Below are positions 1-64,000 of a DNA stretch of 64,000 bases, piece by piece. The notes beneath the pieces were generated by a model, which saw only the letters and a list, made by a program, of their open reading frames with translations, was not told the origin of the DNA and did no database searches. Every line of letters begins with the position of its first letter. Within the stretch, counting starts at the first letter, position 1. The stretch comes from a virus (taxonomy: Duplodnaviria > Caudoviricetes). Both the position numbers and the translations under genes were made by a program. The stretch lies in IMG/VR virus record IMGVR_UViG_3300029286_001711. One strand, 5' to 3'.

Positions 1-59
1 TCAAATTCTTTTGCGTTTGGATTTTCTTTGAAGAAAATTGTAATTTTTTTATAATTCAT
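1..59 (-). CDS. partial hypothetical protein (runs off window start)
   Basis: ATG at 59, open frame MNYKKITIFFKENPNAKEF to the window edge. Confidence 0.4.
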   Translation of the reverse strand, partial: MNYKKITIFFKENPNAKEF

Positions 60-95
60 ATTAAAACTTAGTTATTTTTATTCAGAAAGGGAATG

Positions 96-314
96 TTATC
101 TAACATTACACATCTTTCTTTTTATCTTATATATATTTTTTTTATATTCTACAATGTCTTCTTCAACTAAACGGTCAAACTCAAAATTTTTACTAGATGT
201 TGAACTAATATAAGCATAATAATCGTATCGTTCCTTAATCTTCTTATTCAATGAACAAATCTTCAATCTATAATATAATATTAGGGGATATTTTTTCATA
301 AACTTTATTTTCAT
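96..314 (-). CDS. hypothetical protein
   Basis: Track ORF 96..416; start moved to ATG 314 (MKIKFMKKYP), which follows TATTTAC and avoids overlap with clpC. Confidence 0.45.
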   Translation of the reverse strand: MKIKFMKKYPLILYYRLKICSLNKKIKERYDYYAYISSTSSKNFEFDRLVEEDIVEYKKNIYKIKRKMCNVR

Positions 315-351
315 ACAATAGTAAATATATTTTCTAAAAAAGAAATACCCT

Positions 352-2877
352 ATGAGTATGAAAAAAATGGTACCTAAAGTTAGATCAATTTTAAAGAATG
401 CTTTCAGAGAATCCATTAGACTTGGTGACTCTAAAATTAAACCAGAACATATATTACTATCAGTATTTAGCGATAAAACAAATGGTGCAACAGAAGTTCT
501 AAAAGAAATGGGAACAAATGTTATGGAATTAACAGAAAAGTTAGAAGGTTACTTGAGACTTAAATTAAAAAACCCTATTATTGTAGAAGTAAAGATAATT
601 CCTCTTAGTGAATCTTCTAAAAACGCTTTAAGTTCCGCAGAACTGGAGTCTGATAAATTAAGAGACGATTTTATAGGTATCGAACATTTAATGTTAGCAA
701 TCTTAAAGAATCGTTCACTAGATGGGACAAAAGTTTTAGGAAATCAGGGTATTACCTATAGAACATTTAAAGAAACTTTATTACATTTAAAACAACAAAA
801 AATAAATATGAATATGTCAGGAGATTTTGAAGAATTAGACGACTACGGTAAGAAGGCGAAGAAAGCCTCACAAGGTAAGTCAACCACACCAATTTTAGAT
901 AATTTTGGTAAAGATGTAACCAAACTTGCCGCAGAAGGCCATATAGATCCCATCATTGGTAGGTCTGATGAAATTGAAAGAGTTTCACAAATTCTTTCAA
1001 GACGTAAAAAGAACAACCCAATTCTCATTGGAGAACCAGGTGTTGGTAAAACAGCCATCGTTGAAGGATTGGCACTTAAAATTATCGAAAGGAAATGTCC
1101 ACGTATCCTTTTTGACAAACGTGTAGTTAGTTTGGATTTAGCATCACTTGTTGCTGGAACCAAATATCGTGGACAGTTTGAAGAAAGAATGAAAGGTATC
1201 ATGCAGGAACTTGAAAAAGCTGACGATGTTATCCTTTTCATTGATGAAATCCACACCATGGTTGGTGCTGGTAACGCTTCAGGTTCGTTAGACGCGTCTA
1301 ACATTTTAAAACCAGCGTTAGCTCGTGGTGATATCCAATGTATTGGAGCCACAACTCTCGATGAATATCGTGAGAACATCGAAAAAGATGGAGCGTTAGC
1401 AAGACGTTTCCAAATGGTTCTTGTTGAACCGCCTTCTAAAGAAGAAACACTTATTATCCTTGATAATATTAAAGGTAAGTATGAGGACCACCACAAAGTG
1501 AGTTACTCACGTGAGGCAGTTGAAGCTTGTGTTAAATTAGCTGACCGTTATATCACAGACCGTGAACAACCAGATAAGGCTATCGACATCATGGATGAAG
1601 TTGGGGCTAGAATGCAGGTTCACATTAAACCACCACAAGATATTCTCGATTTAGAAGAGAAGATTTCTGAAGTTGGAAAACAAAAAATTGAAGTTGTTAA
1701 GGCTCAACGTTATGAAGACGCCGCAAAACTTCGTGACGACGAAAAACGTCTTCAAGATAATCTTGAACAAGCAACCGAAGATTGGGCAAAAAACCTTGAT
1801 AAGGTAAGACCCGTAATTTCAGAAGAAGATGTAGCGAAAGTTGTATCTATGGTAACAGGTATCCCTGTAACTAAGGTTGGTCAAAGTGAGACAGAGAAAC
1901 TTCTCGCAATGGATAAAGAAATCAAAGATAAAGTTATCGGTCAAGATGACGCTATCGGTAAAATAACTAAAGCGATTAAGAGAAATCGTGTTGGTATTAA
2001 AAACCAAAACAAACCAATTGGTTCATTTATGTTCCTTGGTCCGACTGGTGTGGGTAAAACACACTTAGCTAAGAAATTAGCTGAAAGTATTTTTGGTTCA
2101 CCTGACTCTCTTGTTCGTGTTGATATGAGTGAGTTCATGGAGAAACACTCTGTATCTAAATTAATCGGGGCACCTCCAGGGTATGTAGGTTACGAAGAAG
2201 GTGGACAGTTAACTGAGAAAATCAGAAGAAAACCATATTCAGTAATCTTATTGGATGAAATCGAAAAGGCACATCCTGACGTGTTTAACGTATTACTTCA
2301 AGTATTAGACGAAGGTCACTTGAGTGATGGTTTAGGTAGAAAGATTGATTTCAAGAACGCACTTATCATCATGACTTCTAATGTTGGAGCACGTAAACTT
2401 CAAGAGTTTGGAGCTGGTGTTGGATTTGGAACTAAATCTAAAACTGACGGTGTTGATGAAGCAGCTGAGTCTGTAATTCAAGATTCACTTAAAAAGACTT
2501 TCTCACCAGAGTTCTTAAATCGTCTTGATGATGTTATCATCTTCAAATCTTTAGATAAAGAAGATATTAAGAAAATTGTTGAAATTCCTCTTAATGAAGT
2601 AATCGAAAGAGTAAAAGAAATGGGTTATACCCTTAAGTTTGACGAGTCTCTTAAAGAGTATCTTGTTGAAAAAGGTTACGACGAGAAATATGGAGCACGT
2701 CCTCTTAATAGAGCAATCCAAAAGTATGTTGAAGACCCAATCTCTGAAAAGGTGTTAGATGGTGGTATTACCGCGGGTGATACGCTTACAATATCTTACG
2801 ATACCAAAACGGAAGATGTAAAAATCGACATTAAAAAGCCTAAAGCTTCTAAGAAAAAAGAAGATAAAGGTAAGTAA
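352..2877 (+). CDS. clpC: ATP-dependent Clp protease ATP-binding subunit (ClpC-type AAA+ unfoldase)
   Basis: Clp N-domain (KPEHILL, GIEHLMLAIL), Walker A GEPGVGKT and GPTGVGKT, Walker B ILFIDEIH and ILLDEIEKAHPDV, UVR coil QRYEDAAKLRD, ClpP-docking VGFG loop. Confidence 0.95.
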   Translation: MSMKKMVPKVRSILKNAFRESIRLGDSKIKPEHILLSVFSDKTNGATEVLKEMGTNVMELTEKLEGYLRLKLKNPIIVEVKIIPLSESSKNALSSAELESDKLRDDFIGIEHLMLAILKNRSLDGTKVLGNQGITYRTFKETLLHLKQQKINMNMSGDFEELDDYGKKAKKASQGKSTTPILDNFGKDVTKLAAEGHIDPIIGRSDEIERVSQILSRRKKNNPILIGEPGVGKTAIVEGLALKIIERKCPRILFDKRVVSLDLASLVAGTKYRGQFEERMKGIMQELEKADDVILFIDEIHTMVGAGNASGSLDASNILKPALARGDIQCIGATTLDEYRENIEKDGALARRFQMVLVEPPSKEETLIILDNIKGKYEDHHKVSYSREAVEACVKLADRYITDREQPDKAIDIMDEVGARMQVHIKPPQDILDLEEKISEVGKQKIEVVKAQRYEDAAKLRDDEKRLQDNLEQATEDWAKNLDKVRPVISEEDVAKVVSMVTGIPVTKVGQSETEKLLAMDKEIKDKVIGQDDAIGKITKAIKRNRVGIKNQNKPIGSFMFLGPTGVGKTHLAKKLAESIFGSPDSLVRVDMSEFMEKHSVSKLIGAPPGYVGYEEGGQLTEKIRRKPYSVILLDEIEKAHPDVFNVLLQVLDEGHLSDGLGRKIDFKNALIIMTSNVGARKLQEFGAGVGFGTKSKTDGVDEAAESVIQDSLKKTFSPEFLNRLDDVIIFKSLDKEDIKKIVEIPLNEVIERVKEMGYTLKFDESLKEYLVEKGYDEKYGARPLNRAIQKYVEDPISEKVLDGGITAGDTLTISYDTKTEDVKIDIKKPKASKKKEDKGK

Positions 2878-2881
2878 TATT

Positions 2882-2907
2882 AAAACCCCTCTAATGAGGG
2901 GTTTTTT
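2882..2907. terminator. intrinsic terminator
   Basis: AAAACCCCTC-TAAT-GAGGGGTTTTTT directly after the clpC stop. Confidence 0.85.
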
Positions 2908-2945
2908 GTTTCAAAATAATTCATTATCTTTATAAAAAATAAATT

Positions 2946-3542
2946 ATGGGAATATACGTTAGAAATCGAAAAACATTAGAGATGAAAAAAGTATCTCACA
3001 CAAAATTCACAACTTTAATTGCAACATTTTTGGTTGTTTTTTTAATAACTTTAAGAATTGGTTATGGACTTGGATATGATGTGGGTAAAAAAACTCAATT
3101 AAAAGAAAGTGATGTAGTCCTAATATTCAACGATTTAGAAAATACTAGTTTTACACCCAAAAAATTTTATGAATACTTAAAACAAGTTAATATTAAATTC
3201 CCAGAGATTATATTCGCTCAATCAATGAAAGAGTGTGGTTTTAAATCATCACTTTTTAAAAACAACAATAACCTTTTCGGAATGAGGGAGGCTAGTAGAA
3301 GACCTAATCTACAAAGTGATATCGTAAACGGTTATGGGTATTATGATAATTGGAAATTATCGGTAATTGATTATGCTTTATATCAAGCCAACATAGGTGT
3401 TAATAAACTTAAAACCGAAGACCAATATTTAGAATTTATTAAGGAAATGGGGTATTTTGATGTTGACCACCCAAATAATGTTACCTACCTATCTGACGTA
3501 AAATCTATCGCTAAAAATATTGAAAAATATATTAAAGAGTAG
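2946..3542 (+). CDS. glucosaminidase/FlgJ-like peptidoglycan hydrolase with N-terminal TM helix
   Basis: Hydrophobic segment LIATFLVVFLITLRIG; motif IIFAQSMKECG...NNNLFGMRE typical of the glucosaminidase family. Confidence 0.7.
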   Translation: MGIYVRNRKTLEMKKVSHTKFTTLIATFLVVFLITLRIGYGLGYDVGKKTQLKESDVVLIFNDLENTSFTPKKFYEYLKQVNIKFPEIIFAQSMKECGFKSSLFKNNNNLFGMREASRRPNLQSDIVNGYGYYDNWKLSVIDYALYQANIGVNKLKTEDQYLEFIKEMGYFDVDHPNNVTYLSDVKSIAKNIEKYIKE

Positions 3543-3812
3543 ATCCTGGTTTTTTACCACCATAAGGTACTTTCATAACTGGAAATTTATCCCCAGTTAA
3601 TCTATGACCCTTTCTAGGTAATTCTATTCTATCAATATCATGAAATTGTAAGAATTTTTCTACTTCTGCTTTAAATAAATCCATTACTTCACGGTGTGCT
3701 AAATCTGGGTGATTTTTTTAATATCAACCATTAATTCAACTAACGTATCTTGAATAGTAGAGGCACCCTCTTTAATTAGTCTTTGTACTTTTTTATAACC
3801 CTCGTTAATCAT
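3532..3812 (-). pseudogene. frameshifted ORF (about 95 aa if one base is restored in the A7 run)
   Basis: MINEGYKKVQRLIKEG...DIKK continues in the -1 frame as NHPDLAHREVMDLFKAEVEKF...GSTL*; break at the T7 run 3713-3719 (+ strand). Confidence 0.55.
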
Positions 3813-5265
3813 TTTGTATATCTTTAGGTTGACCACCAATTTCTGGTGTTATAGATTTTAATTCTTCAAATACAACTAATTTAAGTTCTTTTACAAATGA
3901 ATCTTGTAATTCTTTAAGGAAGAATGTACCCATTTTACCAAAATACATTAAACCCGATATGTTTGTTATACACTTATGTCCACCACTATTAGCTTGGATT
4001 ATATCCCAACCAGAGATTGTTAACATTTTAAGTGCTTTTCTTTCTCTATCGTTTAAAGTGGTATATGGTTTATCTAAAATCCTTTTTATTGCGTTTTGCC
4101 ATCTTTCTACTGTGTAATCAGGTGCTGCACCGTTGGGTACTGTATTTAATCCGTTAACTGTTTCACCGTATATAGCAATTAAATCGTTATATGTGAAACC
4201 AACACTCTCAGCCTCAAAAGATTTATGTTTTTCACCAAAGTATTTTAATGAATCGACAGTTACTCTAAAATCTCTTAAAGCGGTCTCAGATTTACTTAAT
4301 ACCCTTTGTGCTATTTCCCCTAAGTTAACACCCTTTAATGTTCTTTCAGATTTAAAAGGATTACAACTAGCTTGTAAAAGACCTAATGGCCATGCAATAA
4401 CCAAAAAGTTAGCGTCTGGAAAATTCTTGAAGGGAACATAACGGTCATAAGCCCCAGGTTTCATTAGTGGACCACCACCATATTGTGATATAATACCAGT
4501 TACAGAATCGTATTTAACCTTATCACTGGCTTTCATTGTCTCACCGTAAGCCATAGCGTGTTGAGTCATTACCTCTGGTGAAATATAACCCTCTTCTTTA
4601 GCCAATCCAACTATGTTTTGGTATATGTTTAAAAGAGATGGGGTACAACCCATAACTAGTCTTTCTAAAAATCTCGGTTTGTTTTTGTAAGCTAACAAAA
4701 GTTTATTAGTTACAAGAGCCATGGCTTTCTTATTACTCTCAAGACTTTTTTCTTTATCTAAAGAGAAAACAAACTTCATAACCTGCTCTGGTGTAATACC
4801 TAACTTAGCATAGTTAGCACTATCTACTGTAGATATCATCAAGACATCCAAATGTGGAAATATTTCTTTTGGTGAAACTATTTGTGAGATAGTTTCAACA
4901 TTAGACCTAGCTTGTCTAAAAGATTTAGAAGTTTCAGCTGATGTACCGATTTGTTTATCGTGGTGGTCAGTATGAATTATGAACATAGGTTTACCGTGAG
5001 CAAAGTCAACTAAGACTGGCATGATATCACCTTTAGCCATCGGTTTTTTAATAGCAAATTCTCTGTCACCGTATTGGATAACTTCACAATCAACCACTTC
5101 AATTCCATAACTTTCTAAATAGTTTTTCATTGCAATAGCTGTTGTAACACCATCAGTATCTTGATGAAAATAAATCTTTGCACTCTCATATCTTTGAGCT
5201 AGTTCTTTGATGTTTCTAACACCAGATTCTAAAAGGATATTTTTTTCTAATAGTAAAGTCGACAT
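3805..5265 (-). CDS. DHH-family phosphoesterase with LLE leader
   Basis: HQDTDG (DxD), VLVDF, HTDHH, C-terminal SGGH; N-terminus MSTLLLEKNILLES. Confidence 0.75.
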   Translation of the reverse strand: MSTLLLEKNILLESGVRNIKELAQRYESAKIYFHQDTDGVTTAIAMKNYLESYGIEVVDCEVIQYGDREFAIKKPMAKGDIMPVLVDFAHGKPMFIIHTDHHDKQIGTSAETSKSFRQARSNVETISQIVSPKEIFPHLDVLMISTVDSANYAKLGITPEQVMKFVFSLDKEKSLESNKKAMALVTNKLLLAYKNKPRFLERLVMGCTPSLLNIYQNIVGLAKEEGYISPEVMTQHAMAYGETMKASDKVKYDSVTGIISQYGGGPLMKPGAYDRYVPFKNFPDANFLVIAWPLGLLQASCNPFKSERTLKGVNLGEIAQRVLSKSETALRDFRVTVDSLKYFGEKHKSFEAESVGFTYNDLIAIYGETVNGLNTVPNGAAPDYTVERWQNAIKRILDKPYTTLNDRERKALKMLTISGWDIIQANSGGHKCITNISGLMYFGKMGTFFLKELQDSFVKELKLVVFEELKSITPEIGGQPKDIQND

Positions 5266-5287
5266 TAAAATTCTTTTATAATAAATA

Positions 5288-5509
5288 TCACGATCTTTTA
5301 TTCAATTCTTCTTCTTGAATTTTTATGTATTTATCCAAATATTGTTTAGCTTTGTATAAATCCTGAATCCCATTCTTATGTTTCCAACGTGTAACATATT
5401 TAACGACATTACCCTCAAAAAAATCGAGGTTATGTTGTGCCGAGTAGTCCCACATCTCTGTTTTTCCTTGATTGTAGTGGGATGGGTGTGTAACTTGTTC
5501 TTTATTCAT
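5288..5509 (-). CDS. DUF3310-like phage protein
   Basis: VTHPSHY...FFEGNVVKYVTRWKHKNGIQDLYKAKQYL signature. Confidence 0.85.
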   Translation of the reverse strand: MNKEQVTHPSHYNQGKTEMWDYSAQHNLDFFEGNVVKYVTRWKHKNGIQDLYKAKQYLDKYIKIQEEELNKRS

Positions 5510-5515
5510 AATTAA

Positions 5516-5547
5516 TTTGTATAATTAAAACTATTGTTATATCTTTG
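5516..5547 (+). promoter_or_regulatory. Bacteroidota primary-sigma-type promoter
   Basis: TTTG (5516-19), 20 nt spacer, TATCTTTG (5540-47). Confidence 0.75.
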
Positions 5548-5576
5548 TAATTGTAAACAAAAACCTAATAAACTGT

Positions 5577-6593
5577 ATGTCAAAAACTAAAGAGACCGCA
5601 CAAATCGTAAAGCTTACGGATTTCAATTTCCCACCAGAAGTATTCATACCTCTAAAAAGTGGTAAATTTATTGATACTATAATATCCAAAAAGGGGGGTA
5701 CAATGCCTGCAACCATTACAGTTGTTGTTGGTGAGCCGGGTTCGGGTAAAACAACCATGCTTGTCGATAAGATGGCTGGTATCGAGTCTATCGATAAAAA
5801 TAAAAAATGTCTTTATATATCTTCCGAAATGAACCCTATTGATAATATGGAGTTAGCTGAAGATTTACCACAATTAATGGATTTAAATACATTATATCTA
5901 GCTGATTATGAAGATCCTAAAACAATTTTGGAAGATGTTCTTGATATTGGTTGGGATTACGTCCTAATTGATAGTTTCATGGATGCTAAAGATAAAGTTA
6001 AAGATACTGCTAACATGAATTCAACAACCGTTGAAAGTTGGTTAATCAGTCTGATGATTAGACATACTAAAGGTCAAAATAAGGCTAAAAAATACACCGC
6101 TTTTGATGTTATTCAACATATTACTAAAGGTGGTGAGTACGCTGGTTCCACAAAATTAAAACACAACACCACCGCGATGATGTATGTTCGTATCGATGAA
6201 CAAACAAATCAACGTTACCTTGTTTACGTTAAAAACCGTAGAGGTAGTATTCGTAAAAAATTATACATGTTACTCGAAGATGGTGTTCTAGCTTACGATG
6301 GTAAAAAATATGGTGAATTAGAGAAAGCCATTAGTATTCAAAAACAAATGGATACATTCCAAAACGATAATGAGGCCAGATTGATGGACTTACTTAAAAC
6401 CTCTGAAACATCAGATAAAGAAATTTATAGTAAGATTTCTTTGGTTAAACCAGTTGGTGAGTTAGAACGTATTAGTATTGAGGAGTATAACAAAGAAATT
6501 AATGAAGCTGTTGAAAGGGTTCGTAATGGTGAAGGAATCCCTCATGAACAAGTTATGGAAGAAGTTGACAGAATTTTAGAAGGAGAAGATTAA
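5577..6593 (+). CDS. RadA/Sms-like RecA-superfamily ATPase
   Basis: GEPGSGKTT, VLIDS, QHITKGGEYAGS..LKH, KNRRG; lacks the RadA Zn finger and Lon-like domain. Confidence 0.75.
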   Translation: MSKTKETAQIVKLTDFNFPPEVFIPLKSGKFIDTIISKKGGTMPATITVVVGEPGSGKTTMLVDKMAGIESIDKNKKCLYISSEMNPIDNMELAEDLPQLMDLNTLYLADYEDPKTILEDVLDIGWDYVLIDSFMDAKDKVKDTANMNSTTVESWLISLMIRHTKGQNKAKKYTAFDVIQHITKGGEYAGSTKLKHNTTAMMYVRIDEQTNQRYLVYVKNRRGSIRKKLYMLLEDGVLAYDGKKYGELEKAISIQKQMDTFQNDNEARLMDLLKTSETSDKEIYSKISLVKPVGELERISIEEYNKEINEAVERVRNGEGIPHEQVMEEVDRILEGED

Positions 6594-6654
6594 TCGTTAT
6601 TGCGGTTGTATTTATCATAAAGTATCATTATATTAAACAAAACAAAGAAAAAAC

Positions 6655-7761
6655 ATGGAAAACATTAACTACGACAATTTTAAAAAAGAAGTAAAAGAAA
6701 ACTACCCAATTCGTAAGAATTTAACATTAGCTGAACTTAATATCGATTTTGAAGATGTTGAGAGTCGTAATGGTAATATTACTCTTGAGGGTGTTAAATT
6801 AAAACTATCATCAGGAGCTTTCAAATCACTTCTTAAGACCCTTAAGATTAGTGATACCTTTATTGGTAAGTTCACAGACATTTTCGGTATGAATTCTCGT
6901 AACCAATTGGTTAAGATTATTAAAACCAAATTGGCAACAGCAAAAGATATGAAAATATCTATCTACATTTCTCCATCAACAATGAGAGTGGTAGCCATCA
7001 CTGACGCTGGTAAACCTTATGTTTCCCCAGAGTTCTATTTTGACATGGTTGAAAACGTTATCAATGACCACGATTTAGGTATTAGTAGCATGTCCATTTC
7101 AAGTGAGGGTAATGTTCAAATTTCTACCATTAAAAGTGGTTGGGGCTTTGATATTCCAACTTTGAAAGATGAAGCTTTCCATACTGGTGTTATTGTAACA
7201 GCCGGTCCAACGGAAGAAATCGCGATTGACCCTTACATTTTACGTCTTGTTTGTGCAAACGGAATGGTTGGTCCTCGTCGTCTTGAAATGGGTCCTCGTT
7301 TAATGAATAACAGTGTTGAAGATATTAACCGTTTCATGAATGAAATTAAGGGTTTAAGTGAAACCAATGTAAAATTTCAGGGTGTATTCTCTGATAATGT
7401 TAAGAAAATGAATTCTATTTCAGCTTCTTATAATGAAGTGTTAAAGCTTCGTGAACTTGTAGCTAACAAAGTTACAGATAAGAATGACGCTCGTGTTGAA
7501 GCTGTTCTTGACCGTTTCTTCCCAACTAACGAGATTAAGGCCTCTTATAAAGACAAAGGTATCATCCTTGACTCTTTAACTAACCGTCATTGGAAGAACG
7601 CTAAAACCGATATGACAGCCTGGGAACTACTTAACTCATTAACTGATGTAGCATCACACGATTACGGAATGGGAATTGGTGAACACGCTAAGAATGATTT
7701 GAGAAAACAATCTGGATTGTTTATGTTCAAAAAGGAATTCGATACAGAATTTATTCTATAA
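6655..7761 (+). CDS. DUF932-like protein
   Basis: RLVCANG motif and C-terminal TAWELLNSLT. Confidence 0.6.
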   Translation: MENINYDNFKKEVKENYPIRKNLTLAELNIDFEDVESRNGNITLEGVKLKLSSGAFKSLLKTLKISDTFIGKFTDIFGMNSRNQLVKIIKTKLATAKDMKISIYISPSTMRVVAITDAGKPYVSPEFYFDMVENVINDHDLGISSMSISSEGNVQISTIKSGWGFDIPTLKDEAFHTGVIVTAGPTEEIAIDPYILRLVCANGMVGPRRLEMGPRLMNNSVEDINRFMNEIKGLSETNVKFQGVFSDNVKKMNSISASYNEVLKLRELVANKVTDKNDARVEAVLDRFFPTNEIKASYKDKGIILDSLTNRHWKNAKTDMTAWELLNSLTDVASHDYGMGIGEHAKNDLRKQSGLFMFKKEFDTEFIL

Positions 7762-7793
7762 TAAAAAAGGGACTTTTTAAGTCCCTTTTTTAT
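7761..7793. terminator. bidirectional intrinsic terminator
   Basis: ATAAAAAAGGGACT-TTTTA-AGTCCCTTTTTTAT between convergent genes. Confidence 0.85.
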
Positions 7794-7836
7794 TTAATTA
7801 ATAATTAACCAATAAACATAATTAACATCACTTATC

Positions 7837-8217
7837 TCACGACATAATCTCTTTATTTTCGTTCGTTATACAAATTGTTACTTCTATAACTGTTCCTATT
7901 TCATCATAACTTACTGTATAACCTAAAGGAGTTGCTAACGAATCTGAGGAAAAAACATTCCTATATGTTTTAGAATCACTTTTTATAGGAATTGTTAAGG
8001 ATATATCTGTGTAAAGAATATCACCTACCTGTATAATTCTACTCGATGTGTATATCATCACACCTCCTCTTGGAGGCAAAACAATTTCATTACAAGCCTC
8101 CACCGATATATTATATGGTGTTCCTAATTGGAAAGATAAAACAGGGTTAAATCTTGACCTCAATGCTCTCTCTAATTCTTGTTTTTTTAGTGTAATTTGT
8201 TCTGTTCTATCTGCCAT
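7837..8217 (-). CDS. hypothetical, probably virion-associated
   Basis: 126 aa ORF at the end of the fibre-gene cluster. Confidence 0.6.
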   Translation of the reverse strand: MADRTEQITLKKQELERALRSRFNPVLSFQLGTPYNISVEACNEIVLPPRGGVMIYTSSRIIQVGDILYTDISLTIPIKSDSKTYRNVFSSDSLATPLGYTVSYDEIGTVIEVTICITNENKEIMS

Positions 8218-8228
8218 TTTTAATAAAA

Positions 8229-8807
8229 TTAATTTGTGAAAGTAATAGCTGTACCCTGAAGTATGTAAAACTCAAAATCCACATAAACTTCAGCTTCAAA
8301 TATATTTGTATGTCCTGCTAACAAGGAAATATCATAGAATCGAGGGTCTATTGAATTATCCGTGTTAACCATCATTAAACTTACAGGTACAACAAATCCA
8401 CTTGCCGTTTCGTAAACTAAGGCAGATGGTGATAGTGCTGTATGACAATCTTTGAGAGATGGGTCAAAAGAATTTACAACTGAATTGTTATCATAAACCT
8501 TGAAAGTTAAAGTATTATCAGGGTCAAAAACTGTACCTAAGTAGAAAACGTATATATTACTTCCTGACATACTTGTCGTTGGTACTATTGCACTAATACG
8601 GTATCTATCATATTTATTACCATCTACTATGTATAATGAATTTAATGGAATCATTCCACTCTGAACTTCTGAAAAAATAGTATCAGTTGTAACTGAAATG
8701 TCTGGATTTCCACTTGGTGCCCATGTAGCAGTGTTACCACTTGTGATAATAATGTAATTATTAACTGTTGCAGGTTTTAACTGTTCTACTCTAACTTTTT
8801 GTGACAT
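8229..8807 (-). CDS. hypothetical, probably virion-associated
   Basis: 192 aa beta-rich ORF; MSQKVRVEQLK start resembles MSQVRGQQLK of the neighbouring fibre; TATTTAT upstream. Confidence 0.65.
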   Translation of the reverse strand: MSQKVRVEQLKPATVNNYIIITSGNTATWAPSGNPDISVTTDTIFSEVQSGMIPLNSLYIVDGNKYDRYRISAIVPTTSMSGSNIYVFYLGTVFDPDNTLTFKVYDNNSVVNSFDPSLKDCHTALSPSALVYETASGFVVPVSLMMVNTDNSIDPRFYDISLLAGHTNIFEAEVYVDFEFYILQGTAITFTN

Positions 8808-8837
8808 ATTGGTGATTAATGTTTTTTATAAATATGT

Positions 8838-8865
8838 GAAAAGCCCACTTGTGGGCGGGCTTTTC
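8838..8865. terminator. intrinsic terminator
   Basis: GAAAAGCCC-N10-GGGCTTTTC after the fibre gene. Confidence 0.75.
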
Positions 8866-8886
8866 AGTAAATTAAAGGATTAAAAA

Positions 8887-10989
8887 TTATACGTTATAGT
8901 AGAAATCTACTCTATCGGTTGTAATTAAATTAAACCCAGCATTAGTTCCATTCCAACAGAAAAGATTAGTTGCTGCTATAGTAGCGAAAGTTTCATAAAC
9001 ACCACTACCACAACCGTTAGCTGATGTAACGAAAGAACAATCTTTATCTGGTGTACCATCACCAACCACATACCAAACACCGTTCACTGAAACACCAACA
9101 TATGAACCATTTGAAGGTGTTGCTGTAATATGTAGACCAGTGTTTGCATTATTTCCGGCTGTATTACCTGAGAGTATGACCATACCCTTATTAAGGATGG
9201 TTGGGTTAGCACCTGCTGTTTGTGTTTTCCAAGCGAAACCACCAGAACCGGCGTCATAAGTTAAAATTTGACCAGCTGTTGCTGTAGAACCCGTTACTAA
9301 AAGTTTAACTTCTTTTACACTACGGTCTTTTAAACCAACGTTCATACTCTGACCTAGAGTTACAAATGTTGATGCTGTTACAACACCATCGTTAAATACA
9401 GTGAATCCACTGTTTGCTAACATAGCGTTTGTTACTTGACCAGTTCCGATACCGATTGTTACGGCTCCGTTTGTTGTTGTTGCTGTTAAACCAGCTTGTG
9501 CTGTTACAGATTGAATGATTGTACCACCAATTGATACTGTTCCACCACTATTATTAGTAAGTGTTAAAGTACCGTTGTTTACTGTACCACCAGTTGTGAA
9601 TGTATCTCTATAAGGTAATGTGTAAACACCAGGAGCTATTGCTTGGTTATATAATAAACCAACTGTAGCGTTTGGAGATGCTGGAGAGGCTCCAGTAGTT
9701 GTACCACCAGTTACATAGATTTCAGTTTGTGATAAAGCTGATAAACTAACAGAGTATGTAGTACCGTCATTTCTAGTGTAACTTAAAAGATTGCCACTAG
9801 TAAGTGTACCACCTGTTGTGAATATATTAACAAACGGTAAACTATAACCTGTAGCTCCATTACTGTATTGTAAGTTGATTGTACCGTTAGGGTTAGCACT
9901 TGTACCAGAAACTGTTACAGTACCACCTGTTACGAAAGTATCATTACTATCAACAGTAGATAAATCTAAGGTATAAGTTGTTGAATTGTTTTGAACAAAG
10001 GTAGCTAATTTAGTTGTATTATTATAAGAACTACCAGTTGTAAATGTATCTTTGTATGGTAACGTGTAAGTACCAGGAGCAACACCAGTATTATATAACA
10101 ACCCAATTGTTGCGTTATTATTAGATGTTGTTGCTGTTAAAGTGTTTGTACCACCAGTTACATAGATTTCAGCTTGTGTTAGAGCTGAAAGGGTAATTGT
10201 ACCACCTAAAGTTACAGTACCACCACCACCTAAACCAGAACCAGCAGTTACTGTTACGTTACTGAATGTTAAAGCTGAGTTAGGAATGTTAGCTAAATTA
10301 GCTTCGTTTACATAAAGGTAAATCTGATCCGCGTTAACACCCACACCTTGTTGTACAACAACAGTGTTATCTGGTGATGCTAAAGGACCACTATTAACTG
10401 AAGTTGTTGTTAAAATAGCTGAATAAGTTGGTGTAATACCTGTTGATGGATTGGAAATTTCCCAGAAGTCATTAACTTCATTCCATCTAATAAATACGTT
10501 TGGTTCAGAACCACGGGATACTTCAATACCAACATCTTGTGTAGGTGTACCAGCGGTGAAATTACTATTTAATAAAATAAAATTATCAGCTATTGTTACT
10601 GTTTCAGAGTTAACTGTCGTAGCCGTACCGTTTACAATTAAGTTACCGTAAATAATAACATTATTTGAGAAACCAAATTGATTCCCTGTGATTAAATTAT
10701 TATTGGCTGGGTCACCTAAAACTAGGTTATTACTTGTGTTAGTATAAATTGTTTGATTATCTGTATTTACACTAAGACGTACGTTTGCACCGTTAGGGTT
10801 AACTACTGTTAAAGCAGTGGTACCTGTAACTGACTGTATAGTGTCAGCACTTAATGATATCCATTTGAATCCACCAGAACCGGCATCGTAGGAAGGAACT
10901 TGTCCAGGACCTGCGGTACTACCCGTTACATAAAGCTTTATCGCTTCAATGGTGTTATTCTTTAATTGTTGGCCTCTAACTTGTGACAT
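8887..10989 (-). CDS. tail-fibre-like virion protein
   Basis: 700 aa, T/G/N-rich, repeated (D/E)(T/I)(F/Y)(T/V)TGGT units; TIADNFILLNS...GIEVSRG...RWNE block typical of phage fibres. Confidence 0.7.
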   Translation of the reverse strand: MSQVRGQQLKNNTIEAIKLYVTGSTAGPGQVPSYDAGSGGFKWISLSADTIQSVTGTTALTVVNPNGANVRLSVNTDNQTIYTNTSNNLVLGDPANNNLITGNQFGFSNNVIIYGNLIVNGTATTVNSETVTIADNFILLNSNFTAGTPTQDVGIEVSRGSEPNVFIRWNEVNDFWEISNPSTGITPTYSAILTTTSVNSGPLASPDNTVVVQQGVGVNADQIYLYVNEANLANIPNSALTFSNVTVTAGSGLGGGGTVTLGGTITLSALTQAEIYVTGGTNTLTATTSNNNATIGLLYNTGVAPGTYTLPYKDTFTTGSSYNNTTKLATFVQNNSTTYTLDLSTVDSNDTFVTGGTVTVSGTSANPNGTINLQYSNGATGYSLPFVNIFTTGGTLTSGNLLSYTRNDGTTYSVSLSALSQTEIYVTGGTTTGASPASPNATVGLLYNQAIAPGVYTLPYRDTFTTGGTVNNGTLTLTNNSGGTVSIGGTIIQSVTAQAGLTATTTNGAVTIGIGTGQVTNAMLANSGFTVFNDGVVTASTFVTLGQSMNVGLKDRSVKEVKLLVTGSTATAGQILTYDAGSGGFAWKTQTAGANPTILNKGMVILSGNTAGNNANTGLHITATPSNGSYVGVSVNGVWYVVGDGTPDKDCSFVTSANGCGSGVYETFATIAATNLFCWNGTNAGFNLITTDRVDFYYNV

Positions 10990-11048
10990 AGTTCTTTTTT
11001 ATAATTTTTAGTTATTATTTAATAAATATTCTTTACTTTTAAAAAACA

Positions 11049-11552
11049 TTAGAAATAAATCATGTTTAATTCATCTGTTGTTAATATATTAAAAGGACCC
11101 GTCCATATGACACTGGTACCACCAGTTATTATATAATCATATGGACTTCCATAACGATATTTTACCCCATTAATAAAAAATTTAGTTTCTGTTATATCCG
11201 AAGGTGTTGTCGGTAATATTGAATTAAACACTGTTTGACCCTGTGTTGATGCAGAAAAATAGAACACCACCTCAGATACTGTAGAACCACTACTACCAAG
11301 ATTTAGTAGACTCCAATCGGCATCAGTATTAACCCACGGCGGTGCTAATAACTTGTAATAATTATCGTTGTCTTGTTGATAGACAATCATACCTTGTCTA
11401 CGACGCAGTGTAGTTACAGCATTTCTCTGTATACTATTACCAACACTCCTTAAACCGTCAATACCATAAATTGGATCAATAACAGCGTAGGTATCCCCCG
11501 TTGTACTTGGGGCTATAAAACCAGTAACCGTTACACCACCAATTATTGCCAT
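11049..11552 (-). CDS. virion/fibre-associated protein
   Basis: 167 aa, within the fibre operon, beta-rich C-terminus. Confidence 0.6.
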   Translation of the reverse strand: MAIIGGVTVTGFIAPSTTGDTYAVIDPIYGIDGLRSVGNSIQRNAVTTLRRRQGMIVYQQDNDNYYKLLAPPWVNTDADWSLLNLGSSGSTVSEVVFYFSASTQGQTVFNSILPTTPSDITETKFFINGVKYRYGSPYDYIITGGTSVIWTGPFNILTTDELNMIYF

Positions 11553-11568
11553 CTTCTATTTTTTCTTT

Positions 11569-12657
11569 TTATGAACACATCCAAACATTTAATGAACCAC
11601 CAACAATATTGATAGTCCTATAAACGTTATAGGTTTGTGATACGCCATAAGCGTTATTAAATGTTACCGTACCTAAATTAGAGTATGGAATGTTATTACC
11701 AAAACACCCAGCTACCGAATCTCTTAAATCTGTTGGTTGTACTAATGTGTTAGGTATTACTAAATAAATATATGTTGTGTTTGATGGGTCTGATGCTATT
11801 GTAACATAACTGTTAACAACACCCGACGTTAAACTTGTACTTGTAAGTCCAGTTATTTGGGCTGAATTTAAACTTGTATTTGTACTTCTACCGTAATACC
11901 ATCTAGGGTACCAAGTTGCTGAAATTGTAGTGTTAAATGTGCCCGCTTGTGAATTAACACCCGTAATTCTATATAAACTAAGTGACGCTAATGAACTACT
12001 TGATACTGTCGTACTTAAAGTTACACCCGTACTACTAGGACCTGGTGTGTCTGGGTTTAAATTTGATGCTAATATAACAACAGAAGGTGTTAATTGTTCG
12101 ATATATAGTGAACCCAAATTCACATTACTATCATTACTGTTTGCCCAACTAAATGTTTGTACTCCAATAGGAATTTGATTACCTAACTCATAAGAAGAAG
12201 ATAAATTCGTTCTAGAAAACGATGTAAATGTTGGATATTGATATGGATATAACAACGAATCCCACATTTGTTGCATTGTTTTACCACTAAAACTGGACCC
12301 TGCCGGAATACCACCTATTGTTGTTGGAGTTGGTAATGGATTACTATAAATAACTGTAGCTCCAGATAATTCAATGTTTAAAGGAATTTCAATTGTGACC
12401 GCGTCATTCCTAAGAAGGTATAAAATATTGTTTGAAGTATATCCAGTTGTGATAAAAGTATCACCCGAACCACCACCAGAACCTGTACACCCAGAAAGGT
12501 TTACATTAAAAGTTGTGTTATCATCTTTAGTAAAAGTAAGGTTACAACCAATTAAGCCAACGCTAACAATATCCCTGCTTTTCAAGAAAACAAAGTTATT
12601 ATCTAATTGTGCGTGGGTTAATGCGTTAGTTTGTAGTCCCCTTAACGTTAATGCCAT
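11569..12657 (-). CDS. tail-fibre/baseplate-associated protein
   Basis: N-terminus MALTLRG...ALTHAQLDNNF resembles phage fibre N-termini; S/T-rich; TATTTAT at 12671-77. Confidence 0.65.
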   Translation of the reverse strand: MALTLRGLQTNALTHAQLDNNFVFLKSRDIVSVGLIGCNLTFTKDDNTTFNVNLSGCTGSGGGSGDTFITTGYTSNNILYLLRNDAVTIEIPLNIELSGATVIYSNPLPTPTTIGGIPAGSSFSGKTMQQMWDSLLYPYQYPTFTSFSRTNLSSSYELGNQIPIGVQTFSWANSNDSNVNLGSLYIEQLTPSVVILASNLNPDTPGPSSTGVTLSTTVSSSSLASLSLYRITGVNSQAGTFNTTISATWYPRWYYGRSTNTSLNSAQITGLTSTSLTSGVVNSYVTIASDPSNTTYIYLVIPNTLVQPTDLRDSVAGCFGNNIPYSNLGTVTFNNAYGVSQTYNVYRTINIVGGSLNVWMCS

Positions 12658-12685
12658 TTAATTTTTATTTATAAATATCTGATAA

Positions 12686-14389
12686 TTATATATCGGTTGG
12701 AATTATGTAATAAAAAGTACCAGCTATTTGTACCATCCAATAATCACCTGTACTACTAAAATAATCTACATCTCTTCCGTTAGCTAAATCAGTAACTACA
12801 GCTTCCTCATCGATTCCAACCAGACCCCTATCAAAGGCATCCTTACTTGGTTTTCCGTCTTCCCACCAACCCCAATCTTTCATCCAACGAATAGGGTCTT
12901 GCATTTCTTCAATATATCTTTCTTTATAAACGTTATAAAGTTTTGCCTTCATATAATCAAAAAGGTCATTTAGTTCATTTTCTATTTTTTTTCTATCCTT
13001 ATTTATTCCACCAAGTTTTATTTCATACTCATATTTACTAATCTCTTCTTCTTGGAAAGATTTTTTTAAATTATCGATATAAGTGTCAATGGTTTTAAGA
13101 TTTTTTTGTAAATTTAAATAGTATGTGTGATTCTCTTTTTGAAACGGTTCAACGTTATCCAATATTTCTTCATCACTTAAGTCATCGATATAACTATCAG
13201 TTAACTCACGGGCTATTGTTGCCTGGTCTCTTATGTAATAATAATCAGCACTAATATATTCTATAGTTGAAAGGATACCATTCAAATCTACAAACTCTCT
13301 GGCCCAGTCAACTTTAGCTACATCAATATCATCTTCATCACCCACCATATAACCTGTATTACCCCAGATGCGTTCTAGACTGTAAACTTTTAAACCGTAG
13401 TTGGTGTAATGTAACTCTTCAATCTCTTCAGCATCCTCTTGTGTTAATTGAAACTGTTCAACTAGGGCCTGAATATGTGGGTTATCGACAAATCCGAGAT
13501 TTTTATACATCTCAGCCATTTCCCTTTTCATATAATCTGAAATAGCTTTAATTACATTTTGGGGTACTGTTTTTAGGTATTCTTCAGCGGTATCAACATA
13601 AGAATAATATGTTAAATCATTATCCTGAGCATCCCATAGTTTTAAACCTGTTAATTTAACATCAAAACTTAATGGGTCTATAACTGTATCTATGTTCTTT
13701 GTATAAGGAATTTGCCAAGCGATTTTATAAGTATCATCGTCTTTAGTTAGATTTTTATTAATAACATAAATAAGAAACTTACTAGTCGTTTCACGAGTAA
13801 AGTGTGATGAGGTCTCTTTTGATGTTGTACACCATTTAGTGCCCGCACCATAATGACAAGAAGACTCCCAATTTTTAGGTCTTAGAACTAACCAATTTTT
13901 GTCTTCATAAATTTTATCAATACCTTTTCTAAGTTCTTTCTCTTTATCTTTCTTTTCTTTTCTAGTAAATGCTTCATGTATGTCGTTTATTAAATAGTGA
14001 ATCATTTCACTATCGGTAAATTTATATTGGTATAAATCTGTCGTACCTTCTTTTTTACCATCTTCATTAGTGTGAACCAGGTATGGTAATAACTCATGGA
14101 ACCTTATTACTAAATTTAAAATTTCATTCGCTGTTTCTATATGTGCTTCAGTAAAGGCAGTATTGTGTTTTTCTTCGGTATACCCAAGTAAATCACCATT
14201 TATAGAATGAACGGTTGGTAGATGGTCAATTGCCTTAACCATCCATTCCAAATATTTTTGATTACCAGAAGGATCATTCCTTACGAAAAAGTCGATTAAA
14301 TCGGGGCTAACATTAGGAAATTTCTTCTTAACATCATCAATTCTATTCTCTAATAAAACTTCTTTTATTCTTTCTAATAACATTCCCAT
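12686..14389 (-). CDS. DPSG-KYL / SCxYGxxTxWC family protein, paralogue 1
   Basis: LLENR leader, DPSGNQKYLEWM, SCHYGAGTKWCTT; acidic C-terminal half. Confidence 0.8.
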   Translation of the reverse strand: MGMLLERIKEVLLENRIDDVKKKFPNVSPDLIDFFVRNDPSGNQKYLEWMVKAIDHLPTVHSINGDLLGYTEEKHNTAFTEAHIETANEILNLVIRFHELLPYLVHTNEDGKKEGTTDLYQYKFTDSEMIHYLINDIHEAFTRKEKKDKEKELRKGIDKIYEDKNWLVLRPKNWESSCHYGAGTKWCTTSKETSSHFTRETTSKFLIYVINKNLTKDDDTYKIAWQIPYTKNIDTVIDPLSFDVKLTGLKLWDAQDNDLTYYSYVDTAEEYLKTVPQNVIKAISDYMKREMAEMYKNLGFVDNPHIQALVEQFQLTQEDAEEIEELHYTNYGLKVYSLERIWGNTGYMVGDEDDIDVAKVDWAREFVDLNGILSTIEYISADYYYIRDQATIARELTDSYIDDLSDEEILDNVEPFQKENHTYYLNLQKNLKTIDTYIDNLKKSFQEEEISKYEYEIKLGGINKDRKKIENELNDLFDYMKAKLYNVYKERYIEEMQDPIRWMKDWGWWEDGKPSKDAFDRGLVGIDEEAVVTDLANGRDVDYFSSTGDYWMVQIAGTFYYIIPTDI

Positions 14390-14426
14390 TTAAATAAAAT
14401 TTGTATTTATATATAAATATTTATAA

Positions 14427-15224
14427 ATGATGGTAAATTCAATTTTTGATACAGAATATAAAACGGTGATAAATAATATCTTAAGGGACATTTATCGTGG
14501 CACCGAATATTGGGGTGTTGGTGAATCTGGGACTGAGGGTGTTATTAGACCCATTACAGATGAAGATGATCCAACCTGGTCTAACTATAATTTTATTAAT
14601 AGTCATTGGACGGTAAAAGATACTATCGTTATACCTTACTTGAGAAGGTTATATAATGTCGGTTTCGAAAAGGATAAGAGTTATAAAGAGAGTGAGATTA
14701 ATGCAAACTTTTTTAAAGTATTATGGGATGTTAGAGAAGAGTTATTTTCTCCTGACTCTAACTTAAGAAATGACATTGTAGAGGCTATTAATAAAACAAG
14801 AAAAAAGGGTGTTGAAAGAGAGAACTATGTGAAGTTAGCTTTAGAAACCTTAAGAGGTGTTACTGTTGAACCAGTAGCTGAAGCTGGGGGTGTTCAAGAT
14901 TTCATGGGAACCGATTTAATTATACACTCACATAACCCATCATTTAATAACCTTACAGCACAAGTTAAACCCTTTAGAAATTTAACAAATGACACTGATA
15001 ATTGGTTTGTTGAGACCGATGCTTTAAGAAGAGAATACACCCAAGATTTAATGATATTCGGTAAACTAAGTGGTCAAGAATATCATGTCGCTATTTTTAA
15101 AAATAAACCTAAACTTTTTGTAATAGAAGATAAAAGGGTTACCATCCCTAAAAATTTAATTGTACTTTTAATTAACTACAATATTTTTAACAAGAAAAGT
15201 AAGTTTAAACTTTATCGTAATTAA
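14427..15224 (+). CDS. hypothetical, possible PD-(D/E)xK nuclease fold
   Basis: QDFMGTDLII...TAQVKP resembles a D-G-x-D...Q-V-K catalytic layout. Confidence 0.5.
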   Translation: MMVNSIFDTEYKTVINNILRDIYRGTEYWGVGESGTEGVIRPITDEDDPTWSNYNFINSHWTVKDTIVIPYLRRLYNVGFEKDKSYKESEINANFFKVLWDVREELFSPDSNLRNDIVEAINKTRKKGVERENYVKLALETLRGVTVEPVAEAGGVQDFMGTDLIIHSHNPSFNNLTAQVKPFRNLTNDTDNWFVETDALRREYTQDLMIFGKLSGQEYHVAIFKNKPKLFVIEDKRVTIPKNLIVLLINYNIFNKKSKFKLYRN

Positions 15225-16477
15225 CAAAAGTTAATACCTTGTGTTGGTTTCTGTAAATCAATATCTACTCTTTGTGGTGTTAGCTGAACACTTTTTGTTT
15301 GATTATTATAAACATACCCCACTACTTTTTCTTTTAACGGTCTAAATCTAATTGATAATCTATGGTCTTTAGAACAATCTCTTTGTCCTTTATTAGACCA
15401 GTAAAATTCAAAGTTTTTTTGACCCTTCTCATCAATTCGAGGGATTAAAATGTTTTTATCGTACATAATACCGTTTATATGGTTTTCAGCCTCAGTAATA
15501 ATAGATTTACCTTCATCTTTAAGGTAGTTATAAACATTATCTATGATTCTATTATAAAAAAACCTAAATTTTTCTTCGTCAACACCCTCTTTTTCTAGGT
15601 TGGTTTTTAGGTCAGAATTTTTATAGATTGCATAAAATTCGGACATGTAACTATCAGTTGCGTAGTCCATTTTTTTAACTTCTATGTAAGATCCTTTAGG
15701 GAAAATAACTTTGTCCCCAACTTTTAAATTATTGACAACCCTTAAATCAGCTTTAGCGGTTTCAAAAATTTCAGCTTTATTTTTAACTATAGTATCTATA
15801 ATACGTTTATATAGAAAATTTTCTTTTAAATTACCCTTATAAACTAATAGAACTAATTTCCAGAATGAATTAACTTCTAAATCAAGATTAGGCATACGCC
15901 AGCTACCACCTATATACTCAAAATTATCACCAACAAAACTTCTTTCATACTCTTGATGTCCAATCATACGAACGTTCTTTAGTAACTCTTCCATATTTTC
16001 TAATGTAAAATCATCACCAGACGACAGTAATTTATGTAATGCATCTCTAATAGATTTTTTAGTTGTCTCTAAAACCTCACCACTAGTTAAAACAACGTGG
16101 CCCTTTTTCATGGTTGACGCTAAAACTCTTATCGCGTTACCAAAATAATCTAAACCTAAAATAGTTTCAATTACATTACGAAAAACCGTTGTATTATTGA
16201 TTTTTAAATCAACCTTGAAAAAATTATAAATAGTATTAATATCTTCTAATAACTCATTCTGTTCCGTAAGTCCAAGTTCTAAAATTTTATCTCTTAGCCC
16301 ACAATAAATGGAATCAGTTTCTTTAGAACATAATTCTGTTAATGCATCTATATTTTCAATTAATAATCCTCTACGTTGTTGTGCAGATTCATTAACACTG
16401 TCTCGTCTTTGTAAGGCTTCTTTAATGTGTAACCCTCTACGTTGTAAAGCTCTCTCTTTATGTCCTTGTACTGCCAT
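15221..16477 (-). CDS. hypothetical with tandem N-terminal repeats, possible nuclease-like C-terminus
   Basis: ALQRRGLHIKE/ALQRRDSVNES/AQQRRGLLIEN; KADL...YIEVK. Confidence 0.6.
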   Translation of the reverse strand: MAVQGHKERALQRRGLHIKEALQRRDSVNESAQQRRGLLIENIDALTELCSKETDSIYCGLRDKILELGLTEQNELLEDINTIYNFFKVDLKINNTTVFRNVIETILGLDYFGNAIRVLASTMKKGHVVLTSGEVLETTKKSIRDALHKLLSSGDDFTLENMEELLKNVRMIGHQEYERSFVGDNFEYIGGSWRMPNLDLEVNSFWKLVLLVYKGNLKENFLYKRIIDTIVKNKAEIFETAKADLRVVNNLKVGDKVIFPKGSYIEVKKMDYATDSYMSEFYAIYKNSDLKTNLEKEGVDEEKFRFFYNRIIDNVYNYLKDEGKSIITEAENHINGIMYDKNILIPRIDEKGQKNFEFYWSNKGQRDCSKDHRLSIRFRPLKEKVVGYVYNNQTKSVQLTPQRVDIDLQKPTQGINFC

Positions 16478-16478
16478 A

Positions 16479-16745
16479 TTAATAAATATTAATCAACTGA
16501 CCTTCTTCGGATATTAAATTAGAAAAAGGTGCTCGAATAAGACTATCGTATGAAAATACGATAACTGGATAAGGTGGGTTATACCTTTTTAACCAAAGTT
16601 GTGGTAATTTGTAATTGTGTTTGAATAAATTGTTGGATGACCAACGTAGGAGTGACTTATTATCATCATCTAACTGTTCTACTCTGTCAATATAACCCGA
16701 TTGGTTTGTAATACTTAAAACTGAATCGTATAATTCATCTATCAT
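16479..16745 (-). CDS. hypothetical protein
   Basis: 88 aa ORF. Confidence 0.5.
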   Translation of the reverse strand: MIDELYDSVLSITNQSGYIDRVEQLDDDNKSLLRWSSNNLFKHNYKLPQLWLKRYNPPYPVIVFSYDSLIRAPFSNLISEEGQLINIY

Positions 16746-16793
16746 AATTTAATGTTTGATAAAATATAAACATTATAATTATAATACTGAATG

Positions 16794-17192
16794 TTATTCT
16801 TCAAGTTCACCATCTTCTAAATCACGAAGGTATTCTAAACTCTCAACAACCCATTCTATGGCCTCGATTAACTGTTCCATATAAAATTCAGAATACTGTT
16901 CTTCAGGGTGTATTTCAACTAAAACATCTGGTTCTTTTGTTTGGATAACTCTTAAATCTTCAACGATATCGTTCAAACCATGAACCATATCACTAAATGC
17001 CTCTTTTGTGTCATCACCAAAAGAGGTAACACTTCCTTCTGGAAATTCACCAGCCTCTTCTGTACGTTCACTAAGATACTTTTTGATAGCTCTATCAATC
17101 TTAGATTCGTTCACAACACTACCATCACGTCTTAGTTTTTCTCTAATGATATTTGTAACACTATTTTTATTGAGCCTAATTTTTCTACTCAT
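16794..17192 (-). CDS. acidic helical protein with IRL/IIRE/VNE leader
   Basis: MSRKIRLNKNSVTNIIREKL...VVNES; TATTTATA upstream. Confidence 0.65.
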   Translation of the reverse strand: MSRKIRLNKNSVTNIIREKLRRDGSVVNESKIDRAIKKYLSERTEEAGEFPEGSVTSFGDDTKEAFSDMVHGLNDIVEDLRVIQTKEPDVLVEIHPEEQYSEFYMEQLIEAIEWVVESLEYLRDLEDGELEE

Positions 17193-17249
17193 TTTTACTC
17201 TTTATTTAATTATAAATATATCTTAACTTAAGATAATAAAGAATAATAT

Positions 17250-17489
17250 ATGAAAAAGTGGGAAATTGAATTGATGAACATTATGTCAAAAAGTAATGTT
17301 GATAGTATGCAGAAAGATGTTAATACATTTATTAATAATCTATTGAAAGAGATTAATACGGGTAATGAAAGTGGGTTAATTTTACCTGAACAAAATGAAG
17401 ATGATCAGAAACAATGGTATAGAATGGGTAAGAATAGAACAATTTTAGATTTATCTGAATATCTTAAAAAAGAATATATTAAAGATTAA
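17250..17489 (+). CDS. hypothetical protein
   Basis: 79 aa ORF. Confidence 0.55.
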   Translation: MKKWEIELMNIMSKSNVDSMQKDVNTFINNLLKEINTGNESGLILPEQNEDDQKQWYRMGKNRTILDLSEYLKKEYIKD

Positions 17490-17727
17490 ATTGCATTGTC
17501 TCATAACCCTCAAATGTGTCAAAATCTTCTTTACTGATTTGTTTAACTTTAAAACCGTTATCAAAAAATCCGTCAAGAAGTTCAATCATATCTTCACCTT
17601 CTACGAGTAGTTTAATTTTAAAAATTGGTTTATCTTCTTTAGTAGAAACTTCAATATACTTTGCTTTAGAATTTGTTATAGCATCTAAAAGAACATAAAC
17701 TTTACTAATATGTGAATTATCTTCCAT
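17479..17727 (-). CDS. hypothetical protein
   Basis: 82 aa ORF with TATTTATA upstream. Confidence 0.6.
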   Translation of the reverse strand: MEDNSHISKVYVLLDAITNSKAKYIEVSTKEDKPIFKIKLLVEGEDMIELLDGFFDNGFKVKQISKEDFDTFEGYETMQFNL

Positions 17728-17766
17728 ATTATATAAATATAATACTGTTTATATAAAATAAATCCT

Positions 17767-17774
17767 TATATTTG
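17767..17774 (+). promoter_or_regulatory. TAnnTTTG -7 promoter element
   Basis: TATATTTG 5 nt before the uvsE ATG. Confidence 0.6.
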
Positions 17775-17778
17775 TATT

Positions 17779-18681
17779 ATGAAAATAGGTTACGCTTGTA
17801 TCAATATGACCCTAGGTGAACAAAAAATCACCACCAATCGTGGTATGGTCAAACGTACTTTTGACTCCAAAGGTGTTAAGTACGCATCAGAGTTAGCACT
17901 CCAAAATGTTCGTGATTTACTCCAAGTTATTAATTGGAATCAACGTAATAATATTAATTTTTATCGTATGTCTTCTGACATGTTTCCGTGGATGTCAGAA
18001 TACAAATTTGATGACCTACCTGACATTCAACTTATTCGTAATATACTTTCTGGTATTGGCCGTATTACACATTCGTTACATTACGACCATCGTCTTACTT
18101 TCCATCCCGGCCCATTCAATGTTTTAGCATCACCAAACCAAGATGTTATTACAAAAACTGTGGCCGAACTTGACCGTCATGCCTATATCATGAATATGCT
18201 TGGTTTACCTAAGTCTCCGTTCTCCAAAATCAATATACATGTTGGTGGTGCTTACGGTAACAAGTCTGACGCACTTAAACGTTGGGTCGATAACTTCTCT
18301 TTATTACATGATGACACCAAAGCTCGTCTTACTATTGAGAATGACGATAAACCAAATATGTTTACTGTTGCCGACCTTATGTATATATACGAACATACTG
18401 GTATACCTATTGTATTTGACTATCATCACCACAACTGTCATAGTGGCGGTATGTCCACCCATGACGCTTTACAGTTAGCTATATCTACATGGCCTGACGG
18501 TATCACACCTATTGTTCATGTATCAGAGCCACGTGATGACCAAAATGTACGTGCACATCATGACTATATACGTAACCAAGTTGACACTTACGGTTATGAT
18601 TTAGACCTTATGTTCGAGGCCAAAGCCAAAGAATTGTCTGTGTTAGAGTATCGTAAGAATTTTAATACGTTATTGACGTAA
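17779..18681 (+). CDS. uvsE: UV-damage endonuclease (UvsE/UvdE)
   Basis: MKIGYACIN, FYRMSSDMFP, RLTFHPG, INIHVGG, IENDD, FDYHHH, LMFEAKAKE. Confidence 0.92.
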   Translation: MKIGYACINMTLGEQKITTNRGMVKRTFDSKGVKYASELALQNVRDLLQVINWNQRNNINFYRMSSDMFPWMSEYKFDDLPDIQLIRNILSGIGRITHSLHYDHRLTFHPGPFNVLASPNQDVITKTVAELDRHAYIMNMLGLPKSPFSKINIHVGGAYGNKSDALKRWVDNFSLLHDDTKARLTIENDDKPNMFTVADLMYIYEHTGIPIVFDYHHHNCHSGGMSTHDALQLAISTWPDGITPIVHVSEPRDDQNVRAHHDYIRNQVDTYGYDLDLMFEAKAKELSVLEYRKNFNTLLT

Positions 18682-18684
18682 TTT

Positions 18685-19089
18685 TTATTTTCTCATAAAT
18701 CCAACGTTAAAGAGTATAAACCGAAAGTTAATACCGAAGGTTAGATTAAATACTGTAAAACTACCTGTGTTGGATAAATTTACAAATCTTATTTTTGGTG
18801 TGTGTGGTGTTTTGTCGACTATAGATGTGCCGATTTTATTTTTCATTTCATCCAAGGAAGGTGGTTGAAATTGTGCTGACGGTGGTAAAATAACATATTC
18901 CTCTTCACCTGTTAAAATTTTATCTAATTCTATTTGAAGGGCACTAGCCACTTCATATTCTTCTTTAGAGACACAAATCTCAATCCATAAAGTTAATATA
19001 GCAATACGTTGTGGTGTGTTCATTTGATGTTTATAAAAGTTATAAAGACCAACTATCCCTCGAATTCTATCTTCTAATTCTTTACCCAT
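18685..19089 (-). CDS. hypothetical with UVR-like helix
   Basis: KEEYEVASALQIEL resembles a UVR motif. Confidence 0.5.
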   Translation of the reverse strand: MGKELEDRIRGIVGLYNFYKHQMNTPQRIAILTLWIEICVSKEEYEVASALQIELDKILTGEEEYVILPPSAQFQPPSLDEMKNKIGTSIVDKTPHTPKIRFVNLSNTGSFTVFNLTFGINFRFILFNVGFMRK

Positions 19090-19106
19090 TTACTAATAAT
19101 AATACA

Positions 19107-19138
19107 TTTGTATATTATATAAATAATTTGTATCTTTG
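19107..19138 (+). promoter_or_regulatory. Bacteroidota primary-sigma-type promoter
   Basis: TTTG (19107-10), 20 nt spacer, TATCTTTG (19131-38). Confidence 0.75.
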
Positions 19139-19143
19139 TTTTT

Positions 19144-20421
19144 ATGAGAAATATATTGAATCGTATGCAAGAATTGGTCGATAGGTTACAAACCAATTCA
19201 TCTTCTAACATTAAAAAAGAATTTCTTCAAGAGTATCTTCATGACAGTGACCTTAAAAAACTCATGATGTATGTTCACAATCCGTTTTATCAATTCCATG
19301 TAACTTCTGATAATTGTAAGAAGTTCGAAAACATGCATATTCAAAATGTTGACTGGAATGTTTTTGATTTATTAGACGCACTACGTACACGTAGAATAAC
19401 AGGTCATGAGGCCATAGGTAATATCAATACCTTTATAATGGCAAACCCAGAACATAAACAACTTATTTACAACATTATCGATAAAGACCTAAAATGTCGT
19501 GTAGGAGAGAGTTTAATTAATAAGGCAGTACCCAATACCATTCCGACATTTGACGTTGCCTTGGCAGAGAAATTTGAACCTGAGATGGTAAACTTCGAGA
19601 CTGAAGAGTGGTATGTTTCTCGTAAACTCGATGGAGTTCGTTGTATCGTTGTTATTGATGAAAACGGTAAAGTAACTTCGTTTTCACGTCAAGGTAAGAT
19701 TTTTGAAACACTCGGTAAGATAGAGGAGTTTTTCTCATCGTATAAAGTTAGGGGTATTGTTTTTGACGGTGAAATTTGTATGGTTGATGAAAAAGGTGAC
19801 GAAGATTTTCAATCCATCATGAAAGAAATCCGTAGAAAGGATCATACCATTCAAAATGTTAAGTATAAAATATTTGACTGTTTAAGTTTAACTGAATTTT
19901 ATAATCAAAGAAGTATTCGTAAACTATCTGAACGTTTAGATACTATTAGTCATTTTGATAGTATTGTTGAATACCTACCACAAGAACGAATTCGTGACAT
20001 CAAACATTTTCAAGAATGGATTGACATGGCCAATGAGGGTGGTTGGGAAGGTGTTATGTTACGTAAGAATGTTGGTTACAAGGGTAAACGTAGTAAAGAC
20101 CTTTTAAAAGCTAAGAAATTTCATGACGCTGAATATGTTGTAGAAGGAATAACCTTCGGACCGATTCGTAGATTAGTAGAAGGTCAAGAAGTTACTGAAA
20201 CTATGACCTCACAGATTATGATTAAACATAAAGGGTTTGAGGTTGGTGTTGGTAGTGGGTTTAGTATGGAACAACGAATGGAATTTCACCAAGACCCAAG
20301 TAAGATTGTTGGTAAAACAATTACCGTACAATACTTTGAAGAAACTCACAATCAAGAAGGTGGCATTAGTCTTAGGTTCCCAGTTTTAAAACATATCTAC
20401 GAAAATGGTAGAAATGTCTAA
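19144..20421 (+). CDS. lig: ATP-dependent DNA ligase
   Basis: KLDGVR (motif I), FDGEI, IFDCL, EGVMLR, LLKAK, VGSGF, SLRFPV. Confidence 0.93.
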   Translation: MRNILNRMQELVDRLQTNSSSNIKKEFLQEYLHDSDLKKLMMYVHNPFYQFHVTSDNCKKFENMHIQNVDWNVFDLLDALRTRRITGHEAIGNINTFIMANPEHKQLIYNIIDKDLKCRVGESLINKAVPNTIPTFDVALAEKFEPEMVNFETEEWYVSRKLDGVRCIVVIDENGKVTSFSRQGKIFETLGKIEEFFSSYKVRGIVFDGEICMVDEKGDEDFQSIMKEIRRKDHTIQNVKYKIFDCLSLTEFYNQRSIRKLSERLDTISHFDSIVEYLPQERIRDIKHFQEWIDMANEGGWEGVMLRKNVGYKGKRSKDLLKAKKFHDAEYVVEGITFGPIRRLVEGQEVTETMTSQIMIKHKGFEVGVGSGFSMEQRMEFHQDPSKIVGKTITVQYFEETHNQEGGISLRFPVLKHIYENGRNV

Positions 20422-20442
20422 AAAATTGATTATATTTGTAAT

Positions 20443-20910
20443 ATGAAAATTATTTTTATAGATATTGATGGTGTATTGGCTACCGCTCCCTGCTGGAATA
20501 TGAGTAGAGACAATAAATGGGATGCCTATCCTTTCGATAAGAAAGCTGTAAAAGTTTTAAATGAAATCTTAAGTGAAACTGGTGCTGAAATGGTATTATC
20601 TTCCGATTGGAAATATTACTATACCATGGACCAAATAAAAGAAATCTTCACAGAGTTGAATAGTGTTATTAAAGCACCATTCGATCAGACACCTATGTTT
20701 CCGACTAACGCTATGAATTTAGGTGGTGGTAGAGTTAATGAGGTTAAGGCCTGGTTAGAGGATAACGTAGAAAAATTGGGTGTAACACATTGGGTTGCTA
20801 TTGATGATTTAGATATGTTTGAGTTAGAAAACTTTGCTCATTGCCCAAGACAAATGGAAGGTATTAAACAAAGTGGCCTTAAAGATAAAATACTTAAATT
20901 TTTAAGTTAA
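20443..20910 (+). CDS. HAD-domain protein (Swiss-army-knife RNA-repair-type HAD)
   Basis: FIDIDGVL, VLSSDW, WVAIDD; TATATTTG at 20431-38. Confidence 0.8.
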   Translation: MKIIFIDIDGVLATAPCWNMSRDNKWDAYPFDKKAVKVLNEILSETGAEMVLSSDWKYYYTMDQIKEIFTELNSVIKAPFDQTPMFPTNAMNLGGGRVNEVKAWLEDNVEKLGVTHWVAIDDLDMFELENFAHCPRQMEGIKQSGLKDKILKFLS

Positions 20911-21137
20911 TGTTAGAGATTTGGTCGGACTATTATAAAGTACTTGATGTGATTAATAGTTGTAAAACTATTGAACAATTAAAGGGTGCTTCAAGGATGT
21001 TAGGGTTTTGGTTGGATAAGCATATGGATAGACAAGTCTACTCCAAAACTTTTGAAAATCATATTGAAAGAAGATTTAAAGAATTAAATGGAAAAGAAGT
21101 TGATAAAATATCGTGTAGAGAAATTACAGTTTATTAA
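20910..21137 (+). CDS. hypothetical protein
   Basis: 75 aa, TAATG-coupled; VLDVINSCKTIEQL motif. Confidence 0.6.
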   Translation: MLEIWSDYYKVLDVINSCKTIEQLKGASRMLGFWLDKHMDRQVYSKTFENHIERRFKELNGKEVDKISCREITVY

Positions 21138-21423
21138 AAAGCCTGTAATCCCTAATTTTGATTTTGCGACATTATATGGTGAAGTTGGGATTGATATGTC
21201 TCCAAGGTGGAGTAATCCGAATAATAACCCGTGTGTTGAAATGGTACAAAATTTATATGGTGGTGGTTATGAATCGGGAGAATATGGTTCTTATAGGGGT
21301 AGAAGTTTTGTGGATCCAGTTACAGGTGTTATTAATTATAACCTCATTTCTGATGATTGGGATTGGGATCAAAATTTAAATTATACATTTGAATCTGACA
21401 CTTGGGAGGACACTTATGAATAA
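21088..21423 (+). CDS. hypothetical protein
   Basis: 111 aa ORF in operon. Confidence 0.55.
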   Translation: MEKKLIKYRVEKLQFIKKPVIPNFDFATLYGEVGIDMSPRWSNPNNNPCVEMVQNLYGGGYESGEYGSYRGRSFVDPVTGVINYNLISDDWDWDQNLNYTFESDTWEDTYE

Positions 21424-21889
21424 AATTAATCGTTGGTTTTATTATAGAGTTGCAAGACTTTCTGTTAGAGCCAAATGGTCAAAAGTTAATTTATCTGAAC
21501 TTAGTAGGGTTCAAGATAGAACGATGAAGATAACTTTAACTCTAATGCGTGATGGTGACACTGAAATGTTAATTAACCCTAGAGTCGATGAAAAGGTTGG
21601 TGAAAAATATTACATTAAAAAATTTAATGAAAATAACGAACCATCAGTTTTTGTTACAATTTCTAAAAACTCAAACGGATATATCTTCAACATAATTGGT
21701 AATGAAGATATTAACGGTAAAGAAGTTAGATATCATTATGATATTTGGTTCAATGAGGGTTATGGTAGTTATGTATTAGAAAGGTTTAAACGTATATTAA
21801 CACGTAGAAGAAATAAGATGGAAAAAGAAATCCGTCAGGGAGATGAAGAGGCACTAGATTTAATATTAAAAAAATTAGAAAATAAATAA
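21416..21889 (+). CDS. hypothetical protein
   Basis: Track ORF 21389..21889, likely ATG at 21416. Confidence 0.6.
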   Translation: MNKINRWFYYRVARLSVRAKWSKVNLSELSRVQDRTMKITLTLMRDGDTEMLINPRVDEKVGEKYYIKKFNENNEPSVFVTISKNSNGYIFNIIGNEDINGKEVRYHYDIWFNEGYGSYVLERFKRILTRRRNKMEKEIRQGDEEALDLILKKLENK

Positions 21890-22101
21890 TGAAAAAGAAG
21901 TTGTATTTTAACGGTACGTACCTAATAAAAGGTCGTAAACTTTTTGGTAAGATTAGAGGTAAAGTTATTTCTAGCCATTACCGTAATATCTACAGAATTG
22001 GTGACAGTATATCTGTCCCTGCTGGTGATAGTTTCAAAGAAATTAGTGAAGAACAATTTGAGGTATTAAAAAAATTTGATTTTATAAAAGATGGAAAATA
22101 A
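21889..22101 (+). CDS. hypothetical protein
   Basis: 70 aa, TAATG-coupled. Confidence 0.55.
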   Translation: MKKKLYFNGTYLIKGRKLFGKIRGKVISSHYRNIYRIGDSISVPAGDSFKEISEEQFEVLKKFDFIKDGK

Positions 22102-22420
22102 AGAATATATTTTATGTGCGGCCAACTACTACAATGATGGTAAGAAACACACATTTAGTCCTAGAAATATTGAAACAGGTTTTGTGGTTTGCGGTCGTAG
22201 ACATCATAACTGTATTCAAACCTTTGCACAGATAGTAGGATTTCCTTATGATGAAAAAGGTTTGGAGTTAATGAGAACTGAAGAACAAGGGTTTTTAACT
22301 AACCTGGATAGATATGTTGATAGATTAGAGGCTCTTGAAATAGCGAGAAATGCTAACCAATTATTAGATGGTGAAGGTGTAAACGAAAAAATTGGTTTGT
22401 TTAGTGAAAATTTATACTAA
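22091..22420 (+). CDS. conserved phage hypothetical protein
   Basis: CGRRHHNC and EQGFLT..RYVDR.EA...LFSENLY, a pattern I recognise from phage proteins. Confidence 0.65.
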   Translation: MENKEYILCAANYYNDGKKHTFSPRNIETGFVVCGRRHHNCIQTFAQIVGFPYDEKGLELMRTEEQGFLTNLDRYVDRLEALEIARNANQLLDGEGVNEKIGLFSENLY

Positions 22421-22731
22421 TGGATATTATTAAGAAAAAACATATTAGAACTTTAAAAGAAGTACAAATTAAGAAAATAGATTGGGTTGAACCTCCTTTA
22501 AATATGGAAGATCACATAGAACAACTCAGACTTGAGCGTCATAGACGTAGACATGAATTTATGGATTACGAAAGACGAGTGTTAGATGATTTTAGTACAA
22601 GATTTGATAATCTACAAAGAGACCACGAAAGGAGACTTAGAAAGGTAGATAGAATTTTTAAGTTTATAAAATGGGGTATGGTAGCGTTTGTCATTGCCCA
22701 AATTGTTGTTACAATCATAAAAATTAAATAA
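22420..22731 (+). CDS. coiled-coil protein with C-terminal TM helix
   Basis: Charged coil followed by WGMVAFVIAQIVVTII. Confidence 0.6.
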   Translation: MDIIKKKHIRTLKEVQIKKIDWVEPPLNMEDHIEQLRLERHRRRHEFMDYERRVLDDFSTRFDNLQRDHERRLRKVDRIFKFIKWGMVAFVIAQIVVTIIKIK

Positions 22732-22742
22732 AAGGATTTAAT

Positions 22743-22773
22743 TTTGCCCATCAAATATTTATCTATATATTTG
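22743..22773 (+). promoter_or_regulatory. Bacteroidota primary-sigma-type promoter
   Basis: TTTG (22743-46), 19 nt spacer, TATATTTG (22766-73). Confidence 0.7.
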
Positions 22774-22792
22774 TACTATAAATAAGAAAGAT

Positions 22793-23083
22793 ATGAATCA
22801 AGATTTCAACCCCTATAACGACATCGTTAAAAGTTTAAAGAAGACCTTAATCTTAAAGAAAGTCTCTACTTTTTTCAAATTTTTAGTTTTAATTGGATTA
22901 CCATATGTGATTGTATCAAGTATGTTTGTAAGTCCTGAACAAAACACAATTCAAATCGTGGCATTTGTAACCACTTTTATTACCTGGGTATTTACCCTTA
23001 GAGCTTACAACCATTCAAATATGATTTCTAAAGTTTGGATTTGGTTAGAAGATACTAAGGCCAAAAAAGGTACCATCATCTAA
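22793..23083 (+). CDS. two-TM membrane protein
   Basis: Two hydrophobic helices. Confidence 0.6.
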   Translation: MNQDFNPYNDIVKSLKKTLILKKVSTFFKFLVLIGLPYVIVSSMFVSPEQNTIQIVAFVTTFITWVFTLRAYNHSNMISKVWIWLEDTKAKKGTII

Positions 23084-23382
23084 TGGAACTCAAAGAATTT
23101 TTAGACAAGGTTGTCGGCAGTGGCTCCCTTCATCAAAACGACGATGGGTTGTGGAAAATTCAACCCTATGAAATTGTTATTGAAGATAATAATAGGGGAC
23201 ACATTAGTGGTTTCCTCTCATTTAAAGGTGAAAGATTTCAAGATTTTAGTGCGTCAGGTCAGGATATTAAAACCGTTGAAGGTTTTGTAGAATCTTTAAA
23301 TCATGGATATACTCAAGCAATTAAAGATGTTATTATAAATGGTAACATTGGAAATACTATTAAACCTTTTAAATTCGTTTAA
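23083..23382 (+). CDS. small protein with C-terminal KPFKFV tag
   Basis: 99 aa, ends GNTIKPFKFV. Confidence 0.6.
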   Translation: MELKEFLDKVVGSGSLHQNDDGLWKIQPYEIVIEDNNRGHISGFLSFKGERFQDFSASGQDIKTVEGFVESLNHGYTQAIKDVIINGNIGNTIKPFKFV

Positions 23383-25274
23383 ACCCTCTTAAGTCTTCCT
23401 TGAGTCCAGGCCTCATAACTTGGTCCAATGAAGTATACAAACTTTCTACCACGTCTTTCTGACCTTACAAGACCCGCATCTTTGATAGAACTAAAGAATG
23501 TACTATTATGTGCTGGTCGACGTGATCCACCCAGTACTTCTTGATAGAATTCTTCAGGTGTTTTACCTGTTGGGTTAGCAATTAAATAATCTAAAAATCT
23601 TTTTGTTAAACTAGTTTCAGAGGCCGGATATTCAAACTTATAGGATGAATGTGAACTTACTGGTCTCCAAAGAATAGAACCATCTTTTGTTGGTACATGA
23701 TTCTTAAATAACACATCAAAAGCGGTCTTTTCAAAAGTCTCCGTAAATCTGTCTAAAAGAAATTCCATTAACACCGATGTATCATCACCATCAGTTATGT
23801 TAGTTATACGTGAAATCATTGCTTTAGCATCCCAATTTATAACTTCAAATAATCTATTAATACCGACACGTGATTCGGTATTAATTAAATTTGAAAATTT
23901 AGTAAAGAACCTATTTATTGGGTATCTTGAGTAAAGGTAAATTATACTCATTTCTTTTAAATCTGAAACTGGATCCGCATCTTCTACTACCCCAGTTCCA
24001 CCACCCTCTTTAGTTTTATATAAACGACAACTAAAAAATGTATTCTCATCGGGGAATATTTTACCTTCAATAAAATAACCATGATCTTCGATGGGTTCTT
24101 CTTCCACGACACCACCCTGATATGAGGTATCTGGATAGATTTGGAATCTACCTTCTTGATATGTCATATATGACCATCTACCATAAACATTTCTAAATTG
24201 TGTATTATAAATACTTGTATCACCTAGGATTTCATCAAATAAATCATAAAAACCATATTCTTCAATAATATATGGAACAAAAACTTTTTGTAACTCTCTA
24301 AATCTTTCTTCTGATGTTTTTTGATTATTCTTTTCACCCAATATTTTTTCTATAGCCTCAGATTTCCTTTTGTTGTTAAGTTTATCTAACACCATTTTAT
24401 AGTAATTGTCTATGGCCTCACCTAACTCCTTTGGGAGAAGTGGCATGATATAATTTAAATTAACTTGACTATCTTGTTCATCATAACCCGTACCAGGACC
24501 ACCTGCTGGAAGAAGTGGTGTGTAATAGTATCTAAACGTTGGCATTTCAGTACCAGTTCCTACGGTATTCTCACCTACTTCCCTACCAGGATTAAATGTT
24601 TTGTGAATAGCTAATTTATAAAGTGTACCTTCTTTTCTTGTTTTATCTAAAATATAAAAAAGAACACCATTTCCACCGTTAATAGATGTATATTGTTTGA
24701 AATAACTTGGTTGACCTTTTGCTGTTGTACACCATTTGGTACCAGCTCCATAATGACAAGATGCTTCATGAGTTTTAGGTACCATAACAACCCATCTACT
24801 GTCTTGATAGATTTTGTCAGCAGATCCTTTTAACTCTTTTTCTTTAGTAATTTCTATATGTTTATTTGTGGCTTGATTAATAGCACTCCTTAAAACCGTA
24901 ATATCTTTATATTCAGGACTGTAAATGTCTTTATTTTGAATAAGGTTTCTTTCTGAAAATTTATGGAAAGAATCTACTAAGTTTAAAATAAAAGTAGTTG
25001 GGCTGTCAATACTCGATATATCGTCATATCCACCGTTTAAGTCATCAGTCCAAGATGAAACTATTTGACTTAAAATATAATCAAGATATTTTCCAGTACC
25101 AGATGGGTCTTTTTCTTGTACTGTTTTAATAACATGTGACCAATCATCTTCATTTTTTAATGGACCCCTATCTTCGTGACCTGGTACAACATAGTTAGAC
25201 CATTTATCTATAATAGATTTAGTACGTCCTTCGTTTAATAAGGATTCGAATAATATTTTTAAGGAAACTTCCAT
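23379..25274 (-). CDS. DPSG-KYL / SCxYGxxTxWC family protein, paralogue 2
   Basis: LLNEGR leader, DPSGTGKYLDY, SCHYGAGTKWCTT; unique C-terminus with possible winged-helix tail. Confidence 0.8.
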   Translation of the reverse strand: MEVSLKILFESLLNEGRTKSIIDKWSNYVVPGHEDRGPLKNEDDWSHVIKTVQEKDPSGTGKYLDYILSQIVSSWTDDLNGGYDDISSIDSPTTFILNLVDSFHKFSERNLIQNKDIYSPEYKDITVLRSAINQATNKHIEITKEKELKGSADKIYQDSRWVVMVPKTHEASCHYGAGTKWCTTAKGQPSYFKQYTSINGGNGVLFYILDKTRKEGTLYKLAIHKTFNPGREVGENTVGTGTEMPTFRYYYTPLLPAGGPGTGYDEQDSQVNLNYIMPLLPKELGEAIDNYYKMVLDKLNNKRKSEAIEKILGEKNNQKTSEERFRELQKVFVPYIIEEYGFYDLFDEILGDTSIYNTQFRNVYGRWSYMTYQEGRFQIYPDTSYQGGVVEEEPIEDHGYFIEGKIFPDENTFFSCRLYKTKEGGGTGVVEDADPVSDLKEMSIIYLYSRYPINRFFTKFSNLINTESRVGINRLFEVINWDAKAMISRITNITDGDDTSVLMEFLLDRFTETFEKTAFDVLFKNHVPTKDGSILWRPVSSHSSYKFEYPASETSLTKRFLDYLIANPTGKTPEEFYQEVLGGSRRPAHNSTFFSSIKDAGLVRSERRGRKFVYFIGPSYEAWTQGRLKRV

Positions 25275-26143
25275 TAATCTTTTTCGATTACAAGCTTTTT
25301 CTTACCACCTTCAGATGTATCATAAACAACAAAATGAACTTCAGGGTGTAACTTCTTTAATTGATGTTCAATAAAACTTTCAACAGCTTTAACGTTTTTA
25401 ATATCATCATCAGAAAACCCAAGGGAAATCTTTCTATATTTACCACCCACCATATGTGATTTTACACCATCAATTAATTTTTTAACAAAATGTTCGATAG
25501 CAACTTGTTTAGCGTGTTCAGGGTTCGAAGAACCCCCTTTAACATCGAGACCAAATCTCTCACCAAATTCTGGTGAAGAAACTGGGTAGTACTCACCCCT
25601 CTCATCTAAATAGAGTTCAATTAGTTGTTCACCATTAAGACCTTTAGTTAAATTAGCCGGTAATTCTTTTTGAAGATTTTTAATCATCATCTTTTTCTCT
25701 TCAGGAGTTAAAACCATTTTAATAAAAAGTTTAACACCGTCTTTTAAAGCTTTAGGTTCATGACCTCTTGCTGTATTAATAGCGAAAGAGTTACCGTGTG
25801 TTAAAGCCTCAATAAATTTCTTGTAACTTGGTGCAAATTTTTCATGATGAATCGCTGTTTCAGTATCTCTTAAAAAAGCCTTATAATCTCTAAAATCAGA
25901 GAACGCCTCTTCTGGATTACCATTTCTCACTCTATATTCTGGATTACTTCTAACCTTAGCAAACTCTTCAGTAGAAACATCTACTGGAACCCACTTACCG
26001 TTTTGGTTTTTGTCCATCTTAATTTTTGTTGGCATTCTAAGAATATTATCATCCCAATCAAAAACATATGAACGAAGTTTAACTTCTAATAAATGTTTTT
26101 TAACTTTACTTAATTGTGTCTCTGTTAATATAATTTTTTTCAT
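25274..26143 (-). CDS. HAD-superfamily phosphatase-like protein with LTE leader
   Basis: FDWDDNI (DxD), INTARG, GFSDDD; leader MKKIILTETQL...HLLE. Confidence 0.7.
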   Translation of the reverse strand: MKKIILTETQLSKVKKHLLEVKLRSYVFDWDDNILRMPTKIKMDKNQNGKWVPVDVSTEEFAKVRSNPEYRVRNGNPEEAFSDFRDYKAFLRDTETAIHHEKFAPSYKKFIEALTHGNSFAINTARGHEPKALKDGVKLFIKMVLTPEEKKMMIKNLQKELPANLTKGLNGEQLIELYLDERGEYYPVSSPEFGERFGLDVKGGSSNPEHAKQVAIEHFVKKLIDGVKSHMVGGKYRKISLGFSDDDIKNVKAVESFIEHQLKKLHPEVHFVVYDTSEGGKKKLVIEKD

Positions 26144-27462
26144 TACGTTGTCTTTGGTTTTCTTCCTTTGGGTTGTACTATTTTTTGTAAATAAGCCCCA
26201 TTTATCAATACAACACCAGTTATCACCCTATTTTCACCAGTACCTATCCATCGATTATAACCTTGGGTTGATTTTCTACCAGGGACGTGTACTAAATAAG
26301 TTCCAGCATTAGTGACACCCACATCTTTCTGCCTACCTGGTGCACCACTGTAAGTTTCAACAACGAAACCTTCATCACCTCTATAATAACCATATCCACT
26401 AACCAAAAGTTTTACTTTATCACCTTTTTTTAATCTGACAGGGTTTGGGTTAACCTCATAAGGTATCTCACCCTTCTTTTTTCTAGCAACGGAAATTTCA
26501 ACTTTTCTTTGTATTGCTTTCAATAATCCTTGTAACTTTTCTGGTAACTGAGACTGTTCGATAAATTCATTCCAATCTATTTCATCATCATCAGCCTCCC
26601 AATATGTAGTTTTAGTTGACTCGTATTGTCTTTTAATATTTTGTATTGCTCTTTTTTGTTGTGCAGCACCACGAAACCTTTCTCTAGGTTTTAAACCATT
26701 ATCAGTTTCTGTGGGATTTACTCTTGTGTCGATTTCTTTATGCCAAGGCAACTCTATTTTAATATCTTCTGATGGTGTATCTAATTTAATATCAGTATTG
26801 ATTGCCCATTTTTGATTTACTTTTTTCTTAATTACGAAAATTAGATAATGATTATCTTTTGTATATCTTTGATAATATTGTGGGTCATTTCTCATGGTTA
26901 CACACCATCTAGTGTTAGAACCGTAGACGCAAGATGCTTGATGTGTTTTTGGTGAAATAAATAACCAGTCTTCATCCTCGTATATTTTCTCAACATCTTT
27001 AGCCAACCCCTTTTCAGAAGCTTTAATTATAATAGGACCTAATGCGTTTTTAAGTGAATCATACGTGTAAGAATTTATATCCTTATTTTGTAAACCTCTA
27101 CCATATTGATGGAAATCTTTTGTGATTCCTATTAAAGGTTCTATAAAAGTTTTAACCCAAAAACCACCGTTTCTATTAAACCTATCCACGTCAGACCAAA
27201 TTGGATTGTTAAAATCACTTAAACAACCTGGTTTTTCCCCTCCGAATTCTTGTTTAAAACCATCATAACCTTCAATATCTTCACCCTCCCATAACATCTT
27301 AGTCATCCACATTAGATATTTGTTATTTCCAGACGGATCCTTAGATGCCATATAATCAATAAGCATTGGTGGTATACATTTGTAACGTGCCTTAGCATCA
27401 TCAACCCTATTTTCAGTTAATAGTTGCTCAAGAATGATGTATTTTATATTTTGACTTTCCAT
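26143..27462 (-). CDS. DPSG-KYL / SCxYGxxTxWC family protein, paralogue 3
   Basis: Likely ATG 27462 after TATTTATA; LLTENR, DPSGNNKYLMWM, SCVYGSNTRWCVT; SH3-like C-terminus (LKKGDKVKL). Confidence 0.8.
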   Translation of the reverse strand: MESQNIKYIILEQLLTENRVDDAKARYKCIPPMLIDYMASKDPSGNNKYLMWMTKMLWEGEDIEGYDGFKQEFGGEKPGCLSDFNNPIWSDVDRFNRNGGFWVKTFIEPLIGITKDFHQYGRGLQNKDINSYTYDSLKNALGPIIIKASEKGLAKDVEKIYEDEDWLFISPKTHQASCVYGSNTRWCVTMRNDPQYYQRYTKDNHYLIFVIKKKVNQKWAINTDIKLDTPSEDIKIELPWHKEIDTRVNPTETDNGLKPRERFRGAAQQKRAIQNIKRQYESTKTTYWEADDDEIDWNEFIEQSQLPEKLQGLLKAIQRKVEISVARKKKGEIPYEVNPNPVRLKKGDKVKLLVSGYGYYRGDEGFVVETYSGAPGRQKDVGVTNAGTYLVHVPGRKSTQGYNRWIGTGENRVITGVVLINGAYLQKIVQPKGRKPKTT

Positions 27463-27485
27463 TGTATATAAATATATCGAAATCT

Positions 27486-27827
27486 TCAATCTTCATCATT
27501 ATATGATGAAGGTGTTGGTGGTGTTGGTGTGGTTTTACTTAATTCATCTGTGAGATATAAATCGGTGATTTCACGAAGGCTGTTTTCATCTAATTTAGAA
27601 ATTTTAGCCTTATTTAATAATCCACTAATTATCATATAAACAATTGTATAGTTTTCATATACCTTTGTGATATCATAAAAGCTTAAGTGGGTTCTTAATT
27701 TAATTTTCTCAAAGTCTTCACGAATAAGACTATGCATAGTACGAGTGAAGCGTACTAAATCTTTATCCTTCAATAGGATATTAAATCTAACAACATCGTA
27801 TAATGATTTTATGGAATAATTACTCAT
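27486..27827 (-). CDS. hypothetical protein
   Basis: 113 aa, TATTTAT upstream. Confidence 0.55.
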   Translation of the reverse strand: MSNYSIKSLYDVVRFNILLKDKDLVRFTRTMHSLIREDFEKIKLRTHLSFYDITKVYENYTIVYMIISGLLNKAKISKLDENSLREITDLYLTDELSKTTPTPPTPSSYNDED

Positions 27828-27883
27828 ATCAATAATAAATATATAATATTGATATAGTAAATAATAATACCTAAGATTAATAT

Positions 27884-28282
27884 ATGATTAATGTGGGTGA
27901 TATTGTTAAAGTAAAAGAAAGTCAACATAAAATAGCTAAAGGTCAAAAAGTTAAATTAAGAGCTAGAGTTGTTTTTATAACTGAAACTGGACTTGAGATT
28001 GCTAATGGCTGTATCATAAGTGTTCATAATGGTAGTGAGTTTAAGTATGTTGATTTGAAGAGAATTAAAATTATTGAATCAGACGGTGAACTTAATCCAG
28101 AAGATAAGATTACTTTTATAGCTGAATTTAATTTAGAACCCCAAGATATGTCCGACGATTCCATTATTTTAAAAAGTCTCTATACTAAATGGAACGTTCA
28201 TTTGTCAGATTGGTATACTAAGTTTCGTAAAGAAAATTTAGAAAAATATGGGTATGATACACACAAAATGATTTACAAATGA
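27884..28282 (+). CDS. hypothetical, KOW/SH3-like N-terminus
   Basis: MINVGDIVKVK. Confidence 0.6.
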   Translation: MINVGDIVKVKESQHKIAKGQKVKLRARVVFITETGLEIANGCIISVHNGSEFKYVDLKRIKIIESDGELNPEDKITFIAEFNLEPQDMSDDSIILKSLYTKWNVHLSDWYTKFRKENLEKYGYDTHKMIYK

Positions 28283-28626
28283 GATATAAAGAAGGGGAGG
28301 AAGTTTCATTTAAAGTTTTATCACCAATTGATGAATCCGTCAATGGGAAAGTGGTGGTAGCAATTCCAGATGGAATACTTAAATGGGAAGAATATGGTGA
28401 ACCGTATTATTTAGTTGAATACCGTGAAGGTTGGGATTACCATTTAATGGTAATGGATGAATTAATAGGTTTAATAGGGGAAGATAATATATCTAAACTA
28501 GAAGATGAAAAAAAATATTGGTTTGTTCGTGAAAAAAACATTGTTGGTAAGTGGGATGGAAAACGGACAATACCAGAGTTAATGAATTTTAGGTTATTAA
28601 AATATAACTTTAAGAAAAATTCTTAA
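28279..28626 (+). CDS. hypothetical, SH3-like
   Basis: MRYKEGEEVSFK; ends PELMNFRLLKYNFKKNS. Confidence 0.6.
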   Translation: MRYKEGEEVSFKVLSPIDESVNGKVVVAIPDGILKWEEYGEPYYLVEYREGWDYHLMVMDELIGLIGEDNISKLEDEKKYWFVREKNIVGKWDGKRTIPELMNFRLLKYNFKKNS

Positions 28627-29573
28627 TCGTCTAACTTGTTCCAAACATCACCAGTATAGAGTTTCCAGACACCCCTTTCTAGGTGATTTAATACTGATTG
28701 TAAATTGTAAGTGGTACTTTGGTTTTTACCGTTATGAATCCACGATACACCAATAATCGGTCTTCCTTTAAAATCTTCTTTTATTGAATCTATTGTGTAA
28801 ACAATAAAACTACCCACAGAATCTTCATCAGCAAGTGTAAATTCTAGTCCTAATAAACTTTTTGGATCTTCCATTTTATTTTCATTAATATTTTTTCGGC
28901 CTATAAAATCTGACCATATAATATGTATTGGTTTACCTAGCTTATTACTTACTGATACACCTAAAGAATCATGATAAGGCCAACTAGCTGAACGTGTTAG
29001 TGTTTGATCTTCAATATTTTCAGGCCAGATAGATTGTATAGACCTTATCCCTTTAGTTTTTTCAATCTTCGTACCTTGTTCACCCCATCTAAATCCTTGT
29101 TTGAATAACCATTTTTGTATTTCAATGAAGTCTTCATCGGTATCAAAATCAATATGCCAAGGCTTACCTTTTAAACCGTCATACCCATTAATAACATCTT
29201 TTGCCCATTCAAAATCATCTTCAGATTCGTATAGTTTATCAAAAGCTTGATTAACATCTGGGATGACACTATAACCATCAAGCATTCTATATCCGTTACC
29301 TTCAAACCATTCAAGCCTATCATTTAAGTTATCATTATCTGTACCCTCACGATAATCGTATAGTGTGAACTGGGTTATATAGTTATCGTATATTCTAATA
29401 TATCCAATACTATCTTCAGTATTAACCATGATGTCTCTTATGTAATCATAACTTTTATAGTTTTTACGTTCATTACTATCAAACAATAAATCAATAATTT
29501 TAATACCCTCATTACCAGATAGTGGTGGGTTGAAAGTTAATATTGTATCTCTATCGAAAAAGGCAGATATCAT
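28623..29573 (-). CDS. linker-joined multidomain protein A (3 modules)
   Basis: ATG 29573 after TATTTAT; AFDKLYESEDDFEWAKD and NINEN junctions; ends WNKLDD. Confidence 0.8.
   Translation of the reverse strand: MISAFFDRDTILTFNPPLSGNEGIKIIDLLFDSNERKNYKSYDYIRDIMVNTEDSIGYIRIYDNYITQFTLYDYREGTDNDNLNDRLEWFEGNGYRMLDGYSVIPDVNQAFDKLYESEDDFEWAKDVINGYDGLKGKPWHIDFDTDEDFIEIQKWLFKQGFRWGEQGTKIEKTKGIRSIQSIWPENIEDQTLTRSASWPYHDSLGVSVSNKLGKPIHIIWSDFIGRKNINENKMEDPKSLLGLEFTLADEDSVGSFIVYTIDSIKEDFKGRPIIGVSWIHNGKNQSTTYNLQSVLNHLERGVWKLYTGDVWNKLDD
29198..29246 (-). repeat. ESED-EW linker copy
   Basis: Encodes AFDKLYESEDDFEWAK; 29203-29228 is identical to 43016-43041. Confidence 0.9.
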
Positions 29574-29583
29574 TAACAATAAA

Positions 29584-29606
29584 TATTCAGGAAAACGGAA
29601 AGGGGT
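29584..29606 (+). repeat. partial copy of the GC-rich element
   Basis: ATTCAGGAAAACGGAAAGGGGT, similar to 32421 ATTCAGGAAAAAGGGGGT. Confidence 0.5.
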
Positions 29607-29607
29607 G

Positions 29608-29868
29608 TTAGGTCATTTGAAACCTTTTGGAAAAAGAACATCTAGGTTCGATTTGGGGTTTACTAGATATTACGTAGAAAGAACCACATTCAATATGGTT
29701 ATAATTTAGATTGATACTATGTAATGATGAACCGTCAGAAGTTTGTGGTGGTGTAATCATATTAACTTTATTATACGTAAGGTTACCTTCACCTTCAACA
29801 TAAGATTCATCAGTGATTTCATAGGTACCACCAGACCAAAATATTATATCGCCAACACGTAATCTCAT
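29608..29868 (-). CDS. small SH3-like protein
   Basis: MRLRVGDIIF; ends EPRCSFSKRFQMT. Confidence 0.65.
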   Translation of the reverse strand: MRLRVGDIIFWSGGTYEITDESYVEGEGNLTYNKVNMITPPQTSDGSSLHSINLNYNHIECGSFYVISSKPQIEPRCSFSKRFQMT

Positions 29869-29870
29869 AA

Positions 29871-30116
29871 CTATACAAATTTGAATTTTAAAATATTACC
29901 AGCCCATTTAGTAGGGCTAACAGCACCGATGACATAGTCGTTCCACCTCTCAACTCTAAAACATTTTTGAGGAACCATTGGGTTTTCAGGAAATGTAAAC
30001 CAAACACGGTTACCAACACCTCTTTCTTCTATTCTAGTTACTAAAATTGTATTACCGTGAAATCTAGATGAAATAGATCCGTGATCATTTAAACGATATG
30101 TTTTACCTATCTCCAT
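29871..30116 (-). CDS. small SH3-like protein
   Basis: MEIGKTYRL; ends PTKWAGNILKFKFV. Confidence 0.65.
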   Translation of the reverse strand: MEIGKTYRLNDHGSISSRFHGNTILVTRIEERGVGNRVWFTFPENPMVPQKCFRVERWNDYVIGAVSPTKWAGNILKFKFV

Positions 30117-30328
30117 TATTTTATATTGAGAATATGTTTAATTAAATCAACATCAATTTCTTCGGGTCTGTGTTTAACCAACTCAACACGTTTAATTCCG
30201 ACACCTAATAAATCGTCAAAACGTCCAATAGACCAACGACCATTAACTAAGAAAGCATATAAATCATCAATCTCACCTTGTTCATTAACAATAACATAAG
30301 GTTCAACTGGTATCCACTCAAAACCCAT
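30116..30328 (-). CDS. hypothetical protein
   Basis: 70 aa, TAATG-coupled. Confidence 0.55.
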   Translation of the reverse strand: MGFEWIPVEPYVIVNEQGEIDDLYAFLVNGRWSIGRFDDLLGVGIKRVELVKHRPEEIDVDLIKHILNIK

Positions 30329-30477
30329 TTTAGGATATATTTGAAATCTTGTTCGGTAACCAAACGATATTCATTAAGGCGAATGCCATTTCTAACCTTC
30401 TGTAAAAACCCACCCAAAGTTAACCCCTTGGTTAATAAATGTTTGGGTATGGGCACCATAATCAATTCATCATTCAT
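30247..30477 (-). CDS. hypothetical protein
   Basis: ATG 30477 just after TATCTTTG (30483-90); overlaps the next ORF by about 80 nt. Confidence 0.4.
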   Translation of the reverse strand: MNDELIMVPIPKHLLTKGLTLGGFLQKVRNGIRLNEYRLVTEQDFKYILKWVLSGYQLNLMLLLMNKVRLMIYMLS

Positions 30478-30527
30478 ATATACAAAGATAAACAAATTAG
30501 AAGAAATAGATAAATAAAAATTAGGAA

Positions 30528-32402
30528 TTACTTGATAGGTTTAACACCTTGATTTGTCATAACAAAATGACCACCGTCTTTAACACGAATCATATGGTGA
30601 ACAGGTAAACTATCGGCGAAGTAGATATCTTCTGTCCATAACTTAGTATCATGATAACATTCATCACCATCATCTGGGATAACTAATATACCCTTTTTAT
30701 ATAGTTCATCAATACATTTTCGATCACCTTGGGGTTCTCCACTACGATCTTGACCAATTATACATTCCCTAACCCCAGGGATATTGAAATAATCCCATAA
30801 CGTGATGTTTTCTGGATAGTAATGTCCTCTTCTTAATACAACCCATAAATTTTGATCTACGTTAGATGGTGGGGTAATGTCTCTAGCCCATTCAAACTCG
30901 TCTTCTTCAGATTCTTTAAGATTTTCTTGGGGTGGGGTTATATATTTAACTCTTAATATACCATCAGTTCCAATTGTAGAGGAACTTACTTCGAAATAAT
31001 TACCAGTTGATGCGGTTCTCCAATTATTAGGTCTATCTGATAATGAAGCTAACCATTCTAATATTATATTGTCAATCTCACCCGTACCATTCCCACTATA
31101 GACATCTCTTTTATAGGTAACTCGGTCAACTTTAAATTCCTCACCAGTTAAATTAAACAATAATTTTTTACTATCCCTAACTTCACCGTATAAGGCAATC
31201 TCATCACCTTTTACTAATGCATCTTTTTCCCATAAATAACCTAAAGTGATTGGTGTGTTAATCAATTGTTTAGCCCATTCAAAATCTTCTTCAGATTCAT
31301 ATAGTTTACTAAAGGCATCATCCGAACTCATCTTAGAAAACTCAAATTGACCTCTACTTAAATAAACCCACCTACCAGTTTCATTTAATCTAATATGAAA
31401 TACTACACCAAAGGTACATTCACCAGGTTTTATTTCGGTAATCTTTTTATATATACCACTTCTACCACTAATATCTAAAATTGTTCCAATTTGTTCCCAT
31501 GATGGGACATAAACATTGTCACCAACATGAATTGTTCTTACACCTTCAGATTCAAATAATCTATTAAAATTATCAATAGTTGTTTTAATATTATCATCTT
31601 TAATAAAATAAAATCCCCTATTTAAATCACCAATGAAATCATCCCATTCTAAAGAACCCTTAGCACCCTCCCATTTAATCTTAAGTTCTTCACCGTCATC
31701 ATCAACTATAGTATAAAAAATTCCAGTCTCCTCATATTCTGTAGGGTGATAAAACTGTAACCCAAGAATATCTTGAGTTCTTAAGAAACTGTAATCATTT
31801 TCAGATTCATATAATTGTTTATACAGGGTATCAAAAATTTCAGAAGTGGTTGTACCGTTAACATAATCCCAACCATCATAAAGTTCCCAATAATTTGGTG
31901 TGTCTTTCATTTCATGTTCAGCATCATTACCAGTACCCCAAGTTACACTTTTCCTAGAATCAATAAAAATAGTATTTAATTTAATAGAGGAATAACTTCT
32001 ACTGTTGAGTTTATTACCACTACTCCATTTAATACCAGGAAACATTTCTGTCAACCTATCGTAAATCATTTCTTCCTGTTCAGAAGTGGGACGGGGATCG
32101 AATTTTAAAATTATACCCCTTTCTTTTACTGCGTCATTAGATTCATTAATTGTTTCTTTTATAACGGAAGAAATATCAACAGTAGGCAAATCAGTTATAA
32201 TCCAAGTATCATTTATATAATTAAGAAAAGTTTCCACATCATAGTCAGCCATATCTTCACCTTTATAACGATGTGGCCAGTCAATAAAGACATGACCATC
32301 ATAATATGAGTGAATAAGATAATCCCATTTACGTTCACCATCTCTCTTAAGACGAAAGTGTAAACCGATCAAATAGGGGATATCATCAATGGTGTATTTC
32401 AT
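30528..32402 (-). CDS. linker-joined multidomain protein B (6 modules)
   Basis: ATG 32402 after TATTTAT; junctions TINES, QLYESEND, RLFESEG, FSKLYESEEDFEWAK, LKESEEDEFEWAR. Confidence 0.85.
   Translation of the reverse strand: MKYTIDDIPYLIGLHFRLKRDGERKWDYLIHSYYDGHVFIDWPHRYKGEDMADYDVETFLNYINDTWIITDLPTVDISSVIKETINESNDAVKERGIILKFDPRPTSEQEEMIYDRLTEMFPGIKWSSGNKLNSRSYSSIKLNTIFIDSRKSVTWGTGNDAEHEMKDTPNYWELYDGWDYVNGTTTSEIFDTLYKQLYESENDYSFLRTQDILGLQFYHPTEYEETGIFYTIVDDDGEELKIKWEGAKGSLEWDDFIGDLNRGFYFIKDDNIKTTIDNFNRLFESEGVRTIHVGDNVYVPSWEQIGTILDISGRSGIYKKITEIKPGECTFGVVFHIRLNETGRWVYLSRGQFEFSKMSSDDAFSKLYESEEDFEWAKQLINTPITLGYLWEKDALVKGDEIALYGEVRDSKKLLFNLTGEEFKVDRVTYKRDVYSGNGTGEIDNIILEWLASLSDRPNNWRTASTGNYFEVSSSTIGTDGILRVKYITPPQENLKESEEDEFEWARDITPPSNVDQNLWVVLRRGHYYPENITLWDYFNIPGVRECIIGQDRSGEPQGDRKCIDELYKKGILVIPDDGDECYHDTKLWTEDIYFADSLPVHHMIRVKDGGHFVMTNQGVKPIK
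30885..30922 (-). repeat. ESED-EW linker copy
   Basis: NLKESEEDEFEWAR. Confidence 0.85.
31270..31318 (-). repeat. ESED-EW linker copy
   Basis: AFSKLYESEEDFEWAK; 25/26 nt match to 29203-29228. Confidence 0.9.
31785..31840 (-). repeat. degenerate ESED linker copy
   Basis: IFDTLYKQLYESENDYSF. Confidence 0.7.
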
Positions 32403-32425
32403 TAACAATAAATATCAGAAATTCA

Positions 32426-32490
32426 GGAAAAAGGGGGTCGGGGGAAAACGGTACGGGATCCGGCTATGCGAAAATCAATCCACATCATTG
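32426..32490 (+). repeat. GC-rich element, copy A
   Basis: AAGGGGGTCGGGGG...ACGGGATCCG...GAAA...ATCCACAT; inverted homologue at 37381-37447. Confidence 0.7.
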
Positions 32491-32511
32491 TATTCGTAGT
32501 GAACACACTAA

Positions 32512-32769
32512 TTAGGATAAGGAAAATTTCTTTAGATGTGTAATAGGTTCAATACCAACATAAGAGAAATCAATATGTTTAAGCACAGAACGACCATTAT
32601 GATACATAAAGAAAGGTTGTCCATCACCATTAAGGACGAGAGAACCATCCTGATTATAAACTTCCATCGTACTTCTTGTAAGGATTTTAAAAATCTTTCC
32701 CTTTAATTCTTCCTTCAAAGATGAAGGCCCACTTTTAAATCGATATGTCTTACCAATAAGAATATTCAT
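32512..32769 (-). CDS. small SH3-like protein
   Basis: IGKTYRFK; ends EPITHLKKFSLS. Confidence 0.65.
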   Translation of the reverse strand: MNILIGKTYRFKSGPSSLKEELKGKIFKILTRSTMEVYNQDGSLVLNGDGQPFFMYHNGRSVLKHIDFSYVGIEPITHLKKFSLS

Positions 32770-33057
32770 TTATTGTTTTTTTAAAAAGTTAAATATTTTA
32801 AATCGATAATTAGGGATTTTAGTCATAGCAATCCATTTACCTATTACACTTCCACATATATAAACAATAATAACAGTATAGTTACCATTTAAGAGACCCT
32901 CTATAGAAAAATAGGTTGTGGATATACTAACCAAATTAATAAAAACTGTATTTAAAAGTAATGGGATAATTTTATTCTCGTAAGTATATTTAATCTCATA
33001 AGTTTTAAAAATATTAAATAAGACCTGTGAGATGAATATGAAAATATAGGTTAACAT
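32770..33057 (-). CDS. small multi-TM membrane protein (DUF2179/DUF5698-like)
   Basis: Three hydrophobic helices, YICGSVIG. Confidence 0.55.
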   Translation of the reverse strand: MLTYIFIFISQVLFNIFKTYEIKYTYENKIIPLLLNTVFINLVSISTTYFSIEGLLNGNYTVIIVYICGSVIGKWIAMTKIPNYRFKIFNFLKKQ

Positions 33058-33063
33058 AATGAA

Positions 33064-33378
33064 TTAATGTCTAGGTACAACAATCTCAACCTTCTGCTTG
33101 GGATGAATGGTATGAACATACTTAATAAGATTATCCGTTTGAACCTCAAAACTAAGTTGGGTAATCGATAACTCTTGAATGGGTTTGGCATGTTTACCAT
33201 GAGAAGGATTTAACTCAAACTCGGAGTGGTCATAGACAGCAACAGATTTATTACTATAGTAAATGGTGTCGTTCTTGGTAGACCATTTATGGTATTCTTC
33301 ACAAGTTAATTTTCCCTTGTATACTGAACAAGAGACGATGGACATAATAAGTCCAATTGATATTACTATTTTTTTCAT
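33064..33378 (-). CDS. putative lipoprotein
   Basis: Likely start 33378: MKKIVISIGLIMSIVSC (lipobox-like Cys). Confidence 0.6.
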   Translation of the reverse strand: MKKIVISIGLIMSIVSCSVYKGKLTCEEYHKWSTKNDTIYYSNKSVAVYDHSEFELNPSHGKHAKPIQELSITQLSFEVQTDNLIKYVHTIHPKQKVEIVVPRH

Positions 33379-33379
33379 A

Positions 33380-33619
33380 TTATATAAATTTAAAAACCAA
33401 TTTGGAATCACCCTGAATAATATCAGGTGCTTCACCTTGAACATAGATATCCCAAAACCCCTTGGGTAGGGTACGAATACGTGAAGTACCTATAACTTGA
33501 TAATGTACATTGATACGACCAATACCCGTAAGGTAAAATTCCTTATTGGCAAGAAGACCTATCTTATGGTTAGGGTTTTCCACCCTCTCCCTGAACTTAT
33601 ATCGTTTACCTATCTCCAT
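33380..33619 (-). CDS. small SH3-like protein
   Basis: MEIGKRYKF; ends PDIIQGDSKLVFKFI. Confidence 0.65.
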   Translation of the reverse strand: MEIGKRYKFRERVENPNHKIGLLANKEFYLTGIGRINVHYQVIGTSRIRTLPKGFWDIYVQGEAPDIIQGDSKLVFKFI

Positions 33620-33622
33620 ATC

Positions 33623-33835
33623 TTAATGTGTACCGTTAGTTAATGAAACCCCATGACGAAATCCCATAATGAAATCCCTAATTTCTTCCTCATTCATTTT
33701 GGGGAGTATGGAACCTAAAATAAATCCGACCTCATTACCGACATCCGATAAATCACCATTCTGATAGGGAACCTTGGTTAACCCAGCACCTAACTTATTT
33801 AAGACCTCTTGAAACTCTATCTCACGTTCTTGCAT
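33623..33835 (-). CDS. hypothetical protein
   Basis: 70 aa; TATCTTTG at 33935-42 upstream. Confidence 0.6.
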   Translation of the reverse strand: MQEREIEFQEVLNKLGAGLTKVPYQNGDLSDVGNEVGFILGSILPKMNEEEIRDFIMGFRHGVSLTNGTH

Positions 33836-33959
33836 ATAGAAAAGACTATACTTAGTTTTAAATTCCTTATAGGTGGAATTGGATAACTCGAATGTTTTTT
33901 AGTCCCTTACATTCTGAACCATAAACCTTATATACAAAGATACGAAAATTATTTTATTG

Positions 33960-34180
33960 AGACCACTTTTTTGGGAAAAATTTTCCCGAAATTTTTTTTG
34001 GGTTTTTGACCCTATATAGAGTAGAACGCTATTTTCAGAAATTTTTACCCCAAAATTTTTTTACACTTTTGATCTGAAAACGTATCCGAACCCCCCTATT
34101 GGGGGCTCCCCACGTCCCGGCCAGGGGGAGGGGGGATATGCGCAGGGGGGAGGGGGCCATGGTATGGGGACCCTGCCAGC
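33960..34180. other. non-coding A/T-tract block followed by a GC/G-run island (G-quadruplex potential)
   Basis: GGGAAAA-A-TTTTCCC (33973-87), long A/T tracts, CCCCCC-TATT-GGGGG (34091-105), GGGGG-A-GGGGGG-ATATGCGCA-GGGGGG-A-GGGGG (34124-56). Confidence 0.75.
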
Positions 34181-34203
34181 CTGACATCTTGTCTGTATAT
34201 TTC

Positions 34204-34395
34204 TTACGTTCGCCTCAATAGTCTACTATTAATTGGTTTGGCCGATGTCCCAGTGAACTTCGGCTTATTGTACTGCTTCATCCTCTCCATAAACTCTTTC
34301 CTCTTCCTCTCTCTGTTGTCCATCACCTTCACGATGACAGCTGATACGATTAGGATTGTACCTACTGAGATTCCTACTATAACATTCGCTTCCAT
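34204..34395 (-). CDS. small single-TM protein
   Basis: VIVGISVGTILIVSAVIV plus basic tail; promoter TTTG/20 nt/TATCTTTG at 34412-43. Confidence 0.6.
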   Translation of the reverse strand: MEANVIVGISVGTILIVSAVIVKVMDNRERKRKEFMERMKQYNKPKFTGTSAKPINSRLLRRT

Positions 34396-34484
34396 ATTAT
34401 TATCTTTAATACAAAGATAAACAATTCATTTGATATAGACAAATCTATTTGCTATGTTGTTATGTCTATCTTAGTCGTTGGAGA

Positions 34485-34754
34485 TTACATAGTCGTTGAG
34501 AATGTTAATGGTCTTAAGTGTTTGATTGGTTCTATACTTTCTTCCCGTATAGATAGTACACCTCTCTCTAGCCAACCCTCTATGTCATCATCATAAACCC
34601 AGATGGTCTTACCTGATGTCTTACCCTTAAGGAAGTACTTGTGTCTAATGAATGGTACATCACCTAGTCTATAGACTCTATCAGCCACTTTGTCTATGAC
34701 GGTCATGTAGCTATCATGTCTCATGTTATTAAACCTATCTCCTATTTGATACAT
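34485..34754 (-). CDS. small SH3-like protein
   Basis: MYQIGDRF; ends EPIKHLRPLTFSTTM. Confidence 0.65.
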   Translation of the reverse strand: MYQIGDRFNNMRHDSYMTVIDKVADRVYRLGDVPFIRHKYFLKGKTSGKTIWVYDDDIEGWLERGVLSIREESIEPIKHLRPLTFSTTM

Positions 34755-34854
34755 TCTTCTTCCTGCTCTTCTTAATCTCGTTAACTAGTATGGTGATTGA
34801 TGTGACAGCCAATCCTATACCAAAACAAAACCCCATAACATCTTTTATAATCAT
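34735..34854 (-). CDS. 39 aa single-TM peptide
   Basis: My translation MIIKDVMGFCFGIGLAVTSITILVNEIKKSRKKNVSNRR; TATCTTTA just upstream. Confidence 0.45.
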   Translation of the reverse strand: MIIKDVMGFCFGIGLAVTSITILVNEIKKSRKKNVSNRR

Positions 34855-34997
34855 ACGATAAAGATAACCATTTTATTTGGTAGTGTCAAAAGTATTATGT
34901 ACATTTGTATTGTTGATGGCCATCAGCGTGAGAGTACCAGAGTCGATTGGAGACAGCGCCAAGTGTGCCTTATATTTTCCTATTGCGGAAAATATTA

Positions 34998-35029
34998 TTT
35001 GTTTTTTAATTATATTATCCGTATCTTTG
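34998..35029 (+). promoter_or_regulatory. Bacteroidota primary-sigma-type promoter
   Basis: TTTG (34998-35001), 20 nt spacer, TATCTTTG (35022-29). Confidence 0.7.
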
Positions 35030-35127
35030 TATTATATGGGAATGACATTTAGAGTCGATGATAAACAATCGTTTTAATGTTTTTTACACTTTGTTATACA
35101 CAGTATTAATTTATAAAATATAAACAA

Positions 35128-35295
35128 ATGGAATCAGTAAAAGAATTTATCACAGAAACAAAAACAGAAATAAAAAACGGTGTTAAATACACCACACATT
35201 TTGTTAATAGACCTATTAGACAAGGCGACACACAAGGTGGTTCTGTTGGTACGTGTATTAACGGAATAAACAAAACAACGGAAATCATAAATTAA
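35128..35295 (+). CDS. 55 aa hypothetical protein
   Basis: My translation MESVKEFITETKTEIKNGVKYTTHFVNRPIRQGDTQGG...; A-rich leader, downstream of the 35022 promoter. Confidence 0.5.
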   Translation: MESVKEFITETKTEIKNGVKYTTHFVNRPIRQGDTQGGSVGTCINGINKTTEIIN

Positions 35296-35535
35296 TATTG
35301 TGTATAACTACTAGATTAACGCAATAGACATAACAAATAAAAAAAATAACAAGGTGTATCAATGCCTACATATAAAAAAGTGAAGAAGAAGTATGTCAGC
35401 GTATTTAGGTGTTGTAGTTTCATTGACTTGGCTGGTTTTAATACTTTCCTACCAACTAGAAAACGTACACTTGTTATAAAAAATTAACCCATAAAAATAG
35501 TTGATAGTATAAAATAAAATTCTTATATTTGTAGT

Positions 35536-35634
35536 ATGGAAATATTAAGTTTAGAAACAGGAGTATTAGTAATGGTGGGCGTTTGTATCACCCTATTAGT
35601 ATGGCTATTACGCAGAGTCGCTAAGATGAGTTAA
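35536..35634 (+). CDS. 32 aa single-TM peptide
   Basis: MEILSLETGVLVMVGVCITLLVWLLRRVAKMS; TTG/20 nt/TATATTTG (35501-31) directly upstream. Confidence 0.5.
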   Translation: MEILSLETGVLVMVGVCITLLVWLLRRVAKMS

Positions 35635-35932
35635 ACATGGGTTACGGTACACCCTATTTTCCCACTCTCTGTCCCTTCTCTCCAGGGAATTCCCCATTCG
35701 CTGCCGTAAAATTTGAGTCATAACTCGCAAGAGGGTCAGTTCCCTTTACGGTTTCCTTACATAATCAACCATTTCCTATTGTCTTTTCTATACGTGGCAA
35801 TCTCTTCATATACACAATCCACCACTTTTCCCCATTATTTACCACCGAGTATTCCAAGATCGAGAAATTTATACTAATTGGCAGCGGGCGTTGCCTATTG
35901 TATGGATCTACATCTTCCACACATTTACTGAA

Positions 35933-36154
35933 TTAAGATCGTAATAGAGTAGGGTTTATGGTACGTAGTAATGTCGGTTCAAAACATTCTTCCATATTTT
36001 CCTTCCATATCCAGAGTATTCTGTTCCCCCTTTCCAATATATCAACACACTCTCGTTCCCAGGCAATATATCTATATACCTCATAGACTTTTCCTATACG
36101 GAAATTCTTTGTATAATCAATCTTAGGAATCTTCTTACAAATTACTCTTTCCAT
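35933..36154 (-). CDS. small SH3-like protein
   Basis: FRIGKVYEV; ends EPTLLRTINPTLLRS. Confidence 0.55.
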   Translation of the reverse strand: MERVICKKIPKIDYTKNFRIGKVYEVYRYIAWERECVDILERGNRILWIWKENMEECFEPTLLRTINPTLLRS

Positions 36155-36528
36155 TACTTCATGTTCTTTGTTACCATCTCCAATGTATATAAGTTCTCAT
36201 TGTCCTTTTTGGTTCTGTTCTTTTTATTCTTAAGTAATTCAATCTCTTTCATTAATTCCAACTTTTGATTACTTACCTTTACTTCAGGTTTCTCAATGAA
36301 TGAATGTTCTATTGTCTTTACTGGTCTGTCTACATAGACTATCTTTTCCTTATAGACAATTTTCTCTACAGGGATTTCCTTATTTACTATCTTATCTTTG
36401 TAGACAATTTTATCCTTATAGATAATCTTATTCTTACCGATTGGTTTACTCTCTGCTGATAGAGATTTCATTACTAAGAATTGTATTACGTTGAGAACTA
36501 TTGAACCTATTATTATCATTTCTATCAT
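36154..36528 (-). CDS. membrane-anchored protein with KIVYK repeats
   Basis: N-terminal TM, then KIIYKDKIVYKDKIVNKEIPVEKIVYKEKIVY; TATCTTTG at 36533-40. Confidence 0.65.
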   Translation of the reverse strand: MIEMIIIGSIVLNVIQFLVMKSLSAESKPIGKNKIIYKDKIVYKDKIVNKEIPVEKIVYKEKIVYVDRPVKTIEHSFIEKPEVKVSNQKLELMKEIELLKNKKNRTKKDNENLYTLEMVTKNMK

Positions 36529-36546
36529 AATACAAAGATAGGGAAT

Positions 36547-36771
36547 TTATTCCTCATTTCCTATTCTATAATCTATTCTACACCAGTAGTATTTCTCCAA
36601 TGTACTAACATTAAATCCCCTTTCCAATATCATCTTACCAACCAGACTCCATCCTTGTTCTCTCTCTATATAATTTAGTATTGTATTTATAAACTCCATA
36701 GTTACATGTTCATATATTTTAGACCTTTGTTCTTTCTTACTAAAACTATGTCTCTTTAATTTGAATTCCAT
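36547..36771 (-). CDS. hypothetical protein (MEFKLKRH start)
   Basis: Likely ATG 36771 within the junction motif. Confidence 0.55.
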   Translation of the reverse strand: MEFKLKRHSFSKKEQRSKIYEHVTMEFINTILNYIEREQGWSLVGKMILERGFNVSTLEKYYWCRIDYRIGNEE

Positions 36772-36773
36772 TT

Positions 36774-36980
36774 CTAATTGTATTCTACTACACATCTTAC
36801 TTTCTCATTATAGAGTGCTGGACATTCTCCTGTATAAGTTTCTATTCTAAAATCTATTACATTATATCCTCTTACTATCATGGTCTTAATCCAATCCAAA
36901 GATTCTCTATGTGTTATATCTTCACATGTAACAGAATAAATTTTTCTTATACTATGTTTCTTCAGATTCTTTTTAATCAT
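36774..36980 (-). CDS. hypothetical protein
   Basis: 68 aa, bounded by junction motifs. Confidence 0.55.
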   Translation of the reverse strand: MIKKNLKKHSIRKIYSVTCEDITHRESLDWIKTMIVRGYNVIDFRIETYTGECPALYNEKVRCVVEYN

Positions 36981-37264
36981 TTCCTATTGTAATTTTCTAA
37001 AAACTTATTTGATGTCATATCTACGTATTCTTCCACTGTCATGAATTTGATATCTTTTATCTCTTCATTTTGTATTACCCTTTCTACTGGTTGACAACAC
37101 TCATAACAGTCTGTCTTTATTGAATAATCTACTACTGCATCATATCCACAATGATGTCCTATATCAGTTAGGAAATCTTTCTTACAGTGTGGACATTCTG
37201 TTTGTACACAAATTAATACAATACCTTTACCACGTTTTAGTGCCTCTTGTAAATTATCTTCCAT
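36977..37264 (-). CDS. Zn-ribbon-like protein
   Basis: CPHC...CYEC. Confidence 0.6.
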   Translation of the reverse strand: MEDNLQEALKRGKGIVLICVQTECPHCKKDFLTDIGHHCGYDAVVDYSIKTDCYECCQPVERVIQNEEIKDIKFMTVEEYVDMTSNKFLENYNRK

Positions 37265-37267
37265 TTC

Positions 37268-37366
37268 TTATCTTATTCTTAATCTCTTTATGTATGGTAA
37301 TGGTTCCATAACTTCTTTAACCCATTTCTTATAGAAACTTCCTTTGGTTCTACAAATATAATGAAT
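37268..37366 (-). pseudogene. start-less fragment homologous to 37822..38019
   Basis: IHYICRTKGSFYKKWVKEVMEPLPYIKRLRIR* versus FVYYCEMDGRFYDRWIKEDIKPIQYIEKFKLQ*. Confidence 0.5.
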
Positions 37367-37380
37367 TTATCTCTTATTAT

Positions 37381-37447
37381 CCATTATGTGGATAATATTT
37401 CCGATCAACGGATCCCGTCCACAATCCCCGACCCCTTTCTTTCCGAC
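37381..37447 (-). repeat. GC-rich element, copy B (inverted), containing TTATCCACA
   Basis: Minus strand AAAGGGGTCGGGG...ACGGGATCCG...GAAA...TTATCCACAT. Confidence 0.7.
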
Positions 37448-37452
37448 CGTTC

Positions 37453-37530
37453 CTATTGTAATTCTAATGGATTAATACTTAGTAGTAAGTCCATCATTTC
37501 TTCCTGTGTTAATAATATTGCTGTTCCCAT
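37453..37530 (-). CDS. 25 aa micro-ORF bounded by junction motifs
   Basis: MGTAILLTQEEMMDLLLSINPLELQ*. Confidence 0.4.
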   Translation of the reverse strand: MGTAILLTQEEMMDLLLSINPLELQ

Positions 37531-37533
37531 TTC

Positions 37534-37818
37534 TTATTCATAATGATAGTTCTTTCTTTGTGTTGTAATCAAATATTTGTCCAGGAATATTTGTTCTATT
37601 TCAGGTATTGGGTTATTATCACCTAAGAACCCATCTTTACCCCATTGTCCATTTGAGTAATAAGCCACGAGTTCTTCTTCTTCATCACCTAATAGGTACC
37701 ATTTGATTATATGGAAATCTTTATTCATTATACACTCATCTCTCACATATTCTACCCCATCATATTCCACTACATGTGTGAAATCTTCTCTATATCTTGG
37801 TTCTCTTATTATCTTCAT
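37534..37818 (-). CDS. hypothetical protein
   Basis: 94 aa, junction-bounded. Confidence 0.6.
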   Translation of the reverse strand: MKIIREPRYREDFTHVVEYDGVEYVRDECIMNKDFHIIKWYLLGDEEEELVAYYSNGQWGKDGFLGDNNPIPEIEQIFLDKYLITTQRKNYHYE

Positions 37819-37821
37819 TTC

Positions 37822-38019
37822 TTATTGTAATTTAAATTTTTCTATATATTGTATTGGTTTAATATCTTCCTTAATCCATCTGTCATAAAAACGGCCATCC
37901 ATTTCACAGTAATAAACAAATGTTTCCCATCCATAACCACAAAAGACCGTTTCCCATCCGTTCATACTTTCTACCCATTGTCTATATTTACGAAACCCCT
38001 CTCTATATCTTCCTTCCAT
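37822..38019 (-). CDS. hypothetical protein with C-terminal tag
   Basis: Ends KPIQYIEKFKLQ. Confidence 0.6.
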   Translation of the reverse strand: MEGRYREGFRKYRQWVESMNGWETVFCGYGWETFVYYCEMDGRFYDRWIKEDIKPIQYIEKFKLQ

Positions 38020-38022
38020 TTC

Positions 38023-38259
38023 TTATTGTAGTTTTACTTTTCTTAACATTCTTGGTATACAGCAGATTTCCCATTCTATAAATTCCTGATATGTTATTGG
38101 CCATATATGTTCATATTTCACATCACCTATTTCAAAATATCTTAGATAGTCTCTGAGTGAGATTAGTGTCTCTAATTGATTTATTCCCATGAACTTTGAT
38201 TCCAATGTTATATCGTATTTATTTAGTAAGAATTTCCTGTATTCCTTCTCCTTATCCAT
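38023..38259 (-). CDS. hypothetical protein with C-terminal tag
   Basis: Ends IPRMLRKVKLQ. Confidence 0.6.
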   Translation of the reverse strand: MDKEKEYRKFLLNKYDITLESKFMGINQLETLISLRDYLRYFEIGDVKYEHIWPITYQEFIEWEICCIPRMLRKVKLQ

Positions 38260-38428
38260 TTCCTTCTGATAATGTTCTTATTCTAAACAATGGTCTTGGA
38301 GTTCCATGTTGTAATCTTCTTAATCTTTTTCTTTCTTGTTGTCGCATTACCTTTTCTAACCATTCTTCCTCTTCTCTGGTTTTCTTTCTTCTGGGAATAA
38401 AGTTATGTCTCTTTAATTTGAATTCCAT
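38252..38428 (-). CDS. 58 aa basic protein (MEFKLKRH start)
   Basis: My translation MEFKLKRHNFIPRRKKTREEEEWLEKVMRQQ...; fills the gap between junction-bounded ORFs. Confidence 0.55.
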   Translation of the reverse strand: MEFKLKRHNFIPRRKKTREEEEWLEKVMRQQERKRLRRLQHGTPRPLFRIRTLSEGNG

Positions 38429-38431
38429 TTC

Positions 38432-38806
38432 TTATTGTAAGTTGTTTTTGTAAATGTAATCATATCTTACCATCAAACCAACTTCACCTGTTGGTTTCAT
38501 ATCTTTCCCTACGATACCACCGATCGGTGTTACATCATATAGATAAATCCCTTCTACACCTTTTTCCTTGTAGGTTCCTGTGCTAATCTTTTCCTTTGTT
38601 CTTACTAACCATTGATGATAGGTTTCATTTGGTTTTATCATTTCTGACCTAACACACCAGTAAGGAACTTTCTTATGTACTGCAGTTACTATTTTACCTG
38701 GGTTTTTAAAATCATCTTCAGTCTTTGTTTCAAAACTTACTAACTCCTGGTCTTCAATCTTAGTATTACTATCTTGTAGTGGTTTCCATATTTGTATTAC
38801 TTTCAT
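38432..38806 (-). CDS. hypothetical protein
   Basis: 124 aa, ends NLQ within the junction motif. Confidence 0.65.
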   Translation of the reverse strand: MKVIQIWKPLQDSNTKIEDQELVSFETKTEDDFKNPGKIVTAVHKKVPYWCVRSEMIKPNETYHQWLVRTKEKISTGTYKEKGVEGIYLYDVTPIGGIVGKDMKPTGEVGLMVRYDYIYKNNLQ

Positions 38807-38809
38807 ATC

Positions 38810-39118
38810 TTATTGTATATTTAAATTATCTTTTGTATCACCATTGAGTATTGGTATGAGTTCGTCTGGTACATAGTAGGTGTTTCCGTATTTATCCATC
38901 TTTATTGCCTTTGTTAAGAAAGGTTCTGATGTATATCTAACAACAGGGTCTTGAGTATAATAACAGAACCTATGAATCTTTTCATTATCACCGTGTTGAG
39001 CTGTGACTGTATAGTCACCATCATCCCATAAGTTTATTATAATAGTATGATGGCAGTTTGGAAACATCTCGAACATTGTTTTTCTTACGACTTCTATTTT
39101 ATCTGAAAAATTATTCAT
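38810..39118 (-). CDS. hypothetical protein
   Basis: 102 aa, ends NIQ within the junction motif. Confidence 0.65.
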   Translation of the reverse strand: MNNFSDKIEVVRKTMFEMFPNCHHTIIINLWDDGDYTVTAQHGDNEKIHRFCYYTQDPVVRYTSEPFLTKAIKMDKYGNTYYVPDELIPILNGDTKDNLNIQ

Positions 39119-39121
39119 TTC

Positions 39122-39370
39122 TTATCTTATTTCTAATTTCTTAATTTTCTTAATTGGTATTATATCACCCACTAGTCTTAAATGATGTGTATCTATAATT
39201 TCACTTATTGACCCTTCACTAATACCACAATATCTTTTTCTAGTATTTTCAGGTGTATGATAAACTTCTACGTCGTATCTTATATCATCATAGTGATAAC
39301 CAGCACTAATTATTATATTGGTAATTGTTATGCCGTAACCATCACGTCTATAGACCTCACCTATATTCAT
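39122..39370 (-). CDS. small SH3-like protein
   Basis: Likely ATG 39370 MNIGEVY; ends IPIKKIKKLEIR. Confidence 0.6.
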   Translation of the reverse strand: MNIGEVYRRDGYGITITNIIISAGYHYDDIRYDVEVYHTPENTRKRYCGISEGSISEIIDTHHLRLVGDIIPIKKIKKLEIR

Positions 39371-39701
39371 TAGAATTAAAATTGGAAATTGGGGTTTGAT
39401 TTTTATAGAATTCTTCAAACATACTTTCTATATCAAAACTATATAAAGGATTTTTTGTGTCTATCTTTTTAAGGTATTCTCCAGCACACTTATTTACATT
39501 GTGATAAACTATTCCATCCTCTTCTAGTTCATGGTCAAAACTATAAACCTCAGGTTCCATCGATTGTATTATATACCTTTCTCTATATCCAAGATTATAC
39601 ACATCTCTACCATAATGATATGCTTCCAAGACCACACAAACAATCTCTATCGAATCACTATTATATTTAACAACTTCTCCCTTATAGAACAATGGTGTCA
39701 T
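39357..39701 (-). CDS. small SH3-like protein
   Basis: LFYKGEVVKY. Confidence 0.55.
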   Translation of the reverse strand: MTPLFYKGEVVKYNSDSIEIVCVVLEAYHYGRDVYNLGYRERYIIQSMEPEVYSFDHELEEDGIVYHNVNKCAGEYLKKIDTKNPLYSFDIESMFEEFYKNQTPISNFNSNEYR

Positions 39702-39760
39702 ATCACAAATATAATCATTTCTGTGGAATTAGACAAATATATATCTGGACCGTCTTGCAT

Positions 39761-39789
39761 AAAAAACCCCCATATTTCTATGAGGGTTT
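39761..39789 (-). terminator. intrinsic terminator
   Basis: Minus strand AAACCCTCATA-GAAA-TATGGGGGTTTTTT. Confidence 0.75.
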
Positions 39790-39793
39790 ATTT

Positions 39794-40297
39794 TTATCGA
39801 CCTAAAATCTTGGTGATTTGTTTGGCCTTGTTGATGTCATCTATTCCCATTACTTTGAGAACTTGATATGCTTTGAAATCTTCATCGGAGAATTCTTCGA
39901 TTTTTTGTGTGATTAGAAATTGTTTCTTTTCTTCAAGGTCTTTAATCTCTGTCTCTAATTCCACCATTTTATCTTTCGCTCCCTTTATGTCCTCTTCGAT
40001 TGTTTCGAGGTTGATTACGTTTGGTTTCAATTCATATTCGTAGTAATTATATTGGGCCTGATATGACTGTCCATTGTATGTTATTACTGAACAAGTGTAT
40101 TGTGTCTGACCTCCACCACAACCTTTATGTTCTTTTGTAACTTTTACCACAACATCTAAACACTGACCTTGTGATACTCCAAGACCACCTGATGATTGTT
40201 TACCATTTGGTGTTGTTACTACTTTGTATGTTTTTCCTACTTCAATTTTCATTTTTTTTCTTTTAAGTTTGTTTTTAATATATTGGATTAAATTCAT
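39794..40297 (-). CDS. SH3-like plus coiled-coil protein
   Basis: KIEVGKTYKVV (alternative start 40252) followed by a heptad coil. Confidence 0.65.
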   Translation of the reverse strand: MNLIQYIKNKLKRKKMKIEVGKTYKVVTTPNGKQSSGGLGVSQGQCLDVVVKVTKEHKGCGGGQTQYTCSVITYNGQSYQAQYNYYEYELKPNVINLETIEEDIKGAKDKMVELETEIKDLEEKKQFLITQKIEEFSDEDFKAYQVLKVMGIDDINKAKQITKILGR

Positions 40298-40333
40298 ATT
40301 TAATTTTACTTAAAATTTTTGATACTGTCAAAC

Positions 40334-40360
40334 AAAAAACCCTGATGTTATTCAGGGTTC
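40334..40360 (-). terminator. intrinsic terminator
   Basis: Minus strand AACCCTGA-ATAACA-TCAGGGTTTTTT. Confidence 0.7.
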
Positions 40361-41079
40361 ATTAAATTAATTATTTGCCATTTGCCGTCATAATCTTCGA
40401 CCAAACAGGTGCTATTCTCACAAAAGTCTCCTGAATTCATATAATCTTGTTCTAATTTTGGATAATGTATGTGACCACAAACAGCAACATCATAACCTTT
40501 TTGTTTGGTTAAATTCTTAGCATTATCTTCAAAATCTGATACAAAGTTAATTACTCCTTTGACAGATTGTTTAATTGTGTTAGCTAACGAATGATAAGGT
40601 AAATTAAATTTATTTCTTATATAGTTGTATACTGTGTTTAGTTTAATAATAAAATCATATGACCAACCGCCAAGAACTGCTAACCATCTCATTTTCATAA
40701 TTACAAAATCTAAAACATCTCCATGAAAACAATAGTAAGTTCTACCATCTACTCCTGTGTGTACATACTTTCTAACAATTTGAATATTGTTCATAGTAAA
40801 TGGAATAAATGGTTTTAAAAAATCATCGTGATTTCCCCTAATGTATATTACTTTTGTTCCTTTCTCACTTCTCTTCATAAACTTTCTAAATATTTTGGAG
40901 CAATCGTTGTTCCACCTTCCTTTTGATTTTAATGCCCAACCATCAATGATATCGCCATTTAAAATTAATATTTCGGATTTGTTTTCTTTTAAAAACTGTA
41001 ATATCTTTTCTGTTTGTGATTGTCTTGCACCAAGATGTAAATCACTCATTATAATGGTTCGCCATTTTTTCATTGCCAA
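40348..41079 (-). CDS. UDP-2,3-diacylglucosamine diphosphatase-like (LpxH-like) metallophosphoesterase
   Basis: SDLHLG, NGDIID, RGNHD, HGD, CGHIH, NSGDF. Confidence 0.85.
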   Translation of the reverse strand: MAMKKWRTIIMSDLHLGARQSQTEKILQFLKENKSEILILNGDIIDGWALKSKGRWNNDCSKIFRKFMKRSEKGTKVIYIRGNHDDFLKPFIPFTMNNIQIVRKYVHTGVDGRTYYCFHGDVLDFVIMKMRWLAVLGGWSYDFIIKLNTVYNYIRNKFNLPYHSLANTIKQSVKGVINFVSDFEDNAKNLTKQKGYDVAVCGHIHYPKLEQDYMNSGDFCENSTCLVEDYDGKWQIINLMNPE

Positions 41080-41774
41080 TATGAATTATGTTTTTGAAAA
41101 AAGTTCTTATTATTTCTGTTAATAAATGATTGAAACATTAATTTTATCATATACACTACACCCTTGTTTTTAAACCTTCTTGGGCTTGTGAATATGTGTT
41201 TGTCGATAATTTTAAATTTATTGGGTTTTACTTTTTTGGATAATAAATAATCTTCTGCGACTTTTATACTTTCATCAAAACCACCAAGTTTTTTAAATAT
41301 CTTTGTTTTAAATAACATAAAACCACCAAGACAAAATGGGGTTATTGGTTTAATTATTTTTTGTATAACATCGAATGATTTATATGTGTAATTATATTCA
41401 CCTGTTGTTGTTCTAACTTTTGTGGTTAATAAATGAAGTTTTTCTTTTTTCATTATATTAATTGTTTCTGTTAGTAAATTAAAATCTAAAATAAACATGT
41501 CTGCATCCAAAAATAAAACATAAGGAGTTGTTACATATTTAATACCATTATTTCTTGCAACTGAAGGTAGGCCACCTTGAATAATTTGTAAAATAAATTT
41601 ATCTTTTTCTCTTAATTCAAGTTCAACGGTTGTGTTATCCGTTGAAGAATCTGATACAATAACATTAACCCCCTCTATGTTATTTTGTTGGTTTAATAAA
41701 GATAATGTTGTGTCTATTATCTTAGATTCATTTTTACAAGGTATAACGATTGTTAGTAATTTTGAAAGTTCCAT
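41070..41774 (-). CDS. GT2 glycosyltransferase
   Basis: IVIPCKNE, DSSTD, ARNNG, FLDAD, AED; TATTTAT upstream. Confidence 0.88.
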   Translation of the reverse strand: MELSKLLTIVIPCKNESKIIDTTLSLLNQQNNIEGVNVIVSDSSTDNTTVELELREKDKFILQIIQGGLPSVARNNGIKYVTTPYVLFLDADMFILDFNLLTETINIMKKEKLHLLTTKVRTTTGEYNYTYKSFDVIQKIIKPITPFCLGGFMLFKTKIFKKLGGFDESIKVAEDYLLSKKVKPNKFKIIDKHIFTSPRRFKNKGVVYMIKLMFQSFINRNNKNFFQKHNSYWQ

Positions 41775-41813
41775 AATGATAAATATCTTTTAATATTTTC
41801 CTAATCAAATCTC

Positions 41814-42224
41814 TCATTTCATTTTACACCAATACTTACTTGGGATTAACTCTTCCGTAAACCATTTGAAGGAAACATCTTCGTAACCATTCTTATCAGC
41901 ATCTTCACTTTCAGGGTCTTCATAATCATAACACCTTGAGGATTCTATTGAATAGTCTTTAGCGTTGTAGGTTGTATTTTCAGGATCACAAGGTTTATAC
42001 TTAATAATAAGCCCACCTTTTTCATCGGGGATAATATCAGCAATTGTCAGAACGTATCTAGCATCTGTTGGTTGATAATCATCAGGAGATGGGTTGGTTT
42101 TCTGGGGATTATTATTATCAACAACATAGAAAACATCACCAATGTTAATGTTTAAACCTGATACTGCCTCTCTAGCCCATTCCAGGTCGTCGATTTCTTC
42201 TTTTATGATTTTTCTAATATCCAT
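41814..42224 (-). CDS. single-module member of the linker family
   Basis: MDIRKIIKEEIDDLEWARE (leader fused to the EW linker), then NIGDVFYV. Confidence 0.75.
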   Translation of the reverse strand: MDIRKIIKEEIDDLEWAREAVSGLNINIGDVFYVVDNNNPQKTNPSPDDYQPTDARYVLTIADIIPDEKGGLIIKYKPCDPENTTYNAKDYSIESSRCYDYEDPESEDADKNGYEDVSFKWFTEELIPSKYWCKMK

Positions 42225-42225
42225 T

Positions 42226-43611
42226 TTATTCTATAACAATAATATCTACCATATCTTCATTAATCCAATAAGGTAGGTCTAAAACATTATCAGTTAAACA
42301 CTCAACAAGTTGAGCACTCAGAACATCCTCATCGATATCCATACCAAAATTAAAACCAGCTTCACAATCAGAACCACTTCTCACCATCTGTTTAATTTTA
42401 CCTATTCTAAATACTTGTTTAAACCACCATTCAACATTACCATTAAATGAACACAAATCTAAGGATTCTTTAAAATAATCACTACCATTTGATTTTGGGA
42501 TAAGTTTAAATTTTAGTTTATCAAGATTTTTAGGGTTACTTTGTTTAAAGACATCCCAATAGTTTTCAACCCCAGAAACCAAATCTCTGGCCCATTCCAA
42601 TTCATCTTCTTGTTCTCTAATTTTACTAACTCTCTTCCTAGCTGGTCTATACCCGTCAGCATTAATTATAAAATGTTTACCATCTGATTTTCTCACCAGA
42701 TGTGAAATTCTTTCATCGTATTCATTAGTCTCCGTGTTATTGATTAGGTAACAAATATCACCGTTTTCTGGTGTCCCTAATGATGGTACTTGTTGATGTA
42801 AAAATAATGTCCCAACATCACCTTTAATGCCCTCACCCATTTCATATCTACGTGATAAATTATGATAATCTTCACTATCCCACCAATGTTTTCCATATTT
42901 CTGATTAAACTCTTCCATACCTGGAATTTTTACATTTAACATAAATTCTGTATAGGTCGGATAATAAGCCGCACTTCTGGTAACCACAACTTCTGGAAAT
43001 TTAGTTAGTTCCTTAGCCCATTCAAAATCATCTTCAGATTCATTTAGATTACTCTCCACAACTTTCCAAGCACCACTATTCAAAATCTTTAAAAGTTTGC
43101 CTATATCAAAAGGTGTACCTTTTGATGGGTATGAAGCCGGTAAGTTTGCTGGTAAAATATATACAACCCTATCTGTAACTTTTGTTATAACAGCTAATAT
43201 TGGTGAACCACCTGGTATTTTTGATGGTATTGAAAATTTCTGACCAACTTTAAGAAGATTGGTACTATCTAAGTCTTTAACCCAAGATAAATCATCTTCA
43301 GATTCATATAACTGGCCAAAGAAATCGGTATTTTGAATATCAGGTGGAATTAGAGTGAACCAATCTTCATAGTTTCGACCAACCACATCTTTTTGTACAG
43401 TAAATCTAGCAGTATGTTGACCACGATTTCTAACCCCTCCAATACTAATGATATCTTCTCCACGATTACCACCCCTAGATTCAAAGTTGGTAACTTCAAC
43501 ATAATCACCCACCTTTGGCCCAACACCTTCCGTATGGCAATACAAAAAATCTCCGACCTTGGGTACCGGCTTTAATGATTCTTTAATTATTTTACGGATA
43601 GAGTTTCTCAC
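42226..43611 (-). CDS. linker-joined multidomain protein C (4 modules)
   Basis: Likely GTG 43611 after TATTTAT; IRKIIKES leader; QLYESEDDLSWVK, LNESEDDFEWAK, IREQEDELEWAR. Confidence 0.85.
   Translation of the reverse strand: MRNSIRKIIKESLKPVPKVGDFLYCHTEGVGPKVGDYVEVTNFESRGGNRGEDIISIGGVRNRGQHTARFTVQKDVVGRNYEDWFTLIPPDIQNTDFFGQLYESEDDLSWVKDLDSTNLLKVGQKFSIPSKIPGGSPILAVITKVTDRVVYILPANLPASYPSKGTPFDIGKLLKILNSGAWKVVESNLNESEDDFEWAKELTKFPEVVVTRSAAYYPTYTEFMLNVKIPGMEEFNQKYGKHWWDSEDYHNLSRRYEMGEGIKGDVGTLFLHQQVPSLGTPENGDICYLINNTETNEYDERISHLVRKSDGKHFIINADGYRPARKRVSKIREQEDELEWARDLVSGVENYWDVFKQSNPKNLDKLKFKLIPKSNGSDYFKESLDLCSFNGNVEWWFKQVFRIGKIKQMVRSGSDCEAGFNFGMDIDEDVLSAQLVECLTDNVLDLPYWINEDMVDIIVIE
42587..42622 (-). 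repeat. ESED-EW linker copy
   Basis: KIREQEDELEWAR. Confidence 0.8.
43011..43050 (-). repeat. ESED-EW linker copy
   Basis: NLNESEDDFEWAKE; 26 nt identical to 29203-28. Confidence 0.9.
43275..43323 (-). repeat. ESED-EW linker copy
   Basis: FFGQLYESEDDLSWVKD. Confidence 0.85.
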
Positions 43612-43652
43612 GTTAATAAATATCCACATAAAAAAAGAAGAACACATCTCCT

Positions 43653-43925
43653 TTATTTTTTCATCCCTAAATATTCTTTAATTTTGTCTATATCATCTCG
43701 AGATAGGACACCTTTATTCTCAAGTGTTCTAAGTCTTGATGCAATGAATTCATTATTCTGAATGATTAACTCACTCATTTTAATAACGTGTTCTTCTAGA
43801 TGTTTTAATGTTTTATCCTTATCTTCTAATGCTTTTAATCGTTTATTATATTGAACTAAGGTAACGACTAGACCAACAATCATCACAAGAACTAAAAACC
43901 CTATTCCTACCCAAATGTCTTCCAT
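43653..43925 (-). CDS. single-TM coiled-coil protein
   Basis: WVGIGFLVLVMIVGLVVTLV followed by a coil. Confidence 0.65.
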   Translation of the reverse strand: MEDIWVGIGFLVLVMIVGLVVTLVQYNKRLKALEDKDKTLKHLEEHVIKMSELIIQNNEFIASRLRTLENKGVLSRDDIDKIKEYLGMKK

Positions 43926-43937
43926 TATATATAAATA

Positions 43938-44570
43938 TCAACCAATATTATTCTTCTTAATTTTATACTTCCCTATAAATGTTTCAATAAATTTTGCAGC
44001 GACTAATAATTTTAACACTGTCAAGATAAATGAAAATAGATTAGTTTTGGTGTTAAATTTTAAGACTAAAACATACCTATCACCTTCAATTACTGGGAGG
44101 GCTTCATGCCAAGATTTAATTGTATTAGCTCTAAATAACAACCCACAACCCCTTGGATAATCTTGTGGTGTGTATTTATATTTTAAAAAAGGTAAATTAG
44201 TTCCGCCACCTGTAAAATTATTGTTTAAATTTATGGGTAGACTTAAATAACTACCATCATAATGACAAGGCATATTCGATATTAAATTTTTATTGTATTT
44301 TATGATAAAGCTTTGATTTAACTTAAAATCACCAAATTTTTCAACAACTTTATTTATCAAATCTTGAATATGGACAGGTAATTCTGTTGTTTGCATTTCA
44401 TAGGCACTTAAATATAACCACCCATTTTCATTTGAAACTTTTAATTTATCGATATTATCTTCAATTGAGGATATTATCTCATCACACTCAATGTCACTAA
44501 AAACTCTAATGACAGAAAAATTCTTTTTACGTTTTAACCAATCTATTGGGTTATATTCCTCTATATCCAT
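43938..44570 (-). CDS. 2OG-Fe(II) oxygenase (prolyl/lysyl hydroxylase-like)
   Basis: FIIKY, HYD (HxD), FTGGGT, distal H in WHEALPV, and RYVLV. Confidence 0.85.
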   Translation of the reverse strand: MDIEEYNPIDWLKRKKNFSVIRVFSDIECDEIISSIEDNIDKLKVSNENGWLYLSAYEMQTTELPVHIQDLINKVVEKFGDFKLNQSFIIKYNKNLISNMPCHYDGSYLSLPINLNNNFTGGGTNLPFLKYKYTPQDYPRGCGLLFRANTIKSWHEALPVIEGDRYVLVLKFNTKTNLFSFILTVLKLLVAAKFIETFIGKYKIKKNNIG

Positions 44571-45418
44571 TTTATATTGATTTTATCTATTTGGTATAAT
44601 TCTTTATCAATATCATTGGTAATGTCATTAACTTCTTTCATTTTTTTCTTTTTTTCATCTTCAGACATTACCCCACGTTTACCCCTATTGATAGACATAT
44701 TTTTATTAAAATAATAGTAATATAATTCTTCCTTTATTATGTGTTCAGTTTTAATTAAATCTTTCTCATACATTTCAGTTATCCACTCTAAATCTTGATC
44801 TCTAGGTCTATCACTAAATTTTATTTTATTAACAATATCTCTTTTTATCGGTGTTACTGGGTGTGTATAAGTTGTTGTCTCAATTGTGAACCTTTTAACT
44901 AACGATAAGAAAGAAATCATAAAAAGGGTTTTAAAAAATCCACTACCGTCCCATTTCATAATAGGTATACTTCCTAATTTTAGTTTGAAATGAGATTTTA
45001 AATCCGTATTATGAGTGGTTTCTTCTAAAAAAAATAGGTTTAAAAAATTGACTGAATAATAACCCTTTTCTTTAGATATTCTCACTGGAACACTTTTTTT
45101 ATTTAGATTGTCATACCACCTTTTACCTATTGATATTTGGTCCACATTTTTTACTTCTATAACATCACAAATAAGTTTACAATAGTTTTCACTAACCATG
45201 TCGTCGTCATCTATTATAACGACATATCTACCTTTGGCTGTTTGATTTAAAACGTTTCTTTTTTCACCCAAACTTTTTTCAAAATCATCTTCGTAAATTA
45301 TGATTTCAATTTTATCCATTAAATTGTTAATAACGATTTGCTCTTGAAGGTTAAATAGTAACCTATTAAGATATTTCCTTCTTGGTGGTACTGTAGCTAT
45401 AAGTATGGATAATAACAT
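44561..45418 (-). CDS. GT-A fold glycosyltransferase
   Basis: LSILIAT, GEKRN, IIDDDD. Confidence 0.8.
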   Translation of the reverse strand: MLLSILIATVPPRRKYLNRLLFNLQEQIVINNLMDKIEIIIYEDDFEKSLGEKRNVLNQTAKGRYVVIIDDDDMVSENYCKLICDVIEVKNVDQISIGKRWYDNLNKKSVPVRISKEKGYYSVNFLNLFFLEETTHNTDLKSHFKLKLGSIPIMKWDGSGFFKTLFMISFLSLVKRFTIETTTYTHPVTPIKRDIVNKIKFSDRPRDQDLEWITEMYEKDLIKTEHIIKEELYYYYFNKNMSINRGKRGVMSEDEKKKKMKEVNDITNDIDKELYQIDKINIKWI

Positions 45419-45455
45419 ACTTAAGAATAGTTAGTGTGAGTGGAATTATAAAGGG

Positions 45456-46205
45456 TTAGAAAGGGTAGTCTGACTTATTAAAACTATTAACAATTAAATC
45501 ATTATCAGTGGGGAATTTATGTGGGTTTACCTCTATACAATCTTTTCCTCTTCCTATATTAATAGCTTCCCAACCACTAGGTCTTTCCCCTGGGTTTTTT
45601 AACCAAGAAAAATGAAAGCCATCATCGTAACGGTTTTCAACCTCAAAAGGTTCACTATTTAAAATTAATAAAATATCACCATCATCACCCTTGATTTCAC
45701 CACTTAGGGTGATTTGGTCGCCTTTCTCTAAATGTTTCCATACAGATTGTAATGTTATTTCTGATTCTAATGATTGTTTAGCCCAATCTAGTTCATCTTC
45801 GGATTCATATAATTTATTAAAAGCATCTTCAGTTGAGGGTGTGTTATGGAACTTACTAATGAAATCTCTATAAGGTATAAAAATGTAGTCTTGATTTATA
45901 AAACCATTTGGGTTTCCCCAAAAGATATGAGTACCTTGAGTGATATCAGTATCATAATAACCAGCACCAATACCTAAATCTCTACCCCTCATTAAGTAGT
46001 CTTCTATCACAATATCAATATCCGCATCAGTCCAATCCCTATTACTCTCAAGAGGTGAAGGAACCCCATTTACCCTGAAAAAATCAAGAACCATTTTAAT
46101 ATCTTCTTTTTTTGCTGATGGAGTAAAAATCACCATCTTTCCTAAAATAGGGTTAGTAGAGTCGACATATTCTTCCCTTAATATTTTACGGATGGAGTTT
46201 CTCAC
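45456..46205 (-). CDS. linker-joined multidomain protein D (2 modules)
   Basis: Likely GTG 46205; IRKILREE leader; AFNKLYESEDELDWAKQ. Confidence 0.8.
   Translation of the reverse strand: MRNSIRKILREEYVDSTNPILGKMVIFTPSAKKEDIKMVLDFFRVNGVPSPLESNRDWTDADIDIVIEDYLMRGRDLGIGAGYYDTDITQGTHIFWGNPNGFINQDYIFIPYRDFISKFHNTPSTEDAFNKLYESEDELDWAKQSLESEITLQSVWKHLEKGDQITLSGEIKGDDGDILLILNSEPFEVENRYDDGFHFSWLKNPGERPSGWEAINIGRGKDCIEVNPHKFPTDNDLIVNSFNKSDYPF
45777..45826 (-). repeat. ESED-EW linker copy
   Basis: AFNKLYESEDELDWAK. Confidence 0.88.
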
Positions 46206-46223
46206 ACTAATAAATATCCGCAT

Positions 46224-46249
46224 AAAAAAAGAGAGTCTAACTCTCTTTT
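46224..46249. terminator. intrinsic terminator
   Basis: AAAAGAGAG-TCTAA-CTCTCTTTT. Confidence 0.7.
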
Positions 46250-46251
46250 GA

Positions 46252-46614
46252 TTATTCTAAAATTACTACTACTTTACCTGACACTAATTTGGGTTGTAAA
46301 TCAGAGTTAGAAAACCCTAAGATTTTACTAAAGAAATTAACTACCTTATTAAACCCTTTTATTTCCCCCAATTCAACAAAGACCCCATTTTGTAATGGTA
46401 TATAATCTTCTTGTAGAACTATCGGTCTTAATACGTACTCACTAGACCATCTTGTTCTAGGTGTCCCAATCCAACCTAAATTTTTAAGGTCAATGAAAAT
46501 TGTGTTATCTTGTGATACAAAATTACCAGTATAAGCGACACCATTTACATTTACCACATTATTACACGGTTTAGTCTTGCAGGGTGTTAATATTAATTTA
46601 AATCTGGTTTTCAT
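46252..46614 (-). CDS. hypothetical protein
   Basis: 120 aa; TATCTTTG at 46620-27. Confidence 0.6.
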   Translation of the reverse strand: MKTRFKLILTPCKTKPCNNVVNVNGVAYTGNFVSQDNTIFIDLKNLGWIGTPRTRWSSEYVLRPIVLQEDYIPLQNGVFVELGEIKGFNKVVNFFSKILGFSNSDLQPKLVSGKVVVILE

Positions 46615-46650
46615 AACTACAAAGATAGTAAAATATTTTGAATATAAAAA

Positions 46651-47025
46651 TTATTCTGTTTCATAAATGTAGAAATCTATACCACATTCAACAAAAATTA
46701 AGATAGGTCTTTGGTGAGTATTAATTTGGAACTCTACGTTATCTTCTTGTTTTTTAATTAGATGTGTAGTTGCACTTAAACTTTTTAAAGTGGCAACATC
46801 ATAAACATTAATTCTAACTGTATCGACATAATGTGAATCAAATATTAAATGAACAAAATTACCGTCAAAATGATAAAGTAGTTTTTTCTTTCTAATTTGG
46901 TCTGATAATGAGGTAAAATGAAAATTAAGTTTAGGTTTCACAGTGTCCTTCGGACTAACTAAAGCCGAAAAAGACTTGAACCCAATAAGTAAAAATACTA
47001 ATAATATATATGATAATTTTCTCAT
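46651..47025 (-). CDS. secreted protein (signal peptide)
   Basis: Likely ATG 47025: MRKLSYILLVFLLIGFKSFSA. Confidence 0.6.
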   Translation of the reverse strand: MRKLSYILLVFLLIGFKSFSALVSPKDTVKPKLNFHFTSLSDQIRKKKLLYHFDGNFVHLIFDSHYVDTVRINVYDVATLKSLSATTHLIKKQEDNVEFQINTHQRPILIFVECGIDFYIYETE

Positions 47026-47026
47026 A

Positions 47027-47338
47027 TTAAAAAGGCATTTGTATATCATCATCTTCTACCCATGCATTACTACTTCTTACTGGTCTAACTGGTATTAAAT
47101 CCCCAAACTCATCGTGATAGTCACCGAATGGGTTTATTTCTGGGCTACTATATCTTCTTTGAGTGACTTTTTCTTCTGTTAAAATCTTAAACAACATACT
47201 TAGTTCAGAATTTGGTAGGACCCTTAGTTCAGAATAATTACTTTCCTTTAACATTCGCATGATAGCAACAATTTTCTTTGTCCTATCTTCAGTTGATTGG
47301 AATTCTATTTTAGGTATTTCACTTCTCTTCGGATCCAT
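47027..47338 (-). CDS. hypothetical protein
   Basis: 103 aa. Confidence 0.55.
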   Translation of the reverse strand: MDPKRSEIPKIEFQSTEDRTKKIVAIMRMLKESNYSELRVLPNSELSMLFKILTEEKVTQRRYSSPEINPFGDYHDEFGDLIPVRPVRSSNAWVEDDDIQMPF

Positions 47339-47358
47339 TATATTAAAACTTAATCAAA

Positions 47359-48501
47359 TTACTTAAGGGTATCAATAGTAACTATATAAAAATCCTTTAA
47401 AATTTGACTATCTTTAGCGAAATAAGAGTGAGCGGTTGTTACATTTAATAGTTTATAACCTTTATAGGTGTTACCTTCGATATCCATCGTCGTTCTTTCC
47501 CCTATTTCATATATAAACTTACCGTTTGATCTTCTAACAATCAAACCTGGTCTTAAATCTTCAGGACTTAACTTAATCAATGAATGACCACCCATTATTC
47601 TATTTAATTGGGACCTATCTATACCCTTTGGTAATCCCAAATCTTTAACCCAATCAAACTCGTCACCCTCTTGTTCGGTTAAATTATCAAAATTCATCAC
47701 TTGTTGATCCTTACCACTATAAATGTTAATAAATAAATCAACAGGAAACACAAATTCAAAAGTGTCGATTGAATTTTCTTCACAATCATCCCAACCACCC
47801 CACTGTAATACACCATCATGAGTTCCAAAATACATAACTATTCTACCTTTACTGGAATTCATTGCATTTTGGAACCAATCCTCATCAGGTGTTACTGATC
47901 CCGAATATTGTGATAGATAAGACATTAAAATATTTTTTAAATCATTAAATCTAAATACCGACTCAGGTTTAACTCTCCCATGTTTAACTCTCCTGTGTTT
48001 GTTTAAACTATCTCTACAAAATGTGATGGCAAATTCTGATGGTAATGTTTTAATTGAGTCTCTAGCCCACTCAAAATCATCTTCTTGTTCATATAGTTTA
48101 TCGAAAATATCTTCGACATTGGGTGTGTTTAGTAATTCACGACCGTCATAGAAGGCATCAAAGGTTTTCGAGACTGACCTTTCATTTTTATACCAGTTAA
48201 TAGTATCTTTTTTGGTTTGTAATTCATCGTCTGGGTTTTGCCAAGAATCTAAATCCCCACTAGGAGTGGTTTGAATCCACAGTAATCTCTGATCTTCACC
48301 CCAACGGTCATCCATTAAAGGTCTTGTAACTATATAACCATGTTTAAGGTTTTTAAGAAGATTTTCGAGTTGGTATATTTCATGTGCCTCAAGAGGTGGG
48401 TCAAAATAATAGACAGCATTAGGTTGTAGTGTACCTCTAGAGGCGAATTTCTCCAGAGCATTTCCTTTTACCTTTTTCCCGTCTTTTTTCTTTTTGGCCA
48501 T
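47359..48501 (-). CDS. linker-joined multidomain protein E (3 modules)
   Basis: TATTTAT upstream; IFDKLYEQEDDFEWARD and NFDNLTEQEGDEFDWVKD. Confidence 0.85.
   Translation of the reverse strand: MAKKKKDGKKVKGNALEKFASRGTLQPNAVYYFDPPLEAHEIYQLENLLKNLKHGYIVTRPLMDDRWGEDQRLLWIQTTPSGDLDSWQNPDDELQTKKDTINWYKNERSVSKTFDAFYDGRELLNTPNVEDIFDKLYEQEDDFEWARDSIKTLPSEFAITFCRDSLNKHRRVKHGRVKPESVFRFNDLKNILMSYLSQYSGSVTPDEDWFQNAMNSSKGRIVMYFGTHDGVLQWGGWDDCEENSIDTFEFVFPVDLFINIYSGKDQQVMNFDNLTEQEGDEFDWVKDLGLPKGIDRSQLNRIMGGHSLIKLSPEDLRPGLIVRRSNGKFIYEIGERTTMDIEGNTYKGYKLLNVTTAHSYFAKDSQILKDFYIVTIDTLK
47643..47694 (-). repeat. ESED-EW linker copy
   Basis: FDNLTEQEGDEFDWVK. Confidence 0.85.
48061..48110 (-). repeat. ESED-EW linker copy
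   Basis: IFDKLYEQEDDFEWAR. Confidence 0.9.
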
Positions 48502-48533
48502 ACTAATAAATATTCCAAAAATGATATTAAGTT

Positions 48534-48848
48534 TTAATTAAATCCAAGAGGTGGAACCCAACGTATACCGACTTTATTTTGAACGAAATCTGAAATATTA
48601 ACAGTCGAACCGTTAGTTATTATATCAATAACATGAATACCACTACCGTACCTTAGATATAAAACTTGGAAATACATTCCACCACGGTCAATATCTTCAA
48701 TAGTAGTACGGTCTTCAACCTGGTAAGTTATAAGAGGTCTTACCATTTCTAGATAACTTTCAATAGTACGTTTTATTTGAAGTCTTACTTCTTTACAATT
48801 TATTTCGAATTGAAACCCACTAAGTATATGTTCTAAATCTTCTTTCAT
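48534..48848 (-). CDS. small protein resembling a tail-sheath C-terminal domain
   Basis: FQFEIN...RLQIKRTIESYL...YQV.DRTT.EDIDRG. Confidence 0.45.
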   Translation of the reverse strand: MKEDLEHILSGFQFEINCKEVRLQIKRTIESYLEMVRPLITYQVEDRTTIEDIDRGGMYFQVLYLRYGSGIHVIDIITNGSTVNISDFVQNKVGIRWVPPLGFN

Positions 48849-48850
48849 TT

Positions 48851-49354
48851 TTAAACAAACTCAAAAGGCTTAATTGGTTCGTCACTAAGAAATGCCATTT
48901 GTCCTAGATGTTCCCACTTCACACTCCATCTTGTAGTACTATCATCTTTAGTTTTGGCAATGATATTGTCACTGTTTATTTCGACGATTCTACATTCACT
49001 ACCACGAAAATTATCAACCCACCTATCCTCGTTGGGTACTCTGAACCTATCACCAATCCTAACTTTTCTGAATTTTTTACGTTCTAAATCATCGTAATCA
49101 CGTTTTAATCTTCTTATAGTATCTTCACGCTCAATAACTTCATCTTTTTTTTCCCTATAGGAACGTTTATAGGCCATAATGACTACATCTAATAATAACA
49201 TAGTCAGTATGACATTCACGATTGGTATTGATAACATTATATAGTATAACCATTTATGGTCAAATCTTTTTATAGTTTCATCACGAAGTGTAACACAACA
49301 TGCTATCATCATGACATGTATACATGATAGCATTATTAAAACAACTGGGTCCAT
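48851..49354 (-). CDS. two-TM, coil and SH3-like protein with C-terminal tag
   Basis: VRIGDRFRV; ends EPIKPFEFV. Confidence 0.65.
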   Translation of the reverse strand: MDPVVLIMLSCIHVMMIACCVTLRDETIKRFDHKWLYYIMLSIPIVNVILTMLLLDVVIMAYKRSYREKKDEVIEREDTIRRLKRDYDDLERKKFRKVRIGDRFRVPNEDRWVDNFRGSECRIVEINSDNIIAKTKDDSTTRWSVKWEHLGQMAFLSDEPIKPFEFV

Positions 49355-49740
49355 TACTTAATAACCATTTTATAGTTTCTACTATTCACCTCACCTTGAA
49401 TGTTATATTCAATGGTTTCCTCCAGTACAAAGGTAGAATCTGATATTGCGTCATACTCTTTTTTTGTTGTATAAGTTTCTTGAAATCCATTATAACGAAG
49501 TATTATTACTTCTTTATCTTTCAATATACTAATGTCTTTGGGTTTGATTTCTTTGGGTGAACTCGTTGTATAGGTTTTGTTTTCAATAAAACACCAAATG
49601 TAGATTAAACAACAAACACATGCCGCAATGAACAAGTTACCTAACGTATGATCCCCACTATCATCTTTTACTTTTATAATAAAACAGACTATAAAAAACA
49701 CTGTTACAAGTGCTATAAGACTAAAAATTACCCAATACAT
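49354..49740 (-). CDS. two-TM membrane protein
   Basis: Two hydrophobic helices at the N-terminus. Confidence 0.65.
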   Translation of the reverse strand: MYWVIFSLIALVTVFFIVCFIIKVKDDSGDHTLGNLFIAACVCCLIYIWCFIENKTYTTSSPKEIKPKDISILKDKEVIILRYNGFQETYTTKKEYDAISDSTFVLEETIEYNIQGEVNSRNYKMVIK

Positions 49741-49741
49741 A

Positions 49742-50083
49742 TTATTTGTTTATTATATTTTTACGTGAATACTTAATTGTTTCTTCTTCCCACAAATCAT
49801 CCTTCTTCTTTTCATTACAAACCGAACAAGCAACCACAAAGTTAGTTGTTTCATTTACTAAATCAGGGTACTTTGATTTTGGTAGGAAATGGTCTACTGT
49901 AGCCATTTTATTTCTGTCAGGTTTGGTGTCCCAAGAGTAAACAATGAGTTTTTCCTTCCCACAATACTCACACCAAAGACTACCATGTTCTTCCTCAACC
50001 TTCTTTAGAAAGTCGAAATGAAGAACAAGACGTTCCCACCTTACTTTATTGTTTGGGTAATTAGCCCACCTTGGTTTTTCCAT
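49742..50083 (-). CDS. HNH endonuclease
   Basis: CEYC...TVDHFLPKS...NFVVACSVCNEKK. Confidence 0.85.
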   Translation of the reverse strand: MEKPRWANYPNNKVRWERLVLHFDFLKKVEEEHGSLWCEYCGKEKLIVYSWDTKPDRNKMATVDHFLPKSKYPDLVNETTNFVVACSVCNEKKKDDLWEEETIKYSRKNIINK

Positions 50084-50088
50084 TAATA

Positions 50089-50313
50089 TTACTCTTTGTC
50101 GAAATTAACTCTGTAGTTTAACGATTCGACAAATTTATCATCACTACTTTTTTTCGTTTTAATTTGTGAAATAATTCTTTCTAAATCTTCAAGCAAATAA
50201 GAATTACTACCTATATACACCAAGGTATCTTCTTTTGGTGTCGGATAGTTTGTCATAAGTTTTTTTGTTGTGACACTATCTTCACTAAATGTATTTCTAT
50301 TTAATATTTTCAT
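50089..50313 (-). CDS. hypothetical protein
   Basis: 74 aa; TATATTTG at 50333-40. Confidence 0.55.
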   Translation of the reverse strand: MKILNRNTFSEDSVTTKKLMTNYPTPKEDTLVYIGSNSYLLEDLERIISQIKTKKSSDDKFVESLNYRVNFDKE

Positions 50314-50345
50314 ATGATATATGTTTTATTAACAAATATAGGCAT

Positions 50346-50369
50346 AAAAAAAGGGTTTCTCAACCCCTT
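50346..50369 (-). terminator. intrinsic terminator
   Basis: Minus strand AAGGGGTT-GAGA-AACCCTTTTTTT. Confidence 0.75.
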
Positions 50370-50386
50370 CTCTATTTTAAATATTC

Positions 50387-51940
50387 TTAATGAATCTTTT
50401 TAGCCTTTTCCATCATCGCTTTTCTAATTTCGAGTGGTATTTCATTACCACCTTTACCCATCCACTCATCTAATAAATTATGACTGGTTACAATACCATA
50501 TAAATTACCATTAGCGAAACGTGCTCTTAACATCATCATCTGTAATGAATGGTGATGTTGAGGGTCAAATCTGTCAACCTTAATAATACTTTCAATATCA
50601 ATTGATTTTTCATATTTTGGTTCACCATTTTTATCTACACCAACTTCCATTGGTTTAATAGAACCTACAAAGAAATAACTTGATGATGCACTATATGCTT
50701 CCCATTGTTCTGGAGTCATTGTCCATTTATCAACGAATATTTTAGTATCATTACCAGCTTCAGTAACATTTGGTTTACCACCATTTTTCTCAACAACAAG
50801 TGCGGCTAATTCTCTATTTTGATTTTCATCAAACGATTTAGTAATTTTAGTGAATGCTTCTTGTGAGTGTAAATCTTTTAATGTTTCTTTGATATTCTTT
50901 GATGATTCTATCATCTCCTTTAATAAAGAGAAAACAACTTGATTACCTAATTTAGCACGAACTTTATTACCGTTCTCTGAATTCTCATAGAATGCTAACC
51001 AGTTATCATTTCTAATAATTGTTAATATTTGTTCTGGGGTGTAAACATTTTCTGCAACGAAAGTAAGGAAATCGTTTTTCAATCTACTATCACTTCCACT
51101 TCTTTTGTAAAATCCTGGTGTGACTAATAATCTTTCAATTTCTCTTTGTTTATGATTTAATAAATCTTGTGAATGATGTCTTTCAACAGCTGTCGCTATT
51201 TCGGGTGTAAACCAATCCATATTAGGACTACCAACCCAAGCACTAAACCCTGTGTCAGCTTGGTTAAACCAATTCTTTTTGTTTCCACTATAACTCCAAT
51301 AAAGGGCTACTTTCTCACCTAAATTACCAGGAAATGCCCCACCTTTTTTTCTTAAGAAATAATAAAGAACACCGTCACGACGATAATTCTCAAATGTGTG
51401 TGGATTCTCTCTAGAAGTTGTACACCAACGTGATGTAGCACCATATATACAAGATGCGTTATGAGTTTTAGGTGCCATTACAACAATATCATCATTCTCA
51501 TAAATCTTGTCAGCTTGTTTCTTTAATTCGTCTTTTTCTTTTTTCTTTGAAGTGATAGTACCGAAAAAATCAGTAAAATGTCTTAAATGTGCTAAAGACG
51601 GAAATGAATTAATATCTTTTGGTGACTTTTCCATTCTCGCAAAAGCTGTATCATCACCACCCCAAGTACCTTTTTCAGCCTTATATTCAGCTAAATTATT
51701 AGCATTGATAAGGTTTAGGTTAGCGTTATAAAGTCTTACTAATTGTAGAATTTCTTCAGGGTTTTGTGTGTTAACAAATACCTTAACCATCCACTCAAGG
51801 TATTTGTTATTCCCTGAAGGATCGTTTTGTGACAAGTATTCGATAATTTTCTTATCAACTTTCGGGTATTTGGCCATTACATCTTCCTTACGGCCTTCCG
51901 TTAATACTTGTTCGTTTAAGAGATTATATAATGAATTCAT
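50387..51940 (-). CDS. DPSG-KYL / SCxYGxxTxWC family protein, paralogue 4
   Basis: LLNEQVLTEGR leader, DPSGNNKYLEWM, SCIYGATSRWCTT. Confidence 0.8.
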   Translation of the reverse strand: MNSLYNLLNEQVLTEGRKEDVMAKYPKVDKKIIEYLSQNDPSGNNKYLEWMVKVFVNTQNPEEILQLVRLYNANLNLINANNLAEYKAEKGTWGGDDTAFARMEKSPKDINSFPSLAHLRHFTDFFGTITSKKKEKDELKKQADKIYENDDIVVMAPKTHNASCIYGATSRWCTTSRENPHTFENYRRDGVLYYFLRKKGGAFPGNLGEKVALYWSYSGNKKNWFNQADTGFSAWVGSPNMDWFTPEIATAVERHHSQDLLNHKQREIERLLVTPGFYKRSGSDSRLKNDFLTFVAENVYTPEQILTIIRNDNWLAFYENSENGNKVRAKLGNQVVFSLLKEMIESSKNIKETLKDLHSQEAFTKITKSFDENQNRELAALVVEKNGGKPNVTEAGNDTKIFVDKWTMTPEQWEAYSASSSYFFVGSIKPMEVGVDKNGEPKYEKSIDIESIIKVDRFDPQHHHSLQMMMLRARFANGNLYGIVTSHNLLDEWMGKGGNEIPLEIRKAMMEKAKKIH

Positions 51941-51991
51941 ATTTCTATATTACTATATTACTTTATCACTATATAAATATATGGCAAAAAC

Positions 51992-52020
51992 AAAAAAGGG
52001 ACGAAAATCGTCCCTCTTTT
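51992..52020. terminator. intrinsic terminator
   Basis: AAAAAAGGGACGA-AAA-TCGTCCCTCTTTT. Confidence 0.8.
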
Positions 52021-52287
52021 TTAGTTACTTTCAGTATCTTCTACTTCTACCTCTTTTTGTGTAATTTCGACAGCTTCTAACGCTGAGATAACTTTATCTG
52101 CGTTGTCTTCATCGACATTTTCGATGATAAATGTGTCAAGTTCCAAGGAGATGATATTCAAAAAATCCTTCTTGAATTCAGCAATTCCTTCTGGGGTTGA
52201 CGGGTAATCTTCCATACTTTCTTTAGAAACTTTAATCTTACAATTGTAAGAATTTTTCTTTTCTTTAATTTTTACTTTTACGTTCAT
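52021..52287 (-). CDS. hypothetical acidic protein
   Basis: 88 aa. Confidence 0.6.
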   Translation of the reverse strand: MNVKVKIKEKKNSYNCKIKVSKESMEDYPSTPEGIAEFKKDFLNIISLELDTFIIENVDEDNADKVISALEAVEITQKEVEVEDTESN

Positions 52288-52305
52288 GTTATTTGTTTTT
52301 TATGT

Positions 52306-52662
52306 TTATGTTTTTACTATATAAATTTCTTTTGGTAATTTCCCGTCAAATACATAACGTGTTACGTCACACAACCACATTTTAAGGTTTATGTTATGTC
52401 CACGATAGTAATCTAGAAGGTAGTATCCACCACCAGCATCTGGTGTCTCTTCAACAAGAGTGAGTTTATCATACCCAGGTGATTCTTCTAATGTAATTGA
52501 CGTTCTAACTTTATCTTCACCCTCTGACATATATTCTAACATAGTATCAGCACCCATAACCATTTCCAGTTCGGCTTTAGTGCCAGTCCAGTCGGGTAGG
52601 TCTACGTACCAACGAGTATCGGGGTCTTTATAAAACGTTATATCTTTGATATTGGTATTCAT
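52306..52662 (-). CDS. DUF6717-like protein
   Basis: FYK...WYVDLPDW.G.KAELEMV.GADTML...WLCDVT..VF. Confidence 0.65.
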   Translation of the reverse strand: MNTNIKDITFYKDPDTRWYVDLPDWTGTKAELEMVMGADTMLEYMSEGEDKVRTSITLEESPGYDKLTLVEETPDAGGGYYLLDYYRGHNINLKMWLCDVTRYVFDGKLPKEIYIVKT

Positions 52663-52754
52663 TAATCTTTAGTAAAGATAATAAAAAGATTTGTGATATT
52701 CAAGAAATAATTTCGATTAATTAAAATGGCCGTAAAGTTTTATTAACTTTTTGT

Positions 52755-53945
52755 TTAGTATTCACCAGTCGCGTCGTATTTTAACGAATATAATCTACCC
52801 ACGTTCCTGAATAGTTTTTGACCACCCTTCTCAATTTGGTTACCCATGTATTTAATCAGTGATTTTAAATCTTTTTGTTTAATGAATTTCTCATCTAATA
52901 CCTCATGTGATTCTTTAGCTTTAGTGATATATGTTTTAACTACACGCATTCTTATTTGATTAAAAAATGCATTCATTTGTTCTTCATTGACCTCTTCACC
53001 TTTAGATTCATAATATATAGTCACAGAATTAACTAATTCATCGTAAAAACTTTCGTAGTCAAAATCCATTAACTTTTTAACTCTTTTACCTTGAAAGGAT
53101 TCAAAAAATTCATTGACAGACATATCCAAAACATATGGATACATTTCCTGTGTAATAGCTTTAACTTCAGCTGGCAATGCCCAATAATATAACATATATA
53201 AATTACTGATTGCATCTTTAACAACAGTCGGTATACCAACTAGTTTAGCGTCACTCAAATATGCTTTAGATGTTTCAGTTTTGTTCTTCGGTAATTTAGT
53301 TTTTTCAAGTGTATCAAGATGAAAAACCCTCTCATCCTTAGATTTATCTTTGTAACCTTCATATAGATGATGCATTTCATGAAAAACAACCGCACTTAAT
53401 TCTTTTTCAAGTGCCCCATTTTCAGTATTAAAATCAAAATTCTTATATACAGAGATATCGAATTCTGTCTTACCGATTAAAACCCTATCAATAGATTCTC
53501 TTCTCTTTTTAGATATTGGGTATTTCTCTGGTTTATCTCTGTGACTTAAAGATACAGTAGGTGTTTTGTATACAGGCCATGCACCACCACCGATGATGAA
53601 ATTACCTCCACTTGGTGAGTAACTTCCTCGTCCGTCTTGGTCTATCAAATTCATTTTAAGGTCGATGATTATCTTAACCATAGGAAAATCTTCAAAGATA
53701 TCATCATCAATATACTTAGCTAAAACCCTGTAAGGTAACTCTATTGTTGTAACATAATCAGGTACCAAACCTCGTATTTCACTAGTCCATTCCAAATAGG
53801 CCTCGTCTTTAATTTTTTCAAGGAAATAAGCAATGTGTTTGTCTAATACGTTCATGACCGCATGTGTATATGGAACTGTTGATTCTGCTATACCTCTTGC
53901 TTCATTTAGTTTTATTTTACCCATTTCTTTTAATAATGGAATCAC
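52755..53945 (-). CDS. zincin-like (HExxH) protein with LNE leader
   Basis: VFHEMHHLY plus downstream PAEVKA; KIKLNEARG. Confidence 0.6.
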   Translation of the reverse strand: MIPLLKEMGKIKLNEARGIAESTVPYTHAVMNVLDKHIAYFLEKIKDEAYLEWTSEIRGLVPDYVTTIELPYRVLAKYIDDDIFEDFPMVKIIIDLKMNLIDQDGRGSYSPSGGNFIIGGGAWPVYKTPTVSLSHRDKPEKYPISKKRRESIDRVLIGKTEFDISVYKNFDFNTENGALEKELSAVVFHEMHHLYEGYKDKSKDERVFHLDTLEKTKLPKNKTETSKAYLSDAKLVGIPTVVKDAISNLYMLYYWALPAEVKAITQEMYPYVLDMSVNEFFESFQGKRVKKLMDFDYESFYDELVNSVTIYYESKGEEVNEEQMNAFFNQIRMRVVKTYITKAKESHEVLDEKFIKQKDLKSLIKYMGNQIEKGGQKLFRNVGRLYSLKYDATGEY

Positions 53946-54426
53946 TTCCCTTTAATTGATAAGTATACCCTTGAGGTAGATTACCTTTTAAATAAATACT
54001 ATTCAATCTTGCTCTTTTATTAGTACTGTTTTTAATTCTATCAATAATTTCAGTTGCTGAAGATGTCTTCAACGCTTTAAAGGTAGCACTAACCTCTTTC
54101 TGGGTATTAATATGTGGTATTCTAATTAAAATCGGGTTGAACTCGTTAATGAAATCTATAGTAATCTTAGTAATAGTTGATAAAACTTTATAAACATCAC
54201 CAGTTCCTGTTTCGTCATATTTACCATCTGCGGTATATTCTCTTTCCCAAACATCGTCAGGGAATCTAGTAAATTTAACTAAATAGTTAGCACCACTTTT
54301 GTCTTGGAATTTATATCCAATATCATCATGCCAACCCTGTTCAAATGGGCCAGTCCAAGAGTAATGGTTTTCAATACCACCAACCTCTAGAATTAAAGCT
54401 TCTTTTATTATTTGTTTAAGATTCAC
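53917..54426 (-). CDS. IIKE-leader family protein (paralogue of 58183 and 58861)
   Basis: MNLKQIIKEALILEVG; DVYKVLSTI..I; RARL. Confidence 0.7.
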   Translation of the reverse strand: MNLKQIIKEALILEVGGIENHYSWTGPFEQGWHDDIGYKFQDKSGANYLVKFTRFPDDVWEREYTADGKYDETGTGDVYKVLSTITKITIDFINEFNPILIRIPHINTQKEVSATFKALKTSSATEIIDRIKNSTNKRARLNSIYLKGNLPQGYTYQLKGSDSIIKRNG

Positions 54427-54449
54427 TCCTTAATAAATATAAATCTATT

Positions 54450-55067
54450 TCAATAACGATATCCTTTAGTTCTATTATCTTCAATAAAAAGAGGTTGTAA
54501 ATTATCTAATTCGTTAGCCTTCTGACACACTTCGTTATTATCTTTAAATAAAAATTTATTGTCAGTAAACCACTTTATCGGTTTAATATGGTCTAACTCC
54601 CACACTGTACCGTGATTATCCCAAGACATTTCACCTATAAACTTATTTTCAATATGTGTTTTAAGATCTTGTGAAGTATAAGTAACCAAATTAAAAGATT
54701 TAATTTTTTTATCTTCTTTTATGGAATTAAAAAACCTTAAAACACTGTACCGTATGATTTCATTAATTTTAAAATTAATATCATTTTTTCTTCTATTTTT
54801 TCTATATTCTTTTTGATAAAACCTAATGGTTTCTATATTTTTTTCTTTATATATTTTTTGTTTTTCCACTACTGATTTTTTATTATTTTTATAATATAAT
54901 TTTTTATATTCAGAAGTAGTAGAAGGTGAATTACAAGTATGTGTATTTCTGTGTATCTTTTGACAGGTTTTACAATAACTTTGTTTCCCGTCTTTTTTTG
55001 TGTTATCTATACCGAAATTACACAACTCTTTTGTTTCATTACATTTAGAACACTTTTTCATATTCAT
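54450..55067 (-). CDS. HNH homing-endonuclease-like protein
   Basis: N-terminal CSKC/CKTC Zn finger; SWDNHG..WELDHIKP...NLQPL. Confidence 0.8.
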   Translation of the reverse strand: MNMKKCSKCNETKELCNFGIDNTKKDGKQSYCKTCQKIHRNTHTCNSPSTTSEYKKLYYKNNKKSVVEKQKIYKEKNIETIRFYQKEYRKNRRKNDINFKINEIIRYSVLRFFNSIKEDKKIKSFNLVTYTSQDLKTHIENKFIGEMSWDNHGTVWELDHIKPIKWFTDNKFLFKDNNEVCQKANELDNLQPLFIEDNRTKGYRY

Positions 55068-55084
55068 AAATATTCTGAAATATT

Positions 55085-55112
55085 AAAAAACCCGAGAATG
55101 TTCTCAGGTTTT
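55085..55112 (-). terminator. intrinsic terminator
   Basis: Minus strand AAAACCTGAGAA-CA-TTCTCGGGTTTTTT. Confidence 0.65.
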
Positions 55113-55118
55113 AGTATT

Positions 55119-55280
55119 TTAATCAAGGTGGGGTTGAATGTCTAAATGGAAGACTTCAGTATACTTATGGGTATCAACCTTGGTTTTTTGTTCTTTATCT
55201 TGAATTTTGGTAACTTGTGACTTTTTTACTTCTTCAGCCAATTCTGAGTTCCAAAAATTGTATCTTTCTATCTCGTTCAT
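55119..55280 (-). CDS. 53 aa hypothetical protein
   Basis: My translation MNEIERYNFWNSELAEEVKK...; TATTTATA upstream. Confidence 0.5.
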   Translation of the reverse strand: MNEIERYNFWNSELAEEVKKSQVTKIQDKEQKTKVDTHKYTEVFHLDIQPHLD

Positions 55281-55308
55281 ATTGTTGTTTGTTATTATAT
55301 TATAAATA

Positions 55309-55704
55309 TTATCTCCACATTATCAGGAATAAAAAGTATGTGGATAAAGCGTAGATAATTTCTAATAGAATTATATATCCTAAACCTATTAACATATCGA
55401 TTACAAAGACTTTTACCTGACTTTTTGTGTCGTTTGCTTTAATTTTCATTCTTGTAACCCATTTAGGTTCAAGTACAGGATCCAATAGAAACCAACTGAT
55501 TAAAAGAAAAGGTATTGTGAACCAGCCACTTATTGTATCGTGTTCTTTACCCTCTAATAATAAGTTATATATGTCTTGGTTTTTATATGAACAAATTAAA
55601 CCACCTAGAAAAAGGGTTATAATTGAAAATACAATTCTTTCTGCTTTGGAAAGATAGAAAAACCCTAAAACAGGTTTATACTGACTTTTATCTTTAATAT
55701 TCAT
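55309..55704 (-). CDS. three-TM membrane protein
   Basis: Three hydrophobic helices. Confidence 0.65.
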   Translation of the reverse strand: MNIKDKSQYKPVLGFFYLSKAERIVFSIITLFLGGLICSYKNQDIYNLLLEGKEHDTISGWFTIPFLLISWFLLDPVLEPKWVTRMKIKANDTKSQVKVFVIDMLIGLGYIILLEIIYALSTYFLFLIMWR

Positions 55705-55722
55705 AAAATAAATCTAATGAAA

Positions 55723-56034
55723 TTACTTCAGACTGTCAATTAACTTTCTAGAATCTTTGATGGTAAGTAACTTATCCCTTAAAAGATTAAGTTTCTCAGT
55801 TAATTGTGGAACAAAATTTGGGTTGGATTTCATGAATTTTTTCATAGTTGTAAATAAAACAACACCAGACCTAAAATGAATATCAATAATTTTGGCATAA
55901 TCCTCAGTACTGAGATAAGCTTTTAACTTAGTATCCCAAGAATCATACCAACCAAGAATGCGGCTCAATGTTTTATCCATTTCCACTTCTTCTTTTAATA
56001 TTCTTTTTATTATCTGCCTACTTAACAAATCCAT
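55723..56034 (-). CDS. ILKEE-leader protein
   Basis: Likely ATG 56034: MDLLSRQIIKRILKEE, after TATTTATA. Confidence 0.65.
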   Translation of the reverse strand: MDLLSRQIIKRILKEEVEMDKTLSRILGWYDSWDTKLKAYLSTEDYAKIIDIHFRSGVVLFTTMKKFMKSNPNFVPQLTEKLNLLRDKLLTIKDSRKLIDSLK

Positions 56035-56058
56035 ATAACTGTTACATATAAATATAAC

Positions 56059-56083
56059 AAAAAAGGGACTTAATAAGTCCCTT
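56059..56083. terminator. intrinsic terminator
   Basis: AAGGGACTT-AAT-AAGTCCCTT with A tract. Confidence 0.75.
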
Positions 56084-56095
56084 CTAAAATTTTTA

Positions 56096-56623
56096 TTAAT
56101 CCCACCAGCTGTTAAGACCAAATTCACCTTTATTACCGTTTTTAATGGTATCCCATAGTTCATCCCACTCCTTCTTCTCTAACTCACGAGCCTTTTTAAA
56201 TATTTCACTCATTTCTTCATCACTTTGTGGGTTGGGGTTTTTGTTAACCATTTTGAATAGTTTCTCACCGTCTAAAGTTTCTTCGATTGGTTCAAAACCC
56301 ATAGTATGTCTACTGGTATCATAACCACAACGTTGAGCGAAGTTATCCTCTAATACGTTGTTAAGAAGTTCGATACAACGTTTGATGTCCTCAATTTTAG
56401 GTAAACGACCTTCATCGACCTCGTGACCGTTCTCAAGAACTTTTAATAGTTTCTCAAGTTTGAACTTCTTCATTCTTAGGATAGAATGGTAATCAAAATC
56501 AACTCCGCCCCAAACTATCGGGAAGTAGTTAATAAGGTTTTTAATCCCACTTTTGAGGTCATACCATTTGTAAGTGACATTCCACTTCCACCAGGTTTTA
56601 ATATCTTCTAATTTTTCTTTCAT
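56096..56623 (-). CDS. conserved phage hypothetical protein
   Basis: 175 aa, ends SWWD. Confidence 0.65.
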   Translation of the reverse strand: MKEKLEDIKTWWKWNVTYKWYDLKSGIKNLINYFPIVWGGVDFDYHSILRMKKFKLEKLLKVLENGHEVDEGRLPKIEDIKRCIELLNNVLEDNFAQRCGYDTSRHTMGFEPIEETLDGEKLFKMVNKNPNPQSDEEMSEIFKKARELEKKEWDELWDTIKNGNKGEFGLNSWWD

Positions 56624-56624
56624 A

Positions 56625-57023
56625 TTATAATAAAGGTAAATGGCCAGTTACTTCATCTATACTATCAGACCAGTTAGGACCAATCGCTATACAAGTCTTA
56701 GTTGGTACACCATTAAATTCAGTTAAACCGGCGTCTACAATCATAGAACAGATTAAACCTTTTTCTTTGGCCTTACCATATATTTCATTCAATTCTTTCT
56801 CACTGTTCACATAAAGACAAATCTTGGTAAATCTACCTTGAACCCAATCCTTTAGAGCACTTTTAGGGGTGTAATTTAAACAGATAAAGTTCTCCTCATC
56901 GTTCTCCCCCATTATATCAAACAGTGCCTTTAAAGATGCGTGGGCACCCTGGCTAACCATTTTTCCCTTACGCATGTTGAGGTCTTTCCTCATTACGATA
57001 ACTTGTTTACTAATCCTACTCAT
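56625..57023 (-). CDS. pth2: peptidyl-tRNA hydrolase, PTH2 family
   Basis: KQVIVMRKDL.M.KGK..SQGAHA, DAGLTE, TCIAIGP, IDEVTGHLPLL; TATCTTTG at 57029-36. Confidence 0.92.
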   Translation of the reverse strand: MSRISKQVIVMRKDLNMRKGKMVSQGAHASLKALFDIMGENDEENFICLNYTPKSALKDWVQGRFTKICLYVNSEKELNEIYGKAKEKGLICSMIVDAGLTEFNGVPTKTCIAIGPNWSDSIDEVTGHLPLL

Positions 57024-57047
57024 ATCTACAAAGATATATAAAATTAT

Positions 57048-57383
57048 TTAATAAATGAAATCTTCTTTATTATTTTCATCCGAATTGGATAAGCCGTAAC
57101 AACCAACTAAGTCCCTTAGTTTGTGTAGATAGGTATCTACGTTGTCATTGTTAGTATCAGCATTTTTGATATCATGCCTAAATTGTTGTATGATATTCTT
57201 GAATTGGGTTAATTTATTTTTATCTTTAATTTCAGATTTAGCACTTTGTTCTATTCTGTTGATTAAAGATAATGCTTGGTCATTTGACATATAACCACCC
57301 TTACCACTACCATTTGGTGAGACTAAGTGGCATAAAAGTTGTTCTTTAAGTAACTCTTCTTTTATAATTCTTCTGATATTCAT
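57048..57383 (-). CDS. IIKEE-leader protein
   Basis: MNIRRIIKEELLKEQ. Confidence 0.65.
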   Translation of the reverse strand: MNIRRIIKEELLKEQLLCHLVSPNGSGKGGYMSNDQALSLINRIEQSAKSEIKDKNKLTQFKNIIQQFRHDIKNADTNNDNVDTYLHKLRDLVGCYGLSNSDENNKEDFIY

Positions 57384-58159
57384 TATCTATCTCTATGGAC
57401 ATACTCCATCTTATTAAGCTTACGAATTATTTCATCACTTTTTCTATTAAAGTATTTAACAGAGGCTCTTAAAAATGAATTGTAATCTTTATATTTTTTA
57501 ACCAAAGGTATATCGAGTGATGAAAGAGTTTCCCAGTTTTTTTGTAACTGGTCTGGGTCTTCATAATAAGCCTCTTTAAAAATGTCGGTTTCCCTTATCT
57601 TATTAATCATCTTACGATAATCGTTTATGTAGTCATTATCATAAACATTTTCCATGAAAGCGTCAACTTCTAAGTCTGATAATAAATAATAGAATTTCAA
57701 TATCTCTTTGAAGAACGTACCGACCACTATACGGTCTTTAACAACTTTTACAAAATCACTAGTGTATAGTTCTTTAGATTCTTTGGTGTGTGAAATACTT
57801 GGATATCCCTTTCTTTGACGTTCCCAATCTTGATATGCATGCTTTAATTCATGGTTAAGAATTGTTAACATATACTCATTATCTCTAAACCTATTTAAGA
57901 CCATAATATGTGCAACATAGTTACCGTCTTTATCGTAACCAGAGGTTTCATCTAAGTAACCATTTGTCCAATCATTAAAATCAATAACAAAGTAGTCTAC
58001 AGAAAATTTCTCATAAAGTTCTGGATAATCTTGACCGTCTATAATTAATCTTGTTTCAGATTCATCTAGATTACCTAAAAGGTAATAGATAACTTTAGCC
58101 CATTCTCTAACTTTGAATGAAATACCTACAGCCTCTTTTATTAATTCTTTATTTTTCAT
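57383..58159 (-). CDS. zincin-like (HExxH) protein with LIKE leader
   Basis: LNHELKHAY plus LEVDAF; paralogous layout to 52755..53945. Confidence 0.6.
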   Translation of the reverse strand: MKNKELIKEAVGISFKVREWAKVIYYLLGNLDESETRLIIDGQDYPELYEKFSVDYFVIDFNDWTNGYLDETSGYDKDGNYVAHIMVLNRFRDNEYMLTILNHELKHAYQDWERQRKGYPSISHTKESKELYTSDFVKVVKDRIVVGTFFKEILKFYYLLSDLEVDAFMENVYDNDYINDYRKMINKIRETDIFKEAYYEDPDQLQKNWETLSSLDIPLVKKYKDYNSFLRASVKYFNRKSDEIIRKLNKMEYVHRDR

Positions 58160-58182
58160 TAATCAAACATACTCTTTAAACA

Positions 58183-58836
58183 CTAACGTTTCAATTTATT
58201 TTTCATACGATGAAATGTTTTCTCTAAAGGTGATTCAATATCATCATATTGTTCATTTCCTTCGTCGTATTCGTACTCAACACTTTTATCTACTGTAATA
58301 AATGTTGCACCATTTTCCATTCTTAAAATTTCAGATCCTGGTATTTGATTTTCAAAGTATCTTTGAAATAACTTACCTCTCGAATCGGTTGCTGGCATAA
58401 AAACAAATCCCCTGACTTTTTGAATTTTCATTAAGTCTTTAACAATTTCAGATAATGTAGACATTATCCTGTAAATCTCTATTTTATCTGTTTTATATTC
58501 ACTTGCACTTATGGTTATATTAGGATCATCTACTGGTTTATCTTTAAATTCTACAGCACTAAATTCGGTGTCCCAATAATAATAAGGGTGTTCTAAAACA
58601 TCTTCAACCTTATGTTTAAGGGCTTTACGATGTGAAATAAGAAGTTGGTTTAAACTATACGGTCTAACCAGATGAAAACTTACTTCTATTTTAAGTCCAG
58701 AACCACCTTTTGTTTTAAAAGCGTAACCAACTAAGTGGGGCATGTTTATTTTTAACTTCCACTTATATGGTTGTGAGGTACCTTCACCGATTTCTAATAA
58801 GAGAGATTCTTTAATTATTTGTTTAATAAGATTCAT
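58183..58836 (-). CDS. IIKE-leader family protein
   Basis: MNLIKQIIKESLLLEIGEG; EIYRIMSTL..I; SRGKLF. Confidence 0.7.
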   Translation of the reverse strand: MNLIKQIIKESLLLEIGEGTSQPYKWKLKINMPHLVGYAFKTKGGSGLKIEVSFHLVRPYSLNQLLISHRKALKHKVEDVLEHPYYYWDTEFSAVEFKDKPVDDPNITISASEYKTDKIEIYRIMSTLSEIVKDLMKIQKVRGFVFMPATDSRGKLFQRYFENQIPGSEILRMENGATFITVDKSVEYEYDEGNEQYDDIESPLEKTFHRMKNKLKR

Positions 58837-58860
58837 ATCAAATAAATATCAAAGAATAGA

Positions 58861-59562
58861 TTAGAGGTTTAACACAAAGAAGAATTCGTTGTCGTCCACC
58901 CACACTTTAGAGCCGGGCATTTGTTTCATTATGAAATGTGAAAAGACACGACCCCTTCTATCATCATATGGGGTGAATGTTAAAACCCTACCACCATGTT
59001 TTTGAAAATGATTTTTTACAATTTTTACGATGGTTGCCATGACACGGAAAAACTCACCTTTGTTGGCTTCATCATAACCACTGTGTGTTCTACTTTGTAC
59101 TGTATGTATTTTTGGTGTGTCATCAACGGGTGCGTCCATATCTACGTCACCGTATCTCGTATAAGATGTGTATGTATTTGCTGTATAAGTTTCCTCGACT
59201 CTTGGACTGTCAGAGATTGAAAACCCGACACTCCATACACTTTTTAAATCATCTCTAGTTAAACCCATTTTCATTAGGTTAACATATTTTTTCCTATCGT
59301 ATTTATACATTGAGGTTAATTCTTCTTTCCAATCTTTATCGGTAGGTTTAAAACCAAAATTTTCACGATTTAATTCACGTTGAATCACTACATCATATGT
59401 AAAACCTTCTTTAGTTTTAAAGGTATAGTTAAAAACATCCTTTTCTTTTCTATGTTCGTATGGTGTTGAATACCCCATATTCTTTTTAAACCTAAAAGGA
59501 GTTTTACCCGCATCACCAATCTCGTTCAACAAAGAATCTTTTATTATGTTTTTAATACCCAT
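58861..59562 (-). CDS. IIKD/LLNE-leader family protein
   Basis: MGIKNIIKDSLLNEIGDAG; EFFRVMATI..I; RRGRVF. Confidence 0.7.
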   Translation of the reverse strand: MGIKNIIKDSLLNEIGDAGKTPFRFKKNMGYSTPYEHRKEKDVFNYTFKTKEGFTYDVVIQRELNRENFGFKPTDKDWKEELTSMYKYDRKKYVNLMKMGLTRDDLKSVWSVGFSISDSPRVEETYTANTYTSYTRYGDVDMDAPVDDTPKIHTVQSRTHSGYDEANKGEFFRVMATIVKIVKNHFQKHGGRVLTFTPYDDRRGRVFSHFIMKQMPGSKVWVDDNEFFFVLNL

Positions 59563-59575
59563 AATAATAAATATC

Positions 59576-59737
59576 TTAAGATGTTTTGTTCTCTGGTTCT
59601 TCAGTTAAAACTTTTGTTTTACACACTTTGTGACATTTACCACAAAAGAAAACCGACATATCCATCAATCCTAATCCCGTACTTGGGAAATGATTAACAT
59701 TTGAATTACAACACACACTTACTACTTTTTTTTTCAT
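59576..59737 (-). CDS. 53 aa Cys-rich Zn-ribbon-like protein
   Basis: My translation MKKKVVSVCCNS...FFCGKCHKVCKT... Confidence 0.5.
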   Translation of the reverse strand: MKKKVVSVCCNSNVNHFPSTGLGLMDMSVFFCGKCHKVCKTKVLTEEPENKTS

Positions 59738-59760
59738 GATCATTAAATATTTATTTAAGT

Positions 59761-60597
59761 ATGAAAGTAATTCGTCTAAATGAAAATGATATCGAAAAGT
59801 TAGTTAAAAAAATCATCAAAGAAGAAGGTGAAAATTTTGATTGGATTGGGGATATTGGACAATATGACTTGTTTGGTTATTATGTTGGTAAACCAGTGGA
59901 GAAGTTAACTGGTGTATCTAATGGCAATGTTTTAGAGGTTACCGCTATTGTTGGTGATGAAATTGAGTATTTCGTATCTTATAATGGTATGTCTGAAATA
60001 ATAAAAGGTTATCCTTATAGTTCTGAAGGTCCATATTATATGTCTGTTAAGGATTTATTAGATGAACTTCAAAATGGCAATGTAAGTAAATTTCAACTGC
60101 CGATAGATGAATCTCGTTTATTTGGTGAACCAAAGAAAACAGCGGATGAAAGAATTGCTGAATATATTTTACAAAAATTAGAAAAAGAAAGAGCCGACAT
60201 TCAACATCAATTTTTAGATTACACCAAAAATTTTAATAATTTTTATGGTGTTAAATCTAATGTCCCATTGGAGGGTGACTTATTTAGGGTTGATTTTAAT
60301 AATAAATCAAAGAAAATAAACACAGATAATAGTGGACATTTGAGGGGTGGTGATTTTGGTGTGGTTAAGGTTTATGAACCCTGGAATAGGAAAATATCAG
60401 AAAAAAAATTATCCATAAGAGGATACGGTATTGCCTTAACAGGTCAAGAACCCTTAAAAATAAAAGAATCTTTAGTAAGACAAATTTATGATAAGGTTGA
60501 AGAACAGTATGGTGATATTAGAGTATTTAAAAGTCAAAGAAAGTTAGATAAAGGAACTGATGATGAATCAGATATATTTGACCAGTTAACACAATAA
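59761..60597 (+). CDS. leader/linker family protein (2 modules)
   Basis: TATTTAT upstream; MKVIRLNENDIEKLVKKIIKEEGENFDWIGD; internal PIDES junction. Confidence 0.75.
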   Translation: MKVIRLNENDIEKLVKKIIKEEGENFDWIGDIGQYDLFGYYVGKPVEKLTGVSNGNVLEVTAIVGDEIEYFVSYNGMSEIIKGYPYSSEGPYYMSVKDLLDELQNGNVSKFQLPIDESRLFGEPKKTADERIAEYILQKLEKERADIQHQFLDYTKNFNNFYGVKSNVPLEGDLFRVDFNNKSKKINTDNSGHLRGGDFGVVKVYEPWNRKISEKKLSIRGYGIALTGQEPLKIKESLVRQIYDKVEEQYGDIRVFKSQRKLDKGTDDESDIFDQLTQ

Positions 60598-60623
60598 AAA
60601 ACCCCGATTTCTCGGGGTTTTTT
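60596..60623. terminator. bidirectional intrinsic terminator
   Basis: AAAAAACCCCGA-TTTC-TCGGGGTTTTTT between convergent genes. Confidence 0.88.
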
Positions 60624-60626
60624 GTT

Positions 60627-63600
60627 TTACTTAAGTAATGTTACGTGTCCTGTTTTAGTGTGTCTGACACCGTTAGTATCTGTAATTATTAATTTATAAA
60701 CATAAACACCGTCTTCACATGGTTCACCTTTAAAAGTACCGTCCCACCCTTTATCACCATTTTGGAATATTAAATTTCCCCATCTATTAAAGATTGATAA
60801 ATCGTAACTTTTAACACCCAACCCCTTAGGTTTAAATGAGTCGTTATTTCCGTCACCATTTGGTGTGAAGGCGTTAGGGATGTAAACTAATAATTCATCC
60901 TTTATTTCGATAATTTTAGTTAGAGTATCCTTACACCCATGTTCAGAGGTAACCACAAGTGTGATTGGGTATTTACCTTGATTTTCGTAGGTTACTGTAG
61001 GTGTATTATCGGTTGTTGTTGTATTAGCGGCTAATTCCCAAAAATACATATTACTACTGTTTTGATTTATCGGATAAAAAGTTACACGATTATCTGACAC
61101 AGTATTAGGTGTATTTGGTGTCCAATTAAAGTCAGCTGTTGGTTTTGGGTATACAGTTATCAAATTAGGATATGAAAATACTTCCTTACAACCGTTTAAC
61201 CCTATTGATGTTACGTCAACAGTATAGATACCACTTGATAAACAAATGTTCGTACTGTCACCATAAGTTATTTGACCACCATTGAATGTGTAACCAACTA
61301 ACTCAGTCTGACCTTTAATGTGAGAATTGTAGATTGTACAATATGGTTCACATTGATAGTTAGGTACTGATAAATTTGGTACTGGTGCTCTATTAACATT
61401 TATAACAAATGAGTGATTAATAGTGTATTGAGGACAAGCTATGTCATAAACAGTTATATTATAAACTGTGGTTCCTTGACCAACACCAGCTTGTACACTT
61501 CCAGTTGGTCCAGTTATGTTGTAATAAGGGTTCCAGTTGTAAGCGTAGTTACCACTACCTTGTCCAGCTTCGGCTGTTACAGTGAAACTATCACCTTTAC
61601 AGATAGTTCTATTTGATGGTGCGTTTTTCCAAACAATTGGGTCTTGAACATCAACAAATACTGAACCATAAGTTGGACAACCGTTTAAATCAACTACCAG
61701 GTTATACGTACCAATATTAATAGTACTTGCGTTTGGTAGATATAAGTTTTGAGAATTAGATGTAAAATTAGGTCCAGTCCAAGTGTATGAAGTTGCTCCA
61801 TTAGGTCCTAATACGTTTAATGTTTGGTTAAAACATAACTTACTAATTGGGGCTAATGTAAACGGAATTATAGGTTTCACTAATAGGTTAGTGAAATTGG
61901 TGTTATAACAATTTATACTACCATCAGTAAATAAAGCAGTAACTGTGTAGATACCTGACCAACTTGGTGTTAAGTTAACAAAGGTTGGGTTTGGTGCTCC
62001 AACATTAAACCCACCTGGTCCTGTCCATGTATATGAAACAGCTCCTGGAGCGTTCGCTGAAAACTGAGTACCGTTCTTTTCACATAAAGTGATATTAGGT
62101 ATAATAGAAATTGTACTCATTGGAACCACCATTATGTTGGTTACGTTTGATGTAATACAAGATACAGTACCGATACTAAAGATGGCGTTTACTGAGTAAA
62201 AACCGGCTGAGACAGGTAAAATATTGTTAATAGTGTTAGATTGTGCGTTTGATGTAAATGAGTTAGGTCCAGTCCATGAATAGATTGGGGTTCCAGCTGC
62301 ATTTGCTGTAAATGTAGGGTTAGTACCTTGACAAACATTTTGACCAACAGAAACACTTACAGGGTTCATAGGTACAATAGATACATTTGAAACTGCACTT
62401 GATGTACAAACCAAGGTTGTTTGATTACTTGTAAATGTTGCTGTAACGCTATAGTTACCAGACATAGTAGGTGTTGAGTTACTTAAAGTTGGGTTTTGTA
62501 AGTTACTTGTGTAACTTGGGCCATTCCAAGTAAATGAACTAGCACCATTCACGTTAGCATTTAAGTTGATAGAAGTTCCCTGACATTGTGTGTATGACGA
62601 TGTAACACTAACCTGTGCGACAGGTACAACAGCTGCACTACTTGATGATATTGCCATACAACTTCCACCGTTACCTGGGAAGGTATTAACCACAGTAAAG
62701 TTATACATACCACTAAGACTAGGTTGTGCTGAAGCGAATGATATGTTTTGTGTGTTGTTTGTATAACTGTTAGGTCCAGTCCATGAATAAGTTACATTAC
62801 CTGAATTAGTTACGTTATTAGTAAAGTTTAAAGGACTGCCTTGACAAACAGGTCCATTATTTGTAATAGAAGTTGAAGGGTTTGGATTAACCCAAATTTG
62901 GATGGTGTTTGTTGAATTACAACCACATGTACCTGGTGAAATGTTTAATGTATAAACACCACTTTGTAACACGTTAGTGGCTGTAAACGATGGGTTCATT
63001 ACGTTACTTGTGAAACTCATAGGACCTGTCCAAGAGTAAGTAAAATTTGGTATTGCCGCTATACAAGTACCAGCACCAGGTGCCAGTGTAACCGCTGTAT
63101 TTATGTTTATCACATTACCTATACAAACAGGTGAATTACTTGTTAAAGTAACAGTCATTGTATTTGGTGTGGTATTGACGTACACATTATATTCTTCTGT
63201 CTCACCGTAACCATAATTCATACATGGGTCGATAGTAGGACCATTTGTAAAGTAAGCACATCTTACTCTCATTCTATAAATTCCGTTAGGAACAACAGGT
63301 ACAGTCCACGCTGGCATCGGAGTTATAACCGCTGCAGGTGGAACACCCGCGGTAGATGTCATACGTTCAGTAATTGGATTATAAATACCGTCATTATTCC
63401 AATCAACAAATACTGTTGCCCCTTGAGAATAAACATTACCTGATTGGAAATTACTTGTTATAACTTGACCAGGTGAGGTTATCATATAATATTGACATCC
63501 CCAAAAGCGATAATTTTTAGTACCCGCTAGATTTTGTGCGTTACAACCAGAACCGTTGTTTGCTATATTGAATGTTGCACCCGCAGTGTTATAACTATGA

Positions 63601-63767
63601 ATGAAATCATTAACTCCATTTCCAGGTGTATTAGATGCGAATGGTTGGTTACAAGGGATATTTGAATAGAGAGGCATACAATATGGAGCCGGACCGATTC
63701 CAACTTGTGCGGTAATCTTAGTTGTGATAAAGAAGATACCTAAAAGTATTGTTAGTAGTTTTTTCAT
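60627..63767 (-). CDS. secreted GEVED/Ig-repeat/PKD protein with gliding-motility-type (T9SS type B) C-terminal domain
   Basis: Signal peptide ending TAQ; GEVED-like VFVDWNNDG...YRMRV...GETEEY; repeated (Y/F)(S/T)WTGP Ig modules; PKD (GKYPITLVVT..GC); IPNAFTPNGDGNND...IFNRWG...WDG...GHVTLLK. Confidence 0.9.
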   Translation of the reverse strand: MKKLLTILLGIFFITTKITAQVGIGPAPYCMPLYSNIPCNQPFASNTPGNGVNDFIHSYNTAGATFNIANNGSGCNAQNLAGTKNYRFWGCQYYMITSPGQVITSNFQSGNVYSQGATVFVDWNNDGIYNPITERMTSTAGVPPAAVITPMPAWTVPVVPNGIYRMRVRCAYFTNGPTIDPCMNYGYGETEEYNVYVNTTPNTMTVTLTSNSPVCIGNVININTAVTLAPGAGTCIAAIPNFTYSWTGPMSFTSNVMNPSFTATNVLQSGVYTLNISPGTCGCNSTNTIQIWVNPNPSTSITNNGPVCQGSPLNFTNNVTNSGNVTYSWTGPNSYTNNTQNISFASAQPSLSGMYNFTVVNTFPGNGGSCMAISSSSAAVVPVAQVSVTSSYTQCQGTSINLNANVNGASSFTWNGPSYTSNLQNPTLSNSTPTMSGNYSVTATFTSNQTTLVCTSSAVSNVSIVPMNPVSVSVGQNVCQGTNPTFTANAAGTPIYSWTGPNSFTSNAQSNTINNILPVSAGFYSVNAIFSIGTVSCITSNVTNIMVVPMSTISIIPNITLCEKNGTQFSANAPGAVSYTWTGPGGFNVGAPNPTFVNLTPSWSGIYTVTALFTDGSINCYNTNFTNLLVKPIIPFTLAPISKLCFNQTLNVLGPNGATSYTWTGPNFTSNSQNLYLPNASTINIGTYNLVVDLNGCPTYGSVFVDVQDPIVWKNAPSNRTICKGDSFTVTAEAGQGSGNYAYNWNPYYNITGPTGSVQAGVGQGTTVYNITVYDIACPQYTINHSFVINVNRAPVPNLSVPNYQCEPYCTIYNSHIKGQTELVGYTFNGGQITYGDSTNICLSSGIYTVDVTSIGLNGCKEVFSYPNLITVYPKPTADFNWTPNTPNTVSDNRVTFYPINQNSSNMYFWELAANTTTTDNTPTVTYENQGKYPITLVVTSEHGCKDTLTKIIEIKDELLVYIPNAFTPNGDGNNDSFKPKGLGVKSYDLSIFNRWGNLIFQNGDKGWDGTFKGEPCEDGVYVYKLIITDTNGVRHTKTGHVTLLK

Positions 63768-63768
63768 A

Positions 63769-64000
63769 TTATGGTTTGTAGATTAATTTATTGTTAGGTA
63801 TTAGAACGATTGCATCTTTGAAACCTTCTATAAGGATAGTAAATTCAGAAGTTTCCATTCTTTGACTCTCAAAACGACTGATATCTATTTGGTATTCATC
63901 TATTGAGTACCCACTAAGATTCACATTACGTTTAATGTAAAAAGATTCTGCGTAGTACCAAATCTCTTTAATATAAAGGAACTTATTATCTTTTTTCCAA
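63769..64000 (-). CDS. partial hypothetical protein (enters from window end)
   Basis: Open frame WKKDNKFLYIKEIWYY...KLIYKP*. Confidence 0.55.
   Translation of the reverse strand, partial: WKKDNKFLYIKEIWYYAESFYIKRNVNLSGYSIDEYQIDISRFESQRMETSEFTILIEGFKDAIVLIPNNKLIYKP

Follow-up and report, generated by a model that had tools for sequence, protein, structure and literature searches.

Why should a run of unrelated small genes in a phage genome be joined by the same stop–start sequence, and what part might that sequence play in their gain and loss? The locus belongs to an uncultured giant T4-like phage with a genome of ~200 kb, which probably infects a bacterium of the phylum Bacteroidota. We scanned 64 kb of this genome, hereafter the window, for the repeated sequence, which we call the linker. 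The initial annotation had listed 12 copies or variants of it on the minus strand and had proposed that genes are inserted and exchanged there as cassettes, in the manner of an integron.

Layout of the array and its gene-start signals

The locus is a hyperplastic region of accessory micro-genes, which are co-transcribed and split into three putative transcription units. According to the open reading frame (ORF) lists, stop and start codons are at most 3 nt apart or overlapping at every junction. The encoded proteins are unrelated to each other in sequence and length. The 94-aa gene (37534–37818) has a real family, and both this family and that of the 124-aa gene at 38432–38806 are present in other phages without the linker. 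The window's own lineage is clonal, with at most 2 SNPs in 9 kb, and gene calling on clonal contigs of several lake metagenomes returned the array genes as well. The array and its promoter elements are as follows:

35933–39701, minus strand: micro-gene array of about 15 co-directional genes of 25–124 aa, from ORF lists and translations
39357–39701, minus strand: first array gene
39706–39713, minus strand: host-type promoter element TATATTTG, 4 nt 5′ of the ATG of the first array gene
37353–37360, minus strand: internal host-type promoter element TATATTTG, from sequence
36533–36540, minus strand: host-type promoter element TATCTTTG, 4 nt 5′ of the ATG of the 124-aa membrane protein gene
36154–36528, minus strand: 124-aa membrane protein gene, with its own promoter element 5′

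These three are the only host-type promoters in the array. In Bacteroidota, TAHHTTTG is the −7 element, the transcription start follows it by 4–5 nt, and initiation is not led by Shine-Dalgarno (SD) sites (Baez et al. 2019, PMC6847099). The position of the element at 39706–39713 predicts a leaderless transcript, and the stand-alone genes of the phage appear to be leaderless. Across the window, TAHHTTTG lies 4–5 nt 5′ of 8 ATGs and ATATTTAT lies 4–7 nt 5′ of 12 ATGs, while a scan with a sigma-70 pattern gave no enrichment (33 found, 31 expected). TAHHTTTG is absent from the linker motif.

The linker is not the phage's general start signal. The initial annotation had allowed that the motif might be equally common at gene starts elsewhere, which would make it an initiation or coupling signal; however, among 1017 unique gene starts in relatives, TACAAT at −11 occurred just once (TAHHTTTG 40 times, ATATTTAT 69 times), and all ten matches to the linker core in the window fall within the array.

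Sequence and distribution of the linker

From 5′ to 3′, the linker comprises an A-rich tail, TTACAATA[A/G], GAA and the ATG, with 13–16 bases repeated between copies. The core ATA[AG]GAAATG was matched 10 times when both strands of the window were scanned, each time on the minus strand between 35770 and 39128. A count against shuffled sequence, which the initial annotation had suggested, gave 27 window matches to ACAATARGAAATG with up to two mismatches, compared with 10.4 ± 3.0 in shuffles (0 of 100 shuffles reached 27); the minus strand of 35770–39128 holds 15 of the 27. The linker copies are thus direct DNA repeats limited, within the 64-kb window, to the array. Nine of them form working junctions (asterisks denote stop codons):

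39116–39128, minus strand: linker AAGATAAGAAATG, from the 82-aa gene (39122–39370, ..LEIR*) to the 102-aa gene (38810–39118)
38804–38816, minus strand: linker ACAATAAGATATG, from the 102-aa gene (..NIQ*) to the 124-aa gene (38432–38806)
38426–38438, minus strand: linker ACAATAAGAAATG, from the 124-aa gene (..NLQ*) to a 58-aa chimeric gene (38252–38428); genes of the 124-aa family natively end 3′ in TTACAAT
38017–38029, minus strand: linker ACAATAAGAAATG, from the 78-aa gene (38023–38259, ..KLQ*) to the 65-aa gene (37822–38019)
37816–37828, minus strand: linker ACAATAAGAAATG, from the 65-aa gene (..KLQ*) to the 94-aa gene (37534–37818)
37528–37540, minus strand: degenerate linker TGAATAAGAAATG, from the 94-aa gene (..HYE*) to a 25-aa ORF (37453–37530)
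37262–37274, minus strand: linker AAGATAAGAAATG, from a 13-codon mini-ORF to the 95-aa zinc-ribbon-like gene (36977–37264)
36978–36990, minus strand: linker ACAATAGGAAATG in another frame, where the TGA of the upstream NYNRK* overlaps the ATG of the 68-aa gene (36774–36980)
36769–36781, minus strand: linker ACAATTAGAAATG, from ..EYN* to the 74-aa gene (36547–36771)

The translations bear out the earlier description of unrelated ORFs ending in LQ*, IQ*, YN* or IR*. What the junctions have in common is DNA and not peptide: among copies, the linker is translated in three frames, with the 36978 copy using the second (NYNRK* and an ATGA overlap) and the copies at 36555 and 35770 using the third (..IGN..). 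The initial annotation had also held that conservation inside the upstream coding sequence exceeds what initiation needs, and the alignments agree. Averaged over all pairs of the nine junctions, identity is 0.75 at positions −13 to −1 (0.36 in control junctions) and 0.40 at −30 to −16 (control 0.31; 0 of 500 resamples reached 0.40), whereas it is 0.39 at +3 to +9 (control 0.38). As identity is raised to about −30 but not past the ATG, conservation does extend into the upstream coding sequence and breaks off abruptly at the start codon.

Four further copies are relics with no real gene downstream. These are listed together with a gene remnant found beside the 37262 junction:

37447–37459, minus strand: relic linker ACAATAGGAACGG, with the stop of the 25-aa ORF retained and the ATG lost
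37323–37335, minus strand: relic linker TCTATAAGAAATG in the leader of the second unit, with a 2-codon ORF behind it
36555–36567, minus strand: relic linker AGAATAGGAAATG within the 3′ end of the 74-aa gene (..RIGNEE*)
35770–35782, minus strand: exact 13-mer ACAATAGGAAATG with no gene behind it (8 codons)
37268–37309, minus strand: 13-codon mini-ORF ending in ..YIKRLRIR*

GC-rich hairpins come after the relic at 37447, which closes the putative first transcription unit, and the gene after the 36555 relic has its own promoter. The 35770 copy sits inside a window-specific insertion of ~21 nt in a conserved non-coding element. The mini-ORF is a 3′-end remnant of a gene family that is intact in a sister lineage (L100, an 88-aa protein ending in ..LEYIKKLKLQ*) and in the relative L092 (..IEYIKRLCIK*). 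The initial observation of a repeated junction is thus confirmed, with nine copies that join ORFs and four relics. The entry at 35889–35901 (minus strand, ACAATAGGCAACG) was rejected; this stretch belongs to the invariant core AATAGGCAACGCCCGCTGCC of a GC-rich hairpin in the non-coding element at 35640–35975, which is conserved in four related phages.

Rearrangements in sister lineages and relatives

A sister lineage is represented by two independent assemblies (L100 and L101), which are 99.5% identical to each other and share 86–93% nucleotide identity with the window. It keeps the linker at five of seven orthologous junctions. At the junction corresponding to 38017, where the window has a single linker copy, the sister carries an extra 88-aa gene that spans exactly 270 nt from ATG to ATG and lies between ..AAAAATACAATAAGAAATG and ..AAAATTACAATAGGAAATG. 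Since this one-gene difference falls exactly between two linker copies, the linker marks a clean gain or loss of a gene. The sister has canonical ACAATAAGAAATG at the 39116 junction and a spacer 1 nt longer at the 38804 junction. Over four orthologous junctions, the two lineages differ at five linker positions, including a change of ATG to GTG, and the linker has drifted at about the rate of the flanking DNA.

A second case comes from another pair of sister phages, L081 and L076, which are 100% identical over 669 nt up to TTACATTAAGAAATG, then differ by a 111-nt one-gene insert in L081, and are 99–100% identical thereafter. The left end of this insert falls right after the linker, while its right end carries only TTATAATATG, so that the 270-nt difference is the only indel with linker copies at both ends. 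Of three rearrangements that separate the window from the sister, two break elsewhere, one at a different, 16-nt microhomology inside genes and one within the 5′ end of a gene; the linker is therefore not required for shuffling. Other short repeats in the array are also used for deletion: the 58-aa gene of the window is chimeric, with parts of two sister genes that meet at the microhomology A(A)AGACATAA(C/G)TTTAT. The earlier expectation that cassettes are exchanged exactly at the motif thus holds for the 270-nt gene and fails for these other breakpoints.

More distant relatives (L092, L070 and L076) have single exact or near-exact linker copies at gene junctions, and L070 carries ATTACAATGAGAAATG intergenically. 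Fixed gene content and order in relatives, which the initial annotation had named as grounds for refutation, were not seen: almost every relative has a different set or arrangement of genes around those that are shared. Without the linker, this phage group shows rampant gene-sized mosaicism. In the assembled contigs of public runs (assemblies only), no joints that would point to excised mini-circles were seen inside the array.

Candidate roles of the linker

We consider it reasonably likely that the linker is a translational-coupling element that is copied together with genes and serves as short homology for the gain and loss of cassettes. Because it sets the stop 3 nt before the next ATG, ribosomes would be expected, from geometry alone, to restart on the internal cistrons. 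Such coupling by termination and reinitiation occurs at overlapping or abutting stop and start codons (Huber et al. 2019, PMC6728339), and the array resembles operons of this kind in that its genes are co-directional, with stops within 3 nt of the next start or overlapping it and no independent initiation signal at the linkers. Plain coupling, however, needs proximity only, and ATGA, TAATG or various A-rich spacers serve at junctions in further operons of this phage and in those of its relatives; coupling alone therefore fails to explain 13–16 identical bases. The additional identity may instead reflect descent, with the linker copied along with gene ends through duplication, deletion and short-homology crossover between co-infecting relatives. 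A dedicated recombinase would not be needed to impose it. Rearrangements that end in a linker would survive because each neighbouring gene and its coupling are left intact. Overall, the process looks like general short-homology recombination and not like a site-specific system.

It is possible, though we think it unlikely, that the linker acts as a restart socket dedicated to ribosomes working without SD pairing. Either the terminating 70S ribosome or a phage factor would then recognise UUACAAUARGAAAUG; this sequence would guarantee expression of any gene placed behind it and, being repeated, would double as a recombination joint. If so, it would represent a natural plug-and-play module for expression and exchange in Bacteroidota phages. 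On any reading, should the linker turn out to drive restart efficiently, it would offer a compact part for polycistronic expression in Bacteroidota, and would help to explain how phage ORFan genes can be tried out without disturbing their neighbours.

An equally doubtful proposal is that the linker is a cis-regulatory signal for a trans-acting factor, with recombination as a side effect. It might be a third promoter class, in which the 8-mer TTACAATA followed by 4 nt and an ATG yields leaderless mRNAs; a cleavage site at which the polycistronic RNA is cut into monocistrons that lack leaders; or the operator of a translational repressor similar to RegA. Its geometry does match that of the phage's two promoter classes, each an 8-mer ending 4–5 nt 5′ of the ATG, the conservation extends upstream and halts at the ATG, and copies occur outside a stop–start context (the 37323 leader copy and the intergenic copy in L070). 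However, the survey of relatives' gene starts that found TACAAT at −11 once in 1017 recovers both real promoter classes, and a single array holds all copies in the window. The 5 nt that separate the 8-mer from the ATG show the same degree of conservation as the 8-mer itself, which is not so in the other two classes, and between sisters the linker drifted at about the flank rate. A Pfam scan of the 74 window ORFs (25 families listed, 11 further matched) revealed no RegA/RegB-type, RegA-like or RNase family among the 25 listed.

Less probable still is that the array was left behind after one or a few ancestral genes were duplicated in tandem, with similarity surviving at the gene ends alone and the motif being a remnant of paralogy with no role in exchange. 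Several tails would fit: the linker at 36769 and the 27 nt after it are 93% identical to the 38426 copy (family D4), the junctions at 39116 and 37262 share ..L.IR* and AAGATAAGAAATG, and those at 36555 and 35770 share ..IGN... Yet the array proteins are unrelated, the 124-aa and 94-aa families occur without the linker, and the likeness of 38426 to 36769 is explained by a deletion chimera and not by gene duplication. The one-gene indel, moreover, has linker copies at its bounds.

An integron-like site-specific system served by a dedicated recombinase from another part of the genome is highly improbable: although a repeated boundary does set unrelated one-gene units apart, and one unit is present or absent exactly between two copies, no inverted repeat or attC-type hairpin (the imperfect repeats of attC/IntI systems) was found at or adjoining any array junction, the 25 Pfam families listed for the window include neither an integrase nor a recombinase, there is no single upstream promoter/attI architecture, breakpoints also fall inside genes and at other microhomologies, the motif copies vary and drift, and T4-type phages achieve such exchange by general recombination (PMC2839356, PMC4122927). 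The absence of hairpins and integrase had been noted in the initial annotation; its integron analogy is not supported.

The closest known counterparts are the promoter-early stem-loops (PeSLs) of T4-type phages (Arbiol et al. 2010, PMC2839356; Comeau et al. 2014, PMC4122927). These intergenic elements of tens of bases combine a terminator stem-loop, a sigma-70-type promoter and an SD site, and homologous recombination between copies has been proposed as the mechanism of the rearrangements at them (PMC2839356, PMC4122927). Like PeSLs, the linker is a short conserved repeat that ends at the downstream start codon and is clustered between small ORFan genes of a hyperplastic region in a T4-like phage. 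In both cases the repeat marks the limits of indels or replacements that distinguish sister phages, and degraded copies are found close to rearrangements; here, the 270-nt indel lies between two copies and the 111-nt one starts at a copy, while the other breakpoints are not at the linker. Unlike PeSLs, the linker spans 13–30 nt without a hairpin, host-type promoter or SD site, lies mostly within the upstream coding sequence and includes the stop codon of that gene, and joins cistrons of one transcript instead of starting a new one. Our analysis thus carries the concept behind PeSLs, in which accessory genes of T4-type phages become exchangeable units through the repeated regulatory boundaries around them, over to a much smaller, promoterless, intra-operon boundary in a host phylum without SD initiation. 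The indel in the sister lineage provides a clean natural case of a gene-sized event bounded by a 13–19-nt repeat.

Repeated linkers and their seat in the DNA

The micro-genes of the array (35933-39701, minus strand) are joined by a repeated stop-start word, the linker, of the ACAATA(A/G)GAAATG type. With at most two mismatches, ACAATARGAAATG matches the window 27 times against 10.4 expected, a count reached in none of 100 shuffles, and 15 of the 27 matches lie on the minus strand of 35770-39128. The core ATA[AG]GAAATG occurs ten times in 128 kb (both strands of the window), every time within 35770-39128 on the minus strand. The shuffle control and the confinement of the core to the array strand bear out the repeated junction described in the initial annotation. 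Its list of copies stands for nine junctions; the entry at 35889 is the core of a hairpin and not a linker.

39116, 38804, 38426, 38017, 37816, 37528, 37262, 36978, 36769, minus strand: the nine linker copies joining working ORFs
37447, minus strand: orphan linker, ATG lost
37323, minus strand: orphan linker, two codons after it
36555 and 35770, minus strand: orphan linkers, few codons after them

Two GC-rich stretches behind orphan copies showed no significant structure on folding (z-scores -0.78 and -0.07). An exact 17-mer scan of IMG/VR returned 22 matches, nearly all within ORFs in another frame (..YNKKW..); these are therefore chance coding matches, and were rejected as linker junctions.

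The array proteins are mutually unrelated by BLASTP, except for an N-terminal decapeptide common to two of them, and the linker bases are read in three ways: as ..LQ*/..IQ* followed by a spacer; at 36978 as ..NYNRK*, overlapping the next start in ATGA; and at both 36555 and 35770 as ..IGN... Among the nine junctions, mean pairwise identity at -13..-1 is 0.75, compared with 0.36 at control junctions of the window. At -30..-16 it is 0.40 against 0.31, and none of 500 resamples reaches 0.40, which upholds the earlier claim of conservation inside the upstream coding sequence; from +3 onward, identity is at background. Linker identity resides in the DNA, not in the proteins. The three readings and this profile thus define the element: the upstream gene's A-rich tail, followed by TTACAATA[A/G], GAA and ATG, and a 3' edge falling sharply at the start codon.

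An LQ C-terminus as a protein-level signal was rejected, since frames differ and C-termini vary within a family, as was a read-through polyprotein, whose in-frame chain is a trivial result of the 3-nt spacer. Within 37453-39370, runs of four ORFs in a single frame (39370-38252 and 38259-37453, minus strand) are split by lone TAA/TAG codons; they share a frame because the spacer is 3 nt long, and are probably a mere by-product of the linker. Pairing of the linker with the 16S 3' end, which would span only about 5 nt and would overlap the start codon, was likewise rejected.

Start signals and putative translational coupling

The window has a GC content of about 32% and no Shine-Dalgarno sites before its genes. 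Many genes have one of two promoter-like 8-mers ending shortly before the ATG, mostly at 4-5 nt and rarely at up to 7. TAHHTTTG does so at 4-5 nt from eight ATGs of the window, and ATATTTAT at 4-7 nt from 12 ATGs spread over 15224-60597.

17779, 19144, 20443, 30477, 36528, 39701, 46614, 57023: examples of TAHHTTTG before an ATG

Phage genes led by either word are predicted to be leaderless, because TAHHTTTG, the -7 element of Flavobacterium johnsoniae, is spaced 4-5 nt from the start of transcription in that species (PMC6847099); leaderless mRNAs may be the product of much of the phage's transcription. Applied to 1017 unique gene starts of related phage loci, this positional test gave 40 cases for TAHHTTTG and 69 for ATATTTAT. 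A motif equally common at gene starts in general, the alternative raised in the initial annotation, is not what we found: TACAAT at -11 precedes one of these 1017 starts, the core is absent elsewhere in the window, and junctions in the window's other operons are assorted. The linker is not the ordinary start signal of the phage.

Inside the array, host-type promoters are found at three places only: ahead of 39701, around 37353-37360 and ahead of 36528. This leaves the linkers as joints between internal cistrons, each with a stop that overlaps the next start or lies at most 3 nt from it. The linker's function may reasonably be inferred to be translational coupling. Proximity alone suffices for such coupling (PMC6728339), and relatives couple genes without the linker word.

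The intergenic stretch of about 90 nt before the first array gene (39702-39793, minus strand) holds two TATATTTG boxes. Its nucleotide-level matches in the related loci L068, L070, L077 (twice) and L093 mark it as a candidate conserved, repeated promoter region.

Mosaic relatives and rearrangements

Several lake metagenomes contain near-unchanged copies of the window's DNA, on contigs reaching about 201-212 kb; these own-lineage contigs are clonal and so carry no information on array variation. The window's large proteins match huge uncultured phages, and one window protein has a CHU_C type IX secretion domain. The array has no DNA match among INPHARED phage records, and IMG/VR contains no relative of the 167-aa neighbour gene. 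Word-index searches with the 102-aa and 65-aa genes recovered their own cluster only, homologues of both being present in sister contigs. The 124-aa gene (38432-38806) belongs to a real family with 55 homologues, and the 94-aa gene has 24 cluster representatives. Fixed gene content and order, earlier named as the outcome contrary to cassette exchange, is not seen in the relatives: the neighbours of the 124-aa gene vary in almost all of them, and gene-sized segments of 90-100% identity stand in differing contexts across related phages. By these comparisons the array region is hyperplastic and mosaic.

The 124-aa family has TTACAAT as its native 3' end; many of its members end in ..NSLQ*, with TTACAATGA overlapping the next start. 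Single exact or near-exact linkers lie at junctions of more distant relatives: ACAATAAGAAATG in L092, ATTACAATGAGAAATG in L070 and, in L076, two copies with one mismatch each. Such arrays may in general have linker words peculiar to each lineage. A recurrent junction word of the relatives, found at several micro-gene starts, has ACAATAG in common with the window's linker.

L069:6330-6545, L072:6885-6915, L077:4140-4395: junction word (ACA)ATAGAAAGTT(A/G)TGAA(T/A)A

A glycosyltransferase (family 2) and metallophosphatase pair (40348-41774, minus strand), preceded in the window by a ATATTTAT motif, has relatives on 30 IMG/VR contigs, with protein identities of 45-69% for the transferase and 76-88% for the phosphatase. 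On these contigs no motif arrays lie beside the pair; its flanking genes are unrelated, for which reason it was rejected for synteny. The pair is a two-gene module moving between phages.

Most telling is the comparison with a sister lineage, represented by two independent assemblies, L100 and L101, which share 99.5% identity between themselves and 86-93% with the window. They keep the linker at five of seven junctions and differ from the window by three rearrangements. In one, an additional 88-aa gene sits in the sister between the 78-aa gene and the 65-aa gene; its ATG-to-ATG length is exactly 270 nt, and ..AAAAATACAATAAGAAATG and ..AAAATTACAATAGGAAATG flank it at the place of a single linker copy in the window. 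This is the only indel with a linker at both ends. In another, behind the sister's 124-aa gene stand a complete homologue of the 74-aa gene seen in the window (36547-36771) and then a 61-aa gene. Comparison with L100:1515-1907 identifies the window's 58-aa gene (38252-38428) as a chimera, whose first ~10 codons come from that homologue and whose remainder comes from the 61-aa gene, intact in the sister; the joint is a microhomology of ~16 nt, ..AAGACATAA(C/G)TTTAT.., and the chimera explains the 40-nt repeat at 38426/36769. In the third, upstream homology stops within the 5' end of the 82-aa gene. The proposed gain and loss of genes exactly at the motif thus fits the 88-aa gene, the other two rearrangements lying elsewhere.

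A mini-ORF of 13 codons at 37268-37309 is left over from the family to which the sister's 88-aa gene and a gene of L092 belong. A second pair of sisters points the same way: locus L081 is 100% identical to L076 over 669 nt up to TTACATTAAGAAATG, after which it carries a 111-nt one-gene insert with only TTATAATATG at its right end; beyond it, 99-100% identity resumes. Contigs from four runs carrying part of the DNA showed no joints within the array. A lone joint, from 39115 to 35066 with 34 intervening nt and at 85% likeness, was considered unreliable, its far side being an intergenic word conserved in several relatives.

The sequences compared here suggest that short-homology recombination is active in the array, with linker copies among the homologies used. 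Recombination at such copies would give clean gain or loss of one gene, leaving neighbours and coupling intact. Shuffling does not depend on the linker. Between sister and window, the linker differs by two substitutions at 39116, by a 1-nt spacer indel at 38804, and by two substitutions, one of them ATG to GTG, at 38426, a rate of change close to that of its flanks. This drift, together with the dispensability of the linker and the lack of hairpins at linkers and of any integrase among the Pfam families listed for the window, argues against a site-specific system and against a strict protein-binding site. The integron-like reading first proposed is not sustained, even as its remark that attC hairpins and an integrase are missing from the window agrees with these results. 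A regulatory role of the linker is unlikely, though it may be suspected because an 8-mer followed by 4 nt and ATG is also the layout of the two promoter classes of this phage. The closest known system is the promoter-early stem-loop (PeSL) of T4-type phages (PMC2839356, PMC4122927). Unlike PeSL, the window's linker is a promoter-less, hairpin-less stop-start word lying mostly inside the upstream gene.

Elements at the array's end

Directly 3' of the array lies a GC-rich non-coding element of ~330 nt (35640-35975, minus strand), conserved in at least four related phages. The element scores as terminator-like, and the site at 35889 (AATAGGCAACGCCCGCTGCC) is the invariant core of a GC-rich hairpin within it; invariant blocks of the element are CTAAATGTGTGGAA, AATAGGCAACGCCCGCTGCCAA, AAAGGGAACTGACC..TTCGCGAG and GTGTACCATAA.

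L077:10895-11190, L070:9322-9620, L068:7445-7770, L088:5095-5293: the ~330-nt element in relatives

The element has no Rfam match and only weak covariation (3 pairs); it may represent either a non-coding RNA or a bidirectional terminator region. Rfam gave nothing at the gathering threshold for the whole window and nothing at E<=1 for 33000-39800.

A conserved intergenic word, AAACAATCGTTTTAATGTT.., lies at 35063-35081 (plus strand), upstream of a plus-strand 55-aa gene (35128-35295). It recurs several times per locus in relatives (three times in L077, twice in L097) and is also present in L086, L004 and L023; several public contigs break at 35063-35081. The word may be a real PeSL-like promoter element of the phage group.

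The gene for a 124-aa membrane protein (36154-36528, minus strand) contains three internal 48-nt copies encoding KIVYKDKIV-type peptide repeats, two arranged in tandem and the third overlapping with an offset of 18 nt; homologues of the protein, at 35-52% identity, are found in L024, L037, L041, L043, L070 and L072. On the opposite strand, a gene for a 32-aa hydrophobic peptide (35536-35634, plus strand), which starts with its own TTATATTTG + 4 nt + ATG, converges on the array's end.
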